64,000 bases of DNA, taken from positions 191,704,001-191,768,000 of the forward strand of contig OX597814.1 in NCBI GenBank assembly GCA_951406725.2, given 5' to 3'. The stretch is from Octopus vulgaris. Its lineage: Eukaryota. Position 1 is the first letter of the stretch. Every line of letters starts with the position of its first letter. Shown one piece after another: positions 1 to 64,000 of this stretch. The position numbers were made by a program, and so were the translations under genes. The notes below the pieces were generated by a model. That model was not told the origin of the DNA and made no database searches. It was given only the letters and a program-made list of their open reading frames with translations.

Positions 1-560
1 GATGGTGATGATGATGATGATGGTGATGATTACGATGATGATAATGGTGATGATGATCATGATGATGATGATGATGGCGATGTTGAGGATGATGGTGATG
101 ATGATGATGAAGATGATGGTGGTGGTGGTGGTAGTGATGATGGTTGATGGTTATGATGATGGTGGTGGTGGTGTGGTGGTGGTAGTGATGATGGTTGATA
201 GTTATGATGATGATGATGATGATAATAATGTTGATGATGATGGTGATGATGTTGATGGAAATGTTGAAGAGAATGATGATGATGATGATGATGATGATGG
301 TGATTGGTGGTAATGAAGATGATGATGATGATGACAATGATGATGATAACAATGATGACGATGACAATGATGATGATGATAGGGGTGATAGTGACGGTAG
401 TCATCATCATCATCATCGTCAATGATCTCTTCCTCTTCCTTTTCACCACCACTACCATCATGATGATGATCATCATCATTCTTTTCCTCTATCATGATTC
501 GCTTCCTCTCAATCTCCTCCTCCTTCTTACACACCATCATCATCATCATCATCATTGCTA
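1..560. repeat. Degenerate (GAT/GGT)n switching to (CAT)n; similar blocks at 5570-6080 (GAT/AAT), 6840-7105 (AAT) and 15990-16086 (GAA)
   Basis: Direct reading; these blocks produce the poly-M/D/H/S ORFs. Confidence 0.95.
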
Positions 561-952
561 CAATCAGTGAACTAACAATGGTACCACTGCCATGCTCTTT
601 GGTCCAATCAGAAAGAGACTGGACAGTTTTGTATGGGATGCTTTTCGTTACATATTTTCCTAATCAGACCAGACCTGGGGTTTAACCAAGACCACCACCA
701 CCACCACCACCATGACGATTCCTTATTAACTCCAGTCTTCAGAATAACTATTTTAAACATTACCATCATTTTCACCATCTTCATCATTATCTCATTATCA
801 TCATCATTACTGTAATCACAGTCTTTGTCATCATCATCAGATCATTAGTAAACCTCATTATCGGCATCATTATAATTATCATCATCACCCTCATTATCTT
901 AAATACTAACACCACCACCATCACCACCACTACTACCACTACCACCACCACG

Positions 953-1002
<50 letters not shown>

Positions 1003-2223
1003 CGCTACCGTTATTATCATCATTTATTAAGCATGCTGGTTGAAATGCTTAGCGGTATTTTGTCTGTCTTTACATTCTGAGTTCAAATTCCACTGAGGTC
1101 GACTTTGCCTCTCACCCTTTTGGGGTCGATAAAATAAGTATCAGTGGATAATTGATTAATCGTGTAATCCCCTTTCCAAAATTTCAGATCTTGTACCTAT
1201 CACAGAAAGGATTATTATTAATATTATTGTCATTGTTGTTGTTGTTATTATTTTTGATTGATTTGATCCAAGTTCAGTATTGGCATAAGGAAGCAATGCC
1301 CGAAGGTAAGAAGATCAGATTATTGTGGTTAATCTTCATCAGTAATTCTTGCAGACTTGTAACAAGATAGGAACATAAATAGGCATGGATTTTCAGTTGA
1401 AGTTTTATTTTCTGTTTTGAGTCAGACTAATTCTACCAAACCAAAGTACAAACTCTTGTATTCTTTCTTTTACATTCTGTTGTGTCTGGAGAGAGTCATT
1501 TTCTTTTTGTGCCTTATAATGTAACACACCCACTGGTAAAATATCCACTTATTTCTTATTTTTATTTTCCTAAAATTTCTTTTACACTTATATATCTTTT
1601 ATTCCTTGCGCTGCAGCCATAACGAGGTACTGCCTTAACAAGCTTTGATTAATCATATCAACTCCAGTACTCATTGATATCTATTTGTCAAACTGCTAAG
1701 TCATGGGACATGCACATAGAGCACAGTTTTTCAAGCAGTGTCAGTATGAAGACAGATTTGGAAGCAGTCTTGGCAACACACAACTTTTGAGTCAAGAGAG
1801 ATTAGTGTTTGCTCGAGGATTAATGGGAATATTTTAAGCTTTTCCCCATCTGGCTTGGATTTGGGATGGTGCTACCATTGACAACTGATATTAGATTAAT
1901 CTTGTTTTATCACTGATAAGATTTCCCTAGTCATTTAGGACTTGCTTGACCTGCTAGAAACAATGTCATTAACAGACGTGCTAAAAGTGGTCTGACATCA
2001 TAAAAAAGAAGGAAGGACATACTAATTAATGTAGCTTTAAATAAATGTTGTCCAGCATCATCATCGTCACTTAGTGGCTGTTTTCCATACTGGCATGGGT
2101 TAGAAAGTTTGACCGGAACTGGTTGGCTGGAGAGCTGCACCAGGTTCCAGTCTGTTTTGGCTTGGTTTCAATGACTAGATGCCTTTCCTAATGCCAACCA
2201 CTCCACAGATTGTACTGGGTGCC

Positions 2224-2842
2224 GAGGTGAGCTGGCAGAAACATTAGCACACCGGGTGAAATGCTTAGCAGTATTTCATTCTGAGTTTAAATTCCACCGA
2301 GGTCGACTTTCCCTTTCATCCTTTCGGGGTCAATTAAATAAGTACCAGTTACATACTGGAGTCGATATAATCGACTTAATCCGTTTGTCTGTCCTTGTTT
2401 GTCCTATCTGTATTTAGCCCCTTGTGGGTAGTAAAAAAATAGGTATTTCGTCTGCCACTATGTTCTGAGTTCAAATTCCGCTGTGGTTGACTTTGCCTTT
2501 CATCCTTTCGGGGTCGATTAAATAAGTACCAGTTACACATTGGAGTCAATATAATCGACTAAATCCATTTGTCTGTCCTTGTTTGTCTCCTCTGTGTGTA
2601 GCCCCTTGTGGGCAATAAAGAAATAATAAACTTTAGCATGCCAGGCGAAATGTTTAGTGGTATTTCGTCTGCCACTACGTTCTGAGTTCAAATTCCACCG
2701 AGGTCGACTTAGCCATTCATCCTTTTGGGGTCGATTAAATAAGTACCAGTTACACACTGGGGTCGATGTAATCGACTTAATCCGTTTGTCTGTCCTTGTT
2801 TGTCCTCTCTGTGTTTAGCCCCTTGTGGGTAGTAAAGAAATA
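2224..2842 (+). mobile_element. Trimer of tRNA-derived SINE family A (Meta-SINE-like central domain)
   Basis: Head with B-box GAGTTCAAATTCC; domain GCCTTTCATCCTTTCGGGGTCGAT. Exact 17-bp TSD AGATTGTACTGGGTGCC at 2207 and 2843. Confidence 0.85.
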
Positions 2843-2959
2843 AGATTGTACTGGGTGCCTTTTATGTGTCACCATCATGAGTGCCTCTAACATGTCATTG
2901 GCATGGGTGCTTATTACATGCCACTGGCATAAGTGCCTTTTATGTGTCATCAGCATTGG

Positions 2960-3200
2960 CCTTGACTATGATTTCACTACACTCGACATGTCTTTCAAGC
3001 ACAGCAAATCGCCAACAGTCTTGGACATTTGTCATTGCCTCCATAAGACTCAACTTCCAAAGATCATATTTTGCTACCACATCCTAAGTCTTCCTAGGTC
3101 TACCTTTTCCACAGATTCCCTTATAGTAACAGATTGTTACTTCTTTAGGTAGCTGTCCTCATTCATATGCATCATATGGCCATACCAGCACAGTCTTCTT
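2960..3200 (-). mobile_element. Decayed RTE 3' end
   Basis: Minus strand RPRKT*DVVAKYDLWKLSLMEAMT...WRFAVLE, homologous to the C-terminus of the 31235 element. Confidence 0.65.
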
Positions 3201-4135
3201 ATAAAAAATAAATATCAATACATCTGGAACGTCATTGATTATCATGGTGTTAGTAATCAAACTGGCCAAATATTCCACCTGTTTTATGTTCAAACTGACC
3301 AAATCTGCCCCCACTCATGTCAACCCTACAATGTCATTCTAAAAATAGTCAACCACATCATCAAAATCTCCAATCTATGAGATAATATATAATTAATTCA
3401 AAACAGTCTAAGTGCAGGCATGTGGTACGAAGCTTGCTTCCCAACCATATGAATTGGGGTTCAGTCCCACTGTATGGCACCTTAGGTAAGTATCTTTTAC
3501 TACAGCCTCGAGCTGACCAAAGCTTTGTGAGTGGATTTGGTAGATGAAAACTGAAAGAAGCCTGCCATATATGTGTGTCTGTGTTTGTCTTCCCATCACT
3601 GCTTGACAGCCAATATTGGTGGGTTTATGTCCCTGTAATTAAGCAGTTCAGCAAAAGAGACTGATAGAATAAGTACAAGGATTAAAAAAAGAAAAGTCCT
3701 GGGGTCAAGTTGTTTGACTAAAACCCTTCAAGGCAATGCTGCAGCATGGCCACAGTCAAGTGACTGAAACTAGTAAAAGAACAAAAGAATAAAAGAAATA
3801 AGCATTACATTTTACAGAGTGACCTGAATTCTGAAAGGTCAAAGGTAATCTCGATCAGGGATGATCTGGGATTAAACAACACCATCTTGTGGCTCTTATG
3901 TGTTATGCTGAGAGTTGGTGATGTATACTGCATCCCAGACAGGACTCCAAATGAAGTCAATTGTGCAGATATTATCTGATATAGAAATCAGTATGTTCGA
4001 TAGAATGGATGAATATCATTTATTTTATCAAAAGGAGACAGTCTACTCTAAGAAGCAGTCATAAACAGCCAAGGGTTAAACCCAGAATAGACTGTAATAA
4101 TGTATACTAATAAATATTACATATGCATATATATA

Positions 4136-4176
<41 letters not shown>

Positions 4177-4220
4177 GGGGTGTGGGTGTATGTGTATATG
4201 TATGTATATCATATATATGA

Positions 4221-4269
<49 letters not shown>

Positions 4270-4414
4270 AGCATGGGTGTGTGTGCATGTGTGTGTATGT
4301 GTATATGTATGTATATCATATATATGAATATATATGTATATATATGTGTGAGTGTGTGTGTGCAGATACACATATATATATCTATCTATATATGTATGTC
4401 TATAAATATATATG

Positions 4415-4461
<47 letters not shown>

Positions 4462-4739
4462 ATATGCATATATATTTATATATGTATGTATAGGTCTATA
4501 TATATATATGTGTAGGTGTAGGAATGGCTGTGTGATAAGAAGATATAGGCCCAGGAGTGACTGTGTAGTAAGTAACTTGCTTACCAACCACATGGTTCTG
4601 GGTTCAAGTCCCACTGCATGGCACCTTGGGCAAGTGTCTTCTACTATAGCCTCAGGCTGACCAAAGCTTTGTGAATGGATTTGGTAGATGGAAACTGGAA
4701 GAAGCCTGTCATATATATGTATATCTATATATTATATGA

Positions 4740-5200
4740 GAGCTGCAATGCTGTATGGGAGTGAGACATGATGTTTGAGAGAGAGAGGGAGATGGCAATT
4801 TTGAGAAGGAATGAGAGAGCAATGGTGAGAGAAATGTGTGGCGTGAGGCTGTTTGATAAGAGGAGGACTGAGGACTTGATGGGGATGCTGGGGTTGGAGG
4901 AATCAGTGGAACAGCTGGTATGGGCGAATGGAGTGCAGTGGTATGGGCAAGTGTTGAGGTGGGATGAGGAGCCTTTTCTGAAGAGGGTGCTAGAGTTTGA
5001 GGTAAATGGACAGTGAAAGCGAGGCAGACTGAGGAAAATGTAGAGGGGACAGGTGGAGGAGGAGATTGGGAAGGTTGGCTTGAGAAGGGAAGATGCCCAA
5101 AATTGGGCAAGATGGCGAGATAGTGTGAGGGTGGTTGCTATGGCACTGAGGTAGATCCGGCTACCCCCATTAATGGGAACAAAACTCGCATTCAAAGTGA
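4740..5200 (+). mobile_element. RTE-like LINE 3' end, different family
   Basis: ILRRNERAMVREMCGVRL...VQWYGQVLRWDEEPFLKRVLEFEVNG. Confidence 0.75.
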
Positions 5201-5205
5201 TGGAG

Positions 5206-5243
<38 letters not shown>

Positions 5244-7004
5244 GTTGGTGTTAGGAAGGGCATCCAGCTGTAGAAACTCTGCCAGATCATATTGGAGCCT
5301 GGTGCAGCCATCTGGTTTGCCAGTCCTCAGTCAAATCATCGAACCCATGCTAGCATAGAAAGCAGATGTTAAATGATGATGAAACGATGATGATATATAT
5401 TTATATGTATAAACACTCACACATGTTTGTTGTTCAATAGACTGAGAGATTACTACCAAACTTGGGAAAAGGTGTGGGTTGGTAACAAGAAGTGCATTTG
5501 GTCAAGAAAAACTCTGTTCCAATATATTCTCTTCTGACCCATGCAAGCATGGAAAAGTAGAAGTTAAACGGTGATGCTGAAGCTGATGATAATGAGAACG
5601 ATGATAACGATGGTAATGACAATGACAATAATGATGATGATGATAATGATGATGATGATGATGATAATGATGATAATGATGATGATGATGACGACAACGA
5701 CGACGATGATGATGATAACAATGGTAATGGCAATGACAATAATGATGATGATGATAATGATGATAATGATGATGATGATGATGATGATGATGATAACAAT
5801 GGTAATGACAATGATGATGATGATAATGATGATGATGATGAAGATGATGATGACGATGATGATGATGATAACAATGGTAATGACAATGATGATGATGATG
5901 ATGATAATGATGATAAGGATGATGATGATGAAGATGATGACAATGATGATGATGATGATAACAATGGTAATGACAATGAAAATAATGATGATGATGATAA
6001 TGATGATGATAATGATGACGATGATGATGATAACAGTAATAATGACAATGATGATGACGACGACGACGACAACCATCATGGTAAATGAACACATTAAGAT
6101 TTCAAGACACAAATATTTTGCATGGAAATGAATAATAAAAAAAAGTGCGATAAAACATGCAATGATTAAAAAGCAAGTTATAAAAAGGAAATAAAACACG
6201 AAAACTTAATAGCTAGGTCAGGTTTAGACACTGCCAACATCTCTGCCTGTCTACCATTGTATTCTTGTCTTGTGCAGCCAAAAGCACCATTTAACATTTT
6301 CTGACTTGGTTGTCAGTTGCAAAACACCCACATCCTTCAGGTTAGTATTGTTTCAGTACGTTAAATAGTCTCGGTAGCAATTTTTACACACAATCTATCT
6401 TATATAGTGTTATATTTATTCCAAACCTAACTGCACCTGTGTTATTTTTACTTCATTGGAATATCCATGGCGCCACAGTTATGGGATTTTATCTATCAGT
6501 TGTCAGTTTGATTTTTGAAGAACATCGAATCTCAGCTCTTTCTCTTCATCTTTCCCATTGTTTTTCTGAGGAAGGGCATTGCTTGTGTTTCGAACAAATT
6601 GTTCCTCTTCACCTGTTTTAATTGTTTTTTATTGACCTTTCATTTTTGTTTTTTGTTTTTAGTTTTTAGATTTTCTTTTTCTTCTCTTATTTTCCTTATG
6701 TGTTTTTCTTGACAGTTTTGTACGCTTTCCTCAGCAACCATTTTCTTTCCTTCCTCATAAAATAATACAATGATACAGTCCATGCCACAGTTGGATTATT
6801 TCAGCAGGCCTATTTAACCGCATAATTTTTACCATTCTTTATAATAATAATAATAATAATTATAATAATAATGATGATGATGATGATGATGATAATAATA
6901 ATGATAACAATAATAATAACAACAACAATAGTAACATAATAATAATAACATAATGATCAACAACAATAATAATAATAACAATAATAATAATAATAATAAT
7001 AATG

Positions 7005-7035
<31 letters not shown>

Positions 7036-7104
7036 TAATAATGATAATAGCAACAACAACAACAACAATAATAATAACAATAATAACAATAACAATAATA
7101 AATA

Positions 7105-7590
7105 ATGACACATGAGAGTATTCCTTGTGATCATAATATCTCAGTAAAAGAATCTGACAAGCTCAGATTTGCTAATTGAAATTGGAAAATTGTGGTATCT
7201 CAAGGCAGTTACAATAGCATTGATTGCAAGAGCATTTGGAATGATCAACAAAGGAACAGCAAATTATTTGAGAATGATGCCTACATTACCATCCAAGCAA
7301 AAAGTGAAAAATATTCTTTTATGCTCTAGGCACAAAGCCCAGAACTTGGGAGAGGGGGGGCCAGTCGATTAGATTGACCCCAGTATGCAATTGGTACTTC
7401 ATTTATCGACCCCAAAAGGATGAAGGGCAAAGTCGACCTCAGAGGATTTGAACTCAGAACATAAAGGCAGACGAAATACCGTTAAGCATTTTGCCAATGT
7501 GCTAACGTTTCCGCCAGCTAAAGTGCAAAATATTGTTGTAACTAGTATGTTACATGTATTGAGAAGAGCATTGTCACTGTGAGAATGATT
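7105..7590 (+). mobile_element. Dong/R4-type LINE REL-endonuclease remnant split by a SINE
   Basis: SIPCDHNISVKE..IEIGKLWYLKAVTIALIARAFGMI.. then VQNIVVTSMLHVLRRAL. The SINE (7316-7519, -) has TSD AAAGTG[A/C]AAAATATT at 7301 and 7520. Confidence 0.75.
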
Positions 7591-7683
7591 ACAACCCACG
7601 TAAACATTTTTTTTACTTTCTTTTTACTTTTTCTGTTTTCTTTCTTTTTGCTCATTTTATTTTCACATAACTTAACTTTGTAT

Positions 7684-8000
7684 GTGGAGGTGCAATGGCC
7701 CAGTGGTTAGGGCAGCGGACTCGTGGTTGGAGGATCGCGGTTTCGATTCCCAGACCGGGCGTTGTGAGTGTTTATTGAGCGAAAACACCTAAACCTCCAC
7801 GAGGCTCCTGCAGGGGGTGGTGGCGACACCTGTTGTACTCTTTCGCCCCAACTTTCTCTCACTCTTTCTTCCTGTTTCTTGGGTAACACTGCAATGGACT
7901 GGCATCCCGTCCAGCTGGTTTGACACATACGCCACAGAAACTGGGAAACCGGGCCCATGAGCCTGGCTAGGCTTGAAAAGGGTGCATAAATAAAAAAAAT
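7684..8000 (+). mobile_element. tRNA-derived SINE family C (others at ~20700-21470 +, 59490-59765 -)
   Basis: tRNA-like head TGGCCCAGTGGTTAGGGC...GGTTTCGATTCCC, then a non-tRNA body and A-rich tail. Confidence 0.8.
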
Positions 8001-8059
8001 AACTTTGTAAATGAACAATCTGGTGTGACTATCTTAAGGACCTATCAATGTATAAGGTG

Positions 8060-8930
8060 AGTTTCTTTGCCCTAGGTGTCAAAAAGACACTTGGCATGAA
8101 ATGGGAACAAAATTAAAAGAAGAAAAACTCGTAATAATAACAAAATGTATTCCATCCTAAAAGAAATACTGACCAACTCTATCTGCCAAGAAGGGAAGGT
8201 GGTAGAGGATTATTAAACACAGAAAACACTGTTGGTATTGTGATACTGGATCTGAAAAGGTGAACTGGCAGAAACGTTAGCACGCCGGGCGAAATGCTAG
8301 GCGGTATTTCATCTGCCACTATGCTCCGAGTTCAAATTCCACCGAGGTCGACTTTGCCTTTCATCCTTTCGGGGTCGATTAAATAAATACCAATTACACA
8401 CTGGGGTCGATGTAATCGACTTAATCTGTTTGTCTGTCCTTGTTTGTCCCCTCCGTGTTTAGCCCCTTGTGGGTAGTAAAGAAATAGGTATTTCGTCTGT
8501 TGCTATGCTCTGAGTTCAAATTCTGCTGAGGTCGACTTTGCCTTTCATCCTTTCGGGGCCGATAAATTAAGTACCAGTTACGCACTGGGATCGATGTAAT
8601 CTACTTAATCCCTTTGTCTGTCCTTGTTAGTCCCCTCTGTGTGTAGCCTCTTGTGGGTAGTAAAGAAAGAGGTACTGGATCTGAAAAATGATGCTGTACT
8701 GAGTAAAGAAAGAATACTTTTGGCAATTGAAGATACTCAAAGAGTGACTGAAACAATAGAAGAATTCAAAGAGAAAAGGAAGAACAACAGAATGAACAAA
8801 TGGAAAGATATGGAGCAGCATGGCAATTCATGCAACAAGCTGAAAATGCTGAAAGTGAAACCCACTGGATTCAGTTGACAAATGGGAACTTGAAACGAGA
8901 AGCAGAAATGTTAATTATAGCCTCAAGATA
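8060..8930 (+). mobile_element. Dong/R4-type LINE RT C-terminal remnant split by a SINE dimer
   Basis: HPKRNTDQLYLPRREGGRGL motif; continues W..MEQHG and GNLKREAEMLIIA. Confidence 0.8.
8259..8672 (+). mobile_element. Dimer of SINE family A
   Basis: Exact 15-bp TSD TACTGGATCTGAAAA at 8244 and 8673. Confidence 0.88.
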
Positions 8931-9239
8931 AAATACCTGCGAGCTAAATTAGCATGCATTAATGTAATAATAGTGTTGATGGCTTCAAATTTTGGCACAA
9001 TTTCAAGGAAGGAAGTGAGTTGATTACATTGATCTCCCCCCCAGTGATCAACTGATACTTTTTTTATCGACCCTGAAAGAATGAAAGGTAAAGGATGAAA
9101 AGGACATAAAAATGGATGAAATGCAGTTAAGCATTTTGCCCAATATGCTAACGTTTCTGCCTGCTTGCCACCTTAATAATGACAATAATAAAAATAATAA
9201 TGATGATAATAATAATTATAATAATAATAATGATGATGG

Positions 9240-9667
9240 ACCTGCCAAACACTGAGCAAATATAAAGATCTTGAAATAAAAATTAGTAAAATGTGGAACC
9301 TGAAGACTAAAACAATACCTGTTGTCATAGGTGCCCTGGGAATGATAGCAAAAGGGTCTGATTGCTACCTAGCTCAGATACCAGGAAAACCCAAAATGGC
9401 AGAAATTCAAAAGATAGTGCTCATGGGAATTGCTCATATCCTACGCAAAGTGTAATCTCAAGTTTTAAAACAAACACATAATTTTCTTATGGTTTCTTAA
9501 ACATTCTCTAGAACAACACTATGTACAAAACCAAATGTATGACACCCTAGGCATAAAACCAAAATGAACTTCCAACTTGTTGTCTCTTGAGGTCTCTGGG
9601 TGAGACTTGGAGCCAACTTGTACAAATGTAAAGCAAAAGTCAAACATAGAATAATAATAATAATAAT
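9240..9667 (+). mobile_element. Dong/R4-type LINE 3' end with (TAA)n tail
   Basis: KYKDLEIKISKMWNLKTKTIPVVIGALG...IQKIVLMGIAHILRK, then UTR and (AAT)n. Confidence 0.8.
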
Positions 9668-9889
9668 TTATTTCTTTATTGCCCACAAGAGGCTAAACAT
9701 AGAGGGGACAAACAAGGACAAACAAAGGGATTAAGTGATTACATCGACCCCAGTGTGTAACTGGTACTTATTTAATTGACCCTGAAAGGATGAAAGGCAA
9801 AGTCGACCTTGGCAGAATTTGGACTCAGAATGTAACGGTAGACAAAATACTGCAAAGCATTTCACCTGGCGTGCTAACAATTTTACAAA

Positions 9890-10680
9890 TACAAAAGACT
9901 GGTGGCTATGGATGAGGAGGAGTGACCTGAAGATAGAGACGGAAGCACTTATATGCTCAGCTCAAGATCAAGTGTTAAGGACTAACTATGTGAAGTGCAG
10001 AATCGACAACACTACCGAATGTGTGGTGGGAGGGGTGAAATGGTATGGCACATCGTTAGCAAATGTCTGAGACTGACACAACACAAACAAAAGACGACAT
10101 GACAATGTGGTAAGAATAATCCATTGAAAGTTATACAGAAATCACAGCCTATAAAGAGCAAGGATGTAGTATCAGCAAGCTCCAGAAGGAGTCACCAAGA
10201 AAGAAAATTGCAAAATCCTGTGGGATGCAATTATTTAGTGTGATCACCTGGCAAGACATTGGAAACTGGACATTGTTGTGGTGAAAAAAACAGAAAGAAG
10301 ACGAATGATAATTAAGATTGCATGTCCCGGTGACAACAGGATCAATGTGAAAGAAGAAGAAAAAATAAACAACTATGACGATTTGAAGTGAGAAATACGA
10401 AGGTTATGGTCAATGAGGAAAGTAGACGTGATATCAATAGTAATTGACACACTTGGAAGTATCAGCACTCAACTACCAAAATGGCTCCAAAAGATTGGTA
10501 CAAATGTAAAGATAGAACACCTACAAAAATCAGCATTGCTTGGAACTGTAAGAATTATTTGCATGGTTCTTGAAGCATGACCAGTAAACAAGTGTCACCT
10601 TAGTCTGCTGGCTGTGGACAGCTGACACAACCCACCATATCCAGCAAAATAAGCTGTGAGTTTTAAAATAATAATAATGA
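9890..10680 (+). mobile_element. Dong/R4-type LINE 3' part (zinc knuckle, REL endonuclease, UTR, (TAA)n)
   Basis: WLWMRRSDLKIETEALICSAQDQ..HIVSKC..RRHDNV..KILWD..DIVV..IACPGD..KEEEK. Confidence 0.85.
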
Positions 10681-11747
10681 TGATGATGATGAGGATGTTG
10701 ATAATAATAATGCTGTGATGCAGTACCAGGCAGTGGCACTCATAGCTTTTGATCTTAACTGATTGGAAGTGTAATCATAAAAGATGGGATACAGCAAATA
10801 TTCTGCTCAATATCACAGATCTGCTTGTCAGTTGTTTGACCTTAATCAGCTGAACATGTTCCTTAGGAGCTGTTGATATGTGCATCTTTGATCACAAGTA
10901 GAAGTAATAGAGGAGCATCATAGTAGCATGTTGAGAGGAATTCTTTGGGGTTTGAATAAATCACCTCTGGAAATAAGGGCGATTTATTCATCATCCTTAA
11001 ACAACCCTTATTCAGGGACCTTTTGCATGGGATGGGCCACTTGACATGAAGAAAATTCTGAGCCCCATCTGCAAGGTCATGCACTGTTTATCTTGATATG
11101 AGATCACTATGTCACACACATATTGTTGTAATGCATGTGCCTGGTTTACCCTTATCAGATGAGTAGTCATGATGGGTATATTGGGCTTCATATATTTGTA
11201 CCTCTCATTCAATAACAACAACAATAATTAATAATGATAATAAATATATGTATATATATATATATATATACTCCACAAAAAGTATTGAGTTTTCCTTCAG
11301 CTTAACTTAAAATTGTTTATATTATAAATTGACATAAAAACAAATATTAATATTTATATGTGTCTGTGTGTGTGTATGTGTGTGTATATACGTATATATA
11401 TATATGTATGTGTGTGTGTCTGTGTGTATACATATATTTACACACACACACGTTTTTTTCTTTTCTCATCATTTAATGTCCATCTTCCTACATACAGCAC
11501 CAAGTAAAAGCACCCATGCAGCACCATGTAGAAGTGCCCATGTGGTGCCACATAAAAGCACCCAAGCATACTCTGGAAAGTGGTTGGCATTAGCAAGGGC
11601 ATCCAGCCGTAGAATCCATGCCAAGTTAGACTGGAATCTAGAGCATCTCCCCAGCTTGCCAGCTCTGGTCAAACCATCTAGCCCATGTCAGCATAGGCAA
11701 AGGACATTAAATGATGATGATGATGATGATACATACACATATGTATC

Positions 11748-11919
11748 ATGCGTAGGAGTGGCTGTGTGGTAAGTAGCTTGCTTATCAATCACATGGTTCT
11801 GGGTTCAGTCCCACTGCATGGCACCTTGGGCAAGTGTCTTCTACTATAGCCTCAGGCCGACCAAAGCCTTGTGAGTGGATTTAGTCGACGGAAACTGAAA
11901 GAAGCCCGTTGTATCTATG

Positions 11920-11978
<59 letters not shown>

Positions 11979-12205
11979 GTATGTGTTTGTATGTCTGTGT
12001 TTGTCCCCCCAACATTGCTTGACAACTGATGCTGGTGTGTTTACGTCCCTGTAACTTAGCGGTTCGGCAAAAGAGACCAATAGAATAAGTACTAGGCTTA
12101 CAAAGAATAAGTCCTGGGGTCTATTTACTCAACTAAAAAAGGCAGTGCTCCAGCATGGCCACAGTCAAATGACTGAAACAAGTCAAAGAGTAAAAGAGTA
12201 AAAGA
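11748..12205 (+). mobile_element. Bipartite CORE-type tRNA SINE (family B) with internal (TA)/(TG) tract. Other copies at ~3410-3795+, 4510-4712+, 19638-20032-, 23350-23766+, 26527-26890-, 27468-28105-, 37263-37680+, 42005-42408-, 45760-46360-, 54472-55145+, 63625-64000-
   Basis: A/B boxes (TGGCTGTGTGG; GGTTCAGTCCC), CORE-like GCACCTTGGGCAAGT, central microsatellite, 3' tail (GTAAAAGA)n. Confidence 0.85.
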
Positions 12206-13394
12206 ATACACAGAATGGGATTCCTTCAGTTTCCATCTACCATATCCACTCACAAGGCTTTGTACTGGGGCCACAGTAGATGACACCTGCCCAAAGTGCT
12301 TTGCAATAGGACTGAACCAAGAACCATGTGGTAGTAGCATGATGATGGTGGTGATGATGATGGCGATGGAGGGTACCCGTGGTGGTTATTATTAAGTACA
12401 TAGTATATATACATAGTTTCTATGGTCAAGGAATCAAAACCATAACCTTATGATCATGACTGCATTGTTCTAACCACCTTGCCATGTACCTTTACAAATT
12501 TAACTGTTATTTCTAGCACATCAAGTAGCCATGTAAAGGCTCATATTTTGTTGCTCTTGTTATTATAATTTAGCTCCAGCCAGCCCTGAACTAGCAGACC
12601 TATGATCAAAAAGGATATACAATAATAGAATATAACACACACACAAAACACAACACACACGTAATACACACACACACACACACAATAACCCACCCCAGCT
12701 ACATACACACAAGAAACAGAGACAGACAATCACACACACAATAACTTGACTCATCCCAGCTACATACACAAAAGAAACAGACTGACTTACAGTCACACAC
12801 ACACACTCACACACATACACACACATGCACATACATACAGTGCTTCTACTCCAACACATAATAACACACATACACATATTCACACTCATGTAGACATATA
12901 GAAACATGCACAAACGTAAACAATACACATGCTCGTATGCACAATGCTTCTCTCTACCACATACAGTAACACACGTACACACATATACACATCACATCAC
13001 AGCATGTTCCTTATTTATGCCAAAACATGAACTGATGCCAACATAGCCAAGATGTGAAATAGTGCCAAGCGATCAGCTGGCATTGGTTACCTTGTAAAGA
13101 ACTGGTAAAAATTAACAATTGGTTCTTCATCCAACTGTCTCTTATCTTTGGTGCCATTGAGAAACATTTTTCAAACACGACAAAAGTGTGGCGCTTTATA
13201 ATAGTACAAAGACTGATTGAGGTATTGATGTGTTAAAAAGAAAATTATGCTACTGCTGCTGCTGTTGATGATGGTGATGATGATGATGATGTATATGTGT
13301 GTGTGTATGATATATGCGTGTATGTATGATATATGTAGGGAAGTAGATATGAATGTACGTATGATTGTATGTATGTTTGATGTATATTTGTATG

Positions 13395-13612
13395 TCTATC
13401 TATCTATCCGCTCAGTCGAAGTCGACTCTCGGTTACTCGATGGATCAGTGTTGTCCAGTCAGTTCTATCCTGGGCCGCTTCTTTCAAATTGGCTATGTCC
13501 ATTCCGGTATCACTCTTGATGGTGTCAAGCCAGCGGGTTCTTGGTCAGTTTCTTCCTCTCTTGCCACTGACCATTCCGAGCATGATGTCCTTCTCCAAGG
13601 ATTTTCTCCGCA
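13395..13612 (-). mobile_element. RTE (BovB-like) LINE 3' end
   Basis: Minus strand SLEKDIMLGMVSGKRGR..PRTRWLDTIK...RVTESRLRLSG, followed by a GATA tail. Confidence 0.75.
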
Positions 13613-15226
13613 TATTTGTATGTACGTGTGTATATATGTATATGTACATATATATATGAGTGTGCATGCTTTATAGTTTTCTTTCTGTTGGTTTTGAGGA
13701 AGAGCTGGGCCCAGCGCCTTTGTAAGCCTTTCAATTCTCATGGGAGATTGGTGTTGTTCACAATCTGCTTGAACCGTTGTAAGTCAATGACAGCAAGAAG
13801 GATGACATTGTGAAATGAAAGCATTGGTGATGGTGTTAGTGAATGTTGTATCTCATGGGAAGGTTAGTATCTTTTGGACACTCTTGGACAGATACTTTCA
13901 AATTAGACTGGTATGGTACAATCAATATCTTCTGTCGCAACATGGAAGTTCAGAAACCTCATCATCTTGTTGGATAGATATGTATTAGCTGTCTTTTGTT
14001 TCTGAACAGCAAAGATGTAATCTTTTAGGTGACATGTGATGCATCTATCACAAATGCTGAAGAGGTAGCTATTCTTATTGACATTTTTGGTATTCTCTTA
14101 GTTGCAGGATACGTAACCATGCATAATTTTCTGCTGCTTTGATGCCTTTCTTTTCAATGTTTCTCAGTCCAGCTACCTTTGGTTCACAAGAAACAGCTGA
14201 ACACTCAGAATAGCTATTCGGGAATTCTTTGCTTAATCTCTTAATCTGAAGTTGTCAATACATTTACTGTTGGGTAATATATGTGATAGTGGAGGCACAT
14301 AGCTTAGTGGTTAGGGTGTCAGCATCATGATCGTAAGATTGTGGTTTGGAGGAGTGGTTGGCGTTAGGAAGGGCATCCAGCTGTAGAAACTCTGCCAGAT
14401 CAGATTGGAGTCTAGTGCAGCCATCTAGTTTGCCAGACCTCAGTCAAATCGTCCAAACCATGCTAGCAGGGAAAGCGGACGTTAAACAATGATGATGTAT
14501 GTATGTGTGTATGTATGTATGTATGTATAAATGTATGATGATGATGATGATGATGATGATGATCATCATCATCATCACCACTTAATGTTTGTTCTCCATG
14601 CTGGCATGGGTCGGACGGTTTGACAGGAGCTAGCAAGGCCAGGGGCTGCACCAGGTTTCATAATCTGTCTTGGCCTGGTTTCTACAGCTGGATGCCATTC
14701 CTAATGCCAACCACTTCACAGAGAGTACTGGGTGCTCTTTATGTGGCGACATCGCTAGTGCCCTTTCACATGTCACCAGCACACTTTATGTCGAATCATG
14801 GTTCATGTGTGTGTGTGTGTTTATGTATGTATATATGTAATACACCTGTTTGTTGTTTATACACCTGTCTTCGTCTTTTGTTTTTCTGTAAATTTCAACT
14901 ATGTATGTATGTATGTATGTATGTGCATGTGTATGTAAGTATGTATGTGTGTGTGGTGCTTGTTGTGTGTATATGTATGTATGTATGTATGTATGTATAT
15001 ATGTATGTATATATGTATGTATATATGTATGTATGTATGTATGTATATATGTATGTATATATGTATGTATGTATGTATGTATGTTATGTATGTATATATG
15101 TAATACACCTGTTTGTTGTTTATACACCTGTCTTCGTCTTGTTTTTCTGTAAATTTCAACTATGTATGTATGTATGTATGTATGTATGTATGTATGTATG
15201 TATGTTATGTATGTATGTTATGTATG

Positions 15227-15260
<34 letters not shown>

Positions 15261-15359
15261 TGTGTGTGTGTGTATGTATGTATGTATATATGTATGTTAT
15301 GTATGTATATATATATATATATGTATACACATGCATGTCCCTCATACTCAGTTGAGTTA

Positions 15360-15620
15360 AGCAGTCTCTTTCTTTGTCCCCAAATCCTAACTTTCCAAGA
15401 CTGTCACTTAGACATTTACCAACACAACCACCAATAATTATTGGTATAAAAGTGAATTTCTAATGAGGGTACAGGAGCTGCAGGTTTTGAAGCAGTTATC
15501 CATATGTATTCTCCTTCTTGCAGATTTCGGTTGAGATATTCATATCTGCAGGGCAGCTGACCTCTGTGGCTGGACATGACTTTCCTTTCTTTTCCCAAAT
15601 AACTATCAAACCTATTAGCA
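15360..15620 (-). mobile_element. REL-endonuclease LINE remnant
   Basis: Minus strand IVIWEKKGKSC..EVSCPADMNI...KKENTYG*LLQNLQLLYP..KFTFIPIIIG. Confidence 0.7.
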
Positions 15621-16089
15621 GTTGGCAAAAGTTTTCGTGTGAATATTTTGTATAAGTGTATGTATGTATGTATATGGGTGTGTATGTTCATATGTTCGTA
15701 TGTATGTATGTATGTATGTATGTATGTATATGTGCAGATTTGTATGTTTTGTTTTATGTGTGTATTCTCATGCATACAGTTGCATATCTAGACATGCTCA
15801 CATATATATATTTAAATGATAAACTGCTGGAAAGTTTTACAGATTTTTACAGTTCCAAATGTATGTATATATGTATGTATGTATGTATGTATGGATGGAT
15901 TGATAGATGTATATATGGATGTATGTATCCATGGATGTATGCATGAATATATGTATGTATACATGTTATATATGCATGTGCATAAATATAGAAGAAGAAG
16001 AAGAAGAAGAAGAAGAAGAAGAAGAAGAAGAAGAAGAAGAAGAAGAAGAAGAAGAAGAAGAAGAAGAAGAAGAAGAAGAAGAAGAAGGC

Positions 16090-16410
16090 GTACTCTGTCA
16101 GTTATGACGATGAAGGTCCCAGCTGATACAACCAATGGAACATCTTGTTCATGAAATGAACGTGGAAGTCGCTGAGCACTCCACAGACACATGTACCCTT
16201 AACGTAGTTCTGAAGGGGATTCAGCATGACACAGAGTGTAACAAGACTGGCCTTTTGAAATACAGGTACAACTCATTTTTGCCAACTGAGTGGACTGGAG
16301 CAATGTGAAATAAAGTGTTTTGCTCAAAGACACAATGCACGGCCGGGAATTGAACTCACGACCTTACGATCATGAGTGGGATGCCCTAACCACTAAGCCA
16401 TGTGCCTTCA
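16090..16410 (-). mobile_element. tRNA-derived SINE family D (others at ~18610-19165 -, 46640-46850 -)
   Basis: Minus-strand head TGGCTTAGTGGTTAGGG...GAGTTCAATTCC; body TTGAGCAAAACACTTTATTTCAC. Confidence 0.75.
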
Positions 16411-17897
16411 TGGTATAAATATAAGTGTACATATGTATGTATAATATTTCAAGAACTGGCTTATATATTGCTGTGCATTTGTGTCTAAATATGTAAGTAT
16501 GTATGCACACATGTATGTCCCTATATATGAATGTGTACATGTATGTATGTGTAAACATATATATATATATTTGAATGTATGCATTTATATATGTATATAT
16601 GTGTTTATGTATGCATTCATGTATTTATTTAAATATTAATAGATGTGCAGTTGTATATAAATAGACACGCCAGTTCTCATAATAATTTATGCATAAGTTA
16701 ACCATTTTCATATAAGCACCAGCTTATATGAAAATGGTTAACTTGGTTATTTTAGAAGCCAAATTTTTTTGGAAAAATAACCCACAAAATTTCCTGCTGT
16801 CTGCAGAGTTGGAATCACATGTTCTGTTTCTTAAACCTTCCAACTCATCATCACCATCATCATCGTTTAATGTCTGCCTTCCATGCTGGCATGGGTGGGA
16901 CGGTTTGATAAGAGCCAGCCAGGCAGAAGCCTGCACCAGACTTCTGTAACAGTTTTGGTAGGAATTTTACAGCTGGATGCTCTTACTAACACCAACTATC
17001 CATCAGAGTGGACTCAGTACTTTTTAAGTGGCAAAAGCACAGGCAAGGTCAGTTTTGGCAAGGTTTTTACAGCTGGATGCCCTTTCAAATGCCAACCACT
17101 TTACAGTGTGGACTGGGTGCTTTTTTATTCGGTACTACTCTGACAGGGTCACTGAGTACTTGCAAGACCTCAAAAACAAAATCTATTTTGAGAGAGGAGG
17201 GGGCATTGGAGGAGGTGATCTTGTGTCGGATGATGAAAGGTTATAGAGAGACAGAGAGACAGAAACAGGTGTTTAATGTAGAGAAGGTGTTTAATGTAGA
17301 GGGAGGGAGGGAGAGAGAGAGAGAGATCAGGAATGAAGACAGATTCCTAATTATTCTTTAAATTCCAATTCCAAAGATCTGTATATCAGGATCATAGCCC
17401 TGGTTTCTGAAAGCAGCTTTGTAAATGATCCCTTTGAAGTCATGTAAGATAGACATATAGAGATCCCTTACTTGGAAAAAAATATGGGTTGGCATCAGGA
17501 AGGGCATCTGATTGTAAAACAATATCTCAATGATATATTCATGTCTGACCCAAAGGTTCTCAACCAGAGTCCCCATGACTCTTGAGGGTCCATATAAGAT
17601 TTTGCTGTTAGAATTTATGTACAAAAAATCAGTTATACTTCTACAATACACAAAATATTTCAATGATATTTCATCCAATTTCAAATAATATTTAACATGT
17701 TAACCACCATGGCCAGTTACTGGCTGTTGTGCAAAGTTAAGCAGGGAAACTCCAGTGACATGTGTAACAGTTAAAGTGTTAATCATAAAATATAATGGGA
17801 ATTTTTAAAACTTCAAATGGCTATGAGGGTCCACCTGAGTAAAACAGGAATCAAAGGACCACTGACCTAATCCATGTTAGCATGGGAAAATGGGGGC

Positions 17898-18310
17898 TAA
17901 TGCAGAATCGTACCTCTCTTTGATAAATGCCTTTTTTTTTTAAAACATTTTTTCAGATTCCTACATTTTTGATGTTGGAGATGACGAATATCCTAGAAAA
18001 AAAAACCACCTTTTCAAATTTACCCCTGTCCAAATTTTAAATTTTGAACTTTTTTTGAAATTTCTTTTTTTTAAACCACCTTTTCCAAATTTAAAATCCT
18101 CATGTCAGTCACCCCTACCTCCAAACTATAAATTTTTCAAATTTCAAAATTAAGTTCGAAATTTAAAATGGAAGTGTGGGTGGGTGGTGGGGTTGAAAAG
18201 GTGCTTTTTTTTTTCTTTGGCATATTTGTAATCTCTGACGTCTAAAACATAGGAATCTGAAAAATTCTTTCAAAAAATGCATTTTACAAGGAGAGGTATG
18301 ATCTGCATTA
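17898..18310. mobile_element. MITE with ~120 bp imperfect TIRs
   Basis: TAATGCAGAATCGTACCTCTC ... GAGAGGTATGATCTGCATTA; pairing extends through TTCAGATTCCTA/TAGGAATCTGAA. Confidence 0.75.
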
Positions 18311-21079
18311 ATCCAGAATAATGGATAAAAAACAAACAACACACACACATACACGCATGCATGGATGCATACACAAGCATATATATATAAATCAGTGGCA
18401 AATGGCAAATTTAAGAACAAAAACAAGAAAAGGGTGTATACAGTGAATATAATAGTTTGGTGCTCAGTGAAGGTTTTGGGTGGAAAATTAAGAGTAACAA
18501 GAGCACTCAGAGAGTGTAAACCTCCGCCAAGGCAACACCAACATCCTCCTCTCAATGATTAGCAAGAGAGGATTTTTAAAATGAGAATATCTGAAATAAA
18601 CTTGACTGTTCTCACAAATGAGAGTAATCTGCAAGTGGCTGAGTACTCCACACACATATGTGTCTTTAATGTGACAGGGCTGGCCCTTTGAATTACAGGT
18701 ACTGTTCATTTTTGCCAGCTGAGTTGACTGGAACAATGTGAAATGAAGTGTCTTGCTCAAGGTGACAATGTGCTGCTGGGGATTGAACTGATTGAACTTG
18801 TGACCTCACAATCGTGAGTCAAATGCCTGAACCACTAAACCATGCATGTTCATAACAGCAATAACAACAATAATACTCTGTCAGTTATGACAATGAATGT
18901 TCCAGTTGACCCAATCAACAGAACAGCCTGCTCATGAAATAAACCTGCAAGTGGCTGAGTACTCCACAGACATGTGTACCCTTTAATGTAGTTCTCTGGG
19001 AGGCTCACAGAATGTGACAGGGCTGGCCCTTTGAATTACGGGTACAACTCATTTTTACGAGTTGAGTGGACTGGAGTAGCATGAAGTTAAGTGTCTTGCT
19101 CAAGGTCACAATGTGCTGCTGTGAATCGAACTTGTGACCTTACGATTGTGAATCAAATACCCTAACAATAATAACAACAACAACAACTGCAAGGGCTAAA
19201 GCAACAACAACTTCAACAGCAGCAACAGCCGTTCAAGAATTTGGACCTGGGCCACCTCCCAGTGGTGTCGGGCATCAACGAAGAGCCCTCGACTACAACA
19301 AGATGACTAAAGTTTTTTTTTTTCTCAAGGTCTGGGGTGGGGTCTCCTGCCCCTAAGCCCTAGACCATCACCTAATCACCCTTACCCGTCTTGTTGCTTA
19401 GCAACAACAACCACAACAGCAGCAACAACAGTGATAACAACAGCAATTATGGCAACAACATTTACTGCAGCTGCAGCAGCAATGACAACAATAACAAGAG
19501 CCAGAGCAACAACAACAACAACCACTATAATATCGACTACAACAACAACAACCACCACTATGATAATGACTACAACAAAAATGACAGCAATAATGATTGC
19601 AGCAGCAGGAATAATAACAAATAATAACAACAGGAATACTCTCTTTACTCTTTTACTTGTTTCAGTCATTTGACTGCAGCCATGCTGGAGCACCGCCTTT
19701 AGTCGAGCAAATTGACCCCAGGACTTATCCTTTGTAAGCTCAGTACTTATTCTATCGGTTGCTTTTGCCAAACCGCTAAGTGACGGCAACGTAAACACAC
19801 CAGCATCGGTTGTCAAGCAAACACAGACACACAAACATACACACACACATATATATATATACATATATACGACGGGCTTCTTTCAGTTTCCATCTACCAA
19901 ATCCACTCACAAGGCTTTGGTCGGCCCGAGGCTATAACAGAAGATACTTGCCCAAGATGCCACGCAGTGGGACTGAACCCGGAACCATATAGTTGGTAAG
20001 CAAGCTACTTACCACACAGCCATTCCTGCGCCTATATATAATAACAATTAATAACAACAGGAATAATAACAAATAATAACAACAGAAAATAATAACAAAT
20101 AATAACAACAGGAATAGCAAATGGATATGACAGCAACAACAATTACAACAACAACCACAACAAAATCACCATTGACAATTGCAACAACAACAACAAATAA
20201 TGACCAAAAAAAATTAAAATAAAATAAAAGAACCCCACATGAATGGTAAAGAGTTAATGTATTTACTGAGTTATGGCAATAACAATATGATATCAATTTA
20301 GTTCTACTAACCTACCGAATAGAAAGACCGAATGAAGAAAGAAAGAGAAGAAAAAAAAAGAAAAAAGAAAGAAAGGAAACGTCTGCTTGTGTTATAGACA
20401 TTGATTAGAACATTAACCTTATTTATGCGCGTGCGTGTGTGTGTGGGTGTAAGTGTGTGTGTGTGTGTGTGTAAGTGTGTGTGCATCTGATATTTACGTT
20501 AGTTCTCCATCTGTATATTTTCCAAGAATCTGAAAAAAACCTTGTACACATTTGTATATAAACACAGGCACATGAAACATATAAATACAAAATCACGTTT
20601 TTGTGCGTGTGTGTTTGCGTGTGTCTGTGTGTGGGTGTATGTATGTGTGTGTAAGTGTGTGCCTATATAACTATATATGTGTATATATATATGGATGTAG
20701 TGGAAGTACAATGGCCCTGTGGTTAGGGCAGTGAACTCGCAGTCACTGGTTTGCGGCTTTGATTCCCAGAGCAGGTGTTGTGAGTGTTTATTGAGCGAAA
20801 ACACCTAAAGCTCCACAAGGCTCCAGCAGGGGGTGGTGGCGAACCCTGCTGTACTCTTTCACCAAGATTTTCTCTCACTCTTTCTTCCTGTTTCTGCTGT
20901 ACCTGTATTTCAAAGGGCCAGCCTTGTTACACTCTGTGTCACGCTGAATCTCCCCGAGAACTATGTTAGGGGTACACGTGACTGTGGAGTGCTCAGCCAC
21001 TTGCACGTTAATTTCACTAGCAAGCTGTTCTGTTGATTGGATCAACTGGAACTCTCGTCATCATAACTGATGGAGTGCC

Positions 21080-21334
<255 letters not shown>

Positions 21335-21582
21335 TTGCTCCAGTCCACTCAGCTGGCAAAAATGAGTAACGCTGCGATGGAGTGACGTCCTATCCAGCTG
21401 GGGAACACATGCCATAGAAACCGGAAAACCGGGCCCATGAACCTGGCTAGGCTTTAAAAGAGTGCATTTATTTGTATCTTATATATATACACATACACAC
21501 AAAATACACACATATATATATACATAAACATATCTATCTTTCTATCCCTCTATCCATGTATCAATCTACATACATATATACA

Positions 21583-22059
21583 TAGGAGAATTTGTTTTGG
21601 AGCTTGAAAATGCACCTGAATCTGAAAAACATGTAGCCGTTTTTAAATAGATTTAATTACATACCAAACTAGTTTTGACGACATTTTGCTTATCAATAGT
21701 ATAAATATATATGGAAAAAGAGGAATTTTTGGAGTTTAAAATTACAAGGTAAAAATTGGACAAACATATTCAAACTATCAAGTGTTCAAATGTTCACAGA
21801 AATTTCAATGAGTTTCACAGGGAGAGATAATATTGACGTAAATGAACATTTGAACACTCAATGGTTTGAACATGTTTGTCCAATTTTTACCTTGTAATTT
21901 TAAAATATCCTAAACCCTACTTTTTCCATATATATTTGTACCATTGATAAGCAAAGAAGTTGTTGAAACTAGTTTGGTATGTGAATAAATCTATTTAAAA
22001 ATGATTACCTGTTATTTAGATTCAGGTTCATTTTCAAAACCCAAAACAAAATTCTCTTA
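21583..22059. repeat. Long foldback element (~225 bp arms) with a hammerhead-like motif in each arm
   Basis: Arms are reverse complements (e.g. AAAATTACAAGGTAAAAATTGGACAAACAT / ATGTTTGTCCAATTTTTACCTTGTAATTTT). Confidence 0.85.
21939..21979 (+). ncRNA. Minimal type-I hammerhead ribozyme motif, U3:A8 core variant
   Basis: TACCA-TTGATAA-GCAA AGAAG TTGT T-GAAA-CTAG-TT-TGGTA: stem I TACCA/TGGTA, stem II, palindromic ACTAGT stem III, GUU triplet. Confidence 0.55.
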
Positions 22060-22161
22060 CATTTTTTTCAAAAAGGACTTCTTCTTTCGATATATATATA
22101 TATATATATATATATTCTCTTCTTTATTTTTCTTGTTTCAGTCATTTGACTGTGGCCATGC

Positions 22162-22461
22162 TGGAGCAATATCTGGTGAATATGGAGGGTGGGGTAACAC
22201 ATCCCAGCCGAGCTGCAGCAATTTTTGTCTGGTTCCTAAAGCATCAAATGCCGAAAATGAACTTTCTTATCTTCCATTTTAAAGGGTTACAGAATTAACA
22301 CAGGTTATAGGAACATAAACCTTCTTCCACGAAAAGATAGCCTAAACTGTGCTCTAAATGGAGGTGTAGTCAAATCCTATTTTATGGACTCAACCATGTT
22401 CTAAAACATGTTGAAATGTAAGCTACTATAAATCGGCATGAACTTTCCGGACAACCCAATA
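22162..22461 (-). mobile_element. Internally deleted mariner transposon
   Basis: Minus strand TA-TTGGGTTGTCCGGAAAGTT TIR, start MEDKKVHFRHLML, joined to GTRQKLLQLGWDVLPHPPYSPDIAP (YSPDLAP motif). Confidence 0.88.
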
Positions 22462-23766
22462 CAAAACACTAATGCTTCTGCTATGTAAAAAGCACCTAGT
22501 GCACTCTGTAAAACAGTTGGTGTTGGGAAGGGCATCCAGCCATAGAAACCATTCCAAAACAGACAACTGAAGTCTGGAGCAGCTCTCTGGTTGGCCAGCT
22601 CCTGTCAAATCACCCAACCCATGTCTGCATGGAAAACGGATATTAAATGTTGATGATAATGTTGATGATGATGATGGTGATGATGAACGCTTAAAAAAAA
22701 AATACCAATAATATGAAACAGAAAATTCTTTGAAATTTTATCTTTGTACTAAAGTATTCATTAGACATTGAACTAGCATTAGCAGAAGAGTAAGTGGAAT
22801 ATTTCAGTTCAGGAATGAAAAGCTTTCTGAATATGTACAAAATGTAGATAATTTGTGAATTAAGAAGTTAATCTAAATATTCATTTATAAACAGATAAAG
22901 GAGTGCTTACAAGTGAAGTGTATGTGGGCTGATTGAGATAAACGTTTTGCTGTGTACCAGGGTTTATGAAAGGGTGTTTTGTTTTAAAACTACTTTTTTT
23001 TTTCTGTTGCATCTATATTTTATCTTTTACTTGTTTCAGTGATTGGACCATGACTAAGCTGGTGGCCATGCTGGGGCACTGCCTTGAAGTGATTTTGTAA
23101 AATAAATTGACCCCGGTACTTAATTTTTGATTTACGTCTGGTGGTGGTGTGAAACAAACACAAACACAAAGGTACACAGTTGGACACACACACACATATT
23201 TTATATATATAAACATACATGCACACGCATGCATACATACATGCAAACACACACATACATATACACTTACATAAAACAAGGCTATTGTTGACAGTGACTT
23301 CAAAGTTTTGGTCAGTTAAATCATTGTCTTCAACACTACTTTCACTTATGTAGGCGTAGGAGTGGCTGTGTGTAAGTAGCTTGCTTCTGAACCACATGGT
23401 TCTGGGTTCAGTCCCACAGCATGGCACCTTGGGCAAGTGTCTTCTACTATAGCCTCGGGCCGACCAAAGCCTTGTGAGTGGATTTGGTAGACGGAAGCTG
23501 AAAGAAGCCCATCGTATATGTGTGTGTGTGTGTGAGTGTGTGTGTGTATGTGAGTATATACGTTTGTGTGTCTGTGTTTGTCCCCCCCAACATCGTTTGA
23601 CAACTGATGCCGGTGTGTTTACGTCCTTGTAACTTAGCGGTTCAGTGGAAAAGAGAGCGATAGAATAAGTACTAGGCTTGCAAAGAATAAGACCTGGGGT
23701 TGATTTGCTTGACTAAAGGTGGTGTTCCAGCATGGCCACAGTGAAATGACTGAAACAAGTAAAAGG

Positions 23767-23865
<99 letters not shown>

Positions 23866-26169
23866 GATTGGTAGATAGATAAATATGTACATATAAATGT
23901 ATATATGGATGCATGCATATGCATACATATGTGTGTGTTTGTTGTTTAGCCCCAGGGTAGGCCACTTAATTAAGCAGGCTCTAATCAATGTGCTATTTTC
24001 ACTGCTATTATTTTTAACCAAATTTTTGGTTTTACACTGTCTGAATGTGATGTTTTTCACGCCAACTTCTAACAAGTCAAGAAGTCACATAGAAGTTCCC
24101 TTATTGGTTTATATATATATATATACATATATATGTGTGTGTATATGTGCATATGCAGAGTGCGTGGGATATATTGGCATTTGGTAGTTATAAGAGGAGA
24201 TTTGTATGTGGTGTTGACAATAAATAAATAAATAAATACATGAATGAAACTATGTCAATAGCCACACACACAAACACATACTCATGTTGCAACAAATAAG
24301 ATTAATAGAATGTTACATTCTGTAATTCTTGGTCTCTTTCATCAAAGTTTATTTTATTTACCTGATATCCGATTTCAACAACCATCAAAGATCTTTAACA
24401 TCAATTCCTTTAGTTCTTATTTATGCTTAAACCCTTTCATATAAGCATTATATGAAAGCATTTATGCTTAAACCCTTTCATATGCCATTCATTACCAAAA
24501 TAACTCTGTATTGTGGTTTCATTTACACATTTCTCTCAGTAGCTGACCTACTCTATTTAAAGGGATCTAGTTAAAGATCAGGCTCAGAAATGTTTCCTAA
24601 ATAATTGCCACACTTAAGAAGATCATGAAACAACAGGCTCTTGGAAGGCAGCCAGCAACTTCCTCTTTTATTCATTCACACTTAAACACTGAACTTATTA
24701 ATTGCAGTTGTTCTGTTAAATCTTGCTCAACATTCCGTTAATTATACTACCCTGTTGATACATATATAACATTGTTCATCATCGGGTGAGACAATAAAAC
24801 AGTAAGACATAAGTTAATTCTAGTAAGCAATATTGTTAACATCTGTTTTAGGTTTCTCGCCTGTTCACTCAAAAAGCCAAGGAAAACCATAAAGAATCCT
24901 ACATGAAATTATGATTATGAAATAATCTTTATAGATCTTACCTTCAGAACTTCATTTGATCAACCAAATGATGTAATTTTGAGCCATCAGTTGATGCACA
25001 GCTTTGAGCCATCAATTGATGCAACCTGCATAGTTACTTTTGATCCTCCGAAAGTTAAAACCTGCATAATTATAAACCACTGGATAATTTTAATTGCTCA
25101 GTTTTAGTTATTTTCAATTAAATCTCAAGAGAAATGTTTGTTATTTTCTTCTCCGGGTAACTCCTCTTTGCAGTAACTTCACCATTAGTTTTCCTGTCAT
25201 AATCCTTTCTACTTAAGGGACAAGGCCTGAAATTTTGGGGGAGGGGACTAGTTGATTACATCAATCCCAGTATTTCACTTGTGCTTAATTTATCTGTTTC
25301 TTTATTACCCACAAGGGGCTAAACATAGAGGGGACAAACAAGGACAGACAAACGGATAAAGTTGATTACATCGAACCCAGTGTGTAACTGGTACTTAATT
25401 TATCGACCCCGAAAGGATGAAAGGCAAAGTCGACCTCGGCGGAATTTGAACTCAGAACGTAATGGCAGACGAAATACGGCTAAGCATTTTGCCTGGTGTG
25501 CTAATGTTTCTGCCAGCTCACTGCCTTTAAACAGGGGTAGCCCTCCTCCTCTTCATCATCATCATTGATGAGGATGTACCTGTGGAGCTGAGAGAAAGAA
25601 TCAAAATTGTGTGCAAATTTATCTCCAGTTGATTTGCTTGAATGAAACAAATTAAAAATGAAGTGGTTATGAGACATTTTCTTCTAATTATGAAATATAT
25701 TACCAACTGTACAATGAAAATATTCTAATCAAACATAGATTAATTGTCGATTCTACCAAGCTTCATTTATCTTTTCAAAATACTTAGGTACAGGTGTGAC
25801 TGTGTGGTTAAGAGATTTGCTTTGCATCCATGTGGTTTTATGTTCAATCTCACAGCATGGCACCTGAGCAGGTGTCTTCTGCTATAGCCCCAGGCCTTGA
25901 GAATGTATTTGGTAAATGGAAGCAGAAAGAAGTCCATTGTAGTAAGAGGTTTCCTTCCCAACCACATACTTCCAGTATCAGTTTCAGTATGTGGAACCCT
26001 GGGCAAGTGTTTTCTGCAAGAGCCAATATTCCTTGTGAATGGATTTGGTTTGCAGAAACTGAAAGAAACTCATCATGTGTGTGGGCATGCATACGTGCAT
26101 GCGTGTTTGCATGCAGTCATTAGACTGCAGCAAGCAAAAGATAAAAGAAAAAAGATATATAACTTTGAT

Positions 26170-26490
26170 TAAAAAAACACCTACAGAGGTGCCTGACCCA
26201 GGATTTCAAGGTGTCCATCAGAGCTGCTCAATGGATTAGAGGTAGTTTCAGAAACATGGAGGCCCTCCTTATCAACAAACTGAAACCAGCTATAAGTAAT
26301 AGAAAAGAGCTACATGAAGCAGATTGGTTACTATAGCAACACCAGTCTGTGCATGTCACCTTCCGCCCCAACATATCTGAGCAATGACCTTTTTCCATCC
26401 CTCACTTGTCCACTTATCCTGAGGAATGGGTCATAACTCTGAAATAGAGAAATATAAGGTAAAAATCCAACACTGTTTTCTTTTCTTTTT
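26170..26490 (+). mobile_element. Penelope-like element 3' remnant (GIY-YIG C-terminus and terminal region)
   Basis: MEALLINKLKPAISNRKE resembles the E-A-L-x-I-x-x-x-K-P-x-L-N end of PLE GIY-YIG endonucleases. A degenerate CTGAGGA...GAAA motif follows at ~26418-26444. Confidence 0.55.
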
Positions 26491-26687
26491 GGATATATGT
26501 ATGTATATATATATGTACATATGTATACTCTTTACTCCCTTTACTCTTTTACTTGTTTCAGTCATTTGACTGCGGCCATGCTGGAGCACCACCTTTAGTT
26601 GAGCAAATCAACCCCAGGACTTATTCTTTGTAGGCCTAGTACTTATTCTACACCACCATCGGTTGTCAAACACAGACACAAAAACGT

Positions 26688-26724
<37 letters not shown>

Positions 26725-27383
26725 CGATGGGATTCTTTCAGTTTCTGTCAACCAAATCCACTCACAAGGCTTTGGTCAGCCCGAGGCTTTAGTAGAAGAC
26801 ACTTGCCCAAGGTGCCACACAGGGGGAATGAACCTGGAACCATGTGGTTGGTAAGCAAGCTACTTACCACACAGCCACTCCTGTGCCTATGTATAATACT
26901 ATAAGTTTAGTCTCATAACAGTTAATTTATGTCACCAAATGGTTTTATGCTGAACAGCTTTCCAATTGTAGAAAGCTAAATCGGCATTCAATGAACATGG
27001 CTGACCTCTCCATATTTGTAAGTTTCTTCAATATGAAACCATTTGGTAAAATAAATGAGCTGTTATGAGGCTAAATTTCTATAATATCATATAATATACC
27101 TATTCAAATATTTAATATACAAATACCTGATTTGTTTTTTTTTTCTTGACTTATGAAAACTTAACAGAAAAACCATATGTAAATATATAAATGCATAAAT
27201 ATATAACTGAGTTTGTATGATTGTGTATGAAACAATATATTACTCAATGAAATTCTAACACAGTCTGATTTTCACATTTTATTATTTACAATTTTTACAG
27301 TTTTACAATATTATGATAATAGCAAATTATGTTTATTGTGATAAAACTAGTACTTTCATGCATTACACAATCATCAGGTCTAT

Positions 27384-27428
<45 letters not shown>

Positions 27429-28224
27429 ACAGTCGTGTTCCACAATTGACAACTGTATAATAATAATACTCTTTTTACTCTTTTACTTGTTTCAGTCATT
27501 TGACTGCGGCCATGCTGGAGCACCGCCTTTAGTCAAGAAAATCAACCTCAGGACTTATTCTTTGTAAGCCTAGTACTTATTCTATCAGTATCTTTTGCTG
27601 AACAGCTAAGTTACAGGGACATAAACACACCAGCATCGGTTGTCAAGCGAGTTGTGGTGGGGACAAACACATGCATATATATATATATATATATAAAGCA
27701 CCATCCGATCGTGGCCGTTTGCCAACCTCGTCTGGCACCTGTGCCGGTGGCACGTAAAAAGCACCCACTACACTCATGGAGTGGTTGGCGTTAGGAAGGG
27801 CATCCAGCCGTAGAAACGTTGCCAGATCAGACTGGGCCTGGTGCAGCCTTCTGGCTTCCCAGACCCCAGTTGCACTGTCCAACCCATGCCAGCATGGAAA
27901 GCGGACGTTAAACGATGATGATGATGATATATATATATATATGACTGGCTTCTTTCAGTTTCTATCTACCAAATCCACTCACAAGGTTTGGTTTGGCCCA
28001 AGGCTATAGTAGAAGACACTTGTCCAAGGTGCCATGCAGTGGAACTGAACCTGGAACCATGTGGTTGGTAAGCAAGTTATTTACCACACAGCCACTCCTG
28101 CGCCTATAATAATATTATAATATAAAAATAATAATATATATATTATTATTATTATAATTACATTAATTCATGCTAATTTAGTTAGCAGCTATCTTATCAT
28201 GAGGTTTGATGATAACAAGTCTCC

Positions 28225-29050
28225 TCAAATCTTAAGAGTCTTTCCAAGGATTCTTACAGAATATAGGATGGCACTTTCCTGTTGATCTACAACAGGAGTG
28301 TTACTTCCAATTTCTTTCAATGGCATTTTGGGTGTCGGGCCAAGTGCCCCTGTATCCACAAGAATAATTGTTGTCTTAGTCTTCCACAGCCACCTCAGCT
28401 TTCTGGTTAGATCTTGGTATTTCTCAGTTTTTTCAATATCTTTGGTATCAATTCTGCTATCATAGGGAATTGCAAAATTCATGATCTTACATTGCTTATT
28501 TTGTCTTCTATAATCATATTTGGTCCTCTTGCTTCAATAGTATGGTCAGTCTTTATTTCTTATTTCTTTACTGCCCACAAGGGGCTAAACATAGAGGGGA
28601 CAAACAAGGACAGACGAAGGGAAAAAGTCAATTACATCGACTCCAGTGCATAACTGATGAAAGGCAAAGTTGACCTCGGCGGAATTTGAACTCAGAACGT
28701 AACAGCAGACGAAATACCTATTTCTTTACTACCCACAAGGGGCTACACACAGAGGGGACAAACAAGGGCAGACAAACGGATTAAGTCGATTACATCGATC
28801 CCAGTGCATAACTGGTACTTTATTTATTGACCCCGAAAGGATGAAAGGCAAAGTCGACCTCGGCGGAATTTGAACTCAGAACGTAACAGCAGACAAAATA
28901 CCGCTAAGCATTTCACCCAGCACGCTGCCTTATGGTCAGCCTTTATGGGGAAGCCGACATGATCCTGAAATTCGTATTTTCTATCACAGCCCCTGGTTCA
29001 TGTTCATACCATTTTGCTGTTATTTTGAAGCCACACACCTGGCAAACATC
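28225..29050 (-). mobile_element. Dong/R4-type REL remnant split by a SINE dimer (28557-28930)
   Basis: NFAIPYDSRIDTKDIEKTEKYQDL...W.TKTTIILVDTGALG. Confidence 0.8.
28557..28930 (-). mobile_element. Dimer of SINE family A
   Basis: 16-bp TSD TATGGTCAG[T/C]CTTTAT at 28541 and 28931. Confidence 0.85.
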
Positions 29051-29059
29051 CCAATTATT

Positions 29060-29705
29060 ACTATCATTGAAGACGCCACACAGTATCCAATGATGTTGTA
29101 GATTGAAGATATTATGTCTGTCAAGTCACAACAAGGACCCCAGACAGATAGTACTTTACGCAATATGCGTGCAGTTCCTGGTAAAACTGATTTTTACCAT
29201 ACACCAAAATTGTAGGGTATTTCTAAAGTTTCCAGATGTTTCTTCACGTTGGGTGGTATTCCAGTTGTTTCTTCAGGTTGGGTGGTTCTGATGACAATAG
29301 GGACAACCTCTATGTTTGACTCTCATAGCTGTCACATCTTAGTGATCTCAATTCTCAGGTCTCCATATCTATCAGTCTTTTCTCTTTCTTTCATGATAAT
29401 ATGTTGATCTCCTGGCACTGCCACATCGATTATTAGGCACTCTTGTTTGTCCTTCCCAAAGGTTAATCTGTCCAGCCTTAGGTGTTCTAACACCATGTCT
29501 GTCTGGAAGTCAAAGTCCCAGAGGATCTTTGCCATCCTGTTTTTGTCTATTACATTTTCTGGTGTATGTTGGTACCAAGCACCCATTGGCTTGTATCCAT
29601 ACTTCTGGCATAGTAGCCAGTGAAGGTTCTGGGCTACCTTGTGTCTGTGCTTGTATTCTTTCTGTGCAAGACTTTCACAAGCACTAACAATGTGAGTCAT
29701 GTTTT
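29060..29705 (-). mobile_element. Dong/R4-type LINE REL domain and 3' UTR
   Basis: HIVSACESLAQKEYKHRH..KILWDFDFQTD..CLIIDVAVPGD..KEREK. Confidence 0.85.
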
Positions 29706-30387
29706 TAACCTTCTTTTTTATTATCACCACCATCACCATCACCATCACCATCACCATCACCATCATCCCCATCATCATCATCATCATTCTTTTAAATAAC
29801 GTTATTATTGTTAATAAAATACTATATTATAGTCTCACAATAACCAAATTAACAATTGGTTTTATACAAGAAGTTTAGAACAAATTTTGGCAATCATCAG
29901 AAATGGCTTGTCAGAGTTGGTTCTCAAATTTTGTATGAAACCAATTAATAATTTGGCTATTATGAGACTATGATATTTCATTTATAATAATAATAACAAT
30001 GACAGCAATAACAATAATGATGATAATAATAATAATAATAATAATAATGATAATAATAATAATAATAATATCCTATTAACTAATATGCGAGTACCTATTT
30101 TTCATGACTCATGGATGTTTGAACAACAATATACACACGCACATTCATATCATCATCATCATCCTCATCGTTTAACGTCCGTTTTTCATGCTAGCATGGG
30201 TTGGACAGTTTGACTGGGGTCTGGGAAGCCAGGAAGCTACACCAGACACCAGACTGATCTGGCAGTGTTTCTACGGCTGGATGCCCTTCCTAACGCCAAC
30301 CACTCCGTTATTGTAGTGGGTGCTTTTTATGTTCCATCGGCACAGGTGCCAGGGGAGGCTGGCAATGGCCACGATCGGTTGGTGCTT

Positions 30388-30421
<34 letters not shown>

Positions 30422-30424
30422 CAT

Positions 30425-30845
30425 ATATGCAAGAGAAACGACTGTGCTGGTATGGTCATGTGTTGCATATGGATGAGGACAGCTGTGTGAAAGAGTGTTA
30501 CACTCTAGCAGTAGAGGGAACTTGTGGAAGAAGTAGACCCAGGAAGACCTGGGATGAGGTGGTGAAGCATGACCCTTGAACGTTGGACCGCACGGAGGTG
30601 ATAACAAGTGACTGAGACCTTTGGAGATATGCTGTGCTTGAGAAGACTCAGCAAGTCCAGTGAGACCATAACTGTGGCCTATGCTACTGCAGCATAACCA
30701 GCCCATTTAAGAGTACTCTTCAATCATTGGTCAATAAACTGTGCTTGCGAAGACCTGTTGAGTCAAGTGAAGTCATTGTTGTGGACGATGTCAGTACCAC
30801 CTGATTGGTACCCTTGCTGGTGGCATGTAAAAAGCACCATTCAAG
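30425..30845 (+). mobile_element. RTE LINE 3' fragment
   Basis: QEKRLCWYGHVLHMDEDSCVKECYTLAVEGTCGRSRPRKTWDEVVKHD plus UTR motif. Confidence 0.85.
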
Positions 30846-31199
30846 CATGTTCAATTAAATGGAGCCGCTTGAAATGATTGTACTGTATCACCTCTTGATA
30901 TCTGGTTACTTATTTTGATATATATATATGTGTGTGTGTGTATATATATATATATCTATATCTATATATTTATATATATGTGTGTGTGTATGTATATGTA
31001 TATATATGTGTGTGTATATATATATATGTATGTGTGTGTATATATATATATGTGTGTGTGTGTATATATATATATGTGTGTGTGTGTATATATATATCTA
31101 ATATATATATATATATCTAATATATATATATATATATATATCTATATATATATATATATATCTAATATATATATATATATATATCTAATATATATATAT

Positions 31200-31234
<35 letters not shown>

Positions 31235-33243
31235 GCAATTAGAAGCATGAAAACAGGGAAAGCCCCAGGCCCATCAGGAATCACTGCAGAGATGCTCAAA
31301 ATGTCTGGTAGTGTCGGCTATAGCCTAGTCACCCGTATAGTTAATCAGGTGATACACAAAGGAGTCATACCCAATGACTGGTGTAGCAGCATAATAGTCA
31401 ACTGCTACAAAGGTAAAGGTGACGCCCTAGATACAAATAACTACAGAGGTATCAAGCTGTTGGATCAGGTGATGAAGGTTACGGAGAGGGTCATAGCCCA
31501 ACTAATTAGAGAGAGAGTTAGTTTAGATGAGATGCAGTTTGGGTTTGTGCCAGGGAAAAGTACCACTGATGCTATATTCCTGGTAAGGCAGCTGCAGGAG
31601 AAATACCTAGCCAAAGATAAGCCCCTGTACCTGGCTTTTGTTGACATGGAGAGAGCCTTCGACAGGGTCCCCCGATCCCTTATCTAGTGGTCAATGAGGA
31701 AACTAGGGATAGATGAATGGTTAGTGAGAGCTGTGCGGGCCATGTATAGGGACGCTGCTAGTAAGGTAAGGGTTGGCAATGAGTACAGTGAAGAATTCCG
31801 GGTAGAGGTAGGGGTCCACCAAGGCTCAGTCCTCAGCCCCCTCCTATTTATCATAGTCCTCCAGGCAATAACGGAGGAATTCAAGACAGGATGCCCTTGG
31901 GAGCTCCTCTATGCTGATGACCTTGCTCTAATTGCTGAGTCACTATCAGAACTGGAGGAGAAATTTCAGGTGTGGAAACAAGGATTAGAATCGAAGGGCC
32001 TTAGAGTCAATCTAGCTAAAACCAAAGTCGTAGTCAGTAGGAAGGTAGACAAATCACAAACGCCTTCAGGTAGATGGCCCTGCTCAATCTGTAGAAAAGG
32101 TGTAGGTAGAAACTCTATAAGATGCACCAAGTGTAAGCTATGGACACATAAGAGTTGCAGCAATGTCAAAGGAAGGCTAACTAGGAAGATGGTTTTTGTA
32201 TGTGGCAGATGCTCAGGAACAATAAACACTGAAAATGCTCTGAGACCAACTTCCGTCACTTTCTAGGGAGAAAAACTAGAAATAGTTGATAGTTTCCGTT
32301 ACCGAGGTGACCAAGTCAGCAGCGGGGGCGGGTGTTCTGAAAGTGTAACTGCTAGAGTAAGAATAGCTTGGGCAAAGTTCAGAGAGCTCTTACCTCTGCT
32401 GGTGACAAAAGGCCTCTCGCACAGAGTAAAAGGCAGACTGTATGATGCGCGTGTACGAACAGCCATGCTACATGGCAGTGAAACATGGGCCATGACTGCT
32501 GAGGATATGCGTAAGCTCGCAAGAAATGAAGCCAGTATGCTCCGATGGATGTGTAATGTCAGTACTCATACTCGGCAGAGTGTAAGTACCTTGAGAGAAA
32601 AGCTGGACCTAAGAAGCATCAGTTGTGGTGTGCAAGAGAGACGTTTGCGCTGGTATGGTCATGTGGCGAGAATGGATGAAGGTAGTTGTGGGAAAAAGTG
32701 CCACACCCTAGCGGTTGAGGGAACCTGCAGAAGAGGCAGACCCAGGAAAACCTGGGACGAGGTGGTGAAGCACGACCTTCGAACTTTAGGTCTCACTGAG
32801 GAAATGACTAGAGACCGAGACCTCTGGAAGTGTGCTGTGCGCGAGAAGACCCGGCAGGACAAGTGAGTCCATAACCCATGACCTTCTACATGGGATGGAG
32901 CCAGCCTACGTATGCATACCTTCCCTTCTTGGGACACAAAACTCTACTTTTGAAGACCTGTTGAGGCAAGTGAGGATCAGAATCGAAATCGATCAATGGA
33001 AATTGCAGATGTGTTACCAGTGCCGGTGGCATGTAAGAGAACCATCCGTTTGCGACTGTTGCCAGCGCCGCCCCGACTGGCCTCGTGCTGGTGGCACGTA
33101 AAAAGCACCCACTACACTCACGGAGTGGTTGTCGTTAGGAAGGGCATCCAGCCGTAGAAACACTGCCAGATCTGACAGACCCCAGTTGAACCGTCCAACC
33201 CATGCTACCATGGAAAACGGACGCTAAATGATGATGATGATGA

Positions 33244-33247
<4 letters not shown>
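31235..33247 (+). mobile_element. 5'-truncated RTE-clade LINE (RT, PHD-like finger, C-terminus, 3' UTR, (GAT)n tail)
   Basis: ORFs 31247, 31694 and 32402 share one frame, broken only by TAG at 31685 and 32264. Motifs: KAPGPSGI, NYRGIKLL, QFGF, GVHQGSVLSPLLF, YADD (31910), RLRWYGHV, RGRPRKTW. Flanked by (TA)n. Confidence 0.95.
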
Positions 33248-33293
<46 letters not shown>

Positions 33294-34604
33294 ATATATA
33301 TATGTATATATATATATTTACCTGTAAATGTAATATGTGATAATTATTCGGTAGCCATGATAAAACTCCAAGTTTCGAATGCCAAGGTGGAAATCCACGC
33401 CGCCATCTCTTCAGTTATCCGGCCATCGGAAAAACAGAGTTTTATCATGGCTACCGAATAATTGTCACATATTACATTTACAGATAAATTCCTCAATTTA
33501 CATAATATTGATGTCTCTTTCATTCTTTTGTTGTCTTACCATTTTTATCAATATATATATATATATATATAGTTTGCCAGCTCTGTCTGGCACCTGTGCG
33601 GGTGGCACGTAAAAAGCACCCACTACACTCACGGAGTGGTTGGCGTTAGGAAGGGCATCCGGCCGTAGAAACACTGCCAGATCAGACTGGGCCTGATGCA
33701 GCCTTCTGGCTTCACAGACCCCAGTTGAACCGTTCAACCCATGCTAGCATGGAAAGCGGACGCTAAATGATGATGATGATGATATATATATGTATATGTG
33801 AGTGTGTGATTGCGAGTCTTTGTGTCAACAGGTGTTGATGTGTTTATGTTCCTGTGACTTAACAGTTTGCCATAAGAGACCAATAGAATAAGTACCAGGC
33901 TTACAACAGAAAAAAAAAGATCTAGGGTCAATGTGTTCGACTAAAATTCTTCAAGGCAGTGCCCCAGCATGGCTGTAGTCTTATGACTGAGACTAGTAAA
34001 AGATAAAAGAAATATATTTACACATGCACATGTATCCATGTATGCGTTCATGTGTTAATGTGTGTCTGTGTGCATGCAAGTGCACACATACAAACACACA
34101 CACACACGTCACCTGAATGAGTCCAAAGAGAAAGGCTTAGGGTAGCAACTGAATGAATCTTCAGTATTATACACTTATTACATTTGAACATTCAAATGTG
34201 TGTGTGTGTGCATGTCCGGGTACGTATGTTTATTTGTGTGAAATGAATGCTTAATGTATTCACGCATACAAATCCTTTGTTCCTGTTATTACAGACCTAG
34301 AGTCAGATAACTTATTTCTTTCTGATATGACTTTACTGCTTTCTCATATCCAAACATGCCATTATCTTGTTTGGGCAAGAATACAGCCATTATGACATTA
34401 ATAATAGAGCTGTCATTATTATTTACTCCAAACAAACATTTTTACAACCTAATTGCTATTGTTCTGTTTATTGTTGTTGATTCAGGGTAAGCCAGGTCGC
34501 AAGTTACAGCTGACGGGAAGCAAACAGACTTTATGCACTCAGAGCCTTTCAGTGAACACTTGGATCTTCTGATTATCGTTGTCATCATCATCATCTTCAT
34601 CATC

Positions 34605-35338
34605 TGGTGCTGGTGTCAAGTAAAAACCACCAGTGCTGGTGCCACATAAAGGACGCTGGTGCTGGTATGACAGGAAAAGCACTGGTGCTGGTGCCATGTG
34701 AAAACCACCCAGTGCTGGTGCTATGTAAAATGCATGGGTGCTGGTGTCACATAAAAAGAACCAATGCTGGTGCCATACAAAAAGCACCAATGCTGGTGCC
34801 ATATAAAAATGTATGGATGCTGGTGCCACATAAAAAGCAGCAATGCTGGTGTCACGTAAAAAGCACCAATGCTGATGTCATACAAAAAGCACCAATGCTG
34901 GTGCCATGTAAAAATGTATGAGTGCTGGTGTCACATAAATAGCACCAATGCTGGTGCCTTATAAAAATGCATGGGTGCTGGTGCCACATAAAAAGCACCA
35001 ATGCTGATGTCATGCAAAAAGCACCAATGCTGGTGCCATGTAAAAATGCATGGGTGCTGGAGCCACATAAAAAGCACCAATGCTGGTGTCATGTAAAAAG
35101 CACCAATACTGGTGCCATGTAAAATGCATGGATGCTGGTGCCATTTAAAAGACACCAGTGCTGGTGTTACATGAAAAGCACTGGTACTTATACAATGTAT
35201 AAGGCACTGGTGCTCATGTCGCACAAAAGGCGCAGTGCTCATGCTGTGTACAAGGCACTGATGCTTGTACCACATGAAAAACACAGGTGCTGATTCTACA
35301 TAAAAAGCACTCGTGGTGGTGCCATATAAAAAGCATCC
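34605..35338 (+). repeat. Minisatellite, ~28 bp unit TGCTGGTGCCAYRTAAAAAGCACCAA, derived from the RTE 3' UTR
   Basis: Roughly 25 imperfect units, running directly into the standard RTE tail (TTGGCATTAGGAAGGGCAT). Confidence 0.85.
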
Positions 35339-35415
35339 AGTACATTCTGTAATGTTGTTGGCATTAGGAAGGGCATTTGGCTGTAGACACCATATCAAAG
35401 CAGACAATGGAGTGC

Positions 35416-35458
<43 letters not shown>

Positions 35459-35603
35459 CGTTTTTGGACTTGGTTTGCAAGATTCTTTATATGAGTTCAT
35501 GTGTTGAAGCATATTCTGTTGTGTCTGGGGACAGTCATTTTCTTTTTGTGAGTGTGTTACATTATAAGGCACAAAAAGAAAATGACTCTCCCCAGACACA
35601 ACA

Positions 35604-35637
<34 letters not shown>

Positions 35638-36754
35638 TGATAGGGAAGATAACCACCCCATGAATGTCTCTAGAGATCATTGGACTAGACTAGTTTCTCT
35701 TATCAGTTATAGGCTCATCAGTGTGTATATACTATGTACTTCATACAGCCTTAAGAGCTTTTAACTCTTATTTCTTGCAATATCAGTGCTTCAGTACCCT
35801 CAGTCATAATTAGTCTTGATTCAAGTTTTCCTTTTGGGTTTTATATTGTGCCTAGCTGTTTGTATTAATTTTTAATATACACATTAGCATTTCACTGAAT
35901 AAGCCATAAAATTATATGGTAAATGTATGTACTGATAGTCCGATTTAGCAAAAGCGTAGAGCAATTGAGTAGTCACTAATGACAAGCCTGTTACTGATAG
36001 TCTAGTCCAGTGATCTCTAGAATCATCATCGTCATCGTTTAATGTTCGTTTTCCATGCTAGCATGGGTTGGACAGTTCGACTGGGGTCTGGGAATCCAGG
36101 AGGCTGCACCAGGCTCCAGTCTGATCTGGCAAGGTTTCTACAGCTGGATGTCCTTCCTAACGCCAACCACTCCGTGAGTGTAGTGGGTGGTTCTTATGTG
36201 TCACCGGCACAGGGGCCAGAGGAGGTTGGAAATGGCCATGATTGGTTGGTGCATTTTTTGTGCCACTGGCACAGAAGACAGTCAAGGCAGTGCTGGCATT
36301 GGCCACGTTCGGATGGTGCTTTTTACGTGCCACCAGCACGAGTATCACAACTGCAATTTCCATTTGATTTTTTGGTGCTGATGTACTTGACACAATAGGT
36401 CTCCTCAAGCACAGCAGGTCGCCCTATGGTCCAAGGTAAGCTCAGCAGGTTGTCAAATATATATATATATATATATATATATTGTGTTTCATACAGCATT
36501 AAGAGTTTTTAACTTTTTTTTTTTTGTAATATAAGTGCTTTGGCAGCCTCAGTCACATCCATAAATTTTATAATTAATTAATAATTATAATTGAGGGTGC
36601 ACGAGGCACTAGTGTTCTGTAAATAAGAGTTGAAAAGTACTCTAATAAGCCACCATTTCACTGAAAGTGGCCACTTATGCTATTATTATCATTATTATTA
36701 TTATTATTATTATTATTTATTAAAAATAATAATGATAATAATAATAATAATCAA

Positions 36755-36786
<32 letters not shown>

Positions 36787-37415
36787 TATCTATATTTTTA
36801 ATTTATATAAAATTATACACTGACATCCTTTGAAATTTGCCGCTCGTCTTTCAACAATTAATGGGCATGGTGAAGCGAGTGAAGATTTTAACCCTAGGTA
36901 AGTAGTAAGACCTGCTGATGAAAAATAAGAGCAAAAAGCTCAAAGTTTGAAATCATATGAAACATGAATATCTCTTGCCTCGTTTGCGACTATCAGCTGC
37001 AATGGCAAGTTAATTTCTTGGCTTGTCCCACCATTTTTGTCATCTTGTTATGCTTTCAGTGAAATGGTGGTTTATTAGAGTATTTCGATTCTTATTTACA
37101 GCAACACTGGATCCTCATGTACCCTCAATTATAATTATTAATTAATTATAAGATTAATGGATTTGCCCTTTTATTGGCTTTAATGCTTGAAGCCCACTTA
37201 TATTATTATAATTATTATTGATTAATAATAATAATAATAATAATATCTATATTGGCTGTGTGAAGGTGCAGGAGTGGCTGTGTGGTAAGGAGCTTGCTTA
37301 CCGACCACATAGTTCCAGGTTCAGTCCCACTACGTAGCACCTTGGGCTGACCAAAGCCTTGTGAGTGGATTTGGTAGATGGAAACTGAAAGAAGCCTGTC
37401 GTATATATATATATA

Positions 37416-37454
<39 letters not shown>

Positions 37455-38383
37455 ATGTGTATATGTTTGTGTGTCTGTGTTTATCCCCACCAACATCGCT
37501 TGACAACCGATGCTGGTGGGTTTACGTCCCCGTAACTTAGCGGTTTGGCAAAAAGAGGCCGATAGAATAAGTACTAGGCTTACGAAGAATAAGTCCTGGG
37601 GTCAATTTGCTCGACTAAAGACGGTGATCCAGCATGGCTGCAGTCAAATGACTGAAACAAGTAAAAGAATAAAAGAAAAACGAATAAAAGTATATATATA
37701 TATATCTTTAAAAGGCTGTATGCTATGACCAGTCAGAGAGTGATCATTTCTTTTGTACCTTATAAAGCACTTAGCTGTACAGGTGACTGACCAGACTCAA
37801 ATGGCCAGAGGCATACAACCTCTCTGCAACAGTTGTAGAGAGCTTATGTGTCTCTGATCAATTAAATCTGATGAGTCACCTATATGGCCAAGTGCTTTGT
37901 AGGTGCAAAACCAATGGTTACTCTCTGACTGGACATAACAAACAACCTTCCAAGTATTTTACTGTTCTAATGTTTTGGAATGTGCTTCTGTTTTGGATAT
38001 ATGAACTACTGATGAACTACTATCATCATCATCATCATCATCACCATCATTTAATGTTCATTTTCCGTGCTAGCCTGGGTTGGACGGTTTGACAGGAGCT
38101 GGCCATTTGAAGAGCTGCTTGGGCCCCATGACTGTTTTGGTATGGTTTCTATGGCTGGCTGCCCTTCCCAATGCCAACCACTTTATGTTGGCTCCAGTTC
38201 ACTCAGCTGTAGAAATGAGCTGCGATGTCACTGGTACCAAGCTGTATTGGCCTTTATAGAGAGGGGAGGCTGATATGCATGGGCGACTGCTGCTCTTCCA
38301 TAAACAACCTTGCCCGGACTTTTGCTTCAGAGGGTAATTTTCTAGGTGCAATCTCATAGTCATTCATGACCGAAGGGGGTCAC

Positions 38384-38491
<108 letters not shown>

Positions 38492-39198
38492 GATTCTAGT
38501 TTCCATTAGACTTGATAAACTAGTCTATAAAATTAGAACTAACCCCCCCCCAGTAATAAATCTAAATAACAAAGGAAAATGAATGATAGGCAGTGTCTTC
38601 CTGTGAAAAAAAATATCAGTTACTACTATGATATTGTTGATGAAACATGTTCTTTCTCCATCTACTTATCCTCCGTGTGATTTTGGTTAATAGAATAACT
38701 ATACAAACGAATCCTTTGAATTTAACTAAATTCTATATTTTTATGCAGCTGAAGATTGCTCTACATTTTAAAACTGATGTAATATTTGCATTGTTCAATT
38801 AAATGGAGTTGCATGAAACGATCATACTGCATTACCTCTGGATAGCCTTGTTGCTTATTTTGATTGTAATCACCCCATTTTGAATTATATGGATAATACC
38901 ATACTGAATTCTGGTGCCTTTAACTTAAGTACCATATACAACTGAATCTAAATTTTACTGAACTTATATATATATATCATAATCATCAACATCATTTAAC
39001 GCCCATTGTCCATGCTGGCATGGGTGGGACAGTTTGGCCTGTGCTGGCAAGCTGTACTAGACTCCAGTCTGATTTGGCATGGTTTCAACAGATGGATGCC
39101 CTTCCTAATGCCGGAGTGTGCTGGGTGCTTTTACATGGTGCTGCATGGGTAGTTTTATGTGGCACTGCACATATGCATATTATTTAATAAACACAATA

Positions 39199-39404
39199 CA
39201 GTAATCCCTTGCCATACCACAGTTCACCTATCGTGCATTCAGTACATCATGGACTTTTCTGGTTAATTTATGTAAATTTATATTGTGAACTCCTCAGTAG
39301 ATTATGGGTTTCTGCAGCCAATAGGTATTTATATTTTTTAAGATTTTAATAATTTCTGTGGGAGGTTTTGGAACATAACACCCACGATAATCAAGGGATT
39401 ACTG
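39199..39404. mobile_element. Tc1/mariner-superfamily (Tigger/pogo-like) MITE
   Basis: TIRs CAGTAATCCCTTG / CAAGGGATTACTG; TA at the left end. Confidence 0.75.
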
Positions 39405-40771
39405 CATATGTTTTTATGAGCTGTGAGTTCATGGCTGTTTCCTGCACCAGTTTCGCATAGCCCCAGCCCATCCAAAGTACCTTGGATTGCAGAACGACCT
39501 GCTGTGCTTACCTTGGATCGTAGGGTGACCTGCTGTGCTTGAGGAGACCTATTGAGTCAAGTACATCAACATCAAAATAAATATCAAATGGAAGTTGTAG
39601 TTGTGATACCTGTGCCAGTAGCATGTAAAAAGCACCATCTGAATGTGGCCGATGCCAGTGCTGCCTTGACTGGCTTCTGTGCCGGTGGCACGTAAAAAGC
39701 ACTAACCGATTGTGGCTGCTGCCAGCCTCCATTGGCACCTGTGCCGGTGGCATGTAAAAAGCACCCACTACACTCACAGAGTGGTTGGCGTTAGGAAGGG
39801 CATCCAGCTGTAGAAACACTGCCATATCAGACTTGAGTCTGGTGCAGCCCCCTGGCTTCCCAGACCACGGACGAACCGCTCAACCCATGCTAGCACGGAA
39901 AACAGACGTTAAACGATGATGATGATGATGTTAGTTTCATGTGATGAAAACAACTCAGCATTTTTAAACATGTCTAGTGCCTTAGGGCAATCCTTAGGCT
40001 GTGCCCACATGGCACGACAAGCTAAAAACAAGATTGTTCCATTTTAAGCTTGGTATGTAATGTGGGCACAGCCTGAGGATTGTCCTAAGATATCAGATGT
40101 GTTAAAAATTGCAGTCTGAGCTGTTTTCATTGCTTGAAAGTAATAGTAGCTCATAAAAAAATATATTGTGTTTATTAAGTTTTAAATATTTATCTCTCAC
40201 CAAATGGAGTGCTTTTTTGTTGATCTTACCATTAGGGAACAATATACTATGTATGTATGTGTGTGTCTCGAGCAAGGCACTTTATTTCACGTTGCTCCAG
40301 TTCACTCAGCTGTAGAAATGAGTTGCGACGTCACAGGTGCCAAGCTGTATCGACCTTTGTCTTTCCCTTGGATAACACTGGTGGCGTGGAGAGGGGAGGC
40401 TGGTATGCATGGGCGACTGCTGGTCTTCCATAAACAACCTTGCCCGGACTTGTGTCTAGGAGGGTAACTTTCTAGGTGCAATCCCATGGTCATTCATGAC
40501 CGAAGGGGGTCTTTACCCCCTTTATAGCAATAAGAAAATGGAGGGGATGAATAGCTTAGTTTTTCCTTGGGGCTGGCCAGATTGGAGCAATCTCAAGATT
40601 AATCAGCCGAAATTGCGAGGATGATCCGGTTCTTGACTGAAGATAAAAGGCTTCGAATGACCTGTCCTTGTTTTTTTGTATTGTCTATCTGGATGTTTTA
40701 TTGTCCCTTTTTGTATCACCTAGTTGTCCGGATGTTTTGTGTTCTTGTCCCATTTTGTATTTTATTATACA

Positions 40772-41166
40772 CTAGCAGTATCGCCCGGCGTTGCTCGGGT
40801 TGTAAGGGAAATAACTATATAAGCATTTTTAGAGAGTTATAGCCAAAAAATAGCAAAAAAATGCATTAAAAATTGAAAAAAAATTAAGGTAAATTTTTTT
40901 TTTAAATCGTTGACACATCGTAGATATTTTTAGAGAGTTACTTCCCTTATATAAAAGCGAAAAAAATGCATTAAAATGGAAAAATATGATGGTAAATTTT
41001 TTTAAATCGTAGACTCATCGTAGACGCGCGCTAATACCCAGAAGGGCTCGATATGAATCACGACTATAAGATACCCGCTTTTGGTTAAACTGCACCGCAA
41101 AATGTGGGAGTAGTTACGAATCTAAATCGTAGGAGACAGACACACAACTTCACTCTTATATAAAGA
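40772..41166 (-). mobile_element. Non-autonomous Helitron-type element
   Basis: Minus strand starts A|TCTTTATAT and ends CCCGAGCAACGCCGGG hairpin + CTAG|T, with no TSD. Contains an internal ~100 bp direct duplication. Confidence 0.8.
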
Positions 41167-41941
41167 TGCTTTTTTTTTTCAGTCATAGAGTTAGATTTAT
41201 GAAGGTCTTCAGTAGAAAATCCTTCAAATTCTGACTCGCTGCTTGATATAATGAAATTCGTATCCATTTTTTGTCAGAATTACAAATTTTGAAAACACAA
41301 TAGGAACAAATTTCAGAAAAAAATCTCCCATAATTCACGGAATTAAAATTACACTTCGATTTTTGTACAAAACTGTATTTGAAGTGTTTACGAAGTATAA
41401 TACGTGTTTTCACAAATGTACTAAAGAGATTTACTCTGATATTCTCATTTAAATATGAATAGGTAAATTCGGGTGGTTTGGTAACGAAAGGGTTTATATA
41501 AGTGTCGTCTGTTTATACATAAACACTGTTTCATACTTTCAGTTTAGTCTTCCTCAAATCAGTCTGTTGCTATTTACTCTCTTCCAAGAACATTTTCACT
41601 CACTCTTATCTGTTAGCTTGCCATACATTTTACTCATGTATCTATCAGCGTGATAGACAGAAACAAATATTACATCTAGTTTCACTTTATTCGTTGCACA
41701 CTGTGTGTGTGCGTTTGCGTGTGCTGTAAACCAGACTAAGAAAAGCATTTGACATACACACCAGAATGTGAGTTTTCTGTAAATTTTGCTTAATTGGAGT
41801 TTAAATTTAAAAAACTGGACCTGGCAAAACCGGATGCATTCTACTCTTAAAAATGCTAGGTAAATTGTAATTGAAGAAATCCTATATTGTAGATTTCTAT
41901 AACTGACAAAGGGAGGCAGATAAAATCTGCCTTTTATAATA

Positions 41942-41984
<43 letters not shown>

Positions 41985-42406
41985 CACACACACACATATA
42001 TATATTTGACTGTGGGCATGCTGGAGCACTGCTTTTAGATGAACAAATGAAGCCCAGGATATATTCTTTGTAAGCCTAGTATTTTATTCTATCGGTCTCT
42101 TTGGCGAACCGCTAAGTTACAGGGACATAAACACACCAACATAGGTTGTCAAGCAATGGTGGAAGGACAAACAGATACATACATACATACATACATACAC
42201 ACACACATATATATACTTTATTTAAAGCATATTACTCTACCACTGGTATTTGAGTACTCTTTTTTCCACCTTGTTTCACATTTATGTGTTTACTCCGGTA
42301 TATATATATATATATATGACAAATTTCATTCAGTTTCTGTCTACCAAATCCACTCAGAAAGCTTTGGTCAACTTGAGGTTATAGTAGAAGACATTTGTCC
42401 AAGGTG

Positions 42407-42435
<29 letters not shown>

Positions 42436-42440
<5 letters not shown>

Positions 42441-42691
42441 CATACATATGAGAGGGATGACCACCATGTGGACAACCCTTATGCTAGAAGTAGATCCGCT
42501 ATAGTCTTACCACTAAGAAATGTTCTCAAGAAAATTTAGCAAACACCAGAACATAGGCGAGCAAGACAAATGAAAAGTAACTGTTTGCTAAATTTTCTTG
42601 AGAACATTTCTTAGTGGTAAGACCATAGCAGATCTACTTCTAGCATAAGGGTTGTCCACATAGTGGTCATCCCCCTTATATGTATGTAATA
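42436..42691. repeat. Near-perfect palindrome (~110 bp arms); second palindrome adjacent at ~42704-42801
   Basis: GTGGACAACCCTTATGCTAGAAGTAGATC / GATCTACTTCTAGCATAAGGGTTGTCCAC. Confidence 0.9.
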
Positions 42692-42799
42692 CAATTTACT
42701 GAACCTTCAGATTTTAATATGCTAGACCACTGGTGTTAAATTGATGTTAAATAAATCAATATCAATTTAAACCAGTGGCCTAGCATATTGAAATACTGG

Positions 42800-43730
42800 A
42801 AATGTGCAGAGAACAGCTTCTGTCACATTCCAGGGAGAAAAACTAGAAGTAGTTGATAGCTTCTGTTACCTGGGGGACCAAGTTAGTAGCAGGGGTGGAT
42901 GCTCTGAAAGTATAGCTGCTAGAATAAGAATAGCCTGGGCAAAGTTCAGAGAGCTCCTACCTCTGCTGGTGACAAAGGTCCTCTCACTCAGAGCAAAAGG
43001 TAGACTGTATGTATGATGCATGTGTGTGAACAGCCATGCTACATGGCAGTGAAACATGGGCCGTGACTGCTGAAGACATGCGTAAGCTTGCAAGGAACGA
43101 AGCAAGTATGCTCCGCTGGATGTGTAATGTCAGTGTGCATACACAACAGAGTGTAAGTGCCCTGAGAGAAAAGTTGAATTTAAGAAGCATCAGATGTGGT
43201 GTGCAAGAGAGACAACTGTGTTGGTATGGTCATGTGTTGCGAATGAATGAGGACAGCTGTGTGAAAAGGTGTCACACTCCAGCAGTTGAAGGAACCTGTG
43301 GAAGAGGTAGATTAGGAAGACCTGGAATGAGGTGGTGAAGCATGATCTTCGAACATTGAGCCTTACTGAGACAATGACTAGTGACTGGGACCTTTGGAGA
43401 TATGCTGAGCTTAAGAAGACCCGACAAGCCAAGTGAGACCATAGCCCATGGCCTATGCTGGTGGGTGTAACCAGCCCACTTATGAGTACCCCTCATTCAC
43501 TGGACAATGAACTTTGCTTACGAAGACCTATTGAGGCAAGTGTAAACAAATCTAAATCGCTGATGTGGCCGATGACATTACCACCTGATTGGCACTTGTG
43601 CCAGTGGAATGTTAAACACACAACTGTGTGTGATTGTTGCCAGGGCCATGGATTGAAAAACATTTGAGTGTAGTTATTGCCAGTGCCGCTTGACTGGCTC
43701 CCGTGCAGGTAGCACATAAAAACACCTTTT
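42800..43730 (+). mobile_element. RTE LINE 3' fragment, same family as 31235
   Basis: FQGEKLEVVDSFCYLG...MLHGSETW...WYGHV; frameshifted; 3' UTR motifs follow. Confidence 0.9.
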
Positions 43731-43749
43731 GAGTGTGGTTGTTGCTGAA

Positions 43750-43842
43750 ATATGGAGAGGGGGTAAGTTGATTATATTGACCCCAGTACTCAACAGGTAC
43801 TTAATTTATCAACCCCGAAAGGATGAAAGGCGAAGTCAACCC

Positions 43843-43878
<36 letters not shown>

Positions 43879-44289
43879 CCTTTCTACTATAGGCACAAGG
43901 CCTCAAATTTGTGTTGATTACATCGACACCAGTGTTCCACTGGTACTTAATTTATTGGCCCTGAAAAGATGAAAAGCAAAGTCAACCTCAGTGGAATTTG
44001 AACTCAGAACGTAAAGACAGGTGAAATACTGCTAAGCATTTCACCCAGCGTGCTAATGATTCTGCCAGCTTACCACCTAATAATAATAATAATAATACTT
44101 TCTATTGGAGACACAAGGCCTCAAATTTGTGGGGACAGGACTAGTTGATTACATCAACCCCAGTGTTCCACTGCTACTTAAATTATCGAACCCGAAAAGA
44201 TGAAAGGCCAAGTCGACTATGGTGGAATTTGAAACTCAGAACATAAAGCATATTGCCCAGTGTGTTAATGATTTTGCCAGCTCATTGCC

Positions 44290-44292
<3 letters not shown>
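43750..44292 (-). mobile_element. Three family-A SINE copies separated by (AAT)n
   Basis: Repeated GAAAGGATGAAAGGCAAAGTC domain; subfamily with AGGCACAAGGCC tail; (AAT)n spacers. Confidence 0.8.
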
Positions 44293-44327
<35 letters not shown>

Positions 44328-45524
44328 TATTATAATAATAATGATGATGATGTTTTGTTCAACATCCTTAAACAATCCTTATTCAGGGACCTTTTGAGTG
44401 GGATGGGCTACTCAACCAAAAGAAAATTCTAATTGGGCCCCACCTGTTTATCTTGATATGAGATCACCATGTCGTGCACATATGGTTGTGATCATCATCA
44501 TCATTGTTTGACCATGGTCGAGACTTTCATAGTCTTTTCAAATGGCTAATAATGTGTGCGCGCACCACTACTACATACATTAGAAAGCATTGTACAACCA
44601 AGTACTAAAGAAGATCTTTCCTCCTCCATGAAACAAAGCTGTTCCTGCTGGACGTCGACCCAGTATTTCTAAGCTACGGACCGAGTGATTTATTGTAAGG
44701 TTATCTCCCTAGATAGATTGCCTTCACTACGGCTAAGGAGCCCTTTCTACCCCATGGTTGTGATGCATGTGCCTGGTCTACCCTTATCAGATGGGTAGTC
44801 ATGATGGGTATACTGGGCTTCGTATATTTTACCCCAGTGTCACTTTGATGGCATGCACTGTTCTTTCACTCAATAATAATAATATTTACTCCTACCTTTC
44901 TCTGATCTCCACCTGAGACACTAAGTACCTTTTCTTTTCTCCCCAAACTTCTCATTACTTCCCATTTCTCATCTGTATAGTTTTATTAAAGTGCTGCTCC
45001 CTGCTCTACATTTTTTTGAATTGCCTCTTATCACCTCCTTCTCCCTGGTCCATTCTTATTTCCTTCAGCTTTCTTCCAAACAGGTTTTCCCTATTGTTCA
45101 TGTCCTATCCCCTGTTTGCTATTCACTGCATCACCCCTATCTTATATTCCCTCTGTCTTACCATCTGTCATTCATCTCACATTCTTACAAACCTACCCGA
45201 TCCTCTGTCCTGACCCCTATCATCTGTTTGTTCTTCTGTCCCCATCTCCCTCACATTCACCCTTTTGAACCTTGAAGGTAGGTTCAGATATCTTACCACA
45301 ACCATCTTTTTTCCTTTTCCAGCTGGGAGTAACCCGTAGCCATGCATCTCCTCTACAGTAGGACACTCGTTCCTATCCTTTACTTCTCAATACCTGGTGC
45401 AACCTGTTTCCTTCTATATTACACAATCCTCAAAGAAGGGGGTCTTGTCTTGTGAGCTACTCAGCAACCTCACAAGTGCAGGGGATATAAAATATTGATA
45501 CTAATTGATAATAAATACATACAT

Positions 45525-45631
45525 ACGCTTGCTTTGGCAGTACACATATTAAAATTGGGAAAATACAGAGACAATTAACATGGCCCCTGCAACAAGGATG
45601 ACACCCAGATTTGTGAAGCATTCCATATTTT
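45525..45631 (+). pseudogene. U6: U6 snRNA pseudogene (near full length)
   Basis: GCTTGCTTTGGCAGTACACATATTAAAATTGGGAAAATACAGAGACAATTAACATGGCCCCTGCAACAAGGATGACACCCAGATTTGTGAAGCATTCCATATTTT aligns along U6, including the ACAGAGA box. Many changes are CpG->TpG/CpA, and the catalytic AGC triad reads AAC. Confidence 0.93.
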
Positions 45632-46018
45632 CCAGACCATGCTTTTAATGATCATTTCTTAAGAATAAAAGAATGCACATACATACACACATATATGCAT
45701 GTATTTATAACACATATTCATGTTAGTATATATATATATATATATTTATATAGTACATATTCTTTTGTTTTTTTACTTCCTTTAGTCATTTGACTGTGGC
45801 CATGCTGGAGAACTGCCTTAAAGGGTTTTAGTTGAAGAAATCGACCACAGGACTTATTCTTTGTAAGCCTTGTACTTATTCCATCGGTCTCTCTTTTGCT
45901 GAACTGGTAAGTTACGGGGAACTTAAATACACCAACATCAGTTGTCAAGCGATGGTGGGAAGACAAACACAGACTCACATGCATATACATATCTCTATAT
46001 ATAAATATATATATATAT

Positions 46019-46238
46019 ATATTTCTTTACTACCCACAAGGGGCTAAACATAGAGGGGACAAACGGATTAAGTCGATTACATCAACCCAGTGCGAAACTG
46101 GTACTTTATTTATCGACCCCGAGAGGATGAAAGGCAAAGTCGACCTCGGCGGAATTTGAACTCAGAACGTAACGACAGACGAAATACGGTTACGCATTTC
46201 GCCCGGCGCGCTAACGTTTCTGCCAGCTCGCCGCCTTA
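46019..46238 (-). mobile_element. Young monomer of SINE family A (others at ~1030-1225 +, 9000-9175 -, 9668-9885 -, 25203-25528 -)
   Basis: Full head GGCGGCGAGCTGGCAGAAACGTTAGC...GAGTTCAAATTCCGCC with CpGs intact. Confidence 0.85.
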
Positions 46239-47054
46239 TATACTGTATATGTGTGTGTTTCCGTCTACCAAACCCACTCACATGACATTTGTCCAAGGTA
46301 CCATGCAGTGGGACTGAACCTGGAACCATGTGATTGGGAATCCAACTTCTTACCACACAGTCTTCGCGTTGTTTTTTCTTTGTTCATGTTTGGATTGACT
46401 ACATATATACATATATATATATAACACACTCAGACACACACACACATAATTTATGTGTGGTGTATCGATGTGAATATGCGTATGTGTGTATGTATGGACA
46501 CACACACACATCATATATAATATATACGTATATATCTTTCAGAAGCTGCTCCCTATCCACCACTCCACTGGCACGTTCCATATACTTACTACAAGACTGA
46601 CGGATGCCAGTCCAAACACACACAGACACAGATATTATAGATGACGACGATGACGACCAACCCTTCTGGCGAGAAAGGCATATGATCGTCCAGTCGTTCG
46701 ATTAACTCAACAGCCGAGTCATTGAAGTAGCGTGTAAGCAGCAGAGTATTTCCACAGACACGTGCACTCTTAACGTAATTCTCACTTACAACCAGCGTGA
46801 TACAAGTAAGAAAGGCTGGACCTTTGAATTTACAGGTACGGTTCATCTATACAGTTTTTTCACCCCCCCCACTCTACCTAGTTTCATTCACTAAGACGAA
46901 GCTGTGACTTAAAGACACTCGGGCCCAAAAGTCCACCTTCTTAGCCACTCGGGCATGCCTGTATATATTACGTTTGTGTGTGTGTGCCTCCGTAGATTTA
47001 TACACACATATTACAAACACACACACCCAATGCATATTATGTATATATATATAT

Positions 47055-47370
47055 ATAGATGTCTGTATGTATACACACACACACATATATATATAGAGAG
47101 AGATACGCGTATATATATATATATATATGTCTGTATGTATACACACACATATATAGAGAGAGAGATACGCGTATATATATATATATATGTCTATGTATAC
47201 ACACACATATATATAGAGAGAGATACGCGTATATATATATGTCTATGTATACACACACATATATAGAGAGAGAGATACGCGTATATATATATTATATATA
47301 TATATATGTCTATGTATACACACACACACATATATATATAGAGAGAGATAGATACGCGTATATATATATA
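47055..47370. repeat. ~60 bp minisatellite (GTCTRTRTATACACAC..ATAGAGAGAGATACGCGTATATAT), 5 copies
   Basis: Recurrent AGATACGCGT marker at ~47101, 47163, 47221, 47273 and 47350. Confidence 0.85.
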
Positions 47371-48189
47371 TGTGTGTGTATTTACAAGCTACGTAATATA
47401 TACACAGTGTGTGTGTGTATATATATATACACACCTACATATATACACATACACACCTACATATATAAATTACATACACGCCTCATCCTTCATTTTCCTT
47501 TAAACTACTGTTGATTTAAGCTCTTCGTTTTGTCGTTTTTCTCCTTTAGTATTGTATTTCCTTTTCCCGTTGTTTGCACGATAAGGTTTGAATTTGTCTC
47601 CAGGAAAAGATGGATCCTTGTTTGTTGAATCAATAGTGTTACTCACTGGTGTCTGATTCATACCGGACTGTAGTAATTGTTATGAATCTCACTCGGTGTT
47701 TAAAAGCAGTTAATGCTTCATAACGTCTTATAAAGTCATTCATTCCCTCAAATACATATATTCTTCTGTTTCGCTTATTTCTCTATTGTACGGGGAAGGT
47801 TTTAAATTTTGTTTTTATTCAATTATCTATTCATTCATTTATTAAGCATCATATGACGAGTGTCTCGGGAGAATGACTACATCCAGGTAGATTCTGAATT
47901 TAATCTGTTTAATCCTGTAGGTCACATTCAGAAGAGAAAAGTATAAAAGAAATGTTATAATTGCAGACGACAGTGCGAAGACGAAAAAATAAAATAGAAA
48001 GAAGGAGAAGAGATAAAAGGGGGGGGGGGGGGAAAGACAAAGAAGCGAAAGCGGAAAAAAAAAAAAAAAATGAAAGGAAAAAGGTGTAAAGGAAAGAATA
48101 AGAAATGAAAACAGATATATGAAAAACGCTTCAGTAGTATAATTTTCGAATAAAATAGATAGTAAAAAGGTTAGTGAATAAACTGAAAG

Positions 48190-48384
48190 TTTTCTACTAC
48201 ATGCGTTTTGTTGGCAGCCGGTAGAATTTCAGACCCTAGTCGCTTCCAGGCAGCGGACGTTGAAGAAAAGACGGAGCAAGCCACGGCGCGGTTGTAGTTT
48301 TTTTCGAAGTGCGCTTGAAATCCTCTCCTCAATTTCTGTATTTGATAAAAAGAGAGAGAAAAAAAACAACAGAAAACCATTCCG
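48190..48384 (+). promoter_or_regulatory. Putative promoter / non-coding first exon of the CerS gene
   Basis: Unique, CpG-rich, TE-free segment about 1 kb upstream of the acceptor-bearing coding exon. Candidate donor CCG|GTATCT at 48385. Poly-G/poly-A tract just upstream (~48019-48070). Confidence 0.4.
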
Positions 48385-48779
48385 GTATCTTATTTATTGT
48401 ATGTGTGGGTTATGAAGGTTTTGAAAAAGAAAGCTCATTTCTCCGATAACCACAAGTGTTGCGATTTAACCTTTCTCTTTTACATATGCATTGGGTGCTT
48501 TCTCTTTCTCTTCGAGGTATCACCGTGATTTCATTAATTTTACAATTTCACCATAACCTTGCTTTGTTGGTATCATTAATAAATTTTTGTCCTTGAGGTC
48601 AAATACATACATATATATATATATTTTTTTTTTTTACATTTTTATTTAAAAAATTTATTCTGTTAATTAGCAATCCTTTCAACATCTCTAATCCACAAAC
48701 CCAGCCTTTTATTATATCGCTACCTCTGTGTAATCTATGTTTCACTCTGTCCTTCCCTCTCTATCTCTCTGTCTCTTTC

Positions 48780-49160
48780 TCGCAACACCTCCTACTACAA
48801 TTGTCCAAAGTATCTATCAATATTTTCCCAACCTCCTTCTCCTCTCTCACTCGTACTACATTCACAACACCTCCTACTACAATTGTCCAAAGTATCTATC
48901 TATCAAGATATTCCGGGGCCCCTCTCCTCCTTCTCCCCTTCTCTCACTTTTGCTATACTCGCAACGCCTCCTACTACAATTGTCCAAAGTACCTATCTAA
49001 ATACGCCCGGCCTCTTTCCCCTCCTTCTCTTCCTCCCTCACTCTCACTATACTCTATCAAGATATTCCCTGCCTCCTCTCCCTCCTCCTCCCTTCTCCCT
49101 CACTCTCACTAAACTCGCAACGCCTCTTACCACAACTGTCCAAAGACTTTATCTAAATAT
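48780..49160. repeat. Four copies of CGCAACRCCTCCTACTACAATTGTCCAAAG within a pyrimidine-rich tract
   Basis: Copies at ~48781, 48862, 48960 and 49116. Confidence 0.8.
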
Positions 49161-49436
49161 TCCCGTCCTCCTCCTCCTCCACCAACCCCTCCTTCTTATT
49201 CTCCTCTCCTCTCCTCTCCTCCACTTTCACTCTCCATATATTCTTTATCCGCTCGTTCCTCTCACTACTCCACCTACACTGTTGCTTAAGTTTATAATCA
49301 CTGTTTTCACCCATCATTATCCGGCTAGCTCACTCCACTCCTCTATATAACGCTTTTATGTAGCGCTCTTGTTTCGTTTGCAGTTCACGTTTTGGCAGCA
49401 ACCTGGCAGCAGATTATTTTGGCCGAGTTTGTGGAT

Positions 49437-49621
49437 ATGGACGCTCTTTGGACGGATATCAAAGCTACGATTTGGAGTGAAAAGTTCTGGTTCCCCAAGA
49501 ATTTATCATGGGAATCCTTAGAAAACAAAGACGACGGGATATATCATCCACAACTTGGCGACTTATCTTTAGCTTTACCCATGGCATTGTTCCTGTCGAT
49601 ATTTCGGATTTGCTTAGAAAG
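49437..49621 (+). CDS. CERS: Ceramide synthase (LASS/CerS, CerS5/6-like) first coding exon; the gene continues beyond the recognisable sequence
   Basis: MDALWTDIKATIWSEKFWFPKNLSWESLENKDDGIYHPQLGDLSLALPMALFLSIFRICLER matches the CerS N-terminus pattern (W-x-E-x-FW-x-P-x-N-x-[ST]-W, N-glycosylation sequon, first TM helix ending R-x-x-x-ER). It ends at an AG|GTGAGA donor (49622, phase 2). An acceptor TTTGCAG at 49377-49383 lies upstream. Confidence 0.9.
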
Positions 49622-49689
49622 GTGAGATCTCATGCTTTTATTGTTTTTCTTGGTAACTATACGTAAACTGTACGTTTTTCGTTACTCAT

Positions 49690-53760
<4,071 letters not shown>

Positions 53761-54711
53761 TGAATATGATAGATGTACACAGGTAGTATGTGGTTTTATT
53801 TGTGTATGACATATATGAAATTATGTATAATGAAAGGTGTGCGTGTATAAGTGTGTATACGCGTATATATAGATATGTGTGTGTATTAAACACGTAAATA
53901 TACATACGTGCAGTAAATTCGTGTATAAGTATATATTATCTATCTACCTCTGAGTAGATCCATTTGGAGAAATAAGTATTATATAAAATATTTGTTGGTA
54001 ATACACGTATATTTTGAATAACCCCTGTCAATTCTCCAAATGGATCTACCCATACATATGTAAATTATATATATACCTATTATACACGTATTTATAGTAT
54101 GTACACATTTTTACATGTTTAACACACGCACGCTCGCGCACACACACATGCTCAATCATCACCCACATCTCTCTTTCTCCCTCTTGCACACACTCTATAT
54201 ACCTTTGACTGTACATATATACACTTATGACACATACTCTCAGGCGCGCGCCGCGTATATGCATGTATAATATATATACAATGATGTGGTTAAGAAACCC
54301 TGGTTTGCAACTGTGTGGTTTCGGGTTCAGTCCCACTGTATGGAAAGTTGGGCAAAGCTCGGAGCCAACCAATGTCTTGCGAGTAAGTTTGGTGGGTGGA
54401 GACTGTGTGGAAGCCCGTCGCGCGCGCTTGCGTTTGGTGATATATGATTTTTATCTACGTATTTTATTAATAGGCGCAGGAGTGGGTGTGTGGTAAGAAG
54501 CTTGCTTACTAACCACACGGTTCCGGGTTCAGTCCCACTGTGTGACACTTTGGGCAAGTGTCTTCTACTACAGCCTCGGGCCGACGAAAGCCTTGTGAGT
54601 GGATTTGGTAGTCGGAAACTGAAAGAAGCCTGTCGTACATGTGTGTGTGTATATATGATAGATCGTTAGCTCCTACACGCATTTTTTTTCTCTTGTTTAT
54701 TTTTCTGTGTA

Positions 54712-54749
54712 TCTTTCTGTCGAAGAGCGTAGCCTCGAAACGTAAAAGA
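54712..54749 (+). ncRNA. Minimal hammerhead-like motif (core CTGTCGA)
   Basis: TCTTT-CTGTCGA-A GAG CGTAGC CTC-GAAA-C-GTA-AAAGA: stem I TCTTT/AAAGA, palindromic ACGT stem III; A6 is replaced by U. Confidence 0.45.
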
Positions 54750-54838
54750 CTTTTTCTATTCCTGAGCGCCAAACTAATACATTTGTTTGTACTCCACCTG
54801 CCTTCGTCTTTTGTTTATTTTCGTAAACTTTCCCTTGC

Positions 54839-54881
<43 letters not shown>

Positions 54882-57192
54882 TTGTCCCCCAACGTCGCTT
54901 GACAACTGATGCTGGTGTGCTTAGGTCCGGCAAAAGAATAAGTACTAAGCTTACAAAGAGTAAGTCGATTTGCTCGATAAAGGTGGTGCTCCAGCATGTC
55001 CGCAGTCAAACGTGTTGGTTTGTTTACATCTAAGTAGCTTAGCGATTCGGCAAAAGGGTACTATATAAGTATATATTTGTTACGCTAAACTCTTTGAGAA
55101 GTCGCCCTGGTATGGCTGCTGTTCATTGACTGAAACAAGTAAAAGATGTAGATAACATCATTTAACGTCTGCTTTCCGTCCTGCGTATGTATATACACTC
55201 GCAAACGTGTATGAATGTGTGTGTATGTATATACACTAGATCACGTGTGTGGGTTTTATATATGTATAAATATATGTACTCGCACATGTGTGTGTGTGTG
55301 TGTGTATATATATACATTCGCACAGTTGTGTGTGTGTGTATATATATATACACCTGTGCGAGTGTATATACAGGTGTGTGTGTGTAAGTATATATACTTG
55401 CACAGGTGTGTGCAAGTGTATATATACACACACCTGTGCGAGTGTATATACAGGTGTGTGTGTGTGTGTATGTATATATACTTGCACAGGTGTGTGTATG
55501 TATATGCACTCACACAGGTGTATGTATATACATTCGCGCAGATGTGTGCCTGTATGTATATATGTATATACACTCGCACAGGTGTGTGTGTGTGTGTGTA
55601 TATATACACTCGCACAAGTGTGTGTATACACTTGCACAGGTACGTGTGTGTGTATATGTGTCTGCACTCGCACAGGTGTGTGTGTATGTGTGTATATTAT
55701 GTATGTATATTATTGATCTCTATGCATATATGTATATTTGTATGTACACCCTTCATGTGACTATATATATATATATATATATATAGTGTGTGTATATACT
55801 CATGTTTGTAAATATACACACGCACACTTTTATAATATTCTCTTATTTGCTCAGATGGCATACTAGAAGCTGTCTGGGCTTTATAGTAACCAGGGTAAGA
55901 ACAAATTGGAGTGCATCCCACCCAACACATCTGCTTTTGTTTTTGATTCAGTCATTTAATATGTAGAACTGCCTACTCCAGTTTTTCGCTGAGACCATTC
56001 ACCCATCTTACTACCAGGAACCATTTAACTGTCATCCGTGTTTTGTTCTTGATGCTCTTCTCTCCACTCACTGTTTACATTGATCACCTGAGTCACCAAC
56101 TTCCCTCCTCCACCACCACCATGCATCTCTCTGTCCCTGCAATCAATGTATCTGTCCTATATGTGTACAGACTACTCAATCATATGTCATCTCCTTTTTT
56201 CGCTTATTGATCATCTCCTCTCTTTTTTTCTGCCCACTATCATCATTATTATTATTATTCTGATGCTCTCCACCCACTTTCTGCTTTGTCAGTCACCTCC
56301 CCTCCCTTATCCAATGCATGTATCATTGGTCATCCCTCAACCAACCTCTTCATCTCTACCCAATTTCTAAAGTTGTCACCTACTCTTCTCTCTTCCTTAT
56401 CTCTCCCTGCTTATCAGCCCCCAACGCTTATTCTTCATTATATTCACTTTTTCACCCATTCCCTATCTCTAACCACCCATCACTCCCCTATACACCCTTA
56501 AAACCCACACTTGTCCCTCTGTGCCTACTCCAACTCACTCTGTATATTGTAGGTTCACTCTCACACCTCACCAATCGTATATTCATCTTTTTCCAGTTCC
56601 ATCCTGTGAACTTCTGCTCTCTATAATGTGAGCAGCTCTGTAGCATTGCTACAGTAAGAAACCTGTTCTGTACAGTTTTGGCCCCTTTTCATCTGTAGCC
56701 TCTCTTAGTGGAAGGCAAACCTTAGTCTTGCAGGTTGTATGACAATCTCACTAGTGTTGATGCCATAAAAAATATACACTGTAAAGTGCTTAACATTAGG
56801 AAGGGTATTCAGCTGTAAAAACCATGGCCAAAATGGACATTCGTTTATTTTGGAATGTTTCCAGTGACTTGATCTAATCTTCAGACCTTTTTTCAAACTG
56901 TTCAATTCTTGCCAGTATGGAACATGGATATTAAATTATTATGATGGCATATATATATATATATATATATATATACCATCATAATTAGATATCATTTCTA
57001 AATTAACTATTACTTAACTATCCTCTCACACCGTCTTCAATAAAGGGATATACTAAATATCCTGGAAACAGCTGTAAGACCTATCTATAAATGTTTTAAA
57101 ATCTATTCAGCCTTGTTTTTTTTTTATCTCATTATGAATATATATATAGTATATATAAACAAAAGAGAGGGTGTATTTCCATGCAGGAAAAA

Positions 57193-57447
57193 ATAGGCAA
57201 ATTTGTTGTTGGAAATGTGCCTAAATTTGAAAAATTTGTAATTGTTTAAAATAAATTTATTTACATATATACCAAACTAGTTTCAACAATTTTTGTTTAT
57301 CAATGGTAAAAATTTTGAATTATGAATTAGAAAAACATGCTTAAAAGTTTCAATGTTGACTAGTTTGGTATATATGTAAATAAATTTATTTTAAACAATT
57401 ACAAGTTTCTCAAATTTAGGTGCATTTTCAACAACAAATTTGCCTAT
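57193..57447. repeat. Foldback element of the same family as 21583
   Basis: ATAGGCAAATTTGTTGTTG...CAACAACAAATTTGCCTAT; hammerhead motif on the minus strand at 57270-57308. Confidence 0.8.
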
Positions 57448-58229
57448 ATATATGTATGATATAAACAAAAATGAATTAGAAATATCTTGGTCATAAATAC
57501 AAGAATATCAAATACCATACAGCATAAATTCTCAAATTATTGAAATTATCTCCACCCGTAGAGGATGTGACATGATTACCAAATGGCAGTCGGGACTAGT
57601 TCCACTTGAGAAGGAGAAAATCTCAAGAATTCTAAGTTCACATGCCATTAAGGGAAGGGACAGGCTTATTTCCTGCTGAGAGGAGGACAGTTGTAGACAG
57701 GTTTCTGCCTCAGTAGTCATCATCAACATAAGTGCCCAGTGGATGTATGTGTGTGTGTGTACTATGTATACAAATACACATATTTAATGAAATGGACTCC
57801 AAAGACGTAGGTGTTGATCTGATAAAAAAAAAAAAGCGAACTTCCTGTGAGAAGTGGAAAAATCCAATGTCTTGGACAGCCCTTTTTCAAGGAAAAGTTT
57901 AAAGGAGAGAAATTAACGAGACGACAGTTTTACATCCTATAAGTTAAAAAAAAAAAACTGGCTGTAACTGATGAGGGATGCAAGGCCACATTGGTCTCAT
58001 GTGTGAACAAGAATTGGTAGGAGAAACAGTAGGAAAAGGTGGAAAGAAAGAGGTGTGGAATGGGTGGAAGCAGGCAAAATGAAGAGTGAGGTGAAGGGAA
58101 TGTAGATCCAAGGCTTTGTTCAACCTGGAGCTGTAGAAGTCTCTTGGGACTGGACTGAAAACCATGTGGTTGTGAACCAAACTTCTTAACCATACAGCCA
58201 TGCCTGTGACTGCCATATAATCGTATATG

Positions 58230-59200
58230 TATTTATGTGTTTGGGACAGGATAAACTGGAATAAGATGCAGTTTGACTTTGTACTTAAAAGATTTCTCTC
58301 TAATGCTATCTCCCTGATGAAGCATCTGCAAGTGATATACTCATGTAGAGTTTATCCTCTATATATAACCTCAAGAGGGCTATTGGCAGGATTCTTCACA
58401 CTGTTATTTGTTAGGCAGTAAGATGGCTAGCTTTACAGCAGTGCCAAGTAACGGTCTAACAAGCTGTGTACAGGAATGCAGTGAACAAATGGGAATTAAC
58501 AAATGAGTACTGTGGTGAATATTCTGTGCTGGTAGCAGTCCATCAGTGCTCTTTTGTTTGTTATGGTCCTTCAAACTATGACAGAGCTGTTTCAGACAGG
58601 CTTTTTGTGGGAACATCTGTATGCTGATAACCTTATTCTTATAGCAGAATCTGTGGAAGTTTTGGAAATAGCTGCAATGATTTAGGCATTTGTATGAATG
58701 AGCGGGACGCAAGAGCACCATACGAGCAGGATTGTTGCCAGAGTGGCTAACTAGCTTCCGTGCCAGTGGCACATAAAAAGCAACATTCAATTGTGATCGT
58801 TGCCTGTGTTGCCTTCTTGGCACTTGTGCCGGTGGTACATGAAAAAACATTCGAGCGAGGTCTTCGCCAGTACCACCTAACTGGCCCCCGTGCCGGTGGC
58901 ATATAAAAGCACCCACTACACTCTCGGAGTGGTTGGCGTTAGGAAGGGCATCCAGCTGTAGAAACTCTGCCAGATCAAGATTGGAGCCTGGTGCAGCCAT
59001 CTGGTTTGCCAGACCTCATTCAAATCATCCAACCCACGCTAGCATGGAAAGCGGACGTTAGACGACGATGATGATGAGGCGAGCAGCATAAAATTGTGTG
59101 AAGTACTCAAAGTGGACAGTACCTATGAAAGAGGAAGTCCTAGAAAGACATTCAATGAATTGGTAAAATCATATCTCAAAATGCTGAATGTCACAAAGCA
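58230..59200 (+). mobile_element. Old decayed RTE LINE interrupted by a younger RTE 3'-UTR copy (~58700-59078)
   Basis: NKMQFDFV..NAISLMKHLQ corresponds to EMQFGFV..DAIFLVRQLQ; LWEHLYADNLILIAES; after the insert, RGSPRKTFNELVK. Confidence 0.8.
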
Positions 59201-62200
59201 GGATCATCCTGATGACTTTACTGCTGGCTTGGACATTTTGTGTCCATTCTGTGACTTTTTTGATTGAAAACAATATTCAAGAAACTGAATATAGTAAGTG
59301 TTGAGCATTGACATTGTATTGGTTTAATTGAAATTTATGTATGACTCTGCTGTGGTCATCCAGCAGCTTGTTGCTCTTCTCTTTCATGATACTACATACA
59401 TTTGCCTGGTAAGTGCACAGAAAGTCAATAAACTATGAGACTATCCATGTATTTTATAATCTGACAGGTGCCACATAACTTCTGATGTTTTGTTCCTTCT
59501 TGAGCCATGCCTGGCTCATAAGGGCCGGTTTCCTTGGCGTATAGGTTCCCCACCTGTCCGTCGCAGGTGAGCTGCAAGATGCTGGAGGAAAGAGTAAGAG
59601 AGAGTTGTGGCGAAAGAGTCTGCAGAAGTACGCCATTACCATCTGCTGGAGAAGTGTGGAGCTTAGGTGTTTCTCTCATAAACACACACATCGCCCAGTC
59701 TGATATTCGAACCCGTGATCCCTCGACCGTGAGTTCGCTGCTCTAACCACTAGGCCATGTGCATAATAAAAATTGATTTCATCAGGTCCATTTTAATTCT
59801 CATTTTCTCTTTGCTTTGTTCTTAACATCCAGTGTACTATCAATTTTAATTCTTACTCAATCATGTCATTTGAACTTATACATAAAAATGTATTTGACAC
59901 TCTTAACTGATGAACATACCACCAAGTATATATGAGCTCAATATTTTCTGAAAAGGTATCTTTTCAAATGCTCTGTATATCAGTTGTCAACAGGAAAGTT
60001 TCCAAACGGTTAGTTTCTCAATTATTCCTTCTGCTGTATGCAGGATAACCCTTAATATTTTCTAAAAAATTACATTGCAAAGTTTTTCAGACATTGTCTA
60101 TTCATCATGTAGATGGATTTTGGGTTTTCCGTTCCATAAATCTCAAGTATTACCAAAGCTCTGCCTAATTCTCAAAACGGATCATTTTACTCTGGAATCA
60201 CAACCAACACAATTGGCTCTATTTATCTTGTTCTGATTTTTTCTTAACCCTATAGAATACTGATAATTATCATGTGGAAGTGTAGAAAACCTCCTTTCTG
60301 GAATTTAGTGTCATGTTCTCAACATCTACCATTAACTCATTAAGGGTAGCTTTTTAGACCCATGCCACCAGATCAAGTCTGTTTTGAGCCAGTTTTGTGC
60401 AGCTGAGATTGTTTATGATTTCTGGACACTTCGGGTAATATGTATATGTTAAAATTTAATTAGTTTCCACATAATTGCAAGCAATGGCCATGACTTCTTG
60501 ATAAAATTGCTGCATATTTCTGGGGCTTCCTGAAAAGATGAATTTAACTAAAAAAACTGAAATTCCCATTATTTTCTCTTATCAAATGATTTGCAATAGC
60601 AGAATGGTTAAATGTGAAGATGAATGAAGAGTGGGTGGTAGATGAATGAGCACTTGACAAGAGTAGAAGTGGGCGATAAGATAAAGTAGGTGAAGAATAA
60701 CAATAGAGATGGTTTAGAGGGGAGAGGGAGTGTGAACTGGCAGAACAGCATGAAGTTGGTTTATTGAATAGGGGTGAATGACCCATAGTATAAGGCAGCC
60801 TCCTATATGTAGGCTGAGAGATGTGATGTGGATGGTGTGGTGATAGGTGAGATGGAAGTCTTTGAGTGATAAGGAGATAAGGGTGAGCAGTAGGTACTTG
60901 TGAGGTGGGAGGGGGGTCAAGGATATAAAGAGAGGGGGCAGGTAATGTTGATCTGAACATGCAAATATTGTAGCCTTTAAATGTTACACTTGAGTATGTG
61001 TTTTCATGGGTGGCTGACACTCTTCTACTTTAGTCCCTATTCCCATCTCTTCATCCTTCTAGGATGCCCTCTAGTATTTTTCCCCTTCACAGCACCAATC
61101 CACTATTTCCCTCCATTCCTTTCTCTCTTCATTGTCTCCCCATCTACAATGCCTTTGCAGCATTCATGCTTTGCTCTTTCTCTTCCTTCTGCCCCTATGG
61201 TACCTTCTAGTGCCCCTCACCATCTGCTTTCTTTTCATGCACTGCTCAGCCCCCAGATTCTGTGGCTCCTTAAAATTCTTTCTTACCCTCACCCCTACTT
61301 CAGTTGACACACCCCTACAATCCCCTTCACTTTCCTTCAGTTTTTCCCTTGGGCTTTCTTCTCACCCACTAGTCAAGTTGATCCCTTCTTGCCTCCTTTC
61401 CGTCATACTTTGGCCAACCATACTTCTTTCCTTTAATAACTTGCCCAAGATTCCTTTTCACTCTAGCCTATTGCTACCTTGTCCCCTTTTCTACCTACTC
61501 TGTCTATGTGCTCCTTATAGTGTTGGGTAGCCCCAGAGCATCCCTTATGCAAAACCCACCCAGCAGGTTTTTAATTTTACCCCACCTTCCACCTTTTTTC
61601 AACTCAGGCACTAATCCCTTCTCTCACCCTTGTTCATTACCAGATCTGCCCATCCTCATACCTACCCTCTTTTATTCTCCCTCAGTTATAGGAGCCACTT
61701 TAGACCCTTAGCCCTACAAGTTATGAGTGACCACAAAAAAGTACCCTGTGCAGCTGTAAAGTGATTGGTATTAAGAAAAAAAACATCCAACCATAGAAAC
61801 TGTGTCAAAGTAGACATTGGTACACGATGCAGTTCTATAGCTCTTCTGACCCTATCAAACCATGTAACTCGTGTCAGCATAGAAGCAAGATGTTAAATTA
61901 TATTCATATAAGCCATATGTGTGTGTGTCAGCAGACACTGGAGTACAATGCAGTTGTCAGATTTATCAGAACCTCTGAAACCATACAACCCAAGCCAGTA
62001 TGGAACACGGACGTTTAATGATTGTGATAGTTGTGCCATTTTATGTCATCATCATCATTTGCGGTCTGTTTTTCCATACTGTCATAGGTTGGATGCTTTG
62101 ACAGGAGCTGGTAAGGCCAGGGGCTGCACCAGGTTCTATAGTCTGTTTTCAGTTGGTTTCTACAGATGGATGCCCTTCCCTAACACTCCAGTGTCTCACA

Positions 62201-62547
62201 TCTATAAAGAAGTTTGCTGAGGATGTAAGCTCTGTAGACTGCAGTTTTGTTGTGTGTGTAGACAATTTGCCGATTGGACAATAAGTCGACATGCGCAAGT
62301 ATCGATCATGGAGTTTATTTTTTCAAAATGTCGACATATTGTCCTTTCGGCAAATTGTTCAGTTGGTCAATTGTCCAGTCTGAAAGTTGTCTGTCAGCCA
62401 ATTGTCTGCCGGCCAACTATCTGTCAACGAATTGTCCGGCTACCATTTTGTTGTATGCTATTTGCACACAGTTCTTCATTCTCATTATCATCCTAGCTAG
62501 TCTTGAGGTTTTTCCTCAAATGCATCTGTTGATCTTAGACTCTGGAA

Positions 62548-62763
62548 CAGTGGTCCTCAATCATTTTTTTCCTATGGGCCCCTTTGATTCCTTTTTCACT
62601 TGGAGTAAGGGGCTCAGCCATTCAATCCTGAAAATTATATTTTTATAATTAAATATTAGGAATTTCATAAATTAAAATATTTAGTATATTGTAGAAGTAT
62701 AAACTATTTACTACACATAAATTAACAGTAAAATCTTATATGGACCCCAGTTGAAACTAACTG
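62548..62763. mobile_element. hAT (Charlie/MER5-like) MITE; related inverted copy at ~17551-17866
   Basis: CAGTGGTCCTCAA...TTGAAACTAACTG ends; shares internal AAAATCTTATATGGACCC with the 17.6 kb copy. Confidence 0.6.
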
Positions 62764-62879
62764 CTCTAGAGAGAGAGGTTACCTGTGCTGAAGGATACAC
62801 TACTTCCAGCTCATAATTGTTGAGGGAGGTTTTCAACACCTTGTCTTGGCACCTTCACACTTTTTCAGATTGATGGTCA

Positions 62880-63155
62880 ACTTGAAGTCTTAACAAGCTT
62901 TTGTTAGACTGTCTCTGAAGCATTGTAGTTGCTGTACCAAGTGTGTTACCAGTGCTACACAATCCATAAACAGCAAGTCTCTGAATACACCTTTTCAGGA
63001 ATTTTCTGCAATTTGTGTTGGGCTATGCAAGTGAAGATCTTCTCCATGGTGCTCAGCAACGAGACTCGCATGTAGTTATTGCAGTCACTTCTACCACCTT
63101 TATTTTTGACAATATTGCAGTCTCTCATATTCTGTAATACTTCTTTCCAGCATTG
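62880..63155 (-). mobile_element. Decayed LINE RT fragment (RTE-like)
   Basis: KNKGGRSDCNNYMRVSLLSTMEKIF corresponds to KG..DC.NYRGISLLS..K. Confidence 0.7.
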
Positions 63156-63813
63156 GTACATTTTTTTTTTGTGAGTGGTGCAATAAGATGTCCTTTATTT
63201 ATTTATTTATATATATATACTCTATGGACTCTGGAATGGCATCCAAATCTGGTGCCTTCTCAGTGGAAAACAGTTAATAAGTTTACTCAGCTCTTCAGCA
63301 GTCAGCAATACATCTACTTCTATCACTGGAAGGTATTCAGCAATACCTAGCACATTGACAGTGTGTTTGTATGTGCTTCACCCTGCACATATATGATCAT
63401 TATTTAATGTGTTTTTCCAAGTTGGAAGGTTTGACAGGAGATGCACTAAGCTCCAATTGTCTGTTTTAGCAAGGTTTCTATGGTAGGATGCCTTACCAAA
63501 CACCAGCAACTTTGTAGAGTGTAGTGAGTACTTTTTACATGGTACCTGTATGAGGCTTATAATTTCTTGGCTCAAATCTTCAAATTATAGTTATCATGGA
63601 GATATAGGTGATTGTATTATTTTATTCTTTTATTTGTTTCAGCCATTTGATTGCGGCCATGCTGGAGCACCGCTTTTAGTCGAGCAAATCAACCCCAGGA
63701 CTTATTCTTTGTAAGCCTAGTACTTATTCTATCGGTCTCTTTTGCCGAATTGCTAAGTGACGGGGACGTAAATACACCGGCATTGGTTGTCAAGTGATGT
63801 TGGGGTGACACAA

Positions 63814-63846
<33 letters not shown>

Positions 63847-64000
63847 CGACCGGCTACTTTCAGTTTCCATCTACCAAATCCACTCACAAGACTTTGGTTG
63901 GCCCAAGGCTATAGTAGAAGGCACTTGCCCAAAGCGCCATGCAGGGACTGAACCCGGAACCATGTGGTTGGTAAGCAAGCTACTTACCACACAGCCACTC

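Follow-up and report, generated by a model that had tools for sequence, protein, structure and literature searches.

Results

Tandem SINE units inside single target-site duplications

The window analysed here is a stretch of 64,000 nucleotides of Octopus vulgaris DNA on contig C1 (OX597814.1, positions 191,704,001 to 191,768,000) of a 2.8-Gb genome. It holds three multimers of a short interspersed element (SINE) whose positions we number along a 228-nt reference sequence. The first-pass annotation had described a trimer at 2224-2842 and two dimers, each lying in one target-site duplication (TSD), and this description is correct: the flanking copies agree at 17/17 positions for the trimer, over 17 bp with one mismatch for the second multimer and over 16 bp with one mismatch for the third.

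In the trimer, on the forward strand, the left TSD copy (2207..2223, AGATTGTACTGGGTGCC) is identical at all 17 positions to the right copy (2843..2859). Unit 1 (2224..2441) is a full SINE with the head beginning at 2226, a body and a TAGT-type tail, and carries no head remnant upstream. Unit 2 (2442..2625) starts at SINE nt 45 (GGTATTTC), ends in a CAAT-type tail and differs by 11.4% from unit 1 and by 10.8% from unit 3. The last unit (2626..2842) starts at nt 12, a second recurrent junction, and has a TAGT-type tail. The second multimer, also on the forward strand, consists of a full SINE with a TAGT-type tail (8259..8486) followed by a unit that starts at nt 45 (8487..8670) and is 13.3% divergent from the first. 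Its left TSD copy (8242..8258) begins GATA and its right copy (8671..8687) begins GGTA; the repeat had been taken as 15 bp, which is the perfect core of the 17-bp duplication. The third multimer lies on the minus strand between TSD copies of 16 bp (5' copy 28931..28946, 3' copy 28541..28556; one mismatch). Here, unit 1 (28719..28930) has a deletion in the first 25 nt of the head and a TAGT-type tail, and unit 2 (28557..28718) starts at nt 45, has an internal deletion, bears a CAGT-type tail that runs to 28561 and is followed by AGAA, and differs by 8.3% from unit 1. The shared junction is thus real, with exact positions (2441/2442, 8486/8487 and 28719/28718) a few bases from those first given (~2436, ~8481 and 28711). 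Across the three multimers, unit-to-unit divergence is about 7-13% (7.4-13.3%), and all three lack a host head remnant. Monomers of the same family lie on the minus strand at 46021..46237 and 25295..25526, together with a 5'-truncated monomer at 9669..9878.

Composition of the SINE family

The SINE unit is 228-233 nt long, contains no ORF and is dispersed, with 59 loci in 1.17 Mb of random DNA. This census drew 117 random 10-kb stretches from outside the window and scored loci by the SINE tail. Loci lying closer than 80/150 bases to the end of a stretch, and duplicates recognized by their flanks, were dropped. Extrapolation yields roughly 140,000 family loci, half of them composite. A TSD score of at least 9 was reached by 23/41 single-tail, 10/25 two-tail and 14/24 three-or-more-tail loci, compared with 0.2% in the null.

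Within the head, an A-box-like motif (TGGCAGAAACG) and a B-box-like motif (GAGTTCAAATTC) are visible; ARAGORN and Rfam reported no tRNA in the SINE units. The SINE consensus lacks a run of four T (T4). A hairpin in the head folds (z = -3.0 for one monomer head) and its pairs are mostly kept across SINE families, with the nt-45 junction at the 3' end of its loop; the fold of a whole dimer end (z = -0.37) lends no support to a special structure there. The head variant G40/C45 is common among family-1 monomers (C45 in 24/65). A sister SINE family shares nt 1-163, and many dimers end in the sister-family body and tail. Octopus SINEs were reportedly treated by Ohshima and Okada in 1994, and the family may already carry a name. 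Nucleotides 88-163 may correspond to the Meta domain of MetaSINEs. Membership of that superfamily is placed at a 66-bp Meta domain with 61-86% identity to the consensus (PMC4824008).

Two recurrent junctions

The exact nt-45 junction has 26,015 matches genome-wide, against 0 for a reversed-pattern control. When 0-30 free bases were allowed between the tail and the B box, a pattern that detects only starts at nt 39-69, 33,945 joins were found, and 94/100 among the matches listed have the canonical spacing. The first-pass annotation had proposed a recurrent junction and had allowed that junctions might prove random genome-wide. In the random set, 31 of 43 junctions start at nt 45, 8 at nt 12 and 4 at other positions, so that recurrence is upheld and randomness is not. 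The further-5' start of the third trimer unit, also noted at first pass, is confirmed at nt 12 and recurs: a genome-wide count of tail-to-head joins gave 1,251, and nt 12 is the start in most of the 100 matches listed. The link between nt-12 joins and CAAT-type tails holds at 27/29 targeted loci, but at 1/8 in the random set, where five of the eight come from one array.

Of the 59 random loci, on which the distribution of array lengths rests, 27 are monomers, 25 have two units, 5 have three, 1 has four and 1 has six. Hence 32/59 are multimers: about half of the family copies belong to head-to-tail chains, in which a single exact base serves for most of the joins. One six-unit array (L348) has all its joins at nt 12, inside a 16-bp TSD that begins GGTA. 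A different arrangement was seen at G000:C1:14455975-14456499 (L163-L165), where four full, near-identical SINEs are separated by an identical short spacer, in the manner of TSD1-(SINE-TSD1)n.

The junction base is an insertion target

Joins of a head fragment to the 5' end of a new SINE gave 205 matches near nt 50-64, compared with 75 and 96 in two control windows, no more than a two- to three-fold enrichment. Among 28 distinct nested-type loci near nt 45, the host sequence resumes with nt 45 onward after the insert in 20, does not in 4, and 4 have no tail-1 insert; the corresponding figure for controls is 8/20. At nested loci, the remnant head (13.9%) and the last unit (12.3%) are far more divergent than the inserted unit (4.6% in the head, 3.2% in the core), and the divergence of the remnant is correlated with that of the last unit (rho 0.55, p 0.009, n=21). 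Left and right copies of nt 45-52 agree at 167/183 positions, private variants included. Net overwriting of the target by RNA was not seen at these loci, with 7 changes toward the consensus and 6 away from it. Position 45 is therefore an insertion target, at which young SINEs lie inside older SINEs with a TSD.

The choice of target follows the tail. Among elements with a detectable TSD, the left copy begins GGTA in 12/24 with TAGT/TAAT tails, as opposed to 0/15 with CAAT/CAGT tails (background 0.26%, p 0.0009), and in the random set a GGTA flank is found at 10/24 and 0/14, respectively. Genome-wide, GGTA follows a TAGT/TAAT tail 827 times and a CAAT/CAGT tail 25 times, a disparity to be read against a ratio of only ~2:1 (24:14) for the terminal tails themselves. 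Of 30 TAGT loci followed by GGTA, 16 have a clear TSD, and in 15 of these GGTA is also present in the left copy; the letters therefore belong to the target. Either pairing or the endonuclease may set the target: the lack of net overwriting gives pairing no support, but tail type predicts target, for which an endonuclease alone would give no account unless different LINEs move different tail types.

An L1-like LINE occupies the same site

A search with the tail motif of a long interspersed element (LINE), in which the pattern covered the tail and left the flank free, found 75 places genome-wide. Of 20 examined, 19 have a LINE body, in each case joined directly to SINE nt 45, whereas the single copy with a SINE body lacks this join. 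Exact LINE-type joins at nt 45 number 87 across the genome. Two near-full LINE copies of ~5.3 kb with ORF1 and ORF2 (L374 and L377) lie between a SINE head (nt 1-60) and a SINE body (nt 46 onward), and an internally deleted copy (L351) lies between a SINE head and nt 46 onward. The latter (L351:1937-4306) bears ORF1, lacks most of ORF2 and is 95-99% identical to full copies over the shared parts.

The LINE encodes ORF1 and ORF2 with an L1-like reverse transcriptase. Pfam identifies RVT_1 and a zinc knuckle (zf-CCHC), and the best match in the PDB is human L1 ORF2p (E 2e-57; R2 1e-20). Homologues carry PF03372 and PF13966, and the best named homologue of the LINE proteins is from Argonauta hians. 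The element may belong to the Tx1 clade. Its flank is the same in 19/19 of the LINE-bodied copies examined, where more than 20% of copies with one flank type has been used to define target specificity (PMC4494074).

The SINE 3' tail is 82% identical to that of this LINE over nt 194-227. A second, L1-like LINE family has a tail related to that of the SINE as well (~80% over nt 185-226). It is very young, with many intact ORF2 frames of 1,149 amino acids (L241-L270, for example G000:C2:129805448-129806173), its ORF2 is 61% identical to that of the nt-45 LINE, and its 3' flank is mostly (TATC)n. The nt-45 LINE resembles the SINE more closely in its tail and shares its site, and for this reason we set the second family aside as the main partner; it may still move some tail types. 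On the likeness of the tails and the shared site, the SINE likely borrows the machinery of the nt-45 LINE to land in its own kind. Set against this, the LINE tail is CAAT-like, as opposed to the TAGT tail of the GGTA-targeting SINE, so that any match of a given LINE to a given SINE is provisional.

Several further features of these LINE loci were observed. In 12/19 nt-45 copies, the base that follows at nt 45 is C, not G, and the LINE flank may thus track the G40/C45 head variant. At L374 (G000:C3:153111900-153118700), the LINE tail with SINE body 46-228 occurs twice, 6,450 bp apart and with equal identity to the consensus, likely through local duplication of the whole LINE-in-SINE unit. Near-identical ORF1-like frames stand in tandem at L353:2499-7760.

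Origin of dimers without a host remnant

We favour, with a probability of roughly 65%, a reading in which nt 45 is the target of both the SINE and the L1-like LINE, the junction is made anew by target-primed reverse transcription with LINE enzymes, composites are re-transcribed and pasted, and longer arrays arise by local duplication. In a first step, the LINE endonuclease would nick at nt 44/45, and an RNA that reads through its tail into GGUA(UUUC) would pair with the nicked strand. Each tail type would in this way inherit its target from the 3' flank of the source: GGTA for TAGT, AGAA and nt 12 for CAAT. Read-through pairing of this type has been demonstrated for R2Ol (PMC6795142). In a second step, Pol III starting from the inserted head would read the whole composite; the unit contains no T4, and such a transcript would therefore span it. 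If reverse transcription were then primed at the last tail, the product would be a remnant-free dimer in a new TSD, as at the three loci of the window; if it were primed at the first tail, after which comes GGUAUUUC, a monomer would land on GGTA. A third step, slippage or unequal exchange across the 184-bp repeat, would add internal units.

The rarity of the host head remnant weighs against this scheme. It is kept in only 1/32 random multimers and in 3/58 junction-selected loci, one of them doubtful. The second step must therefore carry most cases, and since most dimers lack the remnant they were likely re-mobilized as composites.

The most serious competitor is a switch of template in a single step under the same target rule: a growing cDNA near nt 45-60 would pair with the extension, GGUAUUUC, that another SINE RNA carries and would continue on that RNA, and most remnant-free dimers would be made in this way. 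Such a switch leaves no remnant, as in 31/32 random multimers, and the extension can pair with the head. The last units of remnant-free tail-1 dimers are as young as the first (4.0 versus 3.8%), which fits a switch equally well. Last units with other tails show family-1 letters close to the junction (G60 in 13/35 versus 2/18 monomers) and letters of their own family at nt 125-154, and 5' additions inside one TSD suggest that the reverse transcriptase of the SINE is able to jump. Sibling dimers, which re-mobilization might be expected to leave, were not found, and the haplotypes of first and last units are barely linked (r 0.06 over 89 loci, absent within classes), in a test too weak to separate re-mobilization from switching. 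Yet a switch needs two RNAs together in about half of events, whereas read-through of a composite yields the same structures without an extra step and also explains TAGT monomers on GGTA; moreover, nested loci able to act as sources exist. We therefore regard the switch as unlikely, if the best of the alternatives.

Seamless insertion in place is considerably less probable. Here, a new copy would prime inside a resident SINE, at nt 45, and pairing with the resident head would resolve the 5' end of the newcomer, so that no remnant is left and the outer TSD belongs to the resident. This needs only the demonstrated target site and would account for the missing remnants, but the heads of arrays that end in the tail of another family speak against it. 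In 29 remnant-free arrays of this sort, the heads look like family 1: at 0.086, their divergence is close to the 0.074 of family-1 monomers (p 0.26) and below the 0.121-0.217 of monomers with other tails. The family-1 letters C45 and G40 are present, with C45 in 8/29 array heads but 0/18 other-tailed monomers, and head divergence does not track that of the last unit. T16 occurs in 9/29 of these heads, and a minority may be seamless insertions.

The hairpin loop, circular RNA and a single master

The first-pass annotation had placed the cause of the junction in the RNA: the SINE transcript would be cut, or the reverse transcriptase would stall, at the loop in the anticodon position, after which the enzyme would jump end to end from that 5' end to the 3' end of another RNA. 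The junction does fall where the loop of a conserved hairpin ends on its 3' side, the tail end GAAATA is complementary to TATTTC, and the 5' additions suggest that end-to-end jumps take place elsewhere. The same base is, however, a DNA target with TSDs for both SINE and LINE, so that a stop or cleavage at the loop is unneeded for the position of the junction. The junction letters also follow the upstream tail type, not the head pool: nt 45 is G in 105/105 aligned downstream units as against about half of heads, a contrast partly selected by the search patterns, and a direct count gave 33/38 versus 10/18. We consider a loop-set junction very improbable. What stands of the proposal is the jump itself, since end-to-end jumps probably occur in the SINE family. 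Head-only fragments, often ending near a TTT run, were added 5' of full SINEs inside one TSD, some in tandem runs of 5-6 copies (G000:C11:81438136-81438776; C8:16138599-16139189; C4:19472626-19472937; L222, L227, L232 and L233). These could be jumps of the reverse transcriptase onto prematurely ended Pol III transcripts.

The relationships among units bear on the two remaining proposals. Adjacent first and last units are a median 10.5% apart, compared with 10.1% for copies at different loci, and internal units of long arrays a median 1.9%. A tree of 170 rows, to which each locus contributed one head unit and its last tail-1 unit, requires 47 label changes for the 64 downstream units, compared with a mean of 51 after shuffling. 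Well-supported branches force at least 12 of the 47; resolution is poor and the bootstrap unsettled. Second units have all the polymorphisms of head units, bear three different tails and do not form one lineage with fixed diagnostic changes, as would a true dimeric SINE of the Alu type. The first-pass argument against a single fixed dimeric master therefore agrees with both the label changes and the many dimers that end in another family's tail.

One ancestral dimer as the source of all second units could appeal to a weakly supported group of 22 rows, 19 of them second units, and to the link of the junction to one tail type, but with at least 12 forced changes, all head-unit polymorphisms shared, three tails and 0% of bootstrap trees uniting second units, it is scarcely credible. 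No more credible is the rolling-circle copying, proposed at first pass, of a circular SINE RNA closed at the hairpin loop, to which the near-identity of internal units in long arrays and the fixed period of 184 bp might point: window units are 7-13% apart, dimer units are as distant as unlinked loci, last units often have another family's tail, variants lie in blocks along arrays, most arrays begin with a head that such a circle would lack, and Rfam (window 2200-8700, E up to 1) reports no ribozyme family.

Longer arrays

If an array grows by duplication inside a dimer, the 5' part of a middle unit should match the last unit and its 3' part the first. This last-then-first mosaic described the middle units better in 28 arrays, whereas 9 favoured the opposite order and 5 were tied; among arrays with at least four units, the corresponding numbers are 15, 2 and 1. 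Of 16 long arrays, 8 had no usable TSD. In the other 8, neighbouring internal units differ at 50/2,876 sites (1.7%) and TSD copies at 21/137, a mismatch inflated by lenient alignment. Internal units are closer to one another than the TSD copies are, and they therefore probably postdate the insertion. Local duplication is thus the likely mode of growth for arrays of four or more. The first-pass annotation had listed such post-insertion duplication as an account opposed to its own, and for these arrays it appears to hold; the window trimer differs, for its three unrelated units and two junction types fit serial joining, unlike longer arrays. The longest array examined has 8 units (L311), and the sampled arrays, of 2-8 units, are dispersed.

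Discussion

Comparison with known systems

As described by Kojima (2015, PMC4494074), Tx1-Mar LINEs and the SINEU-3 element of crocodilians present the nearest parallel: a target-preferring LINE and a SINE share a site in an abundant repeat, and serial insertion produces tandem SINEs. Their target is an unrelated Mariner, and the tandem copies sandwich a TSD (PMC4494074). In the octopus, by contrast, the SINE targets its own head, and downstream units are without nt 1-44; about half of the loci are multimers, mostly with no host remnant.

Arrays of the form TSD1-(SINE)n-TSD1 in Scapharca broughtonii likewise have a first unit with a full head, repeated head-truncated units and one outer TSD (Martelossi et al. 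2024, PMC11481361). According to the passages of that paper on these arrays, they make up ~3% of SINEs, tails are truncated except in the last unit, and unequal recombination between TSDs is suggested; these passages name neither a fixed family-wide junction nor a head-targeting LINE (PMC11481361). Octopus arrays differ in that tails persist in all units and the junction stays at one position. Those with at least four units show a trait of the squamate sSats, which, according to Vassetzky et al. (2023, PMC10702118), are tandem part-SINE repeats whose first and last units stand apart from a more uniform interior. The same work describes sSats that reach hundreds of units and lean towards subtelomeric positions (PMC10702118), whereas octopus arrays have 2-8 units in our sample, are dispersed and begin with a site-specific insertion. 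Multimers of the Dip SINE, cited there, comprise nearly half of the copies in a jerboa and consist of full-length units (PMC10702118).

For the pairing step, the likeness is to R2Ol, in which transcribed sequence past the 3' end base-pairs with the target and fixes where reverse transcription begins (PMC6795142). R2 has another type of endonuclease and an rDNA target (PMC6795142), and in the octopus the pairing is deduced from the linkage of tail and flank.

Tandem units of 150-400 bp dispersed in animal genomes are also known as non-LTR retrozymes. The octopus SINE is unlike these: no hammerhead or other ribozyme was found, dimer units are unrelated (10.5%), and the element combines a Pol III-type head with a LINE-type tail.

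In the openly accessible literature covered, we found no account of a LINE that targets the head of its partner SINE or of the nt-45 junction. The passages of PMC13282606 on SINE, tandem and satellite do not mention the system, and the passages of PMC4758252 and PMC3531059 consulted hold nothing specific to it.

A possible closed loop and its bearing

The favoured scheme can be extended, tentatively and at somewhat less than even odds, to a closed loop between SINE and LINE. The LINE would be specialized on one base in the head of the SINE that it mobilizes, the SINE would act as the landing pad for both, and the target would be inherited through the transcribed 3' flank. Composites, including hybrids with the tails of other families, would be the main sources, so that a seed of the 184-bp tandem repeat would have been planted at tens of thousands of loci.

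Such a system offers a testable path from a dispersed retroposon to tandem repeats and new composite SINE families, on which site-specific self-insertion fixes the junction, read-through carries it to new loci and duplication of the DNA lengthens the array. It is also a natural experiment on the shares of endonuclease and RNA-DNA pairing in the target choice of non-LTR elements, for the tail types of a single genome differ in their four-base target, and this question bears on programmable retrotransposon insertion. Composite loci, if treated as independent monomers, mislead both repeat annotation and age estimates.

Transcript reads and other repeats in the window

In raw reads of three RNA-seq runs on two monomers, both strands are equally covered and no pile-up of molecule starts or ends was seen; in such reads, Pol III or circular RNA is indistinguishable from read-through of genomic arrays, and reads over the nt-12 joint are mostly of one variant. 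The nt-45 joint is also present in contigs of two RNA-seq runs labelled as other organisms, a record of presence only. Elsewhere in the window, three partial units of the sister SINE family stand in tandem on the minus strand at 43764-44245, with tails and (ATT)n between them. A 356-nt inverted repeat pair at 36017-36372 and 39579-39934 has 84% identity, and a long degenerate microsatellite block extends over ~49780-53720.
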